Positions 1 to 64,000 of a DNA stretch of 64,000 bases are shown here, piece after piece. The notes below the pieces were generated by a model that worked only from the letters and a program-made list of their open reading frames with translations, did not search any database and was not told where the DNA came from. The stretch is from contig OY969763.1 in NCBI GenBank assembly GCA_963702845.1, positions 3,296,001 to 3,360,000 of the forward strand, read 5' to 3'. Both the position numbers and the translations under genes were made by a program. Source of the stretch: an uncultured Verrucomicrobiae bacterium (lineage in GTDB: Bacteria > Verrucomicrobiota > Verrucomicrobiia > Limisphaerales > Palsa-1400). Each line of letters begins with the position of its first letter. Within the stretch, counting starts at the first letter, position 1.

Positions 1-174
1 GATCAGCGACAAGCTGCGACGGTCACTATGCAAGCGAGTGTATTGCTGGATAAAATCGAATTCGGAAAGACCTTTGAAATCTGCCATCGCGGCAATTTCA
101 GGTTCTGACAAACGAACATTGCCCGGCCATCGACAGCAGGCAGTGCAACGTTGGCATTCGTAGAAGATGCCCAT
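1..174 (-). CDS. YkgJ-family cysteine-cluster protein (3' end runs off the window)
   Basis: Not in ORF track. Own translation from ATG at 174: MGIFYECQRCTACCRWPGNVRLSEPEIAAMADFKGLSEFDFIQQYTRL..., with the CxxCxxCC motif typical of YkgJ. Confidence 0.85.
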   Translation of the reverse strand, partial: MGIFYECQRCTACCRWPGNVRLSEPEIAAMADFKGLSEFDFIQQYTRLHSDRRSLSLI

Positions 175-181
175 GGGAAAA

Positions 182-275
182 AAGTACCAAGCTCCAACAT
201 CCAAGGTCCAGAGAAACTTCAAGCAACAAACTTCAAGCTCCGAACCCACCTTCGGAGCTTGGGATTTGGAGCTTA
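182..275. repeat. Palindromic heptamer-repeat element (AAGCTCC/AAACTTC-type units with inverted arm GGAGCTT GGGATTT GGAGCTT)
   Basis: Units aagtacc aagctcc aacatcc aaggtcc agagaaacttc aagcaac aaacttc aagctcc, then an inverted arm. Lies right after the jag stop. Same family as 2815-2935. Confidence 0.8.
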
Positions 276-725
276 TTAATGCTTCGGCCGAAGCAGAATC
301 GCCTTCTTATTCGTCCCTTCAACTTCAACACTGCTCGCTTCAATCCCCGGAGCATCTTTCAATGCAGCATAGATAATGCGACGATCAAATGCGCTCATCG
401 GTTCCAGCTCAACCACATCACCCCATCGGCGGACTTTTTCCGCGGCAGCCTGGGCCTTCTGCACGAGCGTGTCGCGGGCTTTGGCACGATAGCCACCAAC
501 GTCAACCGTGACCTTCGGAACGGTCTGGTCCTGCTGGAACAAGATGCGGTTGATCAAATACTGCAGGTCAGAAAGCGTTTGGCCCTGGCGCCCGATAAGG
601 CGGCCGGAGTCCTCGGTTTTGACGTCGAGAAAAATGCCGTCTTCGAGCTGATGTTCTTCAACGGCGGCTTCAAAGCCGAGCTCTTTTAAGAGCCGTTCCA
701 AAGTTGCTTTTGCTGGAGCTGGCAT
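276..725 (-). CDS. jag: Jag/KhpB (EloR) RNA-binding protein, KH + R3H-like domains, no Jag_N
   Basis: LIGRQGQTL KH motif; LEPMSAFDRRIIY R3H-like region; downstream of yidC. Confidence 0.9.
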   Translation of the reverse strand: MPAPAKATLERLLKELGFEAAVEEHQLEDGIFLDVKTEDSGRLIGRQGQTLSDLQYLINRILFQQDQTVPKVTVDVGGYRAKARDTLVQKAQAAAEKVRRWGDVVELEPMSAFDRRIIYAALKDAPGIEASSVEVEGTNKKAILLRPKH

Positions 726-784
726 ATATGCAGTGTTCTTAAGCAGTCGCGAATATAGCGACTACTATCCTGACGTCAATCAGC

Positions 785-2534
785 CTATTTCCTCTTCCTC
801 GGCGCCATCGGAGCAGTCGCGGCAGCGGTGGGCGGTTCGGTGGCTTTCGTGAGTTTCGTTTGGGCGATGGTCAACAGATTGTTGATCGTCCAATAAAGCG
901 TCAAACCGGCCGACATCTTGTAAAGGATGAACATGAACATCAGTGGCATGTAGCGCATGATCTTCTGTTGCGACGGATCCATGCCCGGCGATGGCGGGGT
1001 GAGGTGCGATTGCCAAAGCATGGTGACACCCATAATGAGCGGCATGATGTTGAGCGGCCAACCGGCAATCCAGGCGACAGTGTCCGGCTGAGACAAATCG
1101 CAGGCCCAAAGGAAAGGAACGCCGCGCAATTCAATGGCGGTGCGCAACATGCCGTAAAACCCGATAAATACCGGAACCTGCAGCAGCATCGGCAAGCACC
1201 CACCGAGCGGATTGACGCGGTGCTCTTTATAGAACTCCATCGTCTTCTGGTTCTTTTTGACCGCGTCGTCTTTGTATTTATCCTGGATGACTTTTATTTG
1301 CGGCATCAGCGTTTGCATACGCTTGGCTGATTTGGTGCTCGCGTGAGTCAAGGGCCAGAAGAGCGTTTTGATGATGACGGTGATGGCGATAATGCACAGA
1401 CCATAGCTTAAGCCGATCGCATGTAAGCCGTTCATCGAAAGCAACAGCAACTTGGAGAAAAATCCAAAAAAGCCGAAACCCATCGCCTGATCGAGGTTGT
1501 TATTAAATTTTTCGCCGTATTGCGCGAGACGGTTGTATTCCTTGGGACCAGCGTAAAATGTATAACTGCGCTCGATACTTGCATTGGCCGCAAGATTCGT
1601 CGGCGCATAGAACAAAGTCGTTTCGAATCCGTTGTTGATAGCCGATGCCACGGTGTTAGTCGTCTTCGTGCGCGGCAATTCGTACCTGTGGATTCTCACA
1701 TGAAGCGCCGGGTGATCTGGAATCGCCGCCAGAGTGAAGAACTGATTGTGAACCGCGGTCCAGTAGACGTTACCAGCGCCGTTTTCGTAATCGGTGCGGG
1801 GTGTGCCGGGAATGCAACCCAAGGTGCGGTTTGCAAAATATGAATCGGTGACCTCTTCCGCTTTCTTGCCGTTGTACCAGAATACGCCCACGGTGTCTGG
1901 GATCATCGGTGGAAGCCATTGGTGTCGCGGTGCCGACGGTGACCTGGCTTTCAGGCAGAAGTATCGCTGCTCCTTTGGTGTTCTCGATGCGCAGCTTCGC
2001 AGTGAACAGATAATTCGATAACATTTCGAACTGCTTCGTAATGCGCAGGCCATTTGCCAGGATTTGTTCGGCAACGACGGAATTACCGCGTTGTGAAAGC
2101 GTGTAGTTGTTGTCGCCGGTAATCGCCTCAGCGCCGGAGATTTCAAGCACCGGCGAACGGGCGCGGGTATTGAGGCTCGCCATATTCGTTTCCGCAGGAA
2201 CGTCCCGTGCACACGCAATCGCGGCGGGATAATCGAGCATCTCAATCAAGCTGATGCCACCGCCGCGACTTGTGAAGTGCCAGACCAAGCTGTTGTTCGT
2301 GATCGTCAACGTTTTCTCAGGACCGGAAGGTGTCGGAGTTGTCGACGTTGACGTCGCGGACGTGGTTGTTGCAGCGTTTGAACTCGCCGTGGTCGCGTTC
2401 GTGACTGAGGCAACTTCGTTGGTCATCATTCCCGGTTTACGTGGCACTGGCGGAAAAAGTTTGTCCACCAAAGGCGACAACAGAAACAGCAGCCCAATGG
2501 CGACAACGAGTATAGTGAGAGATTTACGATCCAT
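785..2534 (-). CDS. yidC: Membrane protein insertase YidC (one frameshift near 1900)
   Basis: N-term MDRKSL + TM, FTSRGG, YAGPK, VNPLGGCLPMLLQVPVFIGFY, AGLTLYW. Two ORFs join at a GGG run at about 1899-1901. Confidence 0.95.
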
Positions 2535-2536
2535 GA

Positions 2537-2938
2537 TTAGGCTGCTGACGTTTTGGAATTTGGAAAATTGAGAGCAGGAGCCGTCGGGTGCGGGACCGGA
2601 TCCTCGCCGCTTCCACCCCACGGGTGACAACGGCAGACGCGTTTTGTGGCAAGCCAGCTTCCACGGATTGCGCCGTGCGTTTGCACAGCTTCACGCGCGT
2701 AACACGAGCAGGTCGGTGTGTAGCGGCAACCGGCGGTCGGGCCAAAGAGTGCGCCTAGCAATGGCGATACACAGATTTGGTACAACCGAATGGCTGTAAC
2801 GATTGCGACCGTTAAAACTCCAAGCACCAAACCCCAAACGCCAAAGAAGCACCAAGCCCCAAACTTCAAAACTCCCGAAATGGGAGCTTGGCATTTGGTG
2901 CTTCTCTGAAGTTTGAAATTTGAAGTTTGAGGCTTCAT
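2537..2938 (-). CDS. yidD: Membrane protein insertion efficiency factor YidD with a repeat-derived N-terminal extension
   Basis: [35 protein letters not shown] motifs. ATG overlaps the rnpA stop (ATGA at 2935-2938). Confidence 0.9.
2815..2935. repeat. Palindromic heptamer-repeat element inside the 5' end of yidD
   Basis: Left arm aaactcc aagcacc aaacccc aaacgcc aaagaagcacc aagcccc aaacttc; right arm ggagctt ggcattt ggtgcttctct gaagttt gaaattt gaagttt gaggctt. Confidence 0.85.
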
Positions 2939-3306
2939 GTTTTCAAGAGTTCCGACTGTCCCAGTGCCTTGAGAAAATCTCGTTCCACGTCGGCAAATTT
3001 CTTGCCGACAATCGAGGCACGAGCCACCAACACTACATCCACTGGACGCCCCAATTCATGCTGGTGCAACCGGAAAGTCTCCCGCAGGAGCCGGCGGGCG
3101 CGACTGCGAACAACTGCGTCGCCGATCTTGCGACTGGTTATCACCCCCACCCTGCTCCCGGCGCCTGGTGGACGATCGGCGATGTTTAGGATCAAGCATC
3201 CTGATGTGAAACGCTGGCCTTTGGCACGAGTGCGGGCGAAGTCGCCGGTACTTTTAATGCGACTCGAACGCTGCAATCGCAGCCGGGCCGATGGCGTCTC
3301 AGGCAT
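2935..3306 (-). CDS. rnpA: Ribonuclease P protein component
   Basis: [25 protein letters not shown] (RNR-motif variant); lies between rpmH and yidD. Confidence 0.95.
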
Positions 3307-3309
3307 CGG

Positions 3310-3447
3310 TTATACCGGTGTGAGGCGCTTGCGTCCGACGCGGCGGCGATTAGCCAAGGTGGCCTTGCCACTCTTGCTCGAATTACGATTCAGAAAGCCG
3401 TGCTGCCGCTTGCGGCGAATCTTGGACGGTTGATATTGACGTTTCAT
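3310..3447 (-). CDS. rpmH: 50S ribosomal protein L34
   Basis: Not in ORF track. Own translation: [45 protein letters not shown]. Confidence 0.97.
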
Positions 3448-3556
3448 TGTTCCTCTAAATTAAGAGGTGAGAAGATAGCGGCGGAAGTCGGGGTGTCAAT
3501 CGTGTACATTGGATAATTGATGCTCTCAACGGGTAGTTAGCACTTTCCCGGACTCA

Positions 3557-6142
3557 TTGAAACCTCTAAACTGGCGTTTTATGCCCTGTTGTGCCCGTTT
3601 GCTCGCCTGCTTAGTTCTCTCCTGCTGCTTCAACGTTTGTGCCCAAATCAGCAAAGGACATCAGCTCCTCATCAATCGCGGTTTCCAGGTGGCAGGAAAT
3701 GTCTCGCCAACGGACCCGTTTCACTTGAACACGTTCTCGAATGCGAACTACACCACGATGTTTTGGATGTGGACCTCAGTTCCATTTGAGATGGGATCGG
3801 CTCCCGGTTTTCCGTGGGCCAGTTGGATCGGTGGCGAAGACCAAATGCCGCCGCGCGACGGCGAGAGCCCTTACCTCAGCCAACTGGTCATGCTCCAACT
3901 CGGCGACGAATGGGAATTGAACAATGACGCCACGCGGACGCAATTGGTAAATTGGTTCACTGACGTGCAGAGCAATTTGCCGAATGTCATTCTGTTCCAT
4001 AATAACTATGGCGGTCAGGTCGGTGACTCGCAGTTGTACGATTTCTATTCGCGCGCGCACCCGGACATATTGTCCTTCGACAGTTATCCGTTTCACGGCG
4101 ATGGAAGCGGCAGTGTCAGCGAGACGTTGATGAACTGGTATGGCGACTTACGACGTTATCGCCAACACGCCTGGGGCGCCGGGATTCCTCTGAGCACCTA
4201 TATGCAAACATTCCAGTCGTTTGGCGAGGGTGACGCCGCGCCGTCGAAATCACAACTGCGTTTGCAACATTTCGCGGCGATGGCGTTCAATTGCAAATCA
4301 CTGATTGATTTCACTTACAACTCAAGCGCATCGGCTCTGTTTACAAACAGCGCAGGTGGCGATAATGCGCCGAACGCATTGTATTACGAAAAGGCCGATT
4401 GTGCGTTGCGCGCCCGGAACTTCGGCAAAACGCTCGTTCGACTGACGCCAGTGCCCGACGTTTCTTTTCCCGATTTGCGCACGACCAGCATGTTGTTTAT
4501 TCGCGGCAGAAGCCCGAATGGCTCGCTGCACGGCTTTCCAATTGGCTTTTACGCCGGAAGCGGTGGCGGCGATGTGAACACCGATTGGGCGTATCAGCGC
4601 AATGATCCGTATCTCACTGGCTGGAACGTTACAAATATCGGCACGAAGAACAATGGTTACCTCGGCGACGTGATTATGTCGTGGTTCAAACCGTTGGATG
4701 AGAGTTTCGATGGACCGAATTACACGAACGAGGTCTACATGATGGTCGTGAACGGGCTGAGTGATCCGACTGGAGACGGACCCGATTGCATGCAGCAAAT
4801 CACGCTGAACTTTAACTCGTCGCTCATGGCCATCGAGATGATGAATCCGTTGACGGGATTGGCCGAAGCGAAGACGTTGCCCTTGACCAACGGTGTTCGC
4901 CAACTCGTGTTGAATCTCAATGGCGGTGATGCGGTGTTGTTCAAGTTCTCCGATGGCGCGCCGTTTATTGGATCACAATTAACGGGACCACCGGTGATTA
5001 GTTCGTTCCCCGCGAATCAGACCGCACTTTTGAATGGCTCCGTGACTTTCAATGCTCGTGCGGCTGGGGGTGCACCGTTGAGTTATCAGTGGCAACACTA
5101 TGGCACAAACATCCCCAGTGCAACGAATGCGAGTTTTGGCAGATCGGGTTTGCAGTTCGTCGATGCAGGAACTTATACGCTGATTGTCAGCAACAGTTCC
5201 GGCACGGCGAGCGCGTCGGCCACATTGACGGTTGCGACGAGCGCGCCGTTTTTCTATGAGCCATTTAACTACTCGAACATCGGCTCGCCGGTCAGTGCCA
5301 ACACTCCCGCGAATTGGGTATCCGGCGGCACTGGAACCAATGACTTGATGGTTGTGCCGGGCAGTCTGTCTTATGCGCCACTTCAGACGTCCGTTGGAAA
5401 CAGCGTCACCAACGGCGGGCTTGGAGTTGGCGTACGTCGACTGATTGGCACGAATATCAGCAGCGGCATCTCCTACGTATCCGCTTTGTTTCGCATCAAT
5501 GATCTTGGCTATGGCACTTGGACCGGCACGGGGGCGCAGGTCGGTGCATTGACTGCTACGGATAGTAGCAACTTCCGTTTACAGTTTATGGTAAAGAGCA
5601 ATTCGGCCTCGAGCTATGTCCTCGGCCTACAAAAAGGCGGCACCGGCAGCGCGGCCGTTTATGGCACGAACGAATATCACGTCGGCGACACTGTGCTGCT
5701 CGTCGGCGCATACGATTTCACCGTCTCACCGAACCTTGTTTCGATGTGGATCAATCCTGATCCGACAACGCTCGGCGCGAGTTCGGCTCCGACGCCTGTG
5801 CTGACGACATCGGCCGGCACTGACGGCTTTGTCATCGACCGTTTTAATATTCGCCAAAATACAGCGGCGAGCGTTCCTGCTGCGATGCAGTGGGACGAAC
5901 TGCGCGTCGGCAACACATGGCTCGATGTCACGCCGCCGCGGCCACAGCCGCGATTCACCCAAGCGACGGCGCTCGGAGGTCAGTTGCACCTGCAGGCGCT
6001 CGGTGACAACGGCAACATGACGCTACAATCAAGTAGTAACTTTGTCAACTGGATTGACGTTACTACCATTTCAGGGAATCTCGACTATAGCGAGAACACC
6101 GCGAATACGCCGCGATTCTATCGGCTCAAGTTAGCGCCATAG
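3557..6142 (+). CDS. Secreted multidomain protein: unknown N-terminal domain (possibly glycoside-hydrolase-like), Ig domain, C-terminal RFYRL domain
   Basis: Signal-peptide-like N-term; Ig signature PVISSFP...PLSYQW...DAGTYTLIVSNSSG; C-term PRFYRLKLAP. Start may be ATG 3581. Confidence 0.75.
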   Translation: MKPLNWRFMPCCARLLACLVLSCCFNVCAQISKGHQLLINRGFQVAGNVSPTDPFHLNTFSNANYTTMFWMWTSVPFEMGSAPGFPWASWIGGEDQMPPRDGESPYLSQLVMLQLGDEWELNNDATRTQLVNWFTDVQSNLPNVILFHNNYGGQVGDSQLYDFYSRAHPDILSFDSYPFHGDGSGSVSETLMNWYGDLRRYRQHAWGAGIPLSTYMQTFQSFGEGDAAPSKSQLRLQHFAAMAFNCKSLIDFTYNSSASALFTNSAGGDNAPNALYYEKADCALRARNFGKTLVRLTPVPDVSFPDLRTTSMLFIRGRSPNGSLHGFPIGFYAGSGGGDVNTDWAYQRNDPYLTGWNVTNIGTKNNGYLGDVIMSWFKPLDESFDGPNYTNEVYMMVVNGLSDPTGDGPDCMQQITLNFNSSLMAIEMMNPLTGLAEAKTLPLTNGVRQLVLNLNGGDAVLFKFSDGAPFIGSQLTGPPVISSFPANQTALLNGSVTFNARAAGGAPLSYQWQHYGTNIPSATNASFGRSGLQFVDAGTYTLIVSNSSGTASASATLTVATSAPFFYEPFNYSNIGSPVSANTPANWVSGGTGTNDLMVVPGSLSYAPLQTSVGNSVTNGGLGVGVRRLIGTNISSGISYVSALFRINDLGYGTWTGTGAQVGALTATDSSNFRLQFMVKSNSASSYVLGLQKGGTGSAAVYGTNEYHVGDTVLLVGAYDFTVSPNLVSMWINPDPTTLGASSAPTPVLTTSAGTDGFVIDRFNIRQNTAASVPAAMQWDELRVGNTWLDVTPPRPQPRFTQATALGGQLHLQALGDNGNMTLQSSSNFVNWIDVTTISGNLDYSENTANTPRFYRLKLAP

Positions 6143-6164
6143 ATTGGCAGCTAAAAGCAGACTT

Positions 6165-7262
6165 TTAACGTCTCCGCGAGTCCGCCATTGGAACTGTCCT
6201 TAATCCGCCAGCGTCTGAAATCCAAAGTGCGGTCTTTCCGCTATAGGGTGCGGGATTACCCTTCGCATCCAATTGCGGCATAGCGACAGTGGCAAATGCG
6301 GTTATGCCCTGCCCTTCGGCCAAGAATGTCCAATGCTCGCCGGTGTCAATAGCCGGCGCCGGAAACCTTTTTTGCCAGGACTCTTTTAGCTCGTAAATCC
6401 CTGCACCCCGGAAGCTCGCGACCAATTTATTGGAACTCGTAACAGCAATCGTTTCGCAGATGCCAGGCGTGTTAACCGTCGAAATAGTTTTTGATGTAAC
6501 TTTAACTAATCCGCCAGAAGTCGTTTGCACATATACGGCATCGCCGACCGATGCCGCACGTTCAGAAACGAACTTGGTATCCACGTTTGTTATCGTCCTC
6601 CAATTGCCATCGTGCAAAACCTGGATCGCATCACCTTCGCCAGCACGATAACGAATGACGTATGAAATATCGTTACCCAATGGAGCTACTCTGAACACAT
6701 CTGGTGGGCCGAAATGGTTTTTATCAACTGGTGAAGGTTGTTCAACCCAACCGGCCAGATCATCGCGAACAGTCCACTGCCATACACCTCCAGCACCCTC
6801 CAACCAGAAATCTCGAATTCCCGAAACCCCACGAAATCCTTCCAGCACATCGCCACTGGTGATGTATGGTTTGCCTTTTGGCGAAGGGATTTGAGTGCTT
6901 CGCCAGTTGGTTCCATCAAATCGAATAAACTGGTCAGCACGCCATATCCAAAGCATTTGATGTGCTTTATCAAGAAACGGGCCTTCCACGTCACTATCTA
7001 ACCGATCGAACTGTAAGAGTTGTGTAAGCTGGCCATTCTTGAATTCTAAAAGGCCGAAATTACATCCGGCATATAATTTCCCGCGGTAAAATTCCAAACC
7101 ATTGTAACCGAAGCCGGCATATCTGGGCAGCGACTTAATACATCGTGCTACGTCGCTGGCTGGGACAACCTGCGGTCTTAGAATGCCTGCCGCATCGACC
7201 GCTTGAGCGGCCAAGACGATACAAACGCAACTCAGATACCAAAGCCCGCTCCGCATGATCAC
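6165..7262 (-). CDS. Hypothetical secreted protein, probable beta-propeller
   Basis: 365-aa ORF with a signal-like N-term and repeated beta-strand/W motifs (FDGTNW, HDGNW). Start overlaps the thrS stop. Confidence 0.6.
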   Translation of the reverse strand: MIMRSGLWYLSCVCIVLAAQAVDAAGILRPQVVPASDVARCIKSLPRYAGFGYNGLEFYRGKLYAGCNFGLLEFKNGQLTQLLQFDRLDSDVEGPFLDKAHQMLWIWRADQFIRFDGTNWRSTQIPSPKGKPYITSGDVLEGFRGVSGIRDFWLEGAGGVWQWTVRDDLAGWVEQPSPVDKNHFGPPDVFRVAPLGNDISYVIRYRAGEGDAIQVLHDGNWRTITNVDTKFVSERAASVGDAVYVQTTSGGLVKVTSKTISTVNTPGICETIAVTSSNKLVASFRGAGIYELKESWQKRFPAPAIDTGEHWTFLAEGQGITAFATVAMPQLDAKGNPAPYSGKTALWISDAGGLRTVPMADSRRR

Positions 7263-9352
7263 GCTCGCCGTTCCTTAATCGCCTTCAAGATTTCAGCGAT
7301 AACGTCGCCCTTTGGTTTCGCGCCGACGTTGCCTTTGCCGTGGAGGCGGACGCTGACGGCGCCGGCATCCATATCGCGCCCACCGATGACGAGCATGGTG
7401 TGGACTTTGGATTCTTCGGCACGCAGGATTTTGCCGTTGACCTTGTCGGTGCCAAAATCGCTATCGCAACGGACCATGTTGGCGCGCAATTCCTTTACGA
7501 TTTCTTTGGCGTAGGCGACGAGCTTTTCATCGTCGCCGATAGTAATGACGCGGACTTGTTCGGGCGCGAGCCACAATGGGAAATTGCCGGCGTAGTGCTC
7601 GATGAGGAAGCCGATGAAACGTTCGTGCGTGCCGAGCGGGGCGCGGTGGATGCACAAGGGTGTTTTGTCGGTGTTGTCTTTGTCGCGATAGGTCAGGCCG
7701 AATTTCGCGGGGACGGCAAAGTCGACCTGGTTCGTGGCAAGAGTGAATTCGCGGCCAATGACGCTCCAAACTTGCACGTCGATTTTCGGGCCGTAAAAGG
7801 CGGCTTCGTTCGGCACTTCGATGAAATTGATTTTGGAATCGATCAGAACCTTGCGAACCATGTCTTCAGTTTTTTTCCAAAGCTCGGGTTCGTTGACGTA
7901 TTTCTTGCCGAGACCTTCGGGCGACGATGTGCTGAAGCGCATAACGTATTTATCGATGCCGAAGATTTTAAAATACTTCAGATACATCTCGTTCACCGCG
8001 TTGAACTCGTCGGAGAATTGTTCTTCGGTGCAATAGATGTGGGCGTCGTTCATGTTCATTGAACGCACGCGCATGAGGCCGAAGAGTTCGCCGGATTGTT
8101 CGTAGCGGTAGCAGGTTCCGTATTCGGCCAGGCGCAACGGGAGGTCGCGATAGCTGTGCGGTTCCGCCGCAAAGACGCGATGGTGATGCGGGCAGTTCAT
8201 GGCTTTGAGGTAATAACGCTCTACCCCACGTCCCATAGTTCCGAACAGCATGTCTAATCCCGCAAATGTTTCTAACCGCTCCAGTTTTTCCATTAACTCA
8301 TTTCCCAGTGCTTTCCCCAAGCTTCCGTCGTCAAGCTTGTCCATCAACAGCTTCTCCAACGCATCATCGTCGGAAACGTCCTCACCAAGCTTTACCTTTA
8401 TCTGATTCTTAAGTCGTAACGCCTGTTTTTCTCGATCACGCTTCATGTCGAGAGTTGAGATATTTTCGTGAGCATGCTCTCGTAATTCCATAGGTGGGAA
8501 CATCGACTCAGCGTAATACGGCAAATGACCGGAAGTTTTGTACATCACCTCCCGAGCAATGTGCGGGGTTTTGACGCGGACATAGCCGGCTTGGAATTCG
8601 GTTTCTTTGGCTAATTGTTCCAAGGCTTCGACGATTGCGCCACCTTTGGGCAACCAGAGCGGGAGACCAGGGCCGACGTATTCGGTGTCGATTTTGTAGA
8701 GGCCCATTTCTTCGCCGATCTTGCGGTGATCGCGCTTCTTGGCCTCATCAATCATTTTGAAGTAGGCCTCCATCTCCGTCTTGTTTTTGAAGGCGGTGCC
8801 GTAGATGCGTTGGAGCTGCGGATTTTTTTCGTCGCCTTTGTAGTAGGCGCTGGCGACCTGGGTCAGCTTGAACGCGCCGATATTGCCGGTGCGCATGACG
8901 TGCGGGCCGGCGCAGAGGTCGAGGAAATCGCCGTTTTTGAAATAGGAAATGGGTTCGCCTTCGGGAATGTCGGTGAGGTTGCCGAGTTTGAATTTGCTCT
9001 GATTGCCTGGGCGTTCGGCTAAACCGCCGAGGCGGCCGCTTTCGGCGTCTTTAATGGCTTGTTCGCGGGTGACGATGATTTTTTCGAAGACGTTGTTGGC
9101 TTTGATCTCTTTCTTCATCTCTTCTTCGATCTTGGCGAAGTCTTCGGGTGAGATGCGGTGCGAGAGATCGACGTCGTAGTAGAAGCCGTTTTCGACGGGT
9201 GGACCGGCGGCGAATTGGGCTTCCGGCCAGAGACGCAGGATGGCGGTGGCCATGACGTGAGCGGCCGAATGGCGGATGCGCTCGAGTTCGGACATCTTGG
9301 CGCGGTCGTCGAGCGTTTTACGCTGGGCCTCTGGTTTTTCAGCAGATTGCAT
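7259..9352 (-). CDS. thrS: Threonyl-tRNA synthetase (no TGS domain; large insertion in the catalytic domain)
   Basis: RHSAAH, DLCAGPH, RDHRKIG, MNCPHH, YRYEQSGEL.GLMRVR, AFYGPKID, IHRAPLGTHERF. Confidence 0.98.
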   Translation of the reverse strand: MQSAEKPEAQRKTLDDRAKMSELERIRHSAAHVMATAILRLWPEAQFAAGPPVENGFYYDVDLSHRISPEDFAKIEEEMKKEIKANNVFEKIIVTREQAIKDAESGRLGGLAERPGNQSKFKLGNLTDIPEGEPISYFKNGDFLDLCAGPHVMRTGNIGAFKLTQVASAYYKGDEKNPQLQRIYGTAFKNKTEMEAYFKMIDEAKKRDHRKIGEEMGLYKIDTEYVGPGLPLWLPKGGAIVEALEQLAKETEFQAGYVRVKTPHIAREVMYKTSGHLPYYAESMFPPMELREHAHENISTLDMKRDREKQALRLKNQIKVKLGEDVSDDDALEKLLMDKLDDGSLGKALGNELMEKLERLETFAGLDMLFGTMGRGVERYYLKAMNCPHHHRVFAAEPHSYRDLPLRLAEYGTCYRYEQSGELFGLMRVRSMNMNDAHIYCTEEQFSDEFNAVNEMYLKYFKIFGIDKYVMRFSTSSPEGLGKKYVNEPELWKKTEDMVRKVLIDSKINFIEVPNEAAFYGPKIDVQVWSVIGREFTLATNQVDFAVPAKFGLTYRDKDNTDKTPLCIHRAPLGTHERFIGFLIEHYAGNFPLWLAPEQVRVITIGDDEKLVAYAKEIVKELRANMVRCDSDFGTDKVNGKILRAEESKVHTMLVIGGRDMDAGAVSVRLHGKGNVGAKPKGDVIAEILKAIKERRA

Positions 9353-9440
9353 CGGTGCAGTGTAATGGTGGTTTGCTGGAGATAAACTGAAAATTTTTGA
9401 CCCGGAGTTCACGGGGTCGTGAAAAATATTTTTTATTTTT

Positions 9441-9606
9441 TGGCGTTATGAGCCGTTATGAAGCGTTATGGAGCGCAATGAAGCGTTACGATGAAACGGC
9501 GCGTTTCGCAACTTCGTGCCCAGCCATGCGTAATCGAAAACCGAAAAAAGGATTCTTTTTTTGGTGTCCGCAGATTTCGCCGGGTATCCGCAGATGTCCG
9601 GAGATG
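9441..9606. repeat. Two short tandem arrays with a 10-bp period
   Basis: 9441-9490 tggcgttatg agccgttatg aagcgttatg gagcgcaatg aagcgttacg; 9561-9606 ttggtgtccg cagatttcgc cgggtatccg cagatgtccg gagatg. Confidence 0.75.
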
Positions 9607-9848
9607 GGAAAGACTGAATGATGCAGCGCAAAAATAAAGGATTCCTTTTTGAGGGTTGGTTTAAGAAGTTTGACATGGGGCCGATAGGACTGATGAGACC
9701 GACAGACCTGCCAAGATTGATTCAACTTTTCGATGTTCATGATGGCCAATGTAGCAAAGTCACTTGGACAAAGGCTGTCCAAGTGAAAATTCTTCTTTCG
9801 CCCGCATTGATAAAACATTGGGCGCCGTGGAAGGCGTCCTTACCAAAT

Positions 9849-9874
9849 AAAAAAGACCGCCTCGAGGGCGGTCT
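9849..9874 (-). terminator. Intrinsic terminator of the Crp/Fnr gene
   Basis: Minus strand AGACCGCC-ctcga-GGCGGTCT followed by a T run, about 20 nt after the stop. Confidence 0.75.
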
Positions 9875-9894
9875 GATGGTTCTAATGGAAGGAC

Positions 9895-10620
9895 TTACAC
9901 TCGCGCCAAGATTCCGCCGCGCAGTTCGGCGGCCATGCGAGATGGGTTCAGGAGCGTGACGCTCTTGCCGTTAACATATACTAACTGGCGGTCGCGGAAT
10001 TTGGCCAAGGTGCGAGACAACGTTTCGCTAACGGTGCCGAGTTCGGCGGCAAGGGTGCGCTTGGTCATGTGGAGTTCGATCTTGGCAGGCTGAACGCTGG
10101 CGGGGTCGGGGCAGCGCTGGATGAGCCAATCGGCGACGCGGGTTTCGACGTCGTTCAACATCAGGTTTTCGAGTTGGGCGATGGCCATGCTCAAGTGGAG
10201 GTTCATCGCCGACATGACGCGCAAGGCAAGTTCCGGCTGGCGCTTGATGAGCGCGAGGAATTCGGATTTGCGAACCAGGATTACCCCACAAGGTTCGATG
10301 GCGCGAGCGTCGCCGGGGAATCCGCCGTCGGTAACGAGCGTGCCTTCGGCGAATGATTCGCCGGTGCGAAAGATGTGGATGATCTGTTCTTTGCCGGAGC
10401 CGTTGACGCGGTGAAGATTAATGGCGCCACTCTGGACGATGTAAAAACCGATTGGCAAATCGGTTTCACGGAAGAGGTATTGTCCCTTCGAGAGCAGCTT
10501 CAGAAAAGAGAACGAAGCGATTTGGTTAACCTCTTCCGCCGGTAAGCCTGCCAGAAGCGGACAGTTCCGTAGCGTGTTGAAAATCGCTGTATGACGGAGT
10601 TGGACAGTGTTGTTGATCAT
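9895..10620 (-). CDS. Crp/Fnr family transcription regulator (Dnr/HcpR-like, no FNR N-terminal Cys cluster)
   Basis: cNMP-binding domain (GESFAE); HTH TKRTLAAELGTVSETLSR. Confidence 0.9.
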   Translation of the reverse strand: MINNTVQLRHTAIFNTLRNCPLLAGLPAEEVNQIASFSFLKLLSKGQYLFRETDLPIGFYIVQSGAINLHRVNGSGKEQIIHIFRTGESFAEGTLVTDGGFPGDARAIEPCGVILVRKSEFLALIKRQPELALRVMSAMNLHLSMAIAQLENLMLNDVETRVADWLIQRCPDPASVQPAKIELHMTKRTLAAELGTVSETLSRTLAKFRDRQLVYVNGKSVTLLNPSRMAAELRGGILARV

Positions 10621-10964
10621 ATGTTTGTTTTGATGCACGTCATTAAAACCTGATGTGTGCACTCTGCATCCCGCGGCGTAAGGCAACTACCCGCTTGTTG
10701 TCATTCTCCTGTCGTTTTTTGTTTAGTCGGGCGCTAAATCTGAAAACCACGCGAAAAAGGCGAGAAAAGCTGGGTCAAATCGGAGAACTCGTTCGAGGAA
10801 CCGTTTTGCAAATGTTGGCATGGTCACAACAATTTTTTCCAAAGCCACCTAAAACAGGGCAAAAGCCTTACGAAGCGGCGGTTCTCTCGGGATGAGCCAA
10901 AATTGGCGAAGTTTTGAGCAAAACATGGTAAGCCGCTCGCTTTTTTGACGTTCAGACTGACGGC

Positions 10965-12299
10965 ATGAGCGCATCTGTTGAATCCCACGACCCTGAAAAT
11001 CAACCGGAGATTGGCAATTATTTTGTCGCGGCTTACCCGCCCTTCTCGGTTTGGGAACCACGACAGAACAAGGCGTTTCTCGATTTGTTAGACGAGCCGG
11101 CGCACGCGGAACCGATCGGCATTTATGTGCATCTGCCCTTCTGCCAAAAGAAATGTGATTATTGCTATTACTTATCTTATGCCGGCCAAAGCCTAGGCAC
11201 GGTCAACAACTACCTGGAGACGGTCGTGGGCGAAATGGCCCGGTATTCGCAACGGCTGGCGATTAACAGTCGGCCGGTGCGGTTCGTTTATATCGGCGGT
11301 GGAACACCCTCTATTTTGTCGCCGGAACAGGTGCGCTTTTTATTCAGTGGATTGCAGAGTTGCCAATCCTGGGATGCAGTTGAGGAAGTGACGTTTGAGT
11401 GCGCACCGCGGTCGGTCCGCCCTGAACTATTGCAAACTTTGAAGAAGTGCGGCGTGACGCGATTGAGCATGGGCGTGCAAAGTTTCAACGACAGTTTGCT
11501 GAAACTGAACGGACGCATTCACGAAACGAACGATGTTTTGCGTGCGTATGACATGATCCGCAAAACGAAGTTCAAGTGGGTGAATATTGATTTGATGGTC
11601 GGATTGATGGGCGAACAACCGGCGCAATGGTGCGACGCCGTGCATCGCGCGATCGAACTACAGCCCGACAGCGTGACGATTTATCAGACGGAAATCCCGC
11701 ATAGCACAAAGATTTATCGCGATATGGAATCCGGGAAGCTGCCGGCTGCTTTGACGCCATGGAACGTGAAGCGCACGCGGTTATATTATGCGCTGCATCA
11801 ATTGGAACGCGCGGGCTACACGATCGTGAATGGTTATATGGCGGTGAAGAATCCGAAGAAACATCATTTTGTTTACGCGGATCATCTCTGGCACGGCGGC
11901 GATATGATTGGGCTAGGCGTGGCGTCGTTTGGATATATCAACGGCTTCCATTACCAGAACAAGGTGAGGCTTGAAGATTATGTGATGACCCTCGCCCGCC
12001 ATGAATTGCCGGTGAAGCGTTCGTATCTGTTGTCCGAGGAGGACCGGGTTGTGCGCGAGTTCATTCTGCAACTGAAAACTGGCGCCGTTTGCAGTTGTTA
12101 TTTCGACGAGAAGTTTAACCAGGATATTCTCGAACTGTTTAAAAAACCGCTGCAGAAACTGGAGAAGGCGGGGTTTCTCGTCATCAATGAAACGGATCAT
12201 GGCAGGTCAATACAACTGACCCGGGCGGGACTGTTGTGCGTTGACCGTTTGCTGCCGGAGTTTTACCAGGCCGATTTCAAGGAAGTGCGCTACGCGTAA
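10965..12299 (+). CDS. HemN/HemW-like radical SAM protein
   Basis: YVHLPFCQKKCDYC, YIGGGTPS, RLSMGVQSF, NIDLMVGL. Confidence 0.9.
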   Translation: MSASVESHDPENQPEIGNYFVAAYPPFSVWEPRQNKAFLDLLDEPAHAEPIGIYVHLPFCQKKCDYCYYLSYAGQSLGTVNNYLETVVGEMARYSQRLAINSRPVRFVYIGGGTPSILSPEQVRFLFSGLQSCQSWDAVEEVTFECAPRSVRPELLQTLKKCGVTRLSMGVQSFNDSLLKLNGRIHETNDVLRAYDMIRKTKFKWVNIDLMVGLMGEQPAQWCDAVHRAIELQPDSVTIYQTEIPHSTKIYRDMESGKLPAALTPWNVKRTRLYYALHQLERAGYTIVNGYMAVKNPKKHHFVYADHLWHGGDMIGLGVASFGYINGFHYQNKVRLEDYVMTLARHELPVKRSYLLSEEDRVVREFILQLKTGAVCSCYFDEKFNQDILELFKKPLQKLEKAGFLVINETDHGRSIQLTRAGLLCVDRLLPEFYQADFKEVRYA

Positions 12300-12320
12300 G
12301 TGCGCCTCCTTTTCGTCAAG

Positions 12321-12352
12321 AGCGCGGATTGGATGTCCGCGCTTTTTATTTT
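12321..12352 (+). terminator. Intrinsic terminator
   Basis: AGCGCGGA-ttggatg-TCCGCGCT followed by TTTTATTTT, just after the HemN-like stop. Confidence 0.75.
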
Positions 12353-12441
12353 CGCACCCCTTGCGGTAGGCACACTCCTTTGCTAGGTTGACGGAATCAG
12401 TCAAATAAAAGAGACACAAACCATTAACCAAAGAACTTTTT

Positions 12442-13068
12442 ATGGCCTACGAATTACCGCCTTTACCTTATCCGAAAAACGCACTGGAGCCGCACATCGA
12501 CGAGAAGACGATGGAAATCCATCACGACAAACATCATGCCGCGTATGTCACGAATGTGAACAAAGCGATCGCGGGCAAAGCTGACTTGGAAAGCAAGTCG
12601 CCGGAAGATTTGATCCGCAATCTGGACGCGGTGCCTCAAGAGATTCGCGGTGCGGTTCGTAATAACGGCGGCGGGAACGTGAACCATACGATGTTCTGGA
12701 AAATCCTCGGGCACACTCACGGCGTGCCGTCTGGAAAACTCGCCGAAGATATCAACGCGACTTTTGGCAGTTTTGACGCCTTCAAGGAAAAGATTGAAAC
12801 GGCAGGTGCGACCCGATTTGGCAGCGGTTGGGCGTGGCTTGTGGTGAACAATGGCAAGCTGGAGGTCTGCTCCACGGCCAACCAGGACAATCCCATCATG
12901 GGTAAAGCGGTGGCTGGTTGCGAAGGCACACCGATTTTCGGCGTCGATGTGTGGGAACACGCCTATTATCTCAAATACCAAAATCGTCGTCCGGATTATT
13001 TGAAGGCGATTTGGAATGTGATTAACTGGGCTGAGGTCGCCAAGAATTACGAAGCGGCCAAGAAGTAA
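12442..13068 (+). CDS. sodA: Fe/Mn superoxide dismutase
   Basis: [36 protein letters not shown]. The GGG/NQD pattern suggests Mn type. Confidence 0.95.
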
Positions 13069-13117
13069 AAGTTATTAGACAGGACAACTTCGCGCGCGCG
13101 TGGTTTAATGCGAAAGC

Positions 13118-13972
13118 ATGAGGCTGCGCGCGCGCCATTTTAGCTTCGAATTTCCGCGTCCGACGATGGTGATGGGGATCGTTAATGTGACGCCGGATTC
13201 CTTCTCGGACGGCGGGCAGTTCCTTAACACCAACGCCGCCGTGGCGCATGCGCTGAAGTTGGTTGAAGAAGGCGCAGATATTATTGATGTCGGGGGCGAA
13301 TCGACTCGGCCGCGAGCAATTCCAGTTTCGGAAAAAGAGGAATTGCAACGGGTGCTGCCGGTGATTCAGGCGCTTGCGAAGCAGGTCAAAATTTCTATCT
13401 CGATCGACACGATGAAGCCAGCGGTGGCACGTGCTGCCGTCGAAGCGGGCGCGAGCATCATCAACGACATCGCCGCCAATCGAACTGAGGACGAAATGTG
13501 GCGCCTGGTGGCGGAAACGGGAGCCGGTTACGTACTCATGCACATGCAAGGAACGCCGCAGACGATGCAGGAAAATCCGACCTATAAAGATGTCGCCGCA
13601 GAGGTCGAATTTTTTTTTACTGAACGTTTGAATTTTCTTGGGCAATGCGGTGTCAATGCAGAGCAAGTTGTTTTGGATATTGGGATTGGCTTTGGGAAAC
13701 GCATCGCAGATAATCTGGAATTGTTGGCGCAGGTGCGGCGATTTGCGAAGTTCGACCGACCGATGCTGATCGGGGCTTCGCGAAAATCATTTGTGGAAAA
13801 GGTCAGCGGGGATGGAGGTAAATTGACCGGATCGTTTGCGTGCGCTTGTTGGGCGGTGGCCAATGGCGTTCAGATCATTCGCGCGCATGACGTGGCGGAA
13901 ACGCGGCAGGCTTTGCGCATGACGGACGCGTTGATGGAAAGAAATGTGGAACGTTCATCACATCTTAAGTGA
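13118..13972 (+). CDS. folP: Dihydropteroate synthase
   Basis: MGIVNVTPDSFSDGG, GGESTRP, SRKSF, IRAHDV. Confidence 0.97.
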   Translation: MRLRARHFSFEFPRPTMVMGIVNVTPDSFSDGGQFLNTNAAVAHALKLVEEGADIIDVGGESTRPRAIPVSEKEELQRVLPVIQALAKQVKISISIDTMKPAVARAAVEAGASIINDIAANRTEDEMWRLVAETGAGYVLMHMQGTPQTMQENPTYKDVAAEVEFFFTERLNFLGQCGVNAEQVVLDIGIGFGKRIADNLELLAQVRRFAKFDRPMLIGASRKSFVEKVSGDGGKLTGSFACACWAVANGVQIIRAHDVAETRQALRMTDALMERNVERSSHLK

Positions 13973-14822
13973 AGGCTGGAAGCCCGCGCTGGAAATTCTC
14001 ATCCTCGCGGTCGGGATCTATTATGCCTTCAACTTCGTGCGGGGGACGCGTGGCGCTCCTGTGGTTTATGGATTTCTCGTGCTGCTTTTGAGTCTCACGG
14101 TCGTTGCGTTTTTTTTAAAGTTAGAGGTGCTGGGATGGTTGCTGCGGTGGTTCGTCGGCTTTGCTGCCCTCGCGATTTTCATTATTTTTCAACCGGAGAT
14201 TCGGCGCATGTTGGCGGAGCTCGGCACACACCCGGTGTTCAATGCCAACCAGGAGAAACGCGAAATTATCGAGGTGATTTGTGAAACGGTGGAACGATTG
14301 GCCGACGTTCGCATCGGCGCGCTTATCGCAATTGAGCAAGCGATCCCATTGAGCGAATCGACCGAGTCGGGCGTGCCGGTGGATTGCCAGGCCACACCGG
14401 AAATGTTGGAAACGATTTTCTTTCCAAACAACGCGATTCACGATGGTGGCGTCATCATCCGCACCGACCGCATCGTGTCTGCGGCACGTATTTTTCCACT
14501 GACGCAACGGACGGATTTGCATCCTTCTCTTGGAACCCGGCATCGCGCGGCCATCGGGCTGACGGAAGAGACTGATGCGATTGTCGTGGTTGTCTCGGAA
14601 GAGACGGGTTCGATTTCACATTGCTACAAAGGACACCTCGTGCGCGGCGTGACGGTCGAAGCCCTGCGCGCGTTCCTCACTTCCATCCTGGTGAAGCGAA
14701 GCAAGTCGCACAGTGCGATGGCGTGGATGCGAAATTGGACCGAACAACGTCCGCACGCACCGCAGGTTCAACCCTCGGTAAAACTGGAGCCCAAATATTA
14801 TGGTGGCGCGGTTGCTTCATAA
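13944..14822 (+). CDS. cdaA: Diadenylate cyclase CdaA/DacA
   Basis: Three N-terminal TM segments, FQPEIRR, HDGG, GTRHRAA, VSEETG. Confidence 0.95.
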   Translation: MWNVHHILSEGWKPALEILILAVGIYYAFNFVRGTRGAPVVYGFLVLLLSLTVVAFFLKLEVLGWLLRWFVGFAALAIFIIFQPEIRRMLAELGTHPVFNANQEKREIIEVICETVERLADVRIGALIAIEQAIPLSESTESGVPVDCQATPEMLETIFFPNNAIHDGGVIIRTDRIVSAARIFPLTQRTDLHPSLGTRHRAAIGLTEETDAIVVVVSEETGSISHCYKGHLVRGVTVEALRAFLTSILVKRSKSHSAMAWMRNWTEQRPHAPQVQPSVKLEPKYYGGAVAS

Positions 14823-15207
14823 TTTTTGGTTGAAGATGTTTTCGCTGGGGTTGGCCACGATGATCTGGATAACGGTGCACATCGGCATCACGCGGGATTT
14901 TTCGTTCACGAACCCAAATCTCACCCACCCTTCTCGACAGTACGTGCGCTACCGGTTTCGATCATCACGCAACCGGGTGACGCTCGCGTTTACAGAATTA
15001 CGCCGAAGCAAATTACTGCAACGATCGATCGGCGAAGAACCGATTTTGCGCAGGATGAGCGCGAAGGACATTAAAATTTACGTCGATTTAACGGACTTGA
15101 GGTCGAAGGGAGTGACCAACGGTGAATTGCGCGCGGATGCGCCGAGAGATGTAACGGTTGTTGGGCTGACGCCAGCGGCGGTTTAGATCGAGCAGATTTC
15201 GCCGTAA
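14800..15207 (+). CDS. YbbR/CdaR-like protein (frameshifts near 14950-15030; premature TAG at 15184-15186)
   Basis: HNFWLKMFSLGLATMIW N-term; DIKIYVDL YbbR-like motif; follows cdaA. Confidence 0.65.
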
Positions 15208-15226
15208 ACCTCAGTATCAGTTGGTA

Positions 15227-16102
15227 TTAGATTACGACTTCGGTGCCGACGCCGGCGTCGGTGAAAATTTCCAGCAGGACCGAATGATCAACCCGGCCAT
15301 CAACAAACGAAACTTTTTCCACTCCAGCTTTTAATGCAGCAATAGCGCTGTCCACTTTCGGAATCATACCTTTGTCGATCACGCCGGATTTTTTCAGGCC
15401 ATCGACTTCGCTGACGCGCAACTGAGAAATCAGAGTGTTAGGATCTTTTGGATTGCTGAACAAACCCGGAACGTCGCTCATGAAGACGAGACGTTTTGCT
15501 TTCAAGGGCGATGGCGACTTGCGCGGCGGCAACGTCTGCATTGCAGTTATAGATTTTCCCGTCCTGTCCACGAGCGGTCGGGCTGATGACAGGGGTGATG
15601 TATTCTTTCAGACAATTGAGAATGGGCTGGGTATTAACGCCTGAAACTTCGCCGACATATCCGATGTCGATTTTTTCGCCGATCGGGGAATCGAGCCATA
15701 GTTTACCGCACGAAAAATCTGCGTGCCGGAAAAGCCTTTGGCCGTGCCATGAAGTCGATTGATCGTTTGGACAACGTCGGGATTGATTTCGTGCGAGAGG
15801 ACTTGCTCGACAACGTTGACCGTCGCTTCATCCGTCACGCGCATGCCTTGAATGAAGTTGGCTTTGAGCCCGGCTTTTTCCATAGCGCGAGTGATGGCTT
15901 TGCCGCCGCCATGAACGAGCACGGTTTTGATGCCGGCCGCAGCGAGAAAAATAGCGTCGCGCGCGACCCCTTCGCGGACGGCTGGGTCGGGCGAGTCCAT
16001 GAAACTGCCGCCGTATTTGATGACAAATGTTGCGCCGCGAAACCGTTGCAAATACGGAAGCGCTTCAAGCAGGACGTCGGCTTTTGAGATAAGATGTTGC
16101 AA
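15227..16102 (-). CDS. argB: Acetylglutamate kinase (frameshifted near 15560-15700)
   Basis: [52 protein letters not shown]. Confidence 0.93.
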
Positions 16103-16106
16103 AATG

Positions 16107-17438
16107 TTAGCCTCCGAGTGACGACGGATCGCTCACGTCGCCTTTGTTGAAATCAACATACTCTTCGGTCAAGTCGGCTGCATACATGAGGGCGTTGGAT
16201 TTACCGAGGTTTAGGTTGATGTGCAGGTCGAACGCGTGTTGAGCGGTGATTTTGCAGAGCGCGGCAAATGGCGCATCGGTCGGACGGCCTTTGCGTAATG
16301 AGAACAAAATCTTTTTATCGCCAGGCAGGCTGTAGCCGACGTCGACTTTTTCTTCGACGATCTTTGCGGGTGAATATCCGAGCGCATCGAGAATTCGGCC
16401 CCAGTTTGGGTCCCCGCCGAACCAACTGGTTTTCACCAGGGCGCTGTTGGCGACGGCTCGGGACGCGGCATCGGCATCGCCGAATGACCGCGCACCAGTG
16501 ACACGAACGGTGACAAAACGGGAAACGCCTTCGCCATCCAGCACGATCTTTTTAGCGAGTTCGAGGCAGACGTGATTTAGGGCAGCTTGGAATTTCGCGA
16601 GGTCTTTGCTGGAAAGGCGCGAATTGCCTGCGAGACCATTTGCGAGGACGAGCACCGTATCGTTCGTACTCATGTCGCCGTCGACGGTGATTCGGTTGAA
16701 GCTGTGCGAGACGGCCTCGTTGACGCACTTTTGCAATGTTCTGGAATCAATCGCCACGTCTGTAGTGACGAAGCAAAGCATCGTCGCGTGCAGAGCGGGA
16801 CGCGCGCCCGTTGGGCTCATGCCGGGTTGGATCATCCCGGCGCCTTTGCAGATTCCGCCGATGCGGACTTTCTTACCTCCCAGAGAAAACTCGATCGCGA
16901 CTTCCTTTGGCTTGGTGTCGCTCGTCATGATGGCCTCGATCGCGTGAGCGGCGTTTTCAACTGATGCGCCAAGATGTTTCGACGCGTCGAGGATCCCTTT
17001 TTCGACGTTCTGCATCGGCATCATCACGCCGATACGTCCCGTCGAGCCGACGAAGATTTCACGCGCGTTCAAGCCGAGAGCTTTAGCGGCGATTTCTGTC
17101 ATTTGGCGAGCATCACGCATTCCTTGCTCGCCAGTGCAGGCGTTGGCGTTGCCGGAATTGACGACAATCGCGCGAGCAACACCGCATTTGATGCGCTCGA
17201 CGCAAACTTTGACGGGCGCGGCGCACACCTGGTTCGTCGTGAAGGTGCCGCCGACTGATGCGGCCGCTTCGGAAACGATTAGCGCGAGGTCGCGTTTGTT
17301 TCCTTTGTTGGAGCCTTTACCGGTCCCGAGACGTTTGATGTCGCAAAAAACACCCGAGGCCGAAAGTCCTTTCGGAGCGGTGATGGAGCCAGTGACTGGA
17401 GTAAATTTGTTTTTCAAGAACGGCAAAGACGGAAGCAC
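16107..17438 (-). CDS. argJ: Bifunctional ornithine acetyltransferase / N-acetylglutamate synthase (start uncertain)
   Basis: [40 protein letters not shown]. Confidence 0.96.
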
Positions 17439-17533
17439 GTTGCGACGGTGGTGTCAAGATAGGAGCGCGGACAGTGGTGTCCGTGTGTCCAACCGCGTAA
17501 CCAATATCGCGGGCATTAAGGTCCGTGATTCGC

Positions 17534-18356
17534 TTAAGCGGGTTGTGCGATTCCCTGCGTCGAGATTTCTGTAGCCATCTGCGCGCGATTCTTCTTCGTC
17601 CGGCAACCGATGTGCAAATGGGCTCTCGACGGCCGTGCAGATAAATGTTTGCGCAAACGGCTCGGCTTCGCGGCGATCGACGCGGAATCCGGCAGTCTCC
17701 AGCAGAGACGCGAGGCAGCTTGGCGTCAGGCCCCAAAACCAATTGCCATAACCCGCCTCCGGATTGAATTCTTCGGTGATGCCTTCTTGTCGAAGCAAAC
17801 CGAGGCTGCTTAGGTTCCAAAGTTTGCGATCTTCGGCGCTCATCATCGGCCAGTATACAGCTGCGTTGGCCAGGCCGGTCATCTCCGGAATGGTTGAGGT
17901 GCGTAAAATCAAAGGTCCGCGGCAAATTCGCCGGAGCGCCACCAACAGATCGAACGGCGCTGGATGGTGGTACAAAACACCGGCGCAGAACACGACATCA
18001 ACAACACCGATCTGCCCCATAATTGTTGGATGGCTGGCGTCGCCTAAAATGAATTCAACATCGGAACCTAGCTTTGCCATCTTTTCTTCGAATTCGGGCG
18101 TTGGACCAAATACGTCCACCGCTTTCACTTCCCTGGCGCCACATTGCTCGGCGTGAAAAGAATAGTCCCCATTCACGCCCCACATGCAGCCGATGTCCGC
18201 GAAACTTTTTCCTTCAACGTGCTGCCGGATCAAATCGCGCAAATGCGAGTAATTGCCGATCGTCCGTCCCCGGAAGTTCTGCCAACGTCGCCAGACGGCG
18301 CAACCGCGTGGCGTTTTCAGGAACTTAACTTTCCATTTATAGAATGCAGTGAGCAT
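17534..18356 (-). CDS. Class I SAM-dependent methyltransferase of the glycan locus (true stop probably 17534 after a frameshift)
   Basis: FADIGCMWG motif I; VFCAGVLYHHPAP. Confidence 0.8.
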
Positions 18357-18365
18357 GGCTTTTCC

Positions 18366-19647
18366 TTACAACGTGCGCTTGATGGTGTGCGCGCTTTCGT
18401 TTGGCCGCGCTAATTCCCAAACATGCGGTGGGTGCAGAAATCCGACATCGACGCGAGGTGATTGAATCGTCAGCAGGGTAAACGTGCCAATGGTAGTCGT
18501 AGCCAAACGCCCACTGATGTTCGAAAATTCCAACGTCGATGAAATATCTTCCTCCCGCGAGATCGACCCGTTGCAAATGCAATACGATTTCTCCACGTCC
18601 CGCGATTGGCGGCAACTCAATGTTTTGTGCGGCCGTATTTGTGTCGAAACAGATCAAGCCCGTCTTCGCGGCTGAGACTGACGCTGAAGATCGGTCCTGG
18701 CACCGGTTTATGCGCGGAGTAACGGATGCGAACGGAAAGAGGTTCGCCGCTTGTCACTTCGGTGGTGGGCGTGCCGGAAGTGCCGAAAATTTCGACGGCC
18801 TCGATTTGAACTTCTTGCGAACCGAAGCGGTTTGTTTGCGGCTGCAGCATTGTACCGAATTGAGTTGAGCAGACATTCGCGGAACCGGGCGTGCGCCGCC
18901 GCGTTTCATCGGCAAGCTCGTTTACGTAACCATTGAGGACTTCTTCGGTCGGCCCGAGCGCGACGATACTTCCGTTGCGCAACCAGAGCAAGCGATCGCA
19001 GATTTGGCGCGTTTGCGCGGTGTCGTGAGATACAAGCATGAGCGTGCATCCTTTCTCTTTCAATCCCTGGATACGGTCCATGCATTTTTTTTGGAACGCG
19101 AGATCGCCAACCGCGAGAACTTCATCGACCAACAATACTTCTGGTTCGGTGTGGATGATGATCGAGAATCCCAGGCGCATTTGCATGCCGGTGCTGTAGG
19201 TGCGAACGGGGCTGTCGATGAATTTTTCGAGTTCGGCGAACGCGACGATTTCATCGAAACGTTCGGCGACTTGCTTTCGCGTGAGGCCACAAATCACGCC
19301 AGTGATAAAAACATTTTCGCGACCAGTCAGGTCGGGATGAAACCCGGCGGTTAAATCAAGAAGCGCGCCGAGGCGGCCATTGACGTTGATATGGCCGGAA
19401 TCAGTTTTACCGACGCCGCCGATCAAGCGCAACAACGTCGATTTGCCAGCGCCGTTGCGGCCGACGATTCCCAACGCGATGCCTTTTTCGACAACAAAGC
19501 TGACGCCATCGAGCGCCCAGAATTTTTCTTCGTCCCCATGCGGCGCAGGCCCTGGAGCACCGCTTCCTTCAGCGACGTAGGACGATTTGAGTCGTAGGCG
19601 CGAAAGCGTTTGCTGACATTTTCAACGATGATAGCTGGTTGGCTCAC
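18366..19647 (-). CDS. wzt: Polysaccharide ABC exporter ATPase Wzt with C-terminal Wzt_C domain (several frameshifts)
   Basis: VENVSKRF, GRNGAGKST, YSTGMQMRLGFS, VDEVLAVGD, RFGSQEV, GRYFIDVGIF. GTG start overlaps the wzm stop. Confidence 0.88.
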
Positions 19648-20464
19648 AGTTCCTCCACAAATCGATCGCAACGGTGCGAGAAAAGTTTGTAACTGAAAAC
19701 CAGCAACGCGACGGCAAAAAACCGCAACAACACCCAGCGCCACATAATCTGGCGATTGTCCAAGCAACAACACCGACGCGATAGCCGTCGATGATGTGAA
19801 GCATCGGGTTGAGTTCGTAAATCGCGCGGTATTTGCCCGGGACCCTGCTGGCGAGATAGAAAACAGGAGTGAGCCAAAACACAACTGCAGCACGAAGCGG
19901 CGATGTGTTCCATATCGCGGAACGCGACGTTAGCCGTAGCCAGCAAATAGGCAAGACTGAGCATCAGCACAAATTGCACGGTCATGACAACGGGCAACTC
20001 AACCAGATGCGTCGTGATATGGCCGCCGCCTAAGATGACGAACAAAACCAGTAACGGCAGCGCCAGCAACAGATTCATTAAGATTCGTTGTAATCGTAAT
20101 GACCGGAAGAATCGCGGCTGGAAATCCGGGCCGACGAACCAGTTCCCGATGAGAGGTAATAGCGCCGGTCGCCTGCAATAGAGAAAGTTGAAACCACGAC
20201 CAACACAACAGTCCGGCAAACGCGAACGTTCCATAATTGGGAATGTCGAGCGATATGACTTTGCGGAACAGGAACGTGAACACCAGCAGTTGCAGCAACG
20301 GGTTCAACAACGACCAGGCGATCCCAAAATGGAGTTTTTATACTGCGATTTTATATTGCGGCCGACAAGACGATCACGATAAATCGCGCAGGTGAATGAG
20401 ACGATGTAATCGCTCCGAAGTTCGCACCTCAAATGTTCCGACCTGTATTGCCCTGTGAATTCAT
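19644..20464 (-). CDS. wzm: Polysaccharide ABC exporter permease Wzm (several frameshifts)
   Basis: Fragments LNPLLQLLVFTFLF, LVRRPGFPAAILP, FRDMEHI, FWLTPVFY, LNPMLHIIDGYR in three frames. Confidence 0.85.
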
Positions 20465-23124
20465 TTTAAATTTTTACTGTAGCTGGCGCTCGCCCGCAGC
20501 ACTTCCTCGGGCTCCTGATGCCCGAATTTTCGCGGTTCAGCTCGCTCTACTCGACGCCGCGATTTCCACAACGAAAAAGGACCGACGATGTGTCCCCAAA
20601 TCTGCGCAAGGAGTAATGACAAAGGATATTTCCGATAACCAAACAACCACGACGCGAAGGCATCTGGCCAGGTAAAGGGGCACTTCCGCAAACAAACGTG
20701 TCAACGCCCGGCGGTCTCCATCGTGCAGGAACGTCACCACGTGATATGCAGCGTGGCCCTTGGAGTACGCGTAAATTTGTCTCCACAAAGACTTCGCATC
20801 GCGTCGATGGCGATGCCAAACGAATGCAGAGGGTTCATAGCGAATCGCATAGCCTGCCTTTAAGACGCGATAGAATAGATACGTGTCTTCAGCGCAGCCG
20901 GTGGGGGTGCCCTGCTCCGAGAGCTTCATCGAGATATCCAATTTGGCGGATGGCGCAAGTGCGCTGGCCCGAACTGCGGCGTTTGCAGTCGCCCCGATAT
21001 CCCACGTCGGAACGGCGCGCCGGCCATAGGCATCAAACCAATCGCGATCAAAACGTCTGCGCTCGAAACCACGGCCCAGACCGCCGTAGATTTCGAATTG
21101 GATTTGTGAATCGGTTTCCAATTCGAACGGAAACACGGCGCCGGTGACCATCATCACATCAGACTGCGCGAACGGCGTCGCAAGTTTTTCCAGCCAATCA
21201 GTCGGCATTGTCACATCGTCATCTGTCGCGACGAGAACATCGCCACGGCTGGCGCGGAACCCAGCATTACGAGCAAAGGACAGTCCGCCACGTTTTTCAG
21301 TGATAAGTTTCACTTCGGGAAATTCGGCGACCACCGACGGCGTCAACCCGGACTGCGGGTGATTGTCGACAACAACGATTTCAACGTCGTGCCGCGTTTG
21401 TTGCTGAGAAAGTGATTTCAGACACAGCCGCAAGTCATCGGGCCGATCATAAGTCGCGACCACCACAGAAATGCGCATGGGCGCAACTTCACAATCCACT
21501 TCCCTGCTATTCTCGATGCCAATGAATGACCGCAAGGTTTGCTCGAACTTCGCCACCAACTCTTCTTCAGTGATTTTCTGCTGCGCTTGCAACAACTGCA
21601 GGAAAAAGTGCTGCATGACATAATCGCCGAGTTCCGCAGCGCTCACGGGATGAAATTTATTTTCAATTTCAACGCTCCCGACCGGGCTGCCGTCCCAAAG
21701 CACGTAGAGGCGAACGGACGAATATTCTTGCACACCAGTGCAGCTCGCTTAACCCATTCCTGATGTCCACTGTGCGAACGGCAATTCCATTTTTTCGTTG
21801 CACGATGTTCCCCGCAATTGGCTTATGCGATGGCGACGATGGTTTCCATGCATCGACCGGCCCATGTTTGGAAGCGGCCTCACGCGCCCGGCTATACTGG
21901 AACAAACCTGAAACCGACCCCGCCAACTCCGCTCGATACAGTTCTAACGGCGCCTTGCCCGGGTGAAATAACCCCCAAAGGCATCGACGAATATTCCACC
22001 ACCAGAAAAACCACCAACTCAGCTTGAGAAAACCGCGGCGCTCCTCGGGATACTCGCGCAGGCAACGCGTCACATATGAAAAGAAACCGACGCCATTATT
22101 CCGGATTTGAGCGTAAAGCGCGCCGTAACTAATCCGATGCCGGTGCCGGACCAGTGCGCCTGGTTCATACAGAAGCGTGTGGCCCGTTTTGAGAACGCGG
22201 AAAAACATTTCCAGGTCGCCACCGCCGCGCGTGGGCGTTCCAACATCAAGCGCCGGATCAAATGTGCCGATCTTGTGGAAAAGCAACGGCGAAACGCCAT
22301 ATTCGCGCCGGTACCAAATTTCCCTGCCCCGCCATGATGCCCACCAATCAAATCGCCCGCGTCGGTATGATACCACCGACGATTGTAGCCACGACTGAAA
22401 CCCCCCAAGTTCTTCGAACAGAATCTGGGCTTCGGCTTCGAGTTCATACGGCTCAACAAGACCGGTCAGCGCCATGACATCAGGGTTTTCGGTGAAAGCT
22501 CTTGCAATTGCTGCCGTCCAATGGCGAGTCCACGATCACATCATCGTCGGTTAAGCGACAATTTCGCCACACGCTTCCTCGATCGCGCGGTTTCGCGCCC
22601 AATCCAACCCCGGCTTCGATTCGAGAATGTAGCGAAATCTTGTTCTCCCGTGCATCGAACTCCGTTGCAGCGCCTCCACGACTTCACGCGTCGCATTGGT
22701 CCGAGGCGCGTTGTCGACGACAATCACCTCCAGAGGAGGTTCTTCAAGTCGCTCAACGCGGTTAGACAAGCACGCAAATCGTCCGCGCGATCGCGAGTGC
22801 AGACGGCAACTGAAATCGACGGCAGCCTGCGGCCTTCAGCGGGACTTGGTTGTTCGCGCAGCAATCTGCGCCAGCGTTCGTTCGCCGAGATTTGATAAAT
22901 GCGACCGAAGCACGACCGCTAACACTTTCGCCCTGATGGTGCCCGTCAGTGCGGAATCAAAATCTCTGGCCGAGCACTCGCCATTCGTAATTGGAATCGT
23001 GATTGTTTCGACAGGTTGGCCGCGCCATCGCAACAGCGCGCGAACATTGAGATACCCTTCCAATCCGCGCACAGGCTGTGAACGGACGGCACAATTCGAT
23101 GTCGATGGTTTTGATGTGTTTCAC
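20461..23124 (-). CDS. Large two-domain GT2 glycosyltransferase (multiple frameshifts)
   Basis: Two GT2 cores: EVIVVDNAP...GLDWARNRA, GGGDLEMF; and VVVATYDRP, VVVDN, GLSFARNAG, TDDD. Confidence 0.8.
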
Positions 23125-24223
23125 TGGCAGCAATAAGAACGAAAGTCGGTCACGCGCGCCCAACGATGCGACCTGGATGCGGTCCCACCACGTGATTGGC
23201 ACTGGGATTTGTTCATAAACATCGCGGGACATCTTCGACTCGGAATGTCGAGCACTTCGTCGGTGCGGAATGCGCCGACGCGTTGCCAGGCGCTGCGCAA
23301 AAATGGCGACGCTATCCAGCGCAATGTGCCTTTAACCAATTGCGAATCGACCCATGGCAGCAGCACCGCCGACCAATCCTGTCGCAGCGCGCGCCATAAC
23401 CATCTGTAAGAAGTTTGCAGGTCGCCGCAGGCATTGCTTTTCGTTGCCAAATATAAATAGAACATCCCTTTCGACCAGCGGTAGACCCGACCCGCTATTT
23501 CACGGTGTTTGCGTTCCATTGCTCAAGCACCAGCGCATACGACTTCGCCATCGCCGAGTGATCGTAAGACATGCTTTGGCTGTAGCAGCGATACGCCGCC
23601 AGATATTCTTTGACGACGCGAAACTCGCAAACTTCCGCCAGTCGCAAACAAATATCCCAATCCTCGCAACCTTGCGCTTTCTGTGCGCGCAGGTCGGCGT
23701 TGTATCCTCCTATTTTTTGCAAATAGTCGCGACGAAACAAAGGAACTGACGCGTTGCCGATGAAATTTCGTAACACGAAAGGTTGGTAAACTTCGCCGTC
23801 CAGATCCCACTTCGGCCCGAGCCCCGAGGACTTGCCTTTTTCGTTGATCGAAATACACCAGCAATAAGAGGCGCCTGCTTTCGTTCCGCCCATCTCCAAT
23901 GATTTGACCTGCTTCTCAACTTTCGACGGATACCAGAGGTCATCCGCGTCCAGTGGAGCAATGTATTCTCCGGAAGCTCTTTCAATAGCGAGATTCCGCG
24001 CCGCTGCGACCCCAAGATTTTGCTGCCGCAATAATTTCACCCGCCGTCGCCTCGAGCCGCATTTTTCACAATCGCAGCAGTGAGATCGCGCGATCCGTCG
24101 TCCACCACAATTACTTCGATGATTCTCGTACGTCTGCGCCAGCACTGAGTCGAGGGTCTCGCTGATGAAATTCTCCGCGTTGTATGCGGGAACAATCACT
24201 GAAACCATGCCTTGGTTGCTCAT
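23121..24223 (-). CDS. GT2 glycosyltransferase (frameshifted)
   Basis: VSVIVPAYNAE, GVAAARN, APLDADD, CEDWD. Confidence 0.85.
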
Positions 24224-24433
24224 GCCTCCCTTTCGTTTTTCGATCCCGTGGGTAAATCGTTACGCGAATGAGTATGGCGCTGTCCCATCGCTTGGTTGCT
24301 CCTTGGCGGAACGTCTGCGCTCCGCGCGCCGCGAGAAAGTAATCCCGATCAAAAAAGCCGTCTATAAGGCACGGCTCTAAATTACGTTTCGTGAAGAACC
24401 GCAACGGGAGCCTCTATTATTTCCCGATGCTGT

Positions 24434-27400
24434 TTACTGCCAGTCGCAAATCGACTCGACATAAGCCGCCGAACCGTCGCGCAACCATCCATCCAGTTGC
24501 GCCTGGTCCTTTAGTTGTTGACCGCGTCTGCGCGGCACAACAACGAATCGGCAATCCACTTCAGGCAAGGCACTCATGTCACCCCACAGCTTTTCAAATT
24601 GCGCCACCGGGAAAATATCTTCCTGACCATGTCCCCAGCGCTTCTTCACATCTTTGAGCGTAACATAAGCCGGCATTCGCGCAGCCAACGTTCTAATAGC
24701 GGCAGAGACTTTTTCCGCATCGTCTAAATCAGCAGCGGCGAGTCCGAAAACTGCCAATAGCTTATGAACATCAATCCAAGTCGTCAGCGTGTTGTAATAG
24801 GCGAGCTGAAATTCGTCTTCTTCTCGGGGCAAAGCCAACCCCTCCAGAATCCGCACCTTGCCATTGACCCGCGCCAGGCCACCGCCCCGGTCCTCGATTC
24901 GCCGCGTAATCATCTCGAACGAAAGGCACGCGCCTTGGGCAATGTGCAATCCGAGCAACGCCGGATCGACGTCTGCGCCGAGAGTATCAATGTTGTGCAG
25001 GAGCAGATATTTTAGATTCCGATGGTCCTTCAGCAGTTGGTTGAGCACGCCATTACGGAGAAGGTTCGAAATTTCATACCAGTGACCCACTGGATGCAAA
25101 CATTGTGAAGGAACATTGTCCGTGTAATCGCTTCCTTCGCCTGACTTGTTTCGCCCAGCCGATCAGTGCTGAGCGTAGACTGTCGCGCACCTTCTGCGCC
25201 TGCTCATCCAACATCTGCTGCGGCATTTCTTCCCAAAGAAACCGCAGATCGCGCTCCATCGGAATCATCCGCAAACCGATGGCGCGCCCAGATGAAAGGA
25301 CAACCGGTCCCGAGTAACCGTAGTTTTTGTGCCGGGCCAAAAACGATTCGATCGCGCCATGCGTCAAATAGCTCGTCGTAACAACGTGCGGAATCTCTGT
25401 CTTGTTTTGCCGTCCGACCCGACGACTCTTTGCGAGATGAACTTCGATAAACGTGCGATGTTGGCCGCCCAGTTTGCAAAACGGATGCAACGCTTTCACC
25501 ACGCCCGCACCTTGCGTCCAACGGCTGCCCACACCAGCGGCCAACGTGATCACCGCAACCTCGCCGTTAGCAATAGCAGCGTCTCCTAAATCCCGATGTT
25601 GTGTCGCAGCGGTCGCATCAATCACATCTTCTGGCTGCACATCCTCGATCTTCGTGCTGGGCGCCAACCGATTCTGCGCCAAACCAATTCGACCGTCTTT
25701 AAGGTCATCCCGAATTTGTTCGTGTTGCGCGCGGTCAAAACCATTTTGTTCAAGCAGCGCCAGTCAACGTTTGTCCGCTCGTCGATTCCTGTTTCAGACG
25801 CGGAACAACTCGATCGAAAATATTTTGTACAATCGACCCAAGTTCCGGTTTACGACGCGTCGCAGCAGCAAATTTATCCAGTTCGGCACGACGTTGCACC
25901 GACAGCGAGCGCAGGTCCTGCTTCAACAATTGTGGGACGACCAATGCATAATAACTATCCGGCAGCAGCGATTCATCATCACTCAGCAAATCAGCCCAAG
26001 TGCCCTTTTCGTTAATTGCAAAATCGTAAACCACCGGATCCATCGCAAACGGCAACGCACTTTCCAGCTCCCGTTTCGTTTGCGTCATGATCTCCTGCAA
26101 CTGCGCTTGCGCAACGGCTTTCTTTGCGGGGGCGACGATGAAGCCCATGCCGCCTCCGGACATTCCGCCCAGCATCCAAAATCCCCAGAAATCTTTTTGA
26201 AACGCGCCGCGTGCGCGATTGATCAGCGTTTCCGTATAATAATTACTCGCCCACGGAATGATGGTTTGCAACGGCCCGTGAAAATTGCGCGATGTCGCAG
26301 CGCCAATTTTCGGCACGTCATTCGCGCGGAGCGCGGCGAGAATTTCATCCAAAATCCCGAGCGCTTCCTGACGCCCTTTCCATTCCGCTTCCGAACGCAG
26401 CAAGTATTTTTCAGTAACCATCTCCAGAATGGGCCCGACGTTTTGCGCCATTCCGCCGTGAACAAGAATCAGACTGTCCTGAAGTTTTTGCCGGACCTCG
26501 GCGCTCGCTTCAGTCTGATCGAACACGCGATGCGTCGGCATCAAGCGACCGCGACTCGTCCCAAATTCCGGATCACCTTCCTGCGCCAGCGCGCCTTGAA
26601 TTAATTTCATCCCCGGCCAAACACCGCCTGAATCCTGCCAACCACCACCGGAACCGCCGAGCCACTCACCGAGAATTGCGCGAGCTAAAACAAGCCGGCG
26701 TTCATGTTCCTGCAACGCGCCTTCCAACGATTGCGCCTGACTCGTCGCTCGCATGCATACCGAAATCAACGCCGCCAGCAGATTCGTCGAGACAGCCAAC
26801 CGCGAGCCTTTCGGAATATTATTAACGTTGCTGACCAACTCCAACCCTCGCCCTTGACCGACAACTTGCGCCAACAAATCCGAAAGATTTTGGCCCGATC
26901 CTTCGATACCGGGCGGAACAATTCCCGACGCAATCACCGCCGCCTTGAGCAAACCAAGGTAATCTTTCGCAAAATCAAAAACTTCTGCGAGGCTCGTAAT
27001 ATCCGCCGACGCACCAAGATCGACGCTCGTCAATCGCAACACCGGTTCATCCAACACTCGAAGAAAAACTTCAATCGGCGGACGAGGCGAGGCATCGCGC
27101 CCTTTCACACCAAGATCAATCGACACGTTGAGAACCTTGGCCCCCTCAGGATAATCCATGCCCAAAAAGAAAATATCGCTCCACGCGCTGTGAGTCAGGT
27201 CCATGCGCACTGGAGTGCGCTCGCGCAAAACCGGGTAACATCCATCCGCGCCACGCTCGAGAAGTTCGCGACGAATCCGCAGCGGCTGGTCGCTCGGATG
27301 GCCCATCCGAAACATCCATTGATTACCTTTCACTGACCGAACGCTCCGACGCACCTGGTCAGCCAGCGTTTGAATTCCCAACCGGTAATACGCCACTGCC

Positions 27401-27750
27401 AAAGCGCTGCAATTTCCGTCACTCGGCCCGTTCGCCTGTTGATTCGTGAGGAACACTTCAATCGCTTCTTCAAACCGCCGTTCCAGCAGATGCCCGTAAC
27501 CTTTGAACGGAACAAGACCACGTTGGTTCAGCCCTGGCTTGAGCGGCAGATGAAACCGATGAATCGCATAAAGAAAAAACAACGCGCGAACGCGTTCGTA
27601 TAAATTCTCGCTGTGCTCGCGAAATGATTCGAGATCTTCACACTCCGCCAAAAGCTCCGAAACGCTGGCCTTTCGGCAAAATGCGTCCAGCGATTCGTTG
27701 CGAACCGCCGGGTCTGAGGCGGTGATAATATGACGAAGCCGGCCGGTCAT
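24434..27750 (-). CDS. GHMP-type sugar kinase fused to a UDPGP-family pyrophosphorylase (frameshifts near 25770 and 25100-25140)
   Basis: GHMP motifs [31 protein letters not shown]-terminal [26 protein letters not shown]. Confidence 0.8.
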
Positions 27751-28586
27751 ACGCCTTTCACCGCGAGCATCTCAACCAAATTGGACAAGACTTCGTCTCG
27801 ATCCTTGCCATCGAAAGCCAAAGCAAGCTGTGCCGTAAGCAATCCGTATTTCGCGCCAATGTCGTAACGTCGCCCTTGCAGTTCCAAAGCGAGATACCGC
27901 TCTTTCCCAGCCAATTTATTCAACGCCGTCGACAATTGCGCACCGGTCTTTGCGCTCGCCACAATCTCCGTCAACATCTCCATCACCATGGGAGTGAGCA
28001 CGTGCATTCCGAAAAAGCACAAATACCGTCCCGCGCGCAAACCGGGCACGATCAACGTCTGCTCCGCTTCCGTCGGTGTCGGTTTCTCCAAAACTCGCTC
28101 CACCTGATAAAGCCGTTGCCGGCCTGTAACAAGATGCCCGCCGACTGCTCCGTAAAATGGCAGCTTACTTTCATGCGTCGCCTGCACCGCCGACACAGCG
28201 CACGATTCAGCTTTCGCGACCTCCACCAATTGCTCCGCACAACCGTTCGCCGCACGGCTAACATAAAGATGATCACCAACCAGCAACAGAAACGGTTGAT
28301 CGCCGGAAAATCCGCGAGCGCATTGCACCGCATGCCCGTACCCAAGCGGCGCACTTTGTTCGACAAATTGCACTCGTCCCGCATGTGCGCCGGCGGCCGT
28401 TCGGTAAGCAGCTTGATCCCCCGGACAAATTACCGCGCAAATATCCTCGATACCCGCGCGCAAGATTTCTTCGATGATGATGGCAAAAGCAGTTTTTTGC
28501 GTGCCGTCGCGATCGACCAGCGTTTGCAGCGGGAGGGTGCGCTGATTTTTACCGGCGGCGGTAATGATAGCTTTTCGTATTTCCAC
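27747..28586 (-). CDS. GalU-like sugar-phosphate nucleotidyltransferase
   Basis: [34 protein letters not shown]. Stop overlaps the next start. Confidence 0.85.
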
Positions 28587-29175
28587 GGTATTTGAGTTTG
28601 AGGATTGTTCACGAGTGCAGTCGGAGAGTCAATCCGACGGCGGCCTTACCTGCAGATGAAAATTGTTGGTCGTTTATAGAAAGTCAAAAAAGGTCAACTA
28701 AAGGAAGTAAAAGAAAGCAAAAACGAGTTTTTTTGGGAATGTGACCGCACCGATGGGCAATAAAACGCATCGAAAAGCAGCGTTTTGATCGACACCGACA
28801 GCTTGGAAAACTCGAAATCCGAAATCCGAACCGGAAGTTCCGGTGCCAACAAGTAAATCGAAGACCCGAGACCAAGAATAGGCGCGGACGTGACCAAATT
28901 AACCACCAAGGCGCCAAAGCACCAAGGGGTGACGCTACACGGACACTCGGCACATAGGCGCCGGAACGTCCGCTTCGCGGGAGGCACAGAGGAAGACTTG
29001 CTTACGGATTTCATGGATTAGAAGTCGGTGATGTAAGGTGTTGCCACGCTGGCTCGACGCCTAATGCAATACTTTCGGACATGGTTTTCTATAGCGTTCA
29101 TGTAGTGGATCCTATTCCAGGGGGTTGGACAGCTACGGGGTGACACCCCCAAAAAGTTATTCACAATCCAGAGAA

Positions 29176-29227
29176 AATATGTCGTTATCAGGTCAAATCG
29201 GCTTAACACTCAACTGGTTAGGCCACA
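29176..29227 (+). repeat. 52-bp direct repeat, copy 1
   Basis: aatatgtcgttatcaggtcaaatcggcttaacactcaactggttaggccaca; 48/52 identical to 30577-30628. Confidence 0.9.
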
Positions 29228-29343
29228 GGGTACACCATGACAAAAAACAGCCGCATACAGTCAATGCACGAAGCAGGAACCATGATTATAACTTACGAAA
29301 ATCGAAGCTCCGATTCCGTTTAGCTTTTTTCGCGCGGCAAAAA

Positions 29344-30306
29344 ATGAAACGAAAAGCAGTTATCACAATCGCAGGTCTTTCAATAGCCTTGATTAGCCTG
29401 GTCACAATATTTTTCCTAGACCGGGAACAGCACCCGATGCTGCTCGGCTGTTGGGGCAATCAAAGTTCGAATCACTTACCCCTTGCGACTGAGGTGGCAC
29501 TTGGCAAGAATTCAGGCTCCGGAGACCTGCTCCTGCTGACGCTCCGGATGCTAGGCACCACCAATGATTTGTTATTTGCGGTGGATACAGGAGCGCCGTT
29601 TTGTATTTTAGACAAGTCTTTGGAATCGCAATTACGGCAGGGCCTCCTAAAGAAAATGTGGATCAATTCCTGTTACGGGAGTTCCTGGGAAAGCGTGTAT
29701 ATCGCGCCAAAGCTTCATTTGAATGGTGTTGAGCTTAGGACTTCAACCCGGGTCGCAACCTTTGATTTGACACGAGTCTCAAAGGATTTGAATGAAATCA
29801 CCCACTCGAACTACCGAGTGATGGGCATTCTGGGCATGGATTGCCTGCAGCATTATTGTGTTCAATTCGATTTCGACCGGCGAAAAATCCAATTTCTCGA
29901 TCCAGATCATCTGCAGGAAAACGAACTGGGGAAGGCGTTCCCACTGACTTTGTCCTGGGGCCAACCGTTCGTTGAGCAGAACCTCCTGGGCAGCAGTGAA
30001 AAGACGCTGATTGATACCGGGTGCAACTTTGATGGGGAGTTAAAGACGGCGGAATTTAAGCGCTGGACAAACCACTGGGATGGTTTTGTGAGCAGGGGAG
30101 CGAATTGCCCGAATGGCGTCTTTGACGGACAAAGCTATCCTGAGCTCGAAATTGTCGGAGATGCCAATTACAACTCGCTGGGACTTCGCTTTCTGGCACG
30201 GCATTTAGTGACGCTGAATTTTCCACGGCGGACCATGTATCTTAAACGGACAAATATGGAGTCCCCGGGGAGTGCGGCCCATTCGGCTAAGGAAGCGGGT
30301 TCTTAA
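29344..30306 (+). CDS. Membrane-anchored two-domain retropepsin-like aspartic protease
   Basis: N-terminal TM; two DTG motifs (FAVDTGA, LIDTGC), each followed by GILGMD or SLGLRFL. Confidence 0.8.
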   Translation: MKRKAVITIAGLSIALISLVTIFFLDREQHPMLLGCWGNQSSNHLPLATEVALGKNSGSGDLLLLTLRMLGTTNDLLFAVDTGAPFCILDKSLESQLRQGLLKKMWINSCYGSSWESVYIAPKLHLNGVELRTSTRVATFDLTRVSKDLNEITHSNYRVMGILGMDCLQHYCVQFDFDRRKIQFLDPDHLQENELGKAFPLTLSWGQPFVEQNLLGSSEKTLIDTGCNFDGELKTAEFKRWTNHWDGFVSRGANCPNGVFDGQSYPELEIVGDANYNSLGLRFLARHLVTLNFPRRTMYLKRTNMESPGSAAHSAKEAGS

Positions 30307-30576
30307 AACGTGTAATATGCAACGGTCAATGTTCCTCCGACACGTACCGCCCCGCCAATTCCCTAACCGTCGCCCCAATTCGCTCAATCAACTGCACAGG
30401 TTCCACCACATGGCAATGTGTCCCCCAACTCAACCCCCACCGCTCCACTTCTTCCAACCCGCTCAACCGCATTGCGCACCCGATTCAAGAGCTTGGGCAG
30501 CGCGGGCAAATTCACTTGATTGGAAATGGCAGAGGTTTAGTTTCAATGACGCAGTCGTTTACCCTGAAAACGTGGT

Positions 30577-30628
30577 AATATCTCGTTATCAGGTCAAATC
30601 GGCTTCAGACTCAACTGGTTAGCCCACA
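30577..30628 (+). repeat. 52-bp direct repeat, copy 2
   Basis: aatatctcgttatcaggtcaaatcggcttcagactcaactggttagcccaca. Confidence 0.9.
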
Positions 30629-30893
30629 AGCGTGTTTCTTCTCTCTTCACCGTGCACTTCTGAACAAGTGCTCCGCTCAAGCTGAAGTGCCAAATTATGA
30701 AAAGCTGATTTCACTCATACGAGAGCCTCCAGTTTCATGGTTGATTTTGCCTACACGTCAAATATTGTGACCATGCGCACACGGCGCATCCGGTCCGCGG
30801 AAAGGACAGAAGTCCACATTTGATAAAACCGTAAGTCACGAACTTACTTTCTGCCTGACAGTGCGGACAACAGGCGCAACGAAAGAAGTTCGC

Positions 30894-32195
30894 ATGCCAG
30901 TTAAATCATTGCCGTCGAATGCCAGCCTGGAACATCTCAAGTATCAGGCCAGGGATTTGCTCAAAGCCCTAAACCTCGGAAGCGCCGAAGCCCTTGCGCG
31001 CACGCAGGAATTTCATCCTGGGTTCGCTCGAATGAGCAACGACCAAATCCGCACCTCAAAACTCTCGCTCGCCGATGCCCAATTGATCATCGCGCGTGAA
31101 TACGGGTTTGACACATGGCCGAAGCTCAAACACCACATTGAGGCATCAGCGCAAGCAGCTGCCTCGATCGTCAGACCGACGTCCAGTTTTAAGCCTCCAG
31201 GGCCAGTTGAGCTCAAGCAGAAATGGCCTCCGGGTGCACGCCTCGTCAGAGAAACAGACCTGAAACAAAACATGGAGATTTACACTCCGGGAAAGGCCGA
31301 CCCCGTCAAACACGAACTCTCCCTGAAGTATCAACACGCTTATACCGTGGTCAAAGAACTCCCCGGTGGGGGATGCGAAGTGGATTTGCGACACTTGGGA
31401 TTTCGGTTAGAAGTCGATTCGGGAGATTGCCTCAGGCGGTATGACTCAGCCCAAAGTTCCACGGCGGATCAGTCTGAAATTGCTAAGGTCTTCAAAACAA
31501 TCTTGCGCGCGAAGGTGCGATATATTCTGGGTGCAAACAATCGGGTCGAACGAATGGAAGGTGTTGATGAACTGGTGAACCGGTTGAACCTCCGCGGGGG
31601 AGTAAAACGCAAACCGGGAATGGCCTGGGACAATCAAGCGCTGGATAACGTGCTGAAGCGGCTGCGTTCCGGGCCGCGCCCTCCACTCGAGACTACCGAT
31701 TGGGGGATGAGAAAGATGTTTAACGAGGGCTATTTCAGGACCAAGTTGGACCCTTCCTTCTTACCGGGTAAGACCGTTCAGCCCAGTGACACTTGGACAT
31801 TCTCTCGTGAATCACGGGCCTTTCCAAAACTCAGCATCGTTCAGGAATGGACGGTCGCGTTCCGGACCTGGGAAATGCGCGCGGACCGGCTTTGCGCCCG
31901 CCTGGAATTTCACGGGACCGAGAAAACGAATCTTCAAGCAGAGGCCGAAGCGGTCAGGAGAGGCAACTTCATTCAGGAGGGCACCTTTTCCGGCGTGATC
32001 TGGTTCGACCCGGAACTGGGCAGAGGGATTGAAACGAACGCGAATCACGACTTCAAGGTGACGTCAGACAAGATTGCGATGCCCGCACCTCCTGCAAAAC
32101 CGGCCGTTCAACGAGTCACCGACCATCATCATCAGGTCATCATCGAGAAGCTGGTGTCGGTGGAAGGACTTGACGGCCCACCTGATGCTGGCTGA
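30894..32195 (+). CDS. Hypothetical protein: N-terminal helical domain of the type found on ankyrin-repeat proteins, fused to a beta-rich domain
   Basis: LPSNASLEHLKYQARDLL...LADAQLIIAREYGFDTWPKLK; C-term PVELKQKW...GVIWFDPELG. Confidence 0.65.
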   Translation: MPVKSLPSNASLEHLKYQARDLLKALNLGSAEALARTQEFHPGFARMSNDQIRTSKLSLADAQLIIAREYGFDTWPKLKHHIEASAQAAASIVRPTSSFKPPGPVELKQKWPPGARLVRETDLKQNMEIYTPGKADPVKHELSLKYQHAYTVVKELPGGGCEVDLRHLGFRLEVDSGDCLRRYDSAQSSTADQSEIAKVFKTILRAKVRYILGANNRVERMEGVDELVNRLNLRGGVKRKPGMAWDNQALDNVLKRLRSGPRPPLETTDWGMRKMFNEGYFRTKLDPSFLPGKTVQPSDTWTFSRESRAFPKLSIVQEWTVAFRTWEMRADRLCARLEFHGTEKTNLQAEAEAVRRGNFIQEGTFSGVIWFDPELGRGIETNANHDFKVTSDKIAMPAPPAKPAVQRVTDHHHQVIIEKLVSVEGLDGPPDAG

Positions 32196-32212
32196 GCTGA
32201 AACGATCAACGG

Positions 32213-32582
32213 TCAATGCTCCTCCACTGGATACCGCGCCGCCAAATCCCTAATCGTCGCGCCAATCCGCTCAATCAGCTGCAGAGGTCCCACCACCGCC
32301 GCACGCACACCCCGACTCAACACCCACCGCTCCACTTCTTCCAACCCGCTTAACCGCATCCGCATCCTCGACCCGCCGCCCGGCATTTCCGTGATCTCCT
32401 GACTTGAATGCCATTTCCGGCCGCGCAATTGGTCCGTTGCAAACGCGTCGAAATCAATCACCACTTCGTAATCACCGTCTCCATTCATCATACCGTGGCT
32501 GTCGCGCAAATACTTCGCCGGATCAAAACTGTGGGGCCGCGTAAACCGATCCGACAACACACGCGGTTTCTCAATGCGCGCA
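32213..32582 (-). pseudogene. 5'-truncated WYL/WCX transcription-regulator remnant
   Basis: ARIEKPRVLSDRF..FDPAKYL..KWHSSQ..LEEVERWVLSRG..VVGP matches a WYL protein C-terminus. HTH and most of the WYL domain are missing. Confidence 0.75.
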
Positions 32583-32691
32583 GCTATCCGCCAATTTCAA
32601 ACACCCGTTTAATCATTGCCACAGCCTCGTCTTTACATCTATTCTCATTCTGTCAAGTGAATATTAATACTTCAAAAAAGGCACTGGTTAT

Positions 32692-33003
32692 ATGATATCA
32701 AACGAGCACTCAAACTCCAACCTGCGTCCCGCCTACAACGAACGCTCCCAGAAAACTGAACGCTCCTATCAAACGAAACCCGGCAAACCACACGTTCAGG
32801 AGGACACCCTCAAAACCGAATCAATTCAGATCGAGCGCAAAACCTTTATATTTACCCTGAAGGAGAATCCTCGCGGGCGTTTCCTCCGCATCACCGAGGA
32901 TGTCGGCGGTCGCCGCGATAACATCATCGTTCCATCCACCGGCCTGGAAGACTTCGCGAGGATCGTCGCTGATATGGCACAGGCAGCCGGCCAGCCCGCT
33001 TAA
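32692..33003 (+). CDS. PUR-alpha-like ssDNA/RNA-binding protein (single PUR repeat)
   Basis: IQIERKTFIFTLKENPRGRFLRITEDVGGRRDNIIVP. Confidence 0.85.
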   Translation: MISNEHSNSNLRPAYNERSQKTERSYQTKPGKPHVQEDTLKTESIQIERKTFIFTLKENPRGRFLRITEDVGGRRDNIIVPSTGLEDFARIVADMAQAAGQPA

Positions 33004-33319
33004 CCTTATCACCAAAACCGTCCGCGCGCTGTTGAAGCGGTATTTGTAACCAATCCTTTCTGGCGTGTAACATTATACAAATAGGGTTTTCCCTCGCATT
33101 AGTGTCGCTATTCCCGTGACAACAAAATTCCTTTCGTTTTCTGGACAACATTTTGGGCCTGTGTGAGCATCGCGCAGCTTCCGATGGCGGAACTGGGCAC
33201 GTGCAAAGCGATCCGTCGCTAATTCGAAATTTGGGCAATCCAGACGAGTAACGCACAACTGACTCGCCATCGGGCTTTTTTCTGTACCGATATCGAGTCT
33301 CAGCGCAATCTAGGTCCCC

Positions 33320-34345
33320 CTATAGAGTTCGTCCCCGTCGCATAAAGTTTTCCGGCTGCATTCGTAACGATGACCACGTGACCTTGATCGCGCAGCGCCT
33401 GTTCAACCTACAGCCTTCGTTTTTGTTACCGGCGCAGCCGTCTTTAGTCTTATAATTCGCATTCCTAAATTCGGAGCGCTTTCCACGCTTTGTCCTCGTA
33501 GCGACTCGGTGGATTGCCGGATCATTATCATCCAGAAGGGCTACAGCCGCGGGCAATGTTTTTACCGCGTTAGTTCCAAGCTTCGTCAGGCCCACCAGTG
33601 CGCAACTCCGCACATAACTGCTTTTATCGTGCAATGCGTCGATACCAAAAGTAGCGATTTCATCAGCACTAGTATTGATAGCAAGCAGACAGGCCAACGC
33701 GCTTCCTCGTGTTTGTTCGTCCGGGTCGGACAGCAACTTGGTTATCACCGGGTTCGCAACTTTGGAATCGGCCCCAACCATCGCGATCGCACTCAACAGT
33801 TCGTTACGAAAGTAAGCATCCTTACCTGCTAGTGATAGCGCCGCGAGCATATCCGGAACCGCAACGCGCGCGCCTGGGCTATACGACTGAATTAACACGG
33901 AGCGACGAATCACTGTTGGTAAGATACGGCGCAACATCCGCCGACAGCGAAGCAGCAATGGCCCCGACACACGCGCTGCTGCAATGCCATCCCAGTTATA
34001 ATAATAGGCTGGTTTGAGTCTCAGTTTCGCCGCTTTCTGATTTCCCAACCACGCTAGGAGACGTTTTTTCCATGCATAGTCGCGACGCTCCAGCATGCTC
34101 TGCACCGCCGCCAACCCGTTCGCGCCGATACTACGAATTGCAGATTCCGTCTTCCGCCGTTTCTCCTCCTGCCGAAGATAAAAGTCTTTGCTGCCGTCCG
34201 AAGGTTTGAATCGCAGTTCATCAATCCAACTGGTCAAACTCCGCCCTTCAAATTCCGGCTCTCTGGGTAACACCAAATAACCGAGCACTCCAGCAAGCGT
34301 GATTGCGATTACTACCACCCCGATTCGTTTGGCGCGCAGGTACAT
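33320..34345 (-). CDS. Membrane-anchored HEAT-repeat protein (probable internal frameshifts)
   Basis: TM followed by PREPEFEGRSLTSW; HEAT units LLSDPDEQTR, LHDKSSYVR, LLDDNDP. Confidence 0.65.
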   Translation of the reverse strand: MYLRAKRIGVVVIAITLAGVLGYLVLPREPEFEGRSLTSWIDELRFKPSDGSKDFYLRQEEKRRKTESAIRSIGANGLAAVQSMLERRDYAWKKRLLAWLGNQKAAKLRLKPAYYYNWDGIAAARVSGPLLLRCRRMLRRILPTVIRRSVLIQSYSPGARVAVPDMLAALSLAGKDAYFRNELLSAIAMVGADSKVANPVITKLLSDPDEQTRGSALACLLAINTSADEIATFGIDALHDKSSYVRSCALVGLTKLGTNAVKTLPAAVALLDDNDPAIHRVATRTKRGKRSEFRNANYKTKDGCAGNKNEGCRLNRRCAIKVTWSSLRMQPENFMRRGRTL

Positions 34346-34574
34346 ATCCGATAACTGCACACACAAATATTCGAACGCATCCGAAACAACGAGGGATTAG
34401 CATCGAGGGCATTACCTTTTCGTGCACCTGGCCTCGAGCGCCGGCAGCGCAGTTACAGGTTTATGCAACCAATCCTCCGTCATGGTGTTTTCTTGTCACA
34501 CTTATGCCGATCAATCGACATGTTGACTATTGAAGTAGTTGAACAGCGTTGCATTTTAGTTAAATACCATCCCT

Positions 34575-35021
34575 GTGCTTTGCCAAAAGTGTCAGCAAAA
34601 AGAAGCTAAGGTCCATTTCACTACCATTGGGGGCAGTGCGAATAAGGAGACGGTTCACCTCTGCAAGGACTGCGCCCCACCAATGGGATTCGATCTGGAT
34701 ACGCTAGACCTCAAACAAATTCAGGCCTTGTCCGTTGCCGACAAGAAGTGCGAGTTCTGTGGCCGTGAGGCGTATTCTGGGGAGATGCGTGCAGATGGTC
34801 ACGCGATTTACTGGTGTTACGATTGCAGTCTGGAGCGTGGTAGCATCCTCATCGAATTGATCAGCACTGAGCAGGTTGATTTGTTCTCGCGAGGCAACGG
34901 TGATATTTTGTCTCTCTGTTCCAGCCCTGAATTGCTGGCGTGGTCAGCCTCTGCAAGTGAGAGGGCGACGCAGAAACTGAAAGAGAGAAGACGCCAAGAC
35001 GGTCGAGACAAAGACAACTGA
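34575..35021 (+). CDS. Zn-finger protein with McsA-like N-terminus (4 CxxC)
   Basis: MLCQKCQQKEAKVHFTTI...HLCKDCA...CEFC...CYDC. Confidence 0.7.
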   Translation: MLCQKCQQKEAKVHFTTIGGSANKETVHLCKDCAPPMGFDLDTLDLKQIQALSVADKKCEFCGREAYSGEMRADGHAIYWCYDCSLERGSILIELISTEQVDLFSRGNGDILSLCSSPELLAWSASASERATQKLKERRRQDGRDKDN

Positions 35022-35045
35022 GATATACGACTAGATGGAGTTGGC

Positions 35046-35215
35046 TTACGCCGCCATCGCCACCGGATGCACGACAATTTTCGCCGCTCGCTCACGTTCC
35101 ACATTTGCTTTGAAGCCGCTGACGCTCTCGGGCACGACCGCAAACCACCGCTCCGCATCCACAGGGCGGACGAGCTCACGCTACTTCGAGTTGATAATTC
35201 TTTCACGAACCCCGC
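35046..35215 (-). pseudogene. C-terminal remnant of a tyrosine recombinase/integrase
   Basis: Own translation ERIINSK*RELVRPVDAERWFAVVP...KIVVHPVAMAA* resembles the HYRELV..AE.WF integrase tail, with TAG at the expected catalytic Tyr. Confidence 0.5.
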
Positions 35216-35329
35216 CGCAGAATTAATGAGCAACGAGCGGCCGTCATCTTCGCCGCTGCCCGCGGAAAGATGTGGAATCTTGCGAAGAGATGCAAAACCG
35301 TGAGAATTCTTGCGGATAAAACCTGTAAC

Positions 35330-36529
35330 TTACTTCGCCCTGCGAAACTCCACCCAGAAACGCGAGCCTTTCCCGGGTTCCGACTCCACGCCCACGTTAC
35401 CGCGCATCTTATCCACCACTTTGCGCACCAGCGCCAAACCGACACCGGTGCCGTCATATTGGGTGCTCACGCGCTGGAACATCTCGAAGACGCGGTCGTG
35501 TTGATCACTTGCAATTCCCACCCCATTATCTTCGATCCAAATTCGCACGACCTCACCTCGAACCTCTGGACGCACCCGAACCTCCGGCATTTTTCCTGGC
35601 TCCACAAATTTCACTGCGTTACCAATGAGGTTCGAAAAACACTGGGTTAACCCGGCCTGGTTTACCAAGACTGGTGGAATTGTTTCAATAATCTGGATGT
35701 CCGCGCGCGGCAATTGAAATTGCGGATAAGACTCGAGCATGCCGCGCAACAAAACATTCGGGTCGACCGGTTCGAGGATTAATTCGGTCTGCACCGCTTT
35801 CGCATAATTCAATGAATCGACGATCAAACGATCCATGCGGCTGGCAGCCTGAATGATGCGCCGCAGATAATCAGCCCCGGCTGAGTCCAAATGCGTCGTG
35901 TATTCGTCAGCGAGAATCTGAGCGAACGCATGCATGGCCCGTAACGGCGCGCGCATGTCGTGCGTAATCGTGTAGGAAAAATGTTCCAATTCCCCGACCA
36001 ACTCCTGCAACTTCGCCGTCCGCTCGGCAACGAGACGCTCCAGTTCCTCCCGGCTGCGCGCCAATACCGCCGCAGCCTCTCGGTGCTCCGTCACATCACG
36101 AGTTGTTCCCGAAATAAATTCAACTTCGCCGTCTTCACCGATCACCGGACTAAAGATGTATTCGTAAATCCCGTAGACACCTGTGCGCGGCGCTTTGAAG
36201 GGCACTTCGCCTTTTATCAATCGCTTCGTTTTGATCACCTGCGCGATTTCGCGCATATGCATGTCGTGATGCCATTGCTCATAACCCAATTCGAGGCACG
36301 TTTTGCCGACAGCATCCGAAAGTTCCATACCCCACACCTCAAGTAACCGGCGATTGGCATAAAGAAAACGTCCCTGCAAATCGAACGCATAAACGAAGTC
36401 CGGCGTGTTCGCGGTAACACTTTCCAAAAGACGCACCTGCTGCTGATAACGCTCCAGATCCTGACGAAGATCGCTGTTGGGCCTCTGCGAAATTTCCGAT
36501 GAAACGGTGGGTGAGCAATTGCAGTTCAT
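35330..36529 (-). CDS. Cytoplasmic PAS sensor histidine kinase
   Basis: PAS (TPDFVYAFDLQGRFLYAN), H-box THDMRAPLR, NLIGNAVKF, DNGVG, GTGVGL. Confidence 0.93.
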   Translation of the reverse strand: MNCNCSPTVSSEISQRPNSDLRQDLERYQQQVRLLESVTANTPDFVYAFDLQGRFLYANRRLLEVWGMELSDAVGKTCLELGYEQWHHDMHMREIAQVIKTKRLIKGEVPFKAPRTGVYGIYEYIFSPVIGEDGEVEFISGTTRDVTEHREAAAVLARSREELERLVAERTAKLQELVGELEHFSYTITHDMRAPLRAMHAFAQILADEYTTHLDSAGADYLRRIIQAASRMDRLIVDSLNYAKAVQTELILEPVDPNVLLRGMLESYPQFQLPRADIQIIETIPPVLVNQAGLTQCFSNLIGNAVKFVEPGKMPEVRVRPEVRGEVVRIWIEDNGVGIASDQHDRVFEMFQRVSTQYDGTGVGLALVRKVVDKMRGNVGVESEPGKGSRFWVEFRRAK

Positions 36530-36710
36530 GGGGGTGAATGGCCAGCTGGCTCAAGATGGACGCAAAACTTGCATCTCGCCAGCCTATCAGCCCAGATTGC
36601 AGGAGAAAATCGGGGGTTTCCCTGATATTTTTCCGCGACTAGTGAAGCTTCGCAAAGGTTATAATGGTGCAGTTTCATACCCGCCGCGGATTTCGAATTG
36701 CGGCATAATT

Positions 36711-37545
36711 GGATGACCTCCGATTACTTCTGATTACATCCGGTTACCTCTTTCACGGTTTTTCAGGCATGGACCGTAAACTGAACTTTTCTTTACATTT
36801 TCTGTACGTTTTTTCGTTTGAACCGTGTTCATTTTACGAAGGGGACAAAAGTTTACCGTTTCTTTACCGAAATTTGACCGGTTTCGCGTGAAGGACGCGA
36901 CAAGTAGGAGGCGAAGAACGCGAGCCAATAGGTGCACGTGACCAAAGATGACTGAACGTGACTGAACGTTGCCGGCGATGCATTTTGTAACAGCCTCGAT
37001 TTGCAGAAATGAGGCAAAAATAGTGCAATTTTCGTTTTGAAGTTCTCGCGAAGGGCGCAACGGCCGCGAAGTTTGCGATGATCTTTGGCCCGGAGTTCGA
37101 GGAACCTGGATTTAGTGTCTGAAGCATGCATTCGTTAAGACAAGTTGAGGGTTGAGGGTTGATCCGCCTGCGTCTGACTTCGGCGCGACAGATAGTTGGG
37201 CGAACGCGATGTCTCTGTCATGTGTGTATAGGGTGAGCGTTTCGCCGCTGGGCGTCTAGCGAAGCAACGCGAAACAAAGCGAAACCATGCGACATTCGGG
37301 CAGGTTTCTGAGGATGGCTCATACTGGCGGGCTGGCACCCTCTTCTGCTCAGCACGTTTGCGTTGAACATTCGCAGCTTGCTTATCCGACTGTGGATGTG
37401 GCACCGGCTTCGCCGGCGCGTTGGGAAACTGATGGCTCTTGCTCATGCGCAGATTTTTATCACACCTTTTTGAAAAATTTTCCGAAGCCCTTTGTGTGAC
37501 GTGCACCTGCATGCAGGGACGTGCCGGAACGTGCACAGACGCGCC
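36711..37545. repeat. Cluster of short 10-bp-period arrays and other micro-repeats in non-coding DNA
   Basis: 36711-36750 ggatgacctc cgattacttc tgattacatc cggttacctc; 36931-36970; 37261-37290 gaagcaacgc gaaacaaagc gaaaccatgc; 37501-37540 gtgcacctgc atgcagggac gtgccggaac gtgcacagac. Confidence 0.7.
36814..36882 (+). repeat. About 68-bp direct repeat, copy 1 (copy 2 at 40673-40738)
   Basis: tcgtttgaaccgtgttcattttacgaaggggacaaaagtttaccgtttctttaccgaaatttgaccggt. Confidence 0.85.
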
Positions 37546-37729
37546 ATTTCTCATCCACAAAAAGTTTGACAGGGTTTTCACGGTCGCATTCCGGTGCTAG
37601 TTTTTAGCACATGTATTTCTGAATTTTTTCGAAGCTGAAGAGGTTGGTTCTCTTTATCGCGTAGCGATTCTTGAAGATAGCCGTGGATTTCAACCGGTTT
37701 CAACCCATGATCAAGCCTTATCACGCTTT

Positions 37730-39403
37730 CTAAGGTCTGGCCATGGTTTCGGCCAGGTACTGATGCAGAAGCGCGACAGCCACTGAGCCCTCGCCCACGG
37801 CCGAGGCGACACGTTTGAAGGAGCGGTAGCGCACGTCTCCTGCGGCAAAAACCCCAGGCATACTGGTTTCCAGAAGCCGGGGTGGCCGGCTCAGCGGCCA
37901 ACTTCCAGGAAACTGGCCGTCGCGCATCAGATCGCCATCGGTCAGAATATAGCCTTTCGGGTCACGCTCCACGCAACCATGCAACCAATCCGTATGTGGG
38001 TCAGCCCCAATGAGGACGAAAAGAGCGGATGCCGGTAGCCGCTCGGCGGCGCCGCTCGCGCGGTTCCGAACGACGATGGATTCAAGACGTCCGTCCCCTT
38101 CGGCATCGGTTACGTCGACGCCAAATCGGACGGTGACATTGGGTGCGTGTCGCAGCTCGGTGACCAGGTAATCCGACATGCTCCGGGCCAGACTCTCGCC
38201 ACGAACCAGCAGGGTCACCGAAGCGGCGTATTTGGCCAGATGCGCTGCTGCCTGACCCGCCGAATTGCCCGCGCCGACCACACAGACTGACTGTCCCTGC
38301 AGGGCACGGGCCTCGCTCCCCACTGCGCCATAGAACACGCCGGCACCAAGCCGAGCTTCCAGGCTGGGAATACCCAGCCGCCGCCACGCTACGCCGGTGG
38401 CGAGAATGACAGCCCTTGCCGCAGCTCGCCGACCGTCGGCGAGCTGCACCACTCGCTCCGAGCCCGAAGCCCGCAATCCAACCACCTGCTGCGTAAAGAC
38501 CATGTTCGCTCCAAACAGCCAGGCTTGCTCGCACGAGCGATACGCCAGTTCGCTGCCGCTGACACCCCACGGGAAACCGGGGAAATTGCGAATGCGAGAA
38601 CTGGCTCCGGCCTGGCCTCCGGATATGGCCTTCTCCAGCACCAGCGTGTCCAGTCCCTCGGATGCCGCACAGACGGCTGCCGCCAGTCCGGCCGGCCCCG
38701 CCCCAACAATGACCACGTCGTGCACCCCGGAGCCTAGTTGGGTCCCACCTCCAATTGCCTCGATCAAAGCAGTGTCCGTGGGCTCAACCAGCACGCGGCC
38801 GTCCTGTCGCACTGCCACGGGAAACCGCGTGCCGTCCTGACCAGCCTCCCGCAGCAGCTTCTGACCCGCGTCAGAATCCGGAGCGTAGTAGCTAAACGGC
38901 ATGTTCATGCGGGTGAGCAAGTCACGAATCTCATGACCGCGCGCGCCCCGGTCCGGACCGACAATGCGAAACATTTCCGGCCCCCGCTCCTGCGCACCTG
39001 CCCCTGAGGCCAGGAACTTGCTTACGGCGGGGTAGAGGCCCAGCTCCAGGTTCCACGGCTTAACCAGGTGGTAATCGATCTGGCCCAGCATCATGGCCGG
39101 CACAATCGGGTTCGCGCGGGTGTAGTCCCTCTCGACCACCAGGACGCGGCTGGCCATCGGGTGCAGTTGATGAGCGCGCACCAAAAAATCGATCCCGCTC
39201 ATTTCGGGCATGCGCTGGTCGGCCATGATCACGGCGACGGGCCGTGCCTGGGACGAAAGCGTCTCAAGGACGGCCAGGCCTGCTGTGGGAGCGTTCTCGC
39301 TCAGGATGCGGCAATCATTTCCAAAACGCCGGTGAATGTCACGTTGAAGCACCTTCAGCAGCGACTGTTCCTGAGACACGATAAACAAGACTGGTAGTTC
39401 CAT
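37730..39403 (-). CDS. Response-regulator receiver fused to a thioredoxin-reductase-like FAD oxidoreductase
   Basis: REC ADQRMPEMSG; GAGPAG, GGQA, VVGAGNSAGQ, ETSMPGVFAAGD. No CxxC (VFYGAVGSE at that site). GC visibly higher than the flanks. Confidence 0.9.
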   Translation of the reverse strand: MELPVLFIVSQEQSLLKVLQRDIHRRFGNDCRILSENAPTAGLAVLETLSSQARPVAVIMADQRMPEMSGIDFLVRAHQLHPMASRVLVVERDYTRANPIVPAMMLGQIDYHLVKPWNLELGLYPAVSKFLASGAGAQERGPEMFRIVGPDRGARGHEIRDLLTRMNMPFSYYAPDSDAGQKLLREAGQDGTRFPVAVRQDGRVLVEPTDTALIEAIGGGTQLGSGVHDVVIVGAGPAGLAAAVCAASEGLDTLVLEKAISGGQAGASSRIRNFPGFPWGVSGSELAYRSCEQAWLFGANMVFTQQVVGLRASGSERVVQLADGRRAAARAVILATGVAWRRLGIPSLEARLGAGVFYGAVGSEARALQGQSVCVVGAGNSAGQAAAHLAKYAASVTLLVRGESLARSMSDYLVTELRHAPNVTVRFGVDVTDAEGDGRLESIVVRNRASGAAERLPASALFVLIGADPHTDWLHGCVERDPKGYILTDGDLMRDGQFPGSWPLSRPPRLLETSMPGVFAAGDVRYRSFKRVASAVGEGSVAVALLHQYLAETMARP

Positions 39404-39423
39404 GATCCCAACCTTTCGTCATT

Positions 39424-39442
39424 CTATGGTTTGACCCCCTTT
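39424..39442. mobile_element. Isolated partial copy of the Y1-transposase terminal repeat
   Basis: ctatggtttgaccccc matches the right IR core at 45027-45041. Confidence 0.7.
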
Positions 39443-39617
39443 GGGGCTGATTTATAAACCCGCAAGAACCTCGTGCAATACCTATCAAACAGGAAGAGGA
39501 GACTAATTCGATTCTATCGATCCTCTCGCAGGTTGGCGTTAGATGCTTTGAGGTTGATATTGATACACGCTCCGCGGCGCGCTCGACATCCTGCGCGCTC
39601 TCTTTTATTTTGCGACC

Positions 39618-39926
39618 ATGGCTCAGACCGCCACGCCCGAAGTAGCACCGGCCCCGATTCAAACGCCCGAAGAAAAGACTGAATCCGGTTTGGAACCGGG
39701 CTACCTCGTCATCTGTTGGGACGATCCCGTAAACTTGATGGATTACGTCACCCATGTCTTCCAGGTTGTTTTCGGCTGGGCTCGCAAAAAGGCCGAGTTC
39801 CACATGCTGCAGGTCCATGAACAGGGCAAAAGCGTTCTCACGCGTGACAGCATGGAAAAGGCCGAGCACTACGTGCATCAATTGCAAAAGTACAGCCTGC
39901 ACGCCACCATGGAGTGCGACGAGTGA
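39618..39926 (+). CDS. clpS: ATP-dependent Clp protease adaptor ClpS
   Basis: VICWDDPVNLMDYVTHVF..MLQVHEQGKS..AEHYV. Confidence 0.93.
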   Translation: MAQTATPEVAPAPIQTPEEKTESGLEPGYLVICWDDPVNLMDYVTHVFQVVFGWARKKAEFHMLQVHEQGKSVLTRDSMEKAEHYVHQLQKYSLHATMECDE

Positions 39927-40396
39927 AACTGATCCGCGCCACCAAAGGCAATTTTCTCTTTCAACTCGGCAAACTCGAAAAACTTCGCCTGTTGCAGGTC
40001 CTGCGCCTCTATCCCAGGATCCCTCCGGCGACATTTCGTCTCAGCAAATCCGACAATCTGCCCGATGCCGAAGCCAATCAGCGTTTGCTCGACGAATCTT
40101 TGACCGAACAACGCGCGGAAAATCGCAAGACTTTGCAGACCTTCCTTACCGACCCGCGCCGTTTCATTGATAGTGCATCGGGCTCGCACCTTTCGCTTAC
40201 ACCATCGGAACTCGAATGGCTTCTGCAAATCCTGAACGATGTTCGCGTCGGAAGCTGGACTATCCTTGGCTCTCCCGAGGAGGGTATGAAATTGAAGATG
40301 TTGAACGAAAAAACCGCCTCCGATTTCTGGGCTATGGAAATTTCCGGACAATTCCAAATGTACTTTCTGAAAGCGCTCGAAAAATGCGAAGGTTGA
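39923..40396 (+). CDS. DUF2017-like protein coupled to clpS
   Basis: GTG start overlaps the clpS stop; WLQILNDVRVG motif; this neighbourhood is typical of DUF2017. Confidence 0.7.
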   Translation: MKLIRATKGNFLFQLGKLEKLRLLQVLRLYPRIPPATFRLSKSDNLPDAEANQRLLDESLTEQRAENRKTLQTFLTDPRRFIDSASGSHLSLTPSELEWLLQILNDVRVGSWTILGSPEEGMKLKMLNEKTASDFWAMEISGQFQMYFLKALEKCEG

Positions 40397-40635
40397 TCGT
40401 CCGAATTATTCGACGTTGGTTTTGGTTGATCCGAAATTTTCTCCCGTCTTTGATCACCCAACGGCATGGTTTCTGCGGCCCGATGGGCCGGTCGCGAAAA
40501 CATGCATTTGATTCGTCCTGGTGGAGAAGTCGAATTCATTTGGTCCAAGCTAAAGACTGATAATGAAGCGCGAACCGCACCGAGCGCAGCGACACTAAGT
40601 GAAATCGCGAAGAGTGGATTGAAACATCACCGAAC

Positions 40636-40672
40636 GAACCATGCTATGGTTTGACCCCTTTTGCCCCTTTTG
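40636..40672. mobile_element. Isolated copy of the Y1-transposase terminal repeat with a duplicated ccccttttg tail
   Basis: gaaccatgctatggtttga ccccttttg ccccttttg. Confidence 0.85.
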
Positions 40673-40738
40673 TCGTTTGAAACGAGTTCATTTTACGAGG
40701 GGCAAAAGTTTACCGTTTCTTGACCGAATTTGACCGGT
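40673..40738 (+). repeat. About 68-bp direct repeat, copy 2
   Basis: tcgtttgaaacgagttcattttacgaggggcaaaagtttaccgtttcttgaccgaatttgaccggt. Confidence 0.85.
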
Positions 40739-40934
40739 AAGGGATTTCGCGCGGCGCTCCGGCGCGACAAGAAGGAGGCGAAGTGAGACACGAATTTCAC
40801 GAATTGGCACGAATAGTAATTGGAGATTTGAAATCTGAAAAGAAGGAGGACGACGCGGCGAGTCAGAACAAATTGGTCGATGGCACGGCTGATCGCCGGA
40901 TGCCGGTTCGTCCCTACCTTTAAGAATCGCTACG

Positions 40935-40973
40935 CGGTGGTGGGGCCGGTTGAAAGCCGGCACTCCACCACCG
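40935..40973. repeat. REP-like GC-rich hairpin downstream of the NHL gene
   Basis: cggtggtgg-gg-ccggttgaaagccgg-cact-ccaccaccg imperfect palindrome. Confidence 0.55.
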
Positions 40974-40990
40974 GGTGAAGAATAGAGAAA

Positions 40991-43835
40991 TTACTTTGCT
41001 TTAAATGTCCAGATGGCGGTGAGGGAGGAGGTCCAGGTTTCGCCGGGGCATGAGATTGTGCCGGTGATTTGTTTGCTGGCGCCGGTCCAGTCGAGGTGCA
41101 GGTTGATTGCAAGATCGGGTTTGGATGCGCTCGATCGGCTGATGGTGGTGGTGCTGTTGCCAGCAAGATCAAAGGTTCCCTTGATCGAGTAGCTTACGCC
41201 ATTGAGGTAGAGTTTGCCGCTATAAACGCGTTGCATGGCCACAGAGGCTGTGAGTGTTCCGGCGCTTTGGATATTGATAGCCGGCGAACCGTCGCCGTTG
41301 GTTTGACAGAATAGGCCCTGATACGTGCCGGTTACAGAGGCTGGTGTGCCGTAGTAATATGTCTGGTTGGTGGCCGCGCTAGGATTGCCGCGATAGTCAA
41401 AGCATCGGACGCTGAATGTGTTCCATCCCGGCGTCAGGGTGATGTTCGCTGTCCAATTGGTGAGTTTAGTTATGGTCGCCAGTTGTGGGGCATTGCCGTT
41501 CAACGAGTATAAAACAACCGCAACACCGGTTTTCACTTTGCCGGCCGTATCTTTTGCAATTCCTGAGACTGTGACGTTTGGTGAATTGCTGAAGATGGCG
41601 TTGTTGTGCGGTGAAGTGATCGTCACCACAGGATTGTTGGTATCGAGTGGATTGCCACTGCCTGAAATCACCAGTGTATAAGTCGCACCGCCTGTGCAGC
41701 CATTCGTATCAGTGGCGGTAACGGTGATGGTGTTTGTGCTTAAGCCAATCGGCAAGCCTGCAAGGGTTCCGTTTGAGGTGAGCGTCATTCCATTCGGCAG
41801 CGAGCCGCTCGTCACCGCATACGAGTATGATCCAACCCCGCCACTCGCGGTGATGTTTTGGTTATACGCCGACGCCAGTGTGCCGCCGGGCAAGGTCGCG
41901 GGATTTAGGATAATGGTTGGGCATGCAGTGGTGATACTGTAATTACCGGCGCCGCTGCAGCCGTTGGTGTCTGTCGCTTCGACTGTAAAATTAAACGTTC
42001 CAAGTGTCGTGGGACTACCCGAAATAGCGCCGCTCGTCGATAAGTTCAACCCGGGCGGCAGCGAGCCTGCGGAGACGGCAAATGTATATGGAGCAGCGCC
42101 GTCGCTTGCTGTGATGTTTTGACTGAATGCCGCCGCCAGTGTGCCAGCGGACAATGTCCCTGGATGTAGTGAAATGGTTGGGCAATTAACGGTGATACTG
42201 TAATTGCTGCTGGCATTACATCCGTTGGTATCTGTTGCCTGAACTACAAAATTAAACGTTCCAAGGGCCGCGGGCGTACCTGAAATAGCGCCGCCCGTTG
42301 ATAAGTGCAATCCGGTTGGCAGCGAGCCTCCTGTGACGAGATAGGTATACGGAGCAGCGCCGCCGCTCGCTGTAATGTTTTGGCTGTAGGCTGCCGCCTC
42401 CAGTGTGCCGTCGGGCAGTGTCGCTGGGCTTAGTGCAATGGTTGGGCAATTAACGGCGAGACTGTAATTGGTGCTGCCATTACATCCGTTGGTATCTGTC
42501 GCCTGGATTGTAAAATTAAACGTTCCAAGTGCCCTGGGCGTTCCCGAGATAGCGCCGCCTGCCGACAAGTTCAACCCGGGCGGCAGCGAGCCTGCGGTTA
42601 CGGAATACGTGTATGCAGCAGCCCCGCCACTGGCAGTAATGTTCTGGCTGTAGGCCACCACCGCCACCGTGCCGGCGGGCATTGTTGCTGGACTCAACGA
42701 GATGGTCGGGCAATTAGGCGATCCTTTCCGGATCGTCTCATTATAGAAGTCGGCGACATAAACGTTGCCCGAGGAATCGGTCGTGATACCTTGCGGCCAG
42801 TCGAACGTAGCCGAGCTACCTTTTCCGTTGGCGCTGCCCGTGACTCCGGGGACACCTGCCAACGTCGTTACGACACCGTCCGGTGTGATCATGCGAATCG
42901 TTTTGTTAAAACCGTCCGTCACGTAAACGTTATCCGAAGAATCGGTCGCGACTGCCCAAGGGGCGTAGAATCTGGCGGCGCTGCCAACGCCGTCGTCGCT
43001 GCCTTGAGCTCCGGCCAGGCCCGCTATAGTTGTGACATGACCGGCAGGGGTGATTTTACGAATGTTGTTGTTGTCGTAATCAGCCGCATAAATATTCCCA
43101 GCCCCATCGATCGCCAGGCCAAACAAGCCGGTGAACGTTGCTGAACTGCCGTCGCCGTCATTGGAACCTGGAATTCCAGGCGAACCGGCGAACGTCGTGA
43201 CATCGCCCGCAGGTGTGATCTTACGAATTACACGGTTTAAGCCGTCAGCTACGTAGAGGTTGCCTGAGGTATCGATCGTTAGACCTCTCGGCATCGCGAA
43301 AAACGCGTTCGAACCGTTGCCATCAGCAGCGGCCCAAACTCCCGCCCGACCGGCGAATGTTGTCACCACTCCTGCGGGCGTAACTTTACGAATAGTGGCA
43401 TTGTAAGTATCGGCCACATAGACGTTCCCATTCGTATCCGGCACGACCGCGGTCGGCGAGTAGAACTGCGCCGCGCTGCCGGTGCCGTCAGCGCTGCGCC
43501 GCGCTGCCGGTGCCGTCAGCGCTGCCTGAAACTCCAACTTGACCGGCTAAGGTCGTTACGACGCCAGCAGGCGTGATTTTGCGAATCACCTGATTGTTGA
43601 AATCGGCGACGTATATATTGCCGGTCGAATCGGACGCGATGCCGGAGGGACTGAAAAACTGTGCCGCACTACCGGTGCCGTCAGCGTAGCCTTGTACACT
43701 CCCGGCAAACGAGGTGAAGGTGTAAGGCTCGTAGTTTACATCCGCGCGAAGTTGGACTGCGGTTAGGGTGATGATGCCAGTCAGGCAGGCGCCTGCGAAT
43801 CTGGCAATGGTTTTGGTTTTGTATATAGGTTTCAT
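40991..43835 (-). CDS. Secreted NHL-repeat + putative Ig-repeat surface protein, frameshifted by a 28-bp tandem duplication; C-terminus possibly truncated
   Basis: Signal peptide; NHL units GNVYVAD..N.TIRKITPAG.VTT.AG; four Ig units ITASGG..PY.Y.V..GSLP.GL.LS..GAISGTP. ctgcgccgcgctgccggtgccgtcagcg is duplicated at 43466-43521. Confidence 0.85.
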
Positions 43836-43973
43836 TTTGACCTTAATGAGCTGTTACTGTTTGCCAAGAGCCATGTGCGTTTCGTCCCCAGGGGCGCAAG
43901 GGAGTGGTTTCTGGGATTGTCAGGGATTTTCCCTGATAAGGGCAAGCTTTTATATTTGACAAATTTTCGCAAC

Positions 43974-45043
43974 AAGGGTCAGACCATAGCATGGTTCATT
44001 TTGTTTGACACGGATTTGGCGCGCTGTAAAACCGAAGCATGCCCCGCAAGCTTCGTGTTGAATATCCGGGCGCGATTTACCACGTCATGAGTCGCGGTGA
44101 TCGCCGCGAAGATATTTTTGTGGGCGACGTCGATAGACACGATTTCATCAAAACGCTGGCTGAAGCCTGCCAGAAGACCCGCTGGCAAATTCACGCCTAC
44201 TGCCTGATGCGAAACCATTTTCATTTGGTTTTAGAAACGCCCGAAGCCAATCTGGTCAGCGGCATGCGTTGGCTTCTGAGCAGTTATACCATTCGGCTCA
44301 ATCATCGCCACAAGCTCTTCGGGCACGTCTTTAGTGGACGATACAAGGCGCAGATCGTCGATGGCAGCGGCAACGGCTATCTGCGCACAGCATGTGATTA
44401 CGTCCACTTAAATCCCGTGCGCGCAAAACTTTTGCCGCGAGACCAGCGACTCATCAGCTATCCATGGAGCAGCCTCCTTTGGTATCTGACCGCGCCGCAA
44501 CATCGTCCTTCTTGGATTCGAGTCGACCGGCTCTTGGGCGAACACGGCATTAACCAGGATAATGCGTCTGGACGCGAACAGTTCGAGCGGCGGATGGAAG
44601 CGCATCGCACGTGGGAAGATGACCAAAAAACGCTCGCTCCATTACGCCGCGGCTGGTGCCTGGGGAGCGAAGAATTCCGCAAAAGCCTGCTGCTGCGGAT
44701 GCAATCAAAACTGGGCGACAACCACTCAGGCCAACTGCGTCGTCAAAGCGCGGAAACAAAAGCCGAGGAGATTATTGGAAAAGAAATGGCTCAGCGCCGT
44801 TGGACCGAAGGCCACCTCAAAAACCTGCGCAAAAGCGATCCAGAGAAATTGAAGATCGCGGCACGGTTGCGTCGCGAAACGGTCCTGCCACTGAAATGGA
44901 TTGCGACGCGCCTGCATCTTGGAACGTCCAAGAGCGCCAACGCCAGGATTCACGCATGGATGAAGAACCAGAAACCTCAATCACACGCCAATTCGTGCCT
45001 AAACCCTTAACAAAAAATGGACCATGCTATGGTTTGACCCCTT
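43974..45043 (+). mobile_element. IS-like unit: HUH Y1 transposase bounded by about 32-bp inverted repeats
   Basis: Left IR 43974-44005 aagggtcagaccatagcatggttcattttgtt; right IR 45009-45043, reverse complement aaggggtcaaaccatagcatggtccattttttgtt. Confidence 0.85.
44039..45010 (+). CDS. RAYT / IS200-like Y1 HUH transposase with C-terminal HTH extension
   Basis: MPRKLRVEYPGAIYHVMSRG, AYCLMRNHFHL (HUH), GHVFSGRYK, DYVHLNPVRA (catalytic Tyr), YPWSS. Confidence 0.93.
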   Translation: MPRKLRVEYPGAIYHVMSRGDRREDIFVGDVDRHDFIKTLAEACQKTRWQIHAYCLMRNHFHLVLETPEANLVSGMRWLLSSYTIRLNHRHKLFGHVFSGRYKAQIVDGSGNGYLRTACDYVHLNPVRAKLLPRDQRLISYPWSSLLWYLTAPQHRPSWIRVDRLLGEHGINQDNASGREQFERRMEAHRTWEDDQKTLAPLRRGWCLGSEEFRKSLLLRMQSKLGDNHSGQLRRQSAETKAEEIIGKEMAQRRWTEGHLKNLRKSDPEKLKIAARLRRETVLPLKWIATRLHLGTSKSANARIHAWMKNQKPQSHANSCLNP

Positions 45044-45228
45044 TGATGATGGTTGGTTTCCACGATGCCTACCAGTTGGGCCTCCGGGTGTTCGGCGATG
45101 TGCGGGATAAAGCCGCCCGCATGGTCATGGTTCAAGCCAAGAATGGCAAACCGCACCGGGCCGGATTGGTCCGCATAGACGGTGACGACCGCGAGCGAGA
45201 GAACACAGAGAGTAACGAATCGCTTCAT
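45044..45228 (-). pseudogene. Gfo/Idh/MocA oxidoreductase N-terminal fragment, cut at the element end
   Basis: Signal peptide + PVRFAILGLNHDHAGGF..AQLVGIVE Rossmann start, then reads directly into the right IR. Confidence 0.7.
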
Positions 45229-45379
45229 GGCCCGAGGGTAGATATTCTTTTTCTGGAAACCAACCGTAGTGTTGAGAATCTGTGGCCGTCGACAGGTTAG
45301 CTATTAGACTTGGTATATCGGCGAAGCCACTAATTTGATTTGTTCAACAATGTTCCCACCCGTAGACTGAATAGCTCGA

Positions 45380-46102
45380 ATGAAAACATTCGCTGATTTG
45401 GGATTTCCGGGCCGATTGATCGCCGTCGAAGGATTGGACGGCTCCGGCAAATCCACGCAGATTTATCTACTGAAACGCTGGCTCGAATTGCAGGGACTCA
45501 AAGTCTTCTTCAGCGAGTGGAATTCCTCAGCTCTCGTCAAAAACGCCACCAGCAAGGGCAAAAAGCGCGAACTACTCACGCCGACGACGTTCAGCCTCAT
45601 TCACGCCACCGATTTTGCCGACCGCTACGAACGCCACCTCGTTCCCTTGTTGCGCGCCGGTTACCTCGTTCTCTGCGACCGCTATATTTATACGGCGTTC
45701 GCTCGCGACACCGTCCGCGGCTGCCCACCTGAATGGGTGCGGCGGATTTACGATTTTGCGGCATTGCCCGATCTGACCTTCTTTTTCAAAGCGGACCTCG
45801 AAGTGTCGCTGAATCGCATTTTGGATAATCGTCCCGAACTCAAATATTTCGAAGCCGGCATGGACATGCGCCTTTCGACCGACCCATACGAGAGCTTCCG
45901 CATTTTCCAAGGGCGCATCCTGGAGCAATACCTCGGCATGCGCGACGAATTCAATTTTGTGACGATCGACGCAAACGCCACCATCGAACCGCAACAACAG
46001 CGAGTGCGCGAACTGGTGGGTAAGCGGATCGACCTGTCGAAGTTCGCCATGCACATTCACACGAAGCCCCCTTTCCTGACTCATGCCGCCAAAAAACGCT
46101 AA
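45380..46102 (+). CDS. Thymidylate-kinase-like protein A
   Basis: LIAVEGLDGSGKSTQ P-loop; CDRYIYT; PDLTFF. Confidence 0.88.
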   Translation: MKTFADLGFPGRLIAVEGLDGSGKSTQIYLLKRWLELQGLKVFFSEWNSSALVKNATSKGKKRELLTPTTFSLIHATDFADRYERHLVPLLRAGYLVLCDRYIYTAFARDTVRGCPPEWVRRIYDFAALPDLTFFFKADLEVSLNRILDNRPELKYFEAGMDMRLSTDPYESFRIFQGRILEQYLGMRDEFNFVTIDANATIEPQQQRVRELVGKRIDLSKFAMHIHTKPPFLTHAAKKR

Positions 46103-46811
46103 ATCCACAACTGCGAAACGTCAGTCGCGCCGGTTTTACGGACAAGGAATTCCTGGCGTCGATCTTACTAAACTCGCCGGCAAACTGATTGTCGTTGAAG
46201 GCGCCGATGGCTCCGGTCGTTCAACGCAAATCGAACGACTGGTGCAGTGGCTCGAAGGTTGCGGTCACGCCACCGTGCAGATCGGCCTGAAACGTTCGAC
46301 TCTCGTCAGCGAAGACCTCGACAAAGCGCAGGAGGGCAACATTCTCAGCCACCGCACGATGAGCCTGTTCTACGCGACCGATTTTGCCGATCAGTTGGAA
46401 AACAATATTCTGCCCGCGTTACGTTCAGGGTTCATGGTCATGGCCGACCGTTACATCTACACCTTGATCGTGCGCGATCTCGTCCGGGGCATGGACGAGC
46501 AATGGCTGAAAAATATTTACGGAATTGCGCTCGTTCCCGACGCTGTGTTTTACCTCGATGTTGCACCAGTTGAATTGATCGATCGCAATTTTGCCAAGAA
46601 CCATGCGCTCGACCATTGGGAAAGCGGTATGGACCTCGGCCTTTCCCCCGAAATTTTCGACAGCTTCTTAAAATATCAATCGCTCGTCGCCGCGCGCTTC
46701 AAGGACCTTCAGGCCACCTACGGGTTCACCATCGTTGATGGTAATAAATCACCAGACGATGTTAACCTGGAACTGCGAACAAAAATCGAACGGCTGCTCA
46801 ATTCGAATTAA
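46083..46811 (+). CDS. Thymidylate-kinase-like protein B (P-loop Lys replaced by Arg)
   Basis: LIVVEGADGSGRSTQ; ADRYIYT; PDAVFYL. Overlaps gene A by 20 nt. Confidence 0.88.
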   Translation: MPPKNAKSTTAKRQSRRFYGQGIPGVDLTKLAGKLIVVEGADGSGRSTQIERLVQWLEGCGHATVQIGLKRSTLVSEDLDKAQEGNILSHRTMSLFYATDFADQLENNILPALRSGFMVMADRYIYTLIVRDLVRGMDEQWLKNIYGIALVPDAVFYLDVAPVELIDRNFAKNHALDHWESGMDLGLSPEIFDSFLKYQSLVAARFKDLQATYGFTIVDGNKSPDDVNLELRTKIERLLNSN

Positions 46812-46826
46812 TTCCCACGCGAACGC

Positions 46827-47786
46827 ATGAGCACTCCCGCCCCAGCCTCCGGCTCAGTTCGACGCGCGGTCATCGACATCGGAACGAACTCGATCAAACT
46901 TTTGGTCGGCGATGTCAAAGACGGATTCATCACACCCGTTTCCGAGGGCAGCAAGCAAACGCGACTTGGAGCCGGATTCTATCGCGATCATCGGCTGCAA
47001 CCAGAAGCTATCGCCAATACTGCCAAAGCCGTCGCCGACTATGCGATCGAAGCGCGGCAGCAAGGCGCGCAGTCGATTCTGGTCATCGCGACCAGCGCAA
47101 CTCGCGACGCTCAGAATGCCCAGCAGTTGTTAGACGCAATCAAAGACACCGCTCAATTGCCCGTGCGAATCCTGTCGGGCGACGAAGAAGCCGAATGGGT
47201 CTTCGGCGGAGTGATGACCGATCCAAAATTATCCGCTGAATCCCTGTTCATTATCGACGTCGGCGGCGGCTCATCCGAAATCATACTCGGCGAGAATGGC
47301 CATAAATCCTGGTCCGGCAGTTTCAATATTGGCGCGGTCCGTCTATTGGAACCGTTACAACTCTCCGATCCTCCCGGTTTATCCGCACTCGAAAACTGCC
47401 GCGGTTCATTGCGAGACTTTTTTGCAAATGACGCCGCGCCCAAGATCGGCAATGCCGTGCAGCAATCGGGCAAGAAAATGCAATTCATCGGCGTCGGCGG
47501 CACGGCCACCATCCTCGCGCGCGTTGAACAGCAGCTCGACACATTTGATCGCGACCGCATCGAAAATGCGCGCGTGCCCCTTACAAAACTAAAGCACGAC
47601 CTGGAATCCCTTTGGCAGAAGTCTCTGGCTGAACGTCAGCAGGTAGTTGGCATTCCAAAAAAGCGCGCCGACGTCATCCTGACCGGCATGGCCATTTACG
47701 AAGCAGTGATGACGCAATTTGGCTTTAACGAAGTCCGCGTCAGCACTCGCGGATTGCGCTACTTTGCGCTGCTCCAGGCTCACTGA
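46827..47786 (+). CDS. ppx: Ppx/GppA exopolyphosphatase (short form)
   Basis: AVIDIGTNSIKL, ATSATRDA, LSGDEEA, IDVGGGSSE, GVGGT, RADVI, GLR. Confidence 0.93.
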   Translation: MSTPAPASGSVRRAVIDIGTNSIKLLVGDVKDGFITPVSEGSKQTRLGAGFYRDHRLQPEAIANTAKAVADYAIEARQQGAQSILVIATSATRDAQNAQQLLDAIKDTAQLPVRILSGDEEAEWVFGGVMTDPKLSAESLFIIDVGGGSSEIILGENGHKSWSGSFNIGAVRLLEPLQLSDPPGLSALENCRGSLRDFFANDAAPKIGNAVQQSGKKMQFIGVGGTATILARVEQQLDTFDRDRIENARVPLTKLKHDLESLWQKSLAERQQVVGIPKKRADVILTGMAIYEAVMTQFGFNEVRVSTRGLRYFALLQAH

Positions 47787-49033
47787 CCTGCCAGAAAGCG
47801 TTGCCTCCATTGAAAGCGTGAGATTTTTCCACGTTGTGGATCAGCCAGAGAAGACACAAAGCTCCAATGCCGCGGCACTTGCGTCGATGGAAGCACCTTC
47901 AATAAAAATTGTTTCAATTCCTCCGGCTCCACTGGTGCCCGGGACGTAACGCATGCCGCAATCGTTTCATTTCGCGCGCTGTCCCCAGCCGGAACTCCAA
48001 ATACCACGCACTCGCTGACCAGCGGATGTTTCAACAACGCTTGCTCAATCGTATCAGGCGAAATTTTCTGCCCGGCGATATTGATGACGTCGGTATCTCT
48101 CCCCAGCAATCTCACTCTTCCGCCGCAAATCTGCACTCGATCGGTGGTCTGGAAAACACCGTTGGAAACTGTCGGCTGCGGCGTTGGCCAATAGCTCAGC
48201 GCCACAGCCTTGCTGCGCACGCGCAAACACCCGTCGGAATTCAAATCCACATCCACATTCGTCATCGGCGACCCAACGTCCTGCGCACACTCGCGAGGAA
48301 CAGCTGATTTGTCGTAGCAAATTCCCCCGCATTCACTGGCTCCGTAGAAATTGTGAATCTTTACTCCCGCTTCATCAGAAATCGTCCGCTTGAGATCAAT
48401 CGGCAGAGGCGCGCCAGCCGAGATTGCCAGTTTGATTTTTGGCGTAACGACTTTCGCTTCGTGCCAAATTTTCCACAGAGCAGGAACTCCAGCCACCGTA
48501 ACAAACTCAAAAGGTTCCGTGGCCAACCGAAACGCCTCGGGCAGACGCGATGGGCACAAAATGAGCGGGATACCGTGAAGCAAAAGTGGCAACACCAAAT
48601 TCGAAAAGCCGTACGAGTGTGCAATAGAAATTGCGGCGACATTCGGCCAGTCGCGGCGCAGTCCCATTGTAGCGACGATATTATCAGCATCCGCCCAAAG
48701 CTGCTCGGCAGTGAAGGCAATGAATCGCGGGTCGCCAGTGCTGCCGGAACTGGTTTTCAGATGAATGCAACCATCAGGAAATGGCACGGAAACCTGAGGA
48801 AGCGTTTGTTGTGCAACGTCCACAGGACAAACCAGCCGTTGATTCCTCCAGCCTTGCAGCACTTCGATGATAAACCGGCTGGAGATTCCGGTTGGATAAA
48901 CAACGGCGGGCAGCTCTACCTTTTTTTCAGCCTCAGCAGCGAACTGAGCAAAGGTCCATTTGTGCCCAGCCTCAACCAGCGCGACATCGTTGCGGTGCAA
49001 CTGAACTGTCTTGAGCCACGCTTCGTAAAGCAT
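47780..49033 (-). CDS. AMP-binding acyl-CoA synthetase/ligase
   Basis: TSSGSTGDP, FYGASECG, FQTTD, GRDTDVINIAGQK, GK. Confidence 0.9.
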   Translation of the reverse strand: MLYEAWLKTVQLHRNDVALVEAGHKWTFAQFAAEAEKKVELPAVVYPTGISSRFIIEVLQGWRNQRLVCPVDVAQQTLPQVSVPFPDGCIHLKTSSGSTGDPRFIAFTAEQLWADADNIVATMGLRRDWPNVAAISIAHSYGFSNLVLPLLLHGIPLILCPSRLPEAFRLATEPFEFVTVAGVPALWKIWHEAKVVTPKIKLAISAGAPLPIDLKRTISDEAGVKIHNFYGASECGGICYDKSAVPRECAQDVGSPMTNVDVDLNSDGCLRVRSKAVALSYWPTPQPTVSNGVFQTTDRVQICGGRVRLLGRDTDVINIAGQKISPDTIEQALLKHPLVSECVVFGVPAGDSARNETIAACVTSRAPVEPEELKQFLLKVLPSTQVPRHWSFVSSLADPQRGKISRFQWRQRFLAGQ

Positions 49034-49109
49034 TGTCAGAGTATTAGGAGCGCACTACCTTTTGTGCAAGCGATATGCAACCAACTGTGGACGAGTCGAG
49101 ACCGAACAA

Positions 49110-49826
49110 ATGCCGCGAGAACAATCGCGAGCTTTTGACTTCGACCAAGACACCTTTGCGTTTCCAAACGAGCTGGTCTGGGAATATCGAATTGATCCAG
49201 TTACGCGCAAAACCACAGTTTTCAAAAACGACCCACCACCGACTTACGCACATCATTGCTTTGTTGTTGTGCGGGCGGCCAAGCAGTTTTTCCTGCACGC
49301 GACCTTTGTTCCTTCCGAAGCGCCATTGACCGATTCGCAATATACCACTGTCATCCGTAGATTGATGAGACGCAGTCCGCAAATTGCGTCACTCGATAAA
49401 ATTTCAATTCCGGGCTTCGCAAATCTGCGCGAATTTACTGCAGCCAAAAAAGAACTGCTCCAGTCAAACTGCGGAGGAGCCTGGCAGAGTTACGTGCAGC
49501 GTGGGAACTGGCGGATGGTATTTCCGTTTTCACGTTCGCATCAGGAGCGCGAAGCAAAGAGTCTGCTTAAGCCGGATCACAACGTTGCCCATCGTCCACA
49601 TCGTTACGTTTCCGCGCTTAAAAATTAATCATGCGATCATGTTGTTCGACGCACGTGATTCAGAGGACCGGGTGGAGTTTTTAGCCTACGACCCAAACAT
49701 CATTGATCGGCCAGCTCAGCTTGTTCTTCGACAAGGCCAAACGTAGCTTCAATTTCCCGCGAAAACCACTATTTCTCGGGTGGCAAAGTCAATGTTTAGA
49801 AGATTTACCGCGGCTTATTTTTGTGA
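49110..49826 (+). CDS. Hypothetical protein with a papain-like Cys/His/Asp pattern (frameshifts near 49570 and 49715-49800)
   Basis: Fragments YAHHCFVV ... INHAIMLF ... FLAYDPN ... YFSGGKVNV in successive frames. Confidence 0.6.
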
Positions 49827-50828
49827 GCTGGCTTTTTGCGCCAGAGGCTTACCTGCGAATAGAGGAATGCGAAGAAACAACAAGCCGCACACATTGATCC
49901 CGGCGGCGAAACCGATCTTATACATGTGCCCGACGTTGTTAGGCGCATAAATTTCGACGTCGAATCCACCCACGAGATTTGGCAGCGCACAAGGCGTCAA
50001 CGCGCCGTGCAACATACCAAGAAAGAAACCAGCGGGTTCTTTCGTCGTGCCGGGCTTGGCGGTATGGTTCAAAATCCAGCCGACAATCAAACCAACAATA
50101 ACAAACTGTAGAATGGATTCGGCCGCATTGAGCATCAGCTTGAATGCAGGAGGCGTCTCACGCGGCAAACTGCGGAACCATTTCAGCCATCGAATCGTGT
50201 CGCGGACCACGTCAATGTTACTGCGTTCATTTGCGTAGATGACCTGAACGGGAATTGCTTCAATCGACTGCGCATTCTGCGAGAACAACACGAGCATTTC
50301 CGAATCAATCTCAAACCGGCTCGTTTCAAGTGCGTCTTCAGAAAAAGCGCTCAGTTTCACCAAACGATAACCGCATTGTGTGTCCGGAAGAATGCGCCGG
50401 GTATAATTGGACAACAACCAACTCATCGTCGCATTGGTCAATCTGCGTAGCAAAGGCATCGTTTTTGGATTCGCCATCCGATTGCCAACAATGAAAGGCG
50501 CATGACTTTTTTCCGCGGCGGCAAAAAACGCCGGAATGTCGCCAGGCGAATGTTGTCCGTCGGCATCCATCATCAAAGCCCACTCGTATCCAAGCTTGCG
50601 GGCTTCGCGAAAACCAGTGATCAACGCCGCTCCTTTGCCGCGGTTTTTGTCGTGGCGAAAAACTTGTGCGCCAGCTTTGGCGGCCGCATCCGTTGTCGAG
50701 TCAGTCGATCCATCATCAACGACGATTACGTTCGGCAAATTATTGCGCACTTCGGCAATGACTCTGCCAATCTGACCCGAACCGTCCCGGCACGGCATAA
50801 TGACGACACACTTTTCTGACCAATTCAC
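49815..50828 (-). CDS. GT2 (DPM1-like) glycosyltransferase with a C-terminal membrane domain
   Basis: VVDDGSTD, NRGKGAA, MDADGQH, DTQCGYRL, FEIDSEML; tail GFFLGMLHG..IYAPNN.G..YKIG. Confidence 0.85.
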   Translation of the reverse strand: MNWSEKCVVIMPCRDGSGQIGRVIAEVRNNLPNVIVVDDGSTDSTTDAAAKAGAQVFRHDKNRGKGAALITGFREARKLGYEWALMMDADGQHSPGDIPAFFAAAEKSHAPFIVGNRMANPKTMPLLRRLTNATMSWLLSNYTRRILPDTQCGYRLVKLSAFSEDALETSRFEIDSEMLVLFSQNAQSIEAIPVQVIYANERSNIDVVRDTIRWLKWFRSLPRETPPAFKLMLNAAESILQFVIVGLIVGWILNHTAKPGTTKEPAGFFLGMLHGALTPCALPNLVGGFDVEIYAPNNVGHMYKIGFAAGINVCGLLFLRIPLFAGKPLAQKASSQK

Positions 50829-50980
50829 GCGCGCAACCTACAAGGTGAATCCATCAGGCAAAAGCCAAAACGGTTCTCCGAAACACGATATTTCGACGGG
50901 GAAATTCCCGATATATTTGATAGGCGCTTAAAAAACTAAAAAGAGTTGCGCCTCCGCACGAGCTTAGTAAAGCTGTTCTT

Positions 50981-51991
50981 ATGTCCATGGCCTTTTTCCC
51001 CGGCCTCGACCAGTTGACAGCGACCGGGGCCGAACAAGAACAGTTGCACGAGCAAGCTGCATCTGTTGCACGTCAAAATTTTGGAAAAAAAGTATTCGTC
51101 CGTGCCGTGGTTGAGATTTCCAATTTCTGCCGCGAAAACTGCCAGTATTGCGGCATGCGCCGCGACAATCGAAACCTTCGCCGTTTTCGATTCAAGGTGG
51201 ACGAACTGGCCGAATTAATCGTGCATCATCGGCCCGCGAGTGTCACCGACATCAATCTGCAAGCGGGCGAAGATCCGGTGGCGGTCCGCGAAGTTGCCAT
51301 TCCGCTTATAAAACTAATTCGCGAGCAAACGCCGCTCGGGGTCAGCGTGTGCCTTGGCACTTTGAACGAATCGCTTTACGCCGAGCTCCAGGATGCCGGT
51401 GCATCGATTTACATCATTAAGTTTGAAACCGGCACGCCCAATCTCTACGCGCGCTACGAATGTCCCGGCACGTTCGATGAACGTCTTGCGCATATTCGAT
51501 TTCTTCGCGACAAAGCCTGGAACGTCAGTTCGGGTTTCATTTGTGGTCTGCCCGATGAGATCGGGGAAGATTTGCTAAACGATTTCCGAATCGCCTCACA
51601 ATTACCGCTGCAAGGTTGCAGCGTCAGTCCTTACATTTCCGGTGAAGCAACCCCGCTCGCGAAAAACAAAAATGCTTCAGTCGATCTTGCCCTTAATTGC
51701 ATGGCTGCTTTGCGATTGATGCGACCTGACTGGATCATTCCGGCGGTGAGCGCGCTCAACCTGGCTGGCGGAACCTGCGGCTATCAACGCGGCCTTGCCA
51801 CCGGCGCAAACCTCGTCACCATCAACATGACCCCGACGAACGAACGGGGCGACTATCTGTTATACAAGCGCGATCGCTACATCATGACGGAAGAACGGAT
51901 CTTAAACGCCATCGAAGCGGAAGGATTGGAAATATCTACTGAAGGTTTGGCGGAGTACTATCGCAACGCCTCAGTGGGAACTTTTAAATAG
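50981..51991 (+). CDS. Radical SAM protein of the BioB/HydE/PylB group
   Basis: VRAVVEISNFCRENCQYCGMRRDN, LQAGED, IKFET, SGFICGLP, GANLV. Confidence 0.85.
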   Translation: MSMAFFPGLDQLTATGAEQEQLHEQAASVARQNFGKKVFVRAVVEISNFCRENCQYCGMRRDNRNLRRFRFKVDELAELIVHHRPASVTDINLQAGEDPVAVREVAIPLIKLIREQTPLGVSVCLGTLNESLYAELQDAGASIYIIKFETGTPNLYARYECPGTFDERLAHIRFLRDKAWNVSSGFICGLPDEIGEDLLNDFRIASQLPLQGCSVSPYISGEATPLAKNKNASVDLALNCMAALRLMRPDWIIPAVSALNLAGGTCGYQRGLATGANLVTINMTPTNERGDYLLYKRDRYIMTEERILNAIEAEGLEISTEGLAEYYRNASVGTFK

Positions 51992-52009
51992 AGCTCGGGA
52001 GAGAAAAAA

Positions 52010-52087
52010 TGGTCGGGGCGGTGAGATTTGAACTCACGACCTCGTGGACCCGAACCACGCGCGCTAGCCAGGCTACGCTACGCCCCG
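52010..52087 (-). tRNA. tRNA-Pro (anticodon CGG)
   Basis: CGGGGCGTAGCGTAGCCTGGCTAGCGCG CGTGG-TTCGGGT-CCACG AGGTC GTGAG-TTCAAAT-CTCAC CGCCCCG A CCA. Confidence 0.97.
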
Positions 52088-52150
52088 CGACCAAGGCAGA
52101 GAAGGTCGCTGATGCCCGCGGTGTTTGCAATGTTTTTCTGAAGCACGCGA

Positions 52151-53131
52151 TTAGGCATTTTTCTCAATCGTCACGTCGCCACCAATAATGCGCTCGAGAT
52201 GTCCGTGCTCCGTCCGCAGCAGCATCGCTCCATCGGCATCCAACGCTTCTGCTCGCCCTCGCACCACGCGTTCACCAAGCCGAATGCTGACAGCCTGTCC
52301 AATCGTCGTGCATCGTTGCTGCCATTCATCGGCGATGTCGGCAAATTCACCGGCACAAACGCGCGCATAATCGCGGTCCAGTTCGCGCAGCATGGCCGCA
52401 GCCAGAGCCGGACGATCGACGTGAGCACCGGATTCGATTTTCAACGATGTCGCGATTTTGCGCAGGTCCGCCGGAAAATCATCAATGTTAACGTCCACGC
52501 CGATTCCCAGCACGATGTCCTTCACCCGCTCCAGTTCCGCCGTCAGTTCAGTCAGGATACCGGCCACCTTTTTCCCGCCGATGAGAATGTCATTGGGCCA
52601 TTTAATTTCCGGCACAATTTCAGTCTGCTGCTGAATGGCGCGCGCCAAGGCTGTTGCCGCAGCAACAGTCAGCTGAGTGGCAGCTTGCGGTCGCATTTCT
52701 GGACGCAGCAAAACGGAAAACCAAAGTCCTTTGCGCGGTGGTGAAACCCAAGTCCGGCCGAGACGGCCACGCCCTTTTGTCTGAGCTTCGGCGAATATAA
52801 CCACGCCTTCTTTCACCCCGTCCTGGGCGAGTCGAGCGGCGATGTCGTTGGTGGAAGTGGTTTTTTCGAAAACACGAATATCGCGGCCAATCGCGCGCGT
52901 GCCTCCCAAACGCGCCATCAAATCGTCGGCGTGAAGGACGTCAGGCGTGCTGATCAAACGATAGCCAACATGTGGGCCGGCTTCGATGTCATAGCCCAGC
53001 TTCCGTAGATCCTCGATGCGTGCCCAGATAGCTGCGCGGCTGATGCCGAGTCGTTTTGAGAGTTCCGCACCTGAAATCCCCATTGATCGGGACTCGCGTA
53101 ACGCAGCAAGAATTTGTGCGTCGGCCGTCAT
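52151..53131 (-). CDS. birA: Bifunctional biotin ligase / repressor BirA
   Basis: N-terminal HTH (SGAELSKRLGISRAAIW), STND, QTKGRGRLGRTW, KWPND, KVAGIL. ATG overlaps the nadC stop. Confidence 0.96.
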   Translation of the reverse strand: MTADAQILAALRESRSMGISGAELSKRLGISRAAIWARIEDLRKLGYDIEAGPHVGYRLISTPDVLHADDLMARLGGTRAIGRDIRVFEKTTSTNDIAARLAQDGVKEGVVIFAEAQTKGRGRLGRTWVSPPRKGLWFSVLLRPEMRPQAATQLTVAAATALARAIQQQTEIVPEIKWPNDILIGGKKVAGILTELTAELERVKDIVLGIGVDVNIDDFPADLRKIATSLKIESGAHVDRPALAAAMLRELDRDYARVCAGEFADIADEWQQRCTTIGQAVSIRLGERVVRGRAEALDADGAMLLRTEHGHLERIIGGDVTIEKNA

Positions 53132-53979
53132 AGAAAATCCAACGCGATATCGACGGCGCGCGCCGAATGCGTGATCGCGCCAATCGAAATAAAATCGACG
53201 CCCGCTTCGGCCACGGCACGCACATTGGCCAAAGTAATGCCTCCACTTGCCTCGGTCTTTGCTCGACCGGCAATCCACCCAACGGCCGTCCGCAATTGTT
53301 GAGGGTCCATATTGTCCAAAAGAACGGTATCCGCTCCCGCGAACAGCGCCTGCTCCACCTGTTCAGGAGTATCCGCTTCAACTTCCACTGGCAAATTCGG
53401 AAACCTCTCGCGAGCCCGGCGCACCGCTGCTTCGATCGCATTCGGCGGTTCGTTGCGCAGCATGGCGAGATGGTTGTCTTTGATTAAAATGGCATCGAAC
53501 AATCCAATCCGATGATTCGTTCCACCACCGCATGCAACGGCGTATTTCTCAAATCGTCGCCAGCCGGGCGTTGTTTTGCGCGTATCAAGAATCTTCGCAT
53601 TCGTGCCTTTAATGGCGTCGACAAATTTCGCCGTCATCGTCGCCACACCGGAAAGCCGTTGCACGAAGTTCAACGCTACACGCTCCGCCGTCAGCACCGC
53701 GCGCGTCGGGCCAGTGATGTTCAAAATAGTTGCGCCCGCATCGACGCGTTTTTTGTCAGTCGCGACTCGCTCGATTTTCACATCGGACGCAAGCTCAGAA
53801 AACGCACATTCGGCGAACTCAATCCCGCAAACAACCAGCGGTTCGCGCGCGACCATCAGCGCGTTGGCGACCGCGTGCTGGGGCACCGTCGCAAGGGTCG
53901 TCACATCCCCTGCTCCGACGTCCTCGGCCAGCGCGGCTCGAACTGCTCGTTGGATTTCTTCTCTTGAGATCGGCTCCAT
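53128..53979 (-). CDS. nadC: Quinolinate phosphoribosyltransferase
   Basis: EDVGAGDVTT, ERVALN, DTRKTTPG, NHRIGL, IKDNH, LLDN, EASGG. Confidence 0.97.
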   Translation of the reverse strand: MEPISREEIQRAVRAALAEDVGAGDVTTLATVPQHAVANALMVAREPLVVCGIEFAECAFSELASDVKIERVATDKKRVDAGATILNITGPTRAVLTAERVALNFVQRLSGVATMTAKFVDAIKGTNAKILDTRKTTPGWRRFEKYAVACGGGTNHRIGLFDAILIKDNHLAMLRNEPPNAIEAAVRRARERFPNLPVEVEADTPEQVEQALFAGADTVLLDNMDPQQLRTAVGWIAGRAKTEASGGITLANVRAVAEAGVDFISIGAITHSARAVDIALDFL

Positions 53980-54276
53980 GCGTAAACCCATTTTCCACAA
54001 AACGTCGCGATTGCAAGCATTACAAATCAGCAACCGAATACTTTGCGCACGTATTCGCAGCTGCGTTTGTGATTTTTCACGACATCACCGGTGATTTTCG
54101 CTCCCTTTTCGATAGCAAATTCCACAGTGTAGGGTGGCGACAAATGATGTGTGCGAGCGTATGAGGCAATCGCCACGTAATCGAGCCAACTAACAATTTG
54201 AAGTAATTGTTCAATATTCTTTATCGTATAATAAATATTATTGACTTACTATGTTCATTTGGTAAGTTTTCGTTGT

Positions 54277-54564
54277 ATGAAACGATTACCGACTTCGTGT
54301 CCGAGTTGCGGTGGTTGCCTGGCGGTTAAACGGCTGCACTGCGAAAGTTGTGAGACCGAAGTCGAAGGTCTCTACGCCCTGCCCCTCCTTGCTGGACTGC
54401 CACAGGAAGATCAGGATTTCATCGTCGAATTTATCAAGAGCAGCGGCAGCCTTAAAGATATGGCCAGCCTGCTCGGCGTAAGCTATCCGACCGTCCGCAA
54501 TCGCCTGGACGAAATCATTTCAAAACTCAAACGGTACGAACCCAAAACAGAGGACAAGAAATGA
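54277..54564 (+). CDS. DUF2089-family Zn-ribbon/HTH protein
   Basis: CPSCG..CESC..FIKSSGSLKDMA..GVSYPTVRNRLD. Confidence 0.88.
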   Translation: MKRLPTSCPSCGGCLAVKRLHCESCETEVEGLYALPLLAGLPQEDQDFIVEFIKSSGSLKDMASLLGVSYPTVRNRLDEIISKLKRYEPKTEDKK

Positions 54565-55553
54565 ATGCTCAACAGCCACAGAACAAAACCCTCACCTTTC
54601 TTTTCAATCCATTTTTCTACGTCGCTGGTGTTCAGGCATTAATTCTCGGTCTGATCGCCATTCTGTTAACAGGACTCATCTCATCGTTCGGCAACACGCA
54701 CTTCGACGGCGTGCTCGACACCCACGTCGGCGCAGCAGCACCGCTCTGGGTTTTCTTCGCAGAAGGACTGATCGACTGGATCTGCCTAGCGATAGTGTTG
54801 TGGATCTGCGGCAAAATTATTTCAAAAACGATGTTTCGCACCATCGACATTTTCGGCACGCAGGCATTAGCGCGTTGGCCAATGATCTTCATCAGCATGC
54901 TTGTGCTGCCCGAAGCATATCGTCGCTCTGGCGCCGAATTCGTCGCGCAACTTCAGCGCGGTGATTATCACCTGAACGTGCCGCATGTTGCCGTGTTCCT
55001 CGCCTTAACTCTTGCGACGCTCCCCTTCCTCGCCTGGGCGGTGCGGCTGATGTATAAATCATTCAGCGTTTCGTGCAACGTCTCAGGCGGCAAAGCGATC
55101 GGCGTATTTATTGTTGGCCTGATCGTAGCGGAGATAATCGCCAAAGCGTGCATCGTTCCGATGGCTCTGCACTCCATAGCGAAAGAAACCAAGGGGAACG
55201 CATCGACCACCGCAGTTGCGACTGCGGATAATTTCACCAAAGCAGGTTCAGAGTTTGTCACCCTGATGGTAAACGATCGGTTCGCCGATGCAGTGTCGAA
55301 ATTCGACGATACCATGAGGAAATCCATGCCCGAAGCCGGTCTAAAAAAAGCGTGGGAAGAGCTGATTACGAAAGTTGGCCCGTTTCAAAAACAACTCGGC
55401 GTCAAGGCACAGGACGACAATGGCTACAAATTGGTGTTGGTCACGTGCCAGTTCGAACGTGAACCGATGGGCATCCGCGTCGTCTACGACACTAAACAGC
55501 ACGTGTCCGGACTATGGTTTGTAGAACCGGATCCCGCAGTGATTTCGAAATAG
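54561..55553 (+). CDS. Multi-pass membrane protein (Yip1-like) with a C-terminal DUF3887-like domain
   Basis: About 5 TM segments, then FDDTMRKSM..W..GPF..VTCQFE..VSGLWF. Confidence 0.7.
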   Translation: MNAQQPQNKTLTFLFNPFFYVAGVQALILGLIAILLTGLISSFGNTHFDGVLDTHVGAAAPLWVFFAEGLIDWICLAIVLWICGKIISKTMFRTIDIFGTQALARWPMIFISMLVLPEAYRRSGAEFVAQLQRGDYHLNVPHVAVFLALTLATLPFLAWAVRLMYKSFSVSCNVSGGKAIGVFIVGLIVAEIIAKACIVPMALHSIAKETKGNASTTAVATADNFTKAGSEFVTLMVNDRFADAVSKFDDTMRKSMPEAGLKKAWEELITKVGPFQKQLGVKAQDDNGYKLVLVTCQFEREPMGIRVVYDTKQHVSGLWFVEPDPAVISK

Positions 55554-55567
55554 CAGCAGCGCAGGAC

Positions 55568-57595
55568 TCAGCTCAACCCCGGCTTTGCATCCAACGGCAA
55601 CGAAACACGCACCATTCCCGCTTGTCCCATCTGCGCAGGTGGAATCTCAAGCGTCCCGCGATGCGTCTGGATAATCTTGGTGCTGACCGCGAGGCCAAGG
55701 CCGAGACCGACGGTGCGCGTCGTGAAAAAAGGCTCCGTGGCCTTTCTCGCCGATTCGGTCGTAAAACCTGTGCCGTTATCTTGAACCTCAATTTTTGCCC
55801 AGCGGGAGCCGGAAGCGTCGATCTCAGTTCTCGCCCGCACTTGCACCTGGCAAGGCTGCGAATTGGTTTGCAACGCGTTCAGAATGATTTCCGCAAACGC
55901 ATGTTGCAGGCCTTTCGCGTCACCCGGCAACGTCACTTCACCAGTGCCTTCAAACTGCAACAAAACGCTCGATGCCGGATGATAAATGCGCGCTTCACGG
56001 AAAGCGTTCTCAATCATTTCTTTTACGTGAACCGGCTGTGAACGCTCGACGCTATCCTGTGCCAGGAAACGCATCTGATTCACCAAACGCGTCACGCGTT
56101 TCACCGCATCTTCCATCGTCGATGACAATGATTTCTGGAACTCCGGATCACTTGCCTGTTCTTGCAAAAGCTGTTGATGCGTCGAAAGCGGCACCACGGC
56201 GTTTCCAATCTCATGCGCGAGGCGCTCCGCCATTTGTTTCACAAGACGCAGGTTTGCCGTTTCCACTTCCAACTGCTGCACTCGCTCAATCTGGGTGAAA
56301 TCATCCGCAACAAACAAAGCAACGTCAGCGTTGCCAGACTCGCCTTTGCGAATCGGGGTGATGTTGATGTGCAAAATCCGGCGCGTCGGCGAGGTCATCT
56401 CATGGCGGAAATTTTCAACACGCACACCGCTGTTCAACACCTCAAAAATTTTACTGCCAACATTTTGCGGAAGGTCGGCAAACTTGATCAGTTTCCCGAA
56501 CATCGTCGCCGCCATTTCGTTGGAGTGCAGCACCCGCAGTTCGCGGTCAACGACGATGCAGGCACTGTTCAGGTGTTTGAGCACCGACGTCATCAGCCGA
56601 TTATTCGTGCCGAGGTCCTCGTGCAATTGCACGTTGCGAATGGCCATGCCGATTTGCTCAAGCAAATGGAACAACAACGCCAATCATCGCTGCTGTAAGC
56701 TTCGCCAGTCACTCGGCCGTCAAAAACAGCCACGCCGATCAGCGATTCGCGATCCAGTATCGGCACCGCAATCTGACCGCTCAACAGTTCAAACTCCCGC
56801 TGGATTTGCGGATCGTTTTGAGCATCCGCGCCATCGCGGCGCAAGATGCGGCCGTAGCGCTGAAGAAATCCACCGATACCCGACTTCAACGACAACTCAA
56901 ACTGATCCAAAAACCCATGAGCGAGCCCAACCGCACAAGCCGAACGCAACGTTCGCGTTTCAGGGTTGCGCAAAAAGATAGCCGCACGATTAACGCGAGT
57001 GATGACACGAACCCGCAGCAGGAATTCCTTCAACAACGCATCCTGGCTCAGGCTGTGCGAGAGAATTACAGAATGTTCGCGGAACAGCTCCAGCAGCTTT
57101 GGGCTGGCATGATTACTCTCCCCTGCAGGTAACGTTTGCGGCGCGATATAAGGCGTCACACCGGCAGCCGGAAGTCTTCCAGCGGGCTGAGCGCGACTAT
57201 AGTCAGTGGATTGCGCTGACCCCTGATTAGGCGTCGTGCTCGTCAACCACAACCGATCAAGCAAGGCGGTCAGCAATTTTGTGCGCACCGGTTTGTTGAG
57301 CACGTGAGTTGCTCCAAGCAAATACGCTTCTTCCTGGTACATCCCATTGCGCCTGGTTGGTGTAAATAATCAGCGGACAGTTCGCAAAAGTTCGGCGAAT
57401 TTTTTCCACGACCCGAATCGGCTGCACGTTCGTCAATTCGGCATCGAGCATGCACAAGTCGACGCCGGCCGGGTTCACGGAATCTTCATCCTGCAAATCG
57501 GTTTCGTGCAGAACTCTGTATTGCTCGCGGTCCAGCAAAGTGCTGAGCGCGGCGGCGAGCGCGGGCGTTTGGGCGATGACGAGAATGGTTTTCAT
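55568..57595 (-). CDS. Hybrid REC-GAF-PAS histidine kinase (frameshifts near 57340 and 56685)
   Basis: REC (LCMLDAEL), GAF (IAVPIL..LIGV), PAS, H-box LAHEIGN, DNGTG, PFFTT, GLGLGL. ATG overlaps the upstream kinase stop. Confidence 0.85.
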
Positions 57596-59874
57596 GCGGC
57601 AGCAATTCGGGCAGGCGCGGGTGCTGCGGGCAGGTCCCTCGCCCCGCCGGGTGGCGGAACTGAATCTGTGGAGCCGTTTGCGGGATGTTCAAACAGCAGG
57701 GTCTGCCGCGCAGATTGCGGCTGGGGTTGGGTCGTTGTTTCTGAAACTAAAAGTTTGCTGGGCAGGTCCAGGCGCATCGTCGTGCCCTTATTCACCTTAC
57801 TGACCACACTCAAATCGCCGCCATGCAGAGTGGCGATCTTGCGACAAATGGCGAGGCCGAGGCCGAAGCCGCGCGCGCTGTCGCCTGTGGTTTTCGTTGT
57901 AAAGTAAGGTGCGAAAATGCGATGCAAATCTTCAGGGCTGATCCCTTCACCGTGGTCGATGACCTCGACACGATACCAATCCCGGCTCATTTCCGTCTTC
58001 GGCAACGCCGCCAAGGCGATTTCGATGCTCGACCGGTCCTGCGACGCATCCACTGCATTGGAAAGCAAATTGCAAATCAAACGTTTGATCAACGTCTGGT
58101 CCATTTCGATCGCCGGTTGCAGGTCGCTCGTAAAATTTATTGAAATGTTCTTTAGATCAGCGCGCGTTTGCACCAACTCGGCGGCTTCTTTGATCGTTTC
58201 GTGCAACGGCGTCAATTTCGCGTTCAGCTTGTTCGTGCGCGAGAAGAATAATGCTTCATTGATGTAAGTGCGCACGGTTCCCAGATTACGCAAAGCCACG
58301 GGCGCGAGTTCGCCATACGGGCCGGCGGCTTGTTCCTGCTCTTGAAACAATTGCAGGAATGTGTGCACCGGCGTCAGCAAATTATTCAGATCATGCGCCA
58401 GTCCACGCGACATCCGTCCCAACAACTCCTGTTCCTGCGACTTCTGCACCTGGTCGCGCAACCGGACCTGGTTTAGCAGCAGACCAAGATCCGTCGAAAA
58501 CTCGCTCAGCAGCCGCAGGTCATACGGCGTGAACACTTCGTGGTTCGACTTGGGCCCGAGCAACATCAATCCCACCAACCCGTCCGACGAAAAGAATGGA
58601 AAACAAAATTCCGGCTCAAACGGTTCCAACAAAACCCGCGCGGCGCGCTCGACTTCCGTGCCCTCGTTTCGTGTATAGGTTGCGTTGCAAGAAAGATACG
58701 GAGCGCGCGTCTCAAGAAAATAGCGCGCCACCGCTGAGTCCATCTTCAGCTCTGGCAATGCCACATGCGGACGCGATGGAAACGAGTGATACAACATGAA
58801 CCCGCGCGACGTCTCATCAAGCAAGATCAACTCGTAGCTGTTCACCCGCATCGTTTTCGAGAGCAATTCGTTCATTTCCTCCAACAAAATTTCGGGGTCA
58901 GGATACGAACGCATCATGTCGATCAAACCCTGCACCCGCGCGTGATATTCAAAACGATCACCCAAAATTTTACGTTCCAACGCGTCGGTTCCCTTGCCAA
59001 AGAACTGCGGGAAAAAGAGCGAAGCCGTAAGGGCGCTTGCGAAGACAACGCCCAGCGCCGCAAAGAAGGAAAAAGCGGTGAACGAATCCTTGTACATTTC
59101 TTTAATCACCAGAAGCATCATCAAACCCACGATGAACATGAAGCTCATGCGGACGATTTGTGCCGCGAATCGACTGAGCGTGACGTGAATGTCGAGCAGT
59201 TGGTGCTGTAGCACGCTGTAGGCAACCACCGTTAAATAGAACATCGCTGCCAAATGTCCGAGCGGGTAGAATGGCCAGTTCGTTAACGGATACTTGTCGA
59301 TGTGCAACAACGGCATCAAGTCGTTCGTTCCACATAACCAGAGCATGAAAATTGCGATCAACATCGCGCGCAGCCGCGTCCGCAAAAGCGGTGCGGCAGT
59401 CTTTTGCTTGATGTAGAGCACCGAAACCAGTGCGACCGTTTCAATGACGTAAAAAATCGAAAACACGTGAAACATCGGTCCGGGAACCGCGTAATAGCCG
59501 AAGTGCAACATGCGCACGCCGACTACGAATTTGTCGAAGAATAAACTGACGGCGATGATCGAATGAGCCGCATAAATCCAGGGAGCCCACCGGCGCACAT
59601 CAACTCCCGCGACCAGCATGCACAAATGAGAAATGCTCAACGGCATGAAGATGACGCCCAATTGCAACACTTTCGCCCAAACGAACGCCTCAGCCGGCGG
59701 CAGCGGCACGGTGCGGTTCAGAAAAATCGATCCAATATTCCAAAGCGCAATGCACGTCCCCCACAGCAAGTACACTTGCTTCAGCCGCGACCGAACGTCG
59801 CGTCCGACAACCAACAGCGTCAACACGACATTGAAAATCGTGACGCTTAAAGCTGTGATTTGCAGGAAATTCAT
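57592..59874 (-). CDS. HisKA_7TM-type membrane sensor + GAF histidine kinase
   Basis: About 7-9 N-terminal TM segments; GAF (LVGLMLLGPK..FTPYDLRLL); LAHDLNNLL; NLLSNA; DHGEG; GFGLGL. ATG overlaps the fabF-like stop. Confidence 0.9.
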   Translation of the reverse strand: MNFLQITALSVTIFNVVLTLLVVGRDVRSRLKQVYLLWGTCIALWNIGSIFLNRTVPLPPAEAFVWAKVLQLGVIFMPLSISHLCMLVAGVDVRRWAPWIYAAHSIIAVSLFFDKFVVGVRMLHFGYYAVPGPMFHVFSIFYVIETVALVSVLYIKQKTAAPLLRTRLRAMLIAIFMLWLCGTNDLMPLLHIDKYPLTNWPFYPLGHLAAMFYLTVVAYSVLQHQLLDIHVTLSRFAAQIVRMSFMFIVGLMMLLVIKEMYKDSFTAFSFFAALGVVFASALTASLFFPQFFGKGTDALERKILGDRFEYHARVQGLIDMMRSYPDPEILLEEMNELLSKTMRVNSYELILLDETSRGFMLYHSFPSRPHVALPELKMDSAVARYFLETRAPYLSCNATYTRNEGTEVERAARVLLEPFEPEFCFPFFSSDGLVGLMLLGPKSNHEVFTPYDLRLLSEFSTDLGLLLNQVRLRDQVQKSQEQELLGRMSRGLAHDLNNLLTPVHTFLQLFQEQEQAAGPYGELAPVALRNLGTVRTYINEALFFSRTNKLNAKLTPLHETIKEAAELVQTRADLKNISINFTSDLQPAIEMDQTLIKRLICNLLSNAVDASQDRSSIEIALAALPKTEMSRDWYRVEVIDHGEGISPEDLHRIFAPYFTTKTTGDSARGFGLGLAICRKIATLHGGDLSVVSKVNKGTTMRLDLPSKLLVSETTTQPQPQSARQTLLFEHPANGSTDSVPPPGGARDLPAAPAPARIAAA

Positions 59875-61139
59875 TCGCCGTGACCGCTATATTGTTTGAG
59901 AACCAGGCACGCGTAACGACCACCAAAACCCGCATTGAGATTCACCGCCACACGCACCGGATACGGGCGCGATTTCCCACTGACATAATCCAAATCGCAA
60001 GCCGGATCTGGATCGCGCAAATTAATTGTCGGCGGAATTTCCTGATGAAAAATCGACATGGCGCAAATCGTGGTCTCGATCGCTCCCGATGCGCCCATCA
60101 AATGGCCGGTGATTGGTTTCGTGGCGCTGACCGCAAGACGCTTCGAATGGCCGTTGAAAACCTTGCGGATAGCGCGCGTCTCAATCGGATCGTTCAATGG
60201 AGTCGCCGAGCCGTGCGCGTTGATGTAATCAACCTCATCCGGATTCACTCGCGCCTGGCGCAATGCTTTCTCAATCGAACGAGCATAACCAATCCCTTCC
60301 GGATGCGGATCCGTCGCGTGATACGCTTCGCAACTGCGTCCGTGTCCAACAACCTCCGCATAAATCCGCGCGCCGCGGCTCAACGCATGGGTCAACTCTT
60401 CTAAAACGAAAAATGCCGCGCCTTCCCCCAAAACAAATCCATCGCGCGACTTGTCGAACGGCTTCATTGCCGTGTGTGGGTCATCATTGCGTTCCGTCAT
60501 CGCCCGAATTCGGCAAAAGCCCGCGTGCAACATCTCCATCGACTCCTCCGCGCCCCCCGCAACAATCACATCCACTTCATCCGACCGAATCATGTGCGTC
60601 GCGTAACCAATCGCATCGTTACCCGAGGCGCAACCGGAACAATATGTCATCGCATGGCCGCGGATCCCTAAATGCAAACCAATCGTGCTGCTGCCCTCAC
60701 CGCAATAACCAGCGACGACATTGTAAGGATGTAATGATCGATAATTCTGATCGTGGCTGTTAAATGAATCCCGTGCCTTGATGATGCTGCCGGCGCCGCT
60801 GATCGTCGTGCCTTCCACCACACCGAGCCGATCCGGATCAAGTTCCGTAAGAGCAATCTTCGCATCCTCCGTCGCCAACGTTGCGGCGGCGACACCATAT
60901 TGAACCGTGCGATCAAATCGCCCGGCCTTGTTCGTTTTCAGATAATGTGTGACATCGAAATCCTTAACTTCCGCGGCAATCTTCACCGGCATATCACTCG
61001 CATCAAACCGGGTCACCGGCGCAGCGGCGCTATTGCCTTCGCGGACGTTCGTCCAAAATTCCTTGAGGTCCTTCCCGCATGGGGAAATTACTCCCATACC
61101 AGTGATGACAACTCGACGCGACGGTAGGTCTTTGGTCAT
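59871..61139 (-). CDS. fabF: Beta-ketoacyl-ACP synthase II-like ketosynthase
   Basis: RRVVITGMG; catalytic Cys in CSGCASG; PFDKSRDGFVLGEG; YINAHGSAT; KPITGHLMGA; GFGG. Confidence 0.88.
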   Translation of the reverse strand: MTKDLPSRRVVITGMGVISPCGKDLKEFWTNVREGNSAAAPVTRFDASDMPVKIAAEVKDFDVTHYLKTNKAGRFDRTVQYGVAAATLATEDAKIALTELDPDRLGVVEGTTISGAGSIIKARDSFNSHDQNYRSLHPYNVVAGYCGEGSSTIGLHLGIRGHAMTYCSGCASGNDAIGYATHMIRSDEVDVIVAGGAEESMEMLHAGFCRIRAMTERNDDPHTAMKPFDKSRDGFVLGEGAAFFVLEELTHALSRGARIYAEVVGHGRSCEAYHATDPHPEGIGYARSIEKALRQARVNPDEVDYINAHGSATPLNDPIETRAIRKVFNGHSKRLAVSATKPITGHLMGASGAIETTICAMSIFHQEIPPTINLRDPDPACDLDYVSGKSRPYPVRVAVNLNAGFGGRYACLVLKQYSGHGE

Positions 61140-61333
61140 TTGGATTTGGGTATTCTGTATTTAAAAATGGCTGTAGTTAGTTGTAATCGCCGATCAGTCT
61201 CTCCAACCTTCTCGACTAGCGTGTTCTCCTCGAATCTCAATTGCATTTCCAATGCCGATAGCAATGCCAAAGCCATCGCGCAACACGCGAACATGGCTGA
61301 CACAGACACTATCGGTAAAAGCCCTAAACTCAT
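61136..61333 (-). CDS. Possible small membrane protein coupled to the ketosynthase
   Basis: MSLGLLPIVSVSAMFACCAMALALLSAL... one hydrophobic segment; stop overlaps the fabF ATG (ATGA). Confidence 0.35.
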   Translation of the reverse strand: MSLGLLPIVSVSAMFACCAMALALLSALEMQLRFEENTLVEKVGETDRRLQLTTAIFKYRIPKSK

Positions 61334-61568
61334 CGCCGGGTTTTTACTGTATAAAAACAAGAAAATCAAATGTAATGACCAACTATTTCCATGCCAATTC
61401 CTCTCTTTTTACCTATGAAAACACAATCGCCAACCGCGTAAGGAAGTCAGTTACAAAGTAGCGCCCTGTATAAAATACAGTGACCCCTGCTCATTCCCGG
61501 CAAGGGTCACCATATTTAAAGGAATTCGCAGCCTTGACCTACATCAACATTCAGTCGAGCCCGCTGGC

Positions 61569-62852
61569 TTAGAAATGGAAGCCGAGACTCGCAGACAACG
61601 CATGGCTGACAAACCGGTAAGTTCCATTGATCCCCGGCTCATCGGTGATCGTTCGGTCCGGCCCGTATGCAAATTGATACGTCACGTCCCAACTGATGCA
61701 CTTGTAGCTTTTGCCAAAACCAAGACTAAAAATGTGCCGGTCCGAATCCGGAACAACCGGATTGAAGTGCTCGTCCGGCGTCGAGTTCATGCTGTAGATA
61801 TAACCACCGCTAACGTGCCAATTGTTCTCCAGGTAGCGCGTCGCGCCAAATTCCAACATCCACGACGATTGCCAATCCAGCGCCAACGACTTTACACCAG
61901 TGAATTGTTTCACAAGCGCGAGGCTTTTCAACCGATGCCAATCCGTCCAATCGGCATCAAATTCGAAATTCCAATTCGTATTCGGCCGGTACGAATAACC
62001 AGCCACAATCGTCTGTGGAAACTTGAACGCAGTATGCGCGTCTTCACCTTGCACATTTAACGAGAACGGAACCACCAGCTTCGTATCTGAGTGCCCGGTC
62101 AGGTCAAATGTCGTTTCGCTGCGATACGTCACACCGAACGAATGCTCACAACAAGGTTGCCAGAGAGCGCCGATATTATAACCCCAGGCATCATCACGTC
62201 CGCGAAAACGCGCGTGATCCACCCCAAACGGTTGAAACACCAATTCCGATTCCGCATGGTTCCATGTCGGTCCCGCCGCGATCGATAACGTCTTGAACGG
62301 CTTGAACGCAATCACCGGGTTCACCGTGATATACATCAGTTGCCCTTTCTTAGGCACATTGAACGCCGACGCCGGATTGTTCAAAAATGGCGCATTATCC
62401 TGCCACTCCAGTCCAAGTCCGTATGGCGAATAAACACCCAAACCCAACGACAACGGAACATCCGTCGGCAGCTTCGCCGTCATATAAAACTGCGGCACCA
62501 CCTGCAGCTTCTGCTTCGTGTTCACCGAATCCGCGCCATTCTCGAAATGGTCGTTCATGTAAATCCCGTAAATTCCGCTGCGCGTATTAATTCCGTCCAA
62601 CTGGGTGATTCCGGCCGGATTGTAGTAAATAGCAGATGGATTATCTGCCGTAGCTACAAACGCATTACCACGTGCAGTGGCAAAAGCGTCCTGGTCAGGT
62701 AGCCGAAGGCCTAACGCAAAAATGTGCGCGGGCAAAAGCAGGGTTGAAATGGTTAATGCGAAACCAAAAGGTTTCGTCACCTTCAGGCGACTCGCAATTG
62801 TTTTCAAAATAAAAATTTTGTTGGTTGACAGCTGCATACGAGCCACGGACAA
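61569..62852 (-). CDS. OmpP1/FadL outer-membrane transporter for long-chain fatty acids or hydrophobic compounds (start uncertain)
   Basis: ARGNAFVATADNPSAIYYNPAG, SPYGL, INPVIA-like motif, PDSDR, C-terminal F. Confidence 0.92.
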   Translation of the reverse strand: MSVARMQLSTNKIFILKTIASRLKVTKPFGFALTISTLLLPAHIFALGLRLPDQDAFATARGNAFVATADNPSAIYYNPAGITQLDGINTRSGIYGIYMNDHFENGADSVNTKQKLQVVPQFYMTAKLPTDVPLSLGLGVYSPYGLGLEWQDNAPFLNNPASAFNVPKKGQLMYITVNPVIAFKPFKTLSIAAGPTWNHAESELVFQPFGVDHARFRGRDDAWGYNIGALWQPCCEHSFGVTYRSETTFDLTGHSDTKLVVPFSLNVQGEDAHTAFKFPQTIVAGYSYRPNTNWNFEFDADWTDWHRLKSLALVKQFTGVKSLALDWQSSWMLEFGATRYLENNWHVSGGYIYSMNSTPDEHFNPVVPDSDRHIFSLGFGKSYKCISWDVTYQFAYGPDRTITDEPGINGTYRFVSHALSASLGFHF

Positions 62853-63111
62853 GAGAAATATTCGTGCCAGTCTCAGAAGCGCGAAACACCGCTCGTTACT
62901 AACTGACTATGTGACACTTATAGAAGATTAGATACAGAGCCAGAGTTACCCGAAAGTTCGTAAAAATGGGCAATCCACCGTTTTTTTGACAGAAATCACC
63001 CTTTCGCCTCCACATTCGCGGCAGAAGTCGCGCGTGAAATCGTGAAGCTGCTTTTTCAGTTTCCAGAGCTTTTGCGTCCGAAACGCAGCCGCTTTATTTC
63101 CCGTGTTCTCA

Positions 63112-63143
63112 TTCAAAGTTCAGCGTTCGACGTTCAAAGTTCA
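63112..63143. repeat. Heptamer tandem micro-repeat
   Basis: ttcaaag ttcagcg ttcgacg ttcaaag ttca. Confidence 0.65.
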
Positions 63144-63182
63144 TCTTTTCCCCTTCGCATCCTTCGCGCGAAACCTTCTCCC

Positions 63183-63226
63183 AAAAAACAAAAAGCTCCC
63201 GTCCAGTCTTGCGACTGAACAGGAGC
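63183..63226 (-). terminator. Intrinsic terminator closing the large structured RNA
   Basis: GCUCCUGUUCAGUC-GCAA-GACUGGACGGGAGC-UUUUUGUUUUUU: 14-bp stem with two G.U pairs that work only on the minus strand. Confidence 0.9.
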
Positions 63227-64000
63227 AAATTGGGGGATGGGAGTGCGCCACTCTCTCTTTCCCGCACCGATGTTAGGCACCTTGCAAGCAAGGTCACCGG
63301 TTTCCCGACGCCATTCTCCACGGCAAGCGGAGTTTATTTCGGCCTCATAGCAGGGCCGTTGATCTCGGTTGCCCGGACCAAATTTGAGTGAGGCCTCTTG
63401 GCTCGCTTAGGCTGGCGTTTGCACCGCCGGCTTACGAACCAGGTCAAGACACGCTTGTGACTGCGGCTTCGCGTCTTAACCACTTTGCGCTGGGTCGGCC
63501 ACCGCTTTTGACAGTGCGTTGGCCCAGTGCTACGGGTCTGACCTCTTAACTCTCAGGTTGCTTTTCGCTCACAAGCCAGCGGTTCTTTTTTTAGAATCGC
63601 CGACGTTTCGGAAGGTTTCAAAGGCCTTGCCTTGGCCAGGTTGTCCTTCCCGGTTCGCTCGCTCACTTTGTCCCATCTTTCGATGTCTTTCGTTTGGCCG
63701 ATGCAAAAATTAATCTGCAACGCCAGAGTCGTTCGAACCGTGCTGATGCACAGTAGCAACCGATTACCCTCTGGGTAACTGCGATTCGCTCAAATCCGAA
63801 ACAGACTTGAACTACTGACTCGACTCGGAACGGTTTCTATTTCGTTCCTGATCGCTCAGTTCCTTTTTCGCGTTTACTGATGGCGCGCGAACGCCACCAG
63901 AGGAACTAGTGAATCCTGCCTCCGGTCTCCGCTCCTCACGGATCGGACTTAGAGGGACCAAGCGAACCAGCCTCGCTCGATCTTTCCCCGGTTGCCCGGG
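63183..64000 (-). ncRNA. Candidate large structured ncRNA, over 800 nt, 5' end beyond the window (possibly MISL-class)
   Basis: No credible ORF; dense series of hairpins with GCAA/GAAA/GUGA loops and G.U pairs on the minus strand; ends at an intrinsic terminator. Confidence 0.75.

What the first reader, a model, noticed from the sequence alone, without database searches (positions are those of the whole stretch)
63183..64000. Large (over 800 nt) highly structured non-coding RNA on the minus strand
Seen: at least 820 nt with no credible ORF. The minus strand folds into back-to-back hairpins: CCCGG-GCAA-CCGGG (63987-64000); UCC-GUGA-GGA (63933-63942); CUGGUGGCGU-UCGC-GCGCCAUCAG (63877-63900) nested in AGUUCCU/AGGAACU; GUUACCC-AGA-GGGUAAU; CAUC-GAAA-GAUG (63674-63685); GUUAAGACGC/GUGUCUUGAC (63443-63480); GGCGGU-GCAA-ACGCC (63414-63428); CGG-GCAA-CCG; CGG-GAAA-CCG. 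A 14-bp GCAA-capped terminator with a U tract follows. GNRA loops and G.U pairs both favour the minus strand. I found no rRNA, RNase P, tmRNA or group I/II intron signatures. Established: the MISL motif (Mostly Independently Structured, Large) is an RNA of about 800 nt and unknown function reported from Verrucomicrobia, which fits lineage and architecture. Inference: this is a MISL member or an undescribed large RNA class, transcribed independently.
Basis: partly seen in the sequence, partly recalled or inferred. Interest (0 to 1): 0.85.

Follow-up and report, generated by a model that had tools for sequence, protein, structure and literature searches.

The report
Known MISL RNA gene, fuller anatomy
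The flagged gene-free stretch encodes MISL RNA, a large folded bacterial RNA that is already catalogued but has no known job; its surroundings suggest it is made like ribosomal RNA and switched by the protein that starts DNA replication.

Summary
Window 63240-64000 (minus strand) matches Rfam MISL (RF03079) at 553.7 bits against a cut-off of 274.6. In the whole genome the match is full length, at 573.3 bits, and there is one copy. It is therefore a member of a known family. This scan has met MISL before on at least five other genomes, with the same DnaA-box and rRNA-style-leader notes.

1. The transcript is about 880 nt. It starts about 59 nt upstream of the Rfam model, beyond the window end, and ends at a covarying terminator at 63195-63226.
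2. Its first bases are a boxA-like 11-mer. It matches this genome's own rRNA leader in 10 of 11 positions.
3. Phased DnaA-box-like sites precede the promoter. In 48 loci there are on average 3.1 per 250 nt, against 0.06 downstream. The locus is not at the GC-skew origin.
4. Three long-range helices are absent from the nested Rfam consensus. Two of them are strongly supported by compensatory changes.

Function remains unknown. My best guess is an abundant trans-acting folded RNA whose synthesis is tied to DnaA status.

The parts
63240..64000 (-). MISL RNA core (Rfam RF03079 model positions 8-751). It continues 7 nt beyond the window end to 64007. A further ~59-nt conserved leader, the promoter and the DnaA-box-like sites also lie beyond the window, at window-equivalent 64008-64250 (G000:C1:3360008-3360250).
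   Evidence: 553.7 bits against a cut-off of 274.6, E 1.4e-168, cut at the 5' end by the window; full match at G000:C1:3359240-3360007 (-), 573.3 bits, model 1-751; leader, extended -10 element and boxes.
63966..63970 (-). Hairpin-loop CUGGU, 5' strand of candidate long-range helix PK3 (partner 63743-63747).
   Evidence: 97.1% of cells paired in 55 distinct sequences. 3 of 5 pairs have a change on both sides, but only 3 cells, so the support is weak to moderate.
63755..63761 (-). GGUUGCU in the internal loop of the CGCAG/CUGYG hairpin, 5' strand of pseudoknot PK1 (partner 63556-63562).
   Evidence: RNAalifold proposed it; 98.4% paired in 27 sequences; 96.9% paired in 55 distinct sequences, with 6 of 7 pairs changed on both sides; two distant lineages have wholly different but complementary strands.
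63743..63747 (-). AUCAG, 3' strand of PK3.
63569..63575 (-). CUUGUGA, 5' strand of pseudoknot PK2 (partner 63454-63460).
   Evidence: 96.7% paired. 6 of 6 counted pairs have changes on both sides, in 43 cells.
63556..63562 (-). AGCAACC, 3' strand of PK1, directly 5' of the long-range helix.
63542..63554 (-). GAGAG-UUAAGAGG, 5' strand of the long-range helix of the Rfam consensus. It encloses three hairpins (partner 63386-63393).
   Evidence: consensus line (((---- ((((pairs 570-581 with 736-744 kept in 25-27 of 27 sequences.
63443..63480 (-). Hairpin GUUAAGACGC/GUGUCUUGAC. Its loop holds UCACAAG (63454-63460), the 3' strand of PK2.
63386..63393 (-). CCUCACUC, 3' strand of the long-range helix.
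63226..63236 (-). Conserved C-rich linker (CCCCCAAUUUG) between the end of the Rfam model and the terminator. It is not part of the Rfam model.
   Evidence: nearly invariant columns in 27 and 57 sequences.
63195..63226 (-). Intrinsic terminator stem-loop (14 bp, GCAA loop).
   Evidence: 11 of 12 outer pairs with compensatory change, 98.8% paired; 11 of 12, 96.2% paired.
63183..63194 (-). U tract, the likely 3' end of the RNA.
   Evidence: The T-rich run is conserved after the stem in most rows of the alignment.

Best explanation
SHOWN: this is the single-copy gene of a MISL RNA (Rfam RF03079). Its conserved secondary structure is backed by extensive compensatory change.

INFERRED FROM CONSERVATION: it is a self-contained transcription unit of about 880 nt, made of these elements in order.
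- An extended -10 promoter (TGnTAAAGT) is followed 6-7 nt later by the start of the RNA, just before GUUC.
- The first bases are a boxA-like 11-mer of the kind that loads the Nus antitermination complex on rRNA transcripts.
- A variable covarying hairpin follows, then the 768-nt Rfam core, a C-rich linker and an intrinsic terminator.
- Upstream of the promoter lie five phased DnaA-box-like 9-mers, at about -50, -60, -80, -160 and -180 here.

The core is not a string of independent hairpins. Two well-supported pseudoknots and one weaker loop contact tie the 5' domain, the strand entering the central long-range helix and a hairpin inside that helix into one knotted core.

MY COMMITMENT ON MECHANISM (INFERENCE): MISL acts in trans through its folded shape, as an abundant stable RNA that is a protein or ligand-binding scaffold or a catalyst. 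It does not act as a base-pairing sRNA or as a leader of the next gene. RNA polymerase making it is rendered Rho-resistant and folding-competent by a boxA/Nus complex. Its promoter output is set by DnaA occupancy, so its level follows the replication-initiation state of the cell.

Identity: about 0.98. Transcription-unit model: about 0.75. DnaA control: about 0.5. Trans-acting folded RNA: about 0.6. What it binds or does is unknown.
For: IDENTITY
- 553.7 bits against a cut-off of 274.6.
- 573.3 bits, model 1-751. Only one match lies over the cut-off in the 6.03-Mb genome, and 0 of 14 control genomes match.

CONSERVATION
- 28 of 41 relatives, counting this genome, have a match over the cut-off, one each.
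- 8 of 150 other genomes sampled across the phylum have it, in three families.

STRUCTURE
- RNAalifold on 27 sequences gives 223 pairs, 109 of them with a compensatory change.
- The minus strand folds with z = -6.12.

5' LEADER
- The 60 nt upstream of the Rfam start are conserved in 26 of 26 aligned loci.
- They are also conserved in the 57-sequence alignment, where GUUC.UUGA is invariant.
- Seven loci from three other families have them too.

PROMOTER
- A TG.TA...T column block lies 6-7 nt before the leader.
- Two distant loci show a -35 hexamer TTGACA with a plausible -10 hexamer at the same place.

boxA
- MISL has GTTCATTGAAA and this genome's rRNA leader has GCTCATTGAAA.
- The 16S-23S spacer has GTTCTTTAACA and GTTCTTTGACA.
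- The published consensus is GYTCTTTAANA (PMC5725501, passages read).

DnaA BOXES
- The consensus TTATNCACA, with one mismatch allowed, is taken from PMC2533591 (passages).
- In 48 loci the mean is 3.1 sites in the 250 nt upstream. It is 0.06 downstream, 0.56 in a 250-nt slice of the RNA and 0.17 in shuffles.
- 38 of 48 loci have 3 or more sites and 0 of 48 have none. Positions are fixed near -190, -150, -90, -70 and -50.
- In this genome the MISL cluster ties for the densest 400-bp window with the dnaA promoter region.
- The boxes stayed with MISL when the ancestral neighbour operon moved away. There are 0 boxes upstream of that gene's present site.

PSEUDOKNOTS.

RNA EVIDENCE (A HINT ONLY)
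- 4 of 4 soil or rhizosphere RNA libraries from 4 studies hold 353-1426 assembled contigs at least 85% alike to the RNA.
- Their summed word depths reach about 6.5e5.
Against: - No experiment bears on any step. No binding of DnaA or Nus factors is shown, and neither end of the RNA is mapped.
- The runs laid are contigs of relatives, not of this organism. The best holder has 0.47 of the words. By the tool's own caveat, contigs show neither strand, ends nor level, and DNA can be present in RNA libraries.
- The boxA-like motif is short. A loosened 11-mer pattern occurs 67 times in this genome. Its 5' half can also pair with GARC to form a 4-bp hairpin, so it could instead be a 5' stabilising stem.
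- The DnaA-box match allows one mismatch, and the genome holds 2537 such sites. Another regulator with a similar site is not excluded.
- MISL was not found in 12 of 41 relatives. It is therefore either dispensable or was missed in fragmented assemblies.
- PK3 rests on only 3 compensated cells.
- All pair counts come from MAFFT alignments of related sequences, and relatedness inflates the shuffle controls.
Confidence: 0.5

Rival explanations
1. The DnaA-box cluster is the functional element: a replication origin, or a DnaA-titrating or recharging locus in the manner of the non-origin DnaA-box clusters of other bacteria. In this reading MISL transcription next to it mainly modulates DnaA occupancy or DNA opening.
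For: - Four sites within one mismatch lie in 130 bp. This ties with the dnaA promoter region for the densest window in the genome.
- The boxes sit about two helical turns apart, in one orientation.
- The 100 nt before the promoter are 62-70% A+T.
Against: - Cumulative GC skew has its minimum at 4.755 Mb and its maximum at 2.22 Mb. There is no inflection at 3.36 Mb.
- The distance from dnaA to MISL is 44 kb here, 155 kb in a second genome and 2.0 Mb in a third. In three others the two lie on different contigs.
- This reading does not explain why about 880 nt of RNA keep 109 compensated pairs and pseudoknots.
Confidence: 0.12
2. The 9-mers are DnaA boxes (or sites of another regulator) that serve the divergently transcribed neighbour operon, not MISL. 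In many relatives that operon encodes a protein with a SecDF-P1-head-like domain followed by an M23 peptidase.
For: - In 4 of 4 relatives inspected with long flanks the divergent operon is this pair.
- From the coordinates, by my own tally, the first gene lies within 5 kb of MISL in 17 of 29 MISL-bearing genomes.
- 20 of 59 loci share the upstream ORF family.
Against: - In this genome that gene sits 400 kb away, at 3,759,122, with 0 box-like sites in 1.6 kb around its start. The cluster remains in front of MISL, whose upstream neighbour is now an Ig-domain protein.
- Box positions are fixed relative to the MISL start.
- The protein occurs in 39 of 41 relatives whether or not MISL was found.
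Confidence: 0.08
3. MISL is a self-assembling RNA-only particle, like ROOL, GOLLD and OLE, which form homo-oligomers in cryo-EM. It would work as a cage or scaffold rather than as a monomeric ribonucleoprotein or ribozyme.
For: - It is in the same size class.
- It has many GNRA-type loops: GCAA, GAAA and GUGA loops are seen.
- It is apparently abundant in RNA libraries.
- PMC12286853 (abstract seen) shows that three other large ornate bacterial RNAs oligomerise.
Against: - There is no sequence or model match to those families at E <= 1.
- No intermolecular contact can be told from sequence.
- The strongest covarying long-range pairs are readily explained as intramolecular.
- MISL is a chromosomal stand-alone gene with rRNA-like signals.
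Confidence: 0.1
4. It is a cis-acting leader or riboswitch-like element of the downstream FadL-family outer-membrane transporter and ketoacyl-synthase genes, or a fragment of an intron or mobile element.
For: It is on the same strand as the FadL-family gene (61569-62852) and the ketoacyl-synthase gene (59871-61139).
Against: - A covarying terminator and about 330 nt separate it from that gene.
- Downstream neighbours differ among loci: no downstream family is shared by more than 11 of 59 loci, and none includes this locus.
- It is single copy.
- Only MISL scored at E <= 1, so no intron, RNase P, tmRNA or rRNA family matched.
Confidence: 0.02

Closest known systems
MISL RNA (Rfam RF03079)
   Same: - The match is full length at about twice the curated cut-off.
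- The same helices are present.
- There is one copy per genome.
- The lineage is the same by the labels of named homologues.
   Different: - Nothing contradicts membership.
- The conserved transcript is longer than the 751-position model. It has about 59 nt more at the 5' end (boxA-like motif plus a hairpin) and about 55 nt more at the 3' end (C-rich linker plus terminator).
- Three long-range helices are not in the nested consensus line that cmscan prints. Whether the original drawing marks them I could not check.
rRNA operon leader with boxA (Nus-factor antitermination complex)
   Same: - An 11-mer at the very start of the RNA is identical in 10 of 11 positions to this genome's own rRNA leader element. 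It fits the published consensus GYTCTTTAANA in 9 of 11.
- The product is a long untranslated structured RNA that would otherwise be exposed to Rho.
   Different: - The product is not rRNA.
- The motif is followed, not preceded, by a hairpin.
- No Nus binding has been tested.
- The cited paper states that its boxA survey did not consider non-coding RNAs.
Non-origin DnaA-box clusters and DnaA-regulated promoters (B. subtilis, E. coli)
   Same: - Several boxes within one mismatch of TTATNCACA are packed in an intergenic region away from the origin.
- DnaA is known to act as activator or repressor of transcription (PMC2533591 passages; PMC8203912 abstract).
   Different: - The controlled gene would be a large non-coding RNA.
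- The arrangement is conserved across several families of one phylum.
- Binding and direction of control are untested.
OLE, ROOL, GOLLD and raiA large structured bacterial RNAs
   Same: These are large, ornate, conserved RNAs of unknown biochemical function, likely abundant.
   Different: - There is no model match.
- The phylum is different.
- MISL is a stand-alone chromosomal gene with its own promoter and terminator.
- No partner-protein gene is conserved next to it.

Membership tests
MISL RNA (RF03079) | Covariance-model score at or above Rfam's gathering score (274.6 bits) | tested here: met
   553.7 bits for the window-truncated copy and 573.3 bits for the full copy in the genome.
MISL RNA (RF03079) | Match covers the whole model | tested here: met
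   Model 1-751 of 751 at G000:C1:3359240-3360007. Inside the window the match covers model 8-751.
MISL RNA (RF03079) | Consensus helices are formed and kept by compensatory change among homologues | tested here: met
   - In the alignment, v marks (columns that are not a standard pair) stand over only a small minority of the paired columns.
- RNAalifold on 27 homologues gives 223 pairs, 109 with a change on both sides.
   - 19 of 23 full-length named homologues are labelled Verrucomicrobiota, Verrucomicrobiae, Limisphaerales, Pedosphaera or subdivision 3. The other 4 carry other labels, probably through mislabelling or mis-binning.
It shares family or order with 28 MISL-bearing genomes.
Other large RNAs (OLE, GOLLD, ROOL, HEARO, raiA, RNase P, tmRNA, group I/II introns, rRNA) | Any match to the family's covariance model | tested here: not met
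   cmscan of 60000-64000, both strands, against 4227 families at E <= 1 returns one match only, MISL.
boxA / Nus-factor antitermination target | boxA sequence near the 5' end of the transcript | tested here: met
   GTTCATTGAAA lies at about +2..+12. It matches GYTCTTTAANA in 9 of 11 positions and the genome's own rRNA leader element in 10 of 11. The positions GUUC.UUGA are invariant in 57 sequences.
boxA / Nus-factor antitermination target | NusB/NusE binding and Rho-resistant elongation | not testable with these tools
   This needs binding assays and transcription assays.
DnaA regulon / DnaA-box cluster | Cluster of 9-mers within one mismatch of TTATNCACA | tested here: met
   Four sites within one mismatch, plus one with two mismatches, lie between -184 and -42. 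The mean is 3.1 per 250 nt in 48 loci, against 0.17 in shuffles.
DnaA regulon / DnaA-box cluster | DnaA binds and changes transcription | not testable with these tools
   This needs ChIP, footprinting and reporter assays.
Chromosomal replication origin (oriC) | Location at the GC-skew switch | tested here: not met
   The skew minimum is at 4,755,094 and the maximum at 2,220,183. The curve declines monotonically through 3.36 Mb.

The most novel reading that the evidence does not exclude
MISL is a large structured RNA wired into the cell cycle. DnaA, the replication initiator, directly sets its synthesis through five phased boxes. The RNA in turn acts on replication initiation or on cell-envelope or division functions. 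In the ancestral layout it shares its control region with an operon for an M23 peptidase. That would make it the first large ornate RNA placed in a DnaA regulon, with a knotted core that could bind a protein or a small molecule.
Probability: 0.12. Interest if true: 0.85.

Novelty: new member of a known kind. Interest (0 to 1): 0.42.

Why it matters
The class is catalogued, so the find itself is ordinary. MISL is nevertheless one of the few bacterial RNAs of this size with no known function. In the libraries searched here it appears only as a test molecule for chemical mapping.

Three features give concrete handles for experiments:
- rRNA-style antitermination at the 5' end;
- a conserved DnaA-box array at the promoter;
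- a pseudoknotted core.

They point to where the RNA starts and ends, which protein may control it, and which helices to mutate. The apparently high abundance of MISL-like RNA in soil and rhizosphere metatranscriptomes suggests it matters to a widespread group of soil bacteria.

Tried and rejected
LITERATURE
- Four searches were made for MISL. Only the Ribonanza preprint names it, in two figure legends.
- No paper in the library links MISL with GOLLD, ROOL or OLE.
- The main text of PMC5737381 has 0 occurrences of 'MISL', and its supplement is too large to read. What the discoverers wrote, including any pseudoknot, is therefore unseen.

ORIGIN HYPOTHESIS: rejected.
- There is no skew inflection.
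- There is no conserved linkage to dnaA.
- I also found no box cluster at the skew minimum.

CO-OCCURRENCE WITH THE SecDF-P1-HEAD-LIKE NEIGHBOUR: rejected. It is present in 39 of 41 relatives regardless of MISL.

5' MOTIF ELSEWHERE: the 13-mer is unique in the genome. A loosened pattern is common, at 67 sites, so motif counts alone prove nothing.

COLLECTION SCAN
Only 30 of the 120 stretches returned were MISL by nhmmer.
- It gives names, not a census.

EXPRESSION
- No indexed run holds half of the words of this locus (best 0.47). The organism's own transcript ends and strand could therefore not be read.
- The absence of cover on the flanks means nothing, because the flanks are not conserved.

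OTHER STACKED COLUMN PAIRS FROM MY SCAN
- GCUAC with GUAGC overlaps both PK1 and an Rfam helix. It shares the same few variant sequences and is left unexplained.
- Several 4-bp stacks with 2-5 compensated cells were dropped as likely chance.

ROWS DROPPED
- L015 (truncated 5' end) and L029 (divergent 5' end, split nhmmer hit) were dropped from A1 and A2.
- L015, L025 and L029 were dropped from the upstream alignment.
- 11 of 59 loci lacked full length or 250-nt flanks and were dropped from the box count.
Full report
WHAT IS THERE

The minus strand of window 63183-64000 was read and scanned against all 4227 Rfam families at E <= 1, together with 3 kb of flank. There is a single match: MISL RNA (RF03079) at 63240-64000. 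It scores 553.7 bits against a gathering score of 274.6, with E 1.4e-168. It covers model positions 8-751 of 751 and is cut at its 5' end by the window.

In the whole genome (one contig of 6.03 Mb; the window is C1:3296001-3360000) the match is complete: C1:3359240-3360007 (-), 573.3 bits, model 1-751. Only one other, partial, match exists. None of 14 control genomes has a match.

No ORF longer than 70 aa lies in the region. The minus strand folds better than its shuffles (z = -6.12, 0 of 20 shuffles as good) and better than the plus strand (z = -4.32).

HOW WIDESPREAD

- Among the 40 nearest genomes plus this one, 28 of 41 have a match over the cut-off, always one per genome. That is 19 of 24 other genomes in the same family and 9 of 16 genomes from other families of the order.
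- In a sample of 150 further genomes of the phylum at 85% completeness or more, 8 have it. They sit in three families (6 of 8, 1 of 1, 1 of 3), and one of these is in another class.
- It was not found in the four largest families sampled (0 of 15, 0 of 15, 0 of 24, 0 of 14).
Of the 120 stretches returned, 30 are MISL by nhmmer and 23 of those are full length. Of the 23, 19 are labelled Verrucomicrobiota, Verrucomicrobiae, Limisphaerales, Pedosphaera or subdivision 3.

STRUCTURE

On 27 homologues (alignment A1; L015 and L029 left out) RNAalifold predicts 223 pairs, 109 of them with at least one change on both sides.

The same run, and then a scan of my own over 57 sequences, pointed to helices that the nested Rfam consensus line leaves single-stranded. 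The 57-sequence alignment (A2) holds the 27 relatives, 23 named loci and 7 distant loci. The scan is. Counted on A2 (55 distinct rows), the three helices are as follows.

| Helix | Strands (window coordinates) | Cells paired | Pairs changed on both sides |
|---|---|---|---|
| PK1 | GGUUGCU (63755-63761) with AGCAACC (63556-63562) | 96.9% | 6 of 7 |
| PK2 | CUUGUGA (63569-63575) with UCACAAG (63454-63460) | 96.7% | 6 of 6 (43 cells) |
| PK3 | loop CUGGU (63966-63970) with AUCAG (63743-63747) | 97.1% | 3 of 5 (3 cells only) |

- The 5' strand of PK1 lies in an internal loop.
- The 3' strand of PK2 lies in a hairpin loop.
- Sliding the partners by 1-3 columns drops pairing to 24-47%.
- For PK1, two distant lineages carry entirely different yet complementary strands.
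- PK1 and PK2 cross the long-range helix 63542-63554 / 63386-63393. The RNA therefore has a knotted core rather than a row of independent hairpins.
- I could not check whether the original description already shows these helices.

ENDS OF THE RNA

The 60 nt upstream of the Rfam start are conserved in all 26 loci aligned. They are also conserved in three further families. They consist of an almost invariant GUUC.UUGA.AGARC followed by a variable hairpin that covaries.

A TG.TA...T block, which is an extended -10 element and reads TGATAAAGT here, lies 6-7 nt before it. In two distant loci a -35 hexamer TTGACA with a plausible -10 hexamer sits at the same place. I therefore place the start at about genome position 3360066, equivalent to window 64066 and so outside the window.

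After the Rfam end comes a conserved C-rich linker (63226-63236). Then follows a 14-bp terminator (63195-63226), in which 11 of 12 outer pairs are compensated, and then a U tract. The RNA is thus about 880 nt long.

rRNA-STYLE LEADER

| Site | Element | Fit to GYTCTTTAANA |
|---|---|---|
| rRNA leader, about 135 nt before 16S | GCTCATTGAAA | 9 of 11 |
| 16S-23S spacer, first element | GTTCTTTAACA | 11 of 11 |
| 16S-23S spacer, second element | GTTCTTTGACA | 10 of 11 |
| MISL, first bases | GTTCATTGAAA | 9 of 11 |

The consensus is the published boxA consensus GYTCTTTAANA (PMC5725501, passages). MISL matches the rRNA leader in 10 of 11 positions. From established knowledge of boxA, which loads NusB/NusE and makes transcription of untranslated rRNA resistant to Rho, I infer the same for this long untranslated RNA. 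This is inference only. The motif is short, and loose versions of it are common (67 sites).

DnaA BOXES

Before consulting earlier notes I saw repeated 9-mers upstream. I used the consensus TTATNCACA with one mismatch allowed, as in PMC2533591 (passages).

- This locus has sites at -184..-176, -161..-153, -82..-74 (a perfect match) and -62..-54. A two-mismatch site lies at -50..-42.
- Genome-wide there are 2537 such sites, or 0.17 per 400 bp. Only four 400-bp windows hold four sites. One is this locus and one is the dnaA promoter region, which uses the same TGTGAATAA flavour.
- Across the 48 loci with full length and flanks (11 of 59 were dropped) the mean is 3.1 sites in the 250 nt upstream. 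It is 0.06 downstream, 0.56 within the RNA and 0.17 in shuffles.
- 38 of 48 loci have three or more sites and none has zero. Positions cluster near -190, -150, -90, -70 and -50.
- The seven distant loci also carry such sites.
- This is not the origin. GC skew turns at 4.755 and 2.22 Mb, not at 3.36 Mb. The distance to dnaA varies from 44 kb to 2 Mb.

NEIGHBOURS

Here MISL lies between an Ig-domain protein gene (divergent, starting about 460 nt upstream of the inferred MISL start, about 515 nt from the Rfam match) and a FadL-family transporter gene (same strand, about 330 nt downstream).

In relatives the divergent neighbour is often an operon for a SecDF-P1-head-like protein and an M23 peptidase. 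This was so in 4 of 4 relatives inspected. By my tally from the coordinates, the gene lies within 5 kb of MISL in 17 of 29 MISL-bearing genomes.

That protein occurs in 39 of 41 relatives whether or not MISL was found. In this genome it lies 400 kb away with no boxes before it. The boxes therefore travel with MISL.

EXPRESSION

No indexed run holds this organism's locus (best share 0.47). Four RNA libraries of soil or rhizosphere from four studies hold 353-1426 contigs at least 85% alike to the RNA, with very high summed word depth. This is a hint that MISL-family RNAs are abundant. It is not proof of transcription, of strand or of ends.

VERDICT

This is a real RNA gene of a known family with unknown function. 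This scan has already reported MISL with DnaA-type sites and an rRNA-style leader on at least five other genomes. Those notes agree with what I tested here, but they are not independent evidence.

- the pseudoknotted core;
- the argument that the boxes belong to MISL;
- the same-genome boxA comparison.

My mechanistic commitment is a trans-acting folded RNA, made processively by a Nus-modified polymerase and gated by DnaA. It is inference from anatomy, and I hold it at about even odds.

Noticed in passing
G000:C1:3154355-3154490 (+), locus L002 1501-1636; outside the window: The last ~135 nt of MISL (3' domain, C-rich linker and terminator) are duplicated, with a few substitutions, directly after the stop codon of a 474-aa ORF whose C-terminus resembles a histidine kinase by eye (not scanned). 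The copy scores 40.4 bits on model 674-750. It may now serve as that gene's terminator.
   Followed up: partly
G000 whole genome; dnaA at C1:3403468-3404859 (+): dnaA lies about 1.35 Mb from the cumulative GC-skew minimum (4,755,094). It is not followed by dnaN on the same strand. No DnaA-box cluster was seen at the skew minimum, so the origin of this genome is unclear.
   Followed up: partly
Loci L104, L084, L083, L062 (genome contigs): Four contigs with full-length MISL carry non-Verrucomicrobia labels: Saccharimonadales, Dongiaceae, Sulfotelmatobacter and Bifidobacteriaceae MAGs. Mislabelled or mis-binned contigs are more likely than transfer.
   Followed up: no
L161 5422-7430, L162 6564-8620, L163 563-2248, L164 6584-8187: A conserved divergent operon lies next to MISL in relatives: a protein with a weak SecDF P1-head-like domain followed by an M23 peptidase. 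It shares the DnaA-box-bearing control region.
   Followed up: partly
G000:C1, e.g. 184473, 742602, 2666935, 2920579, 3772502, 4212388, 4520048: One search showed at least three small multi-copy repeat families, each holding a boxA-like GTTCTTTGAAA or GCTCTTTGAAA. In one family it is followed by a short hairpin-forming sequence. They may be dispersed antitermination-type leaders or a repeat element.
   Followed up: no
L029 (G022:C146:15541-16313, -): This MISL copy (481.5 bits) has a different sequence where the others have the promoter and boxA-like leader, and nhmmer splits it into two hits. It may be a rearranged or decaying copy.
   Followed up: no
window 63753-63757 with about 63529-63533 (minus strand): GCUAC, which overlaps PK1 and the CUGYG strand, can also pair with GUAGC just after AGACCCGU. 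The two most distant lineages change both partners in step, so an alternative or switching pairing is possible.
   Followed up: partly
window 59871-62852 (-): Downstream on the same strand lie a FadL/TodX-family outer-membrane transporter (427 aa) and a beta-ketoacyl synthase (422 aa). Next comes a GAF histidine kinase with a receiver protein.
   Followed up: no
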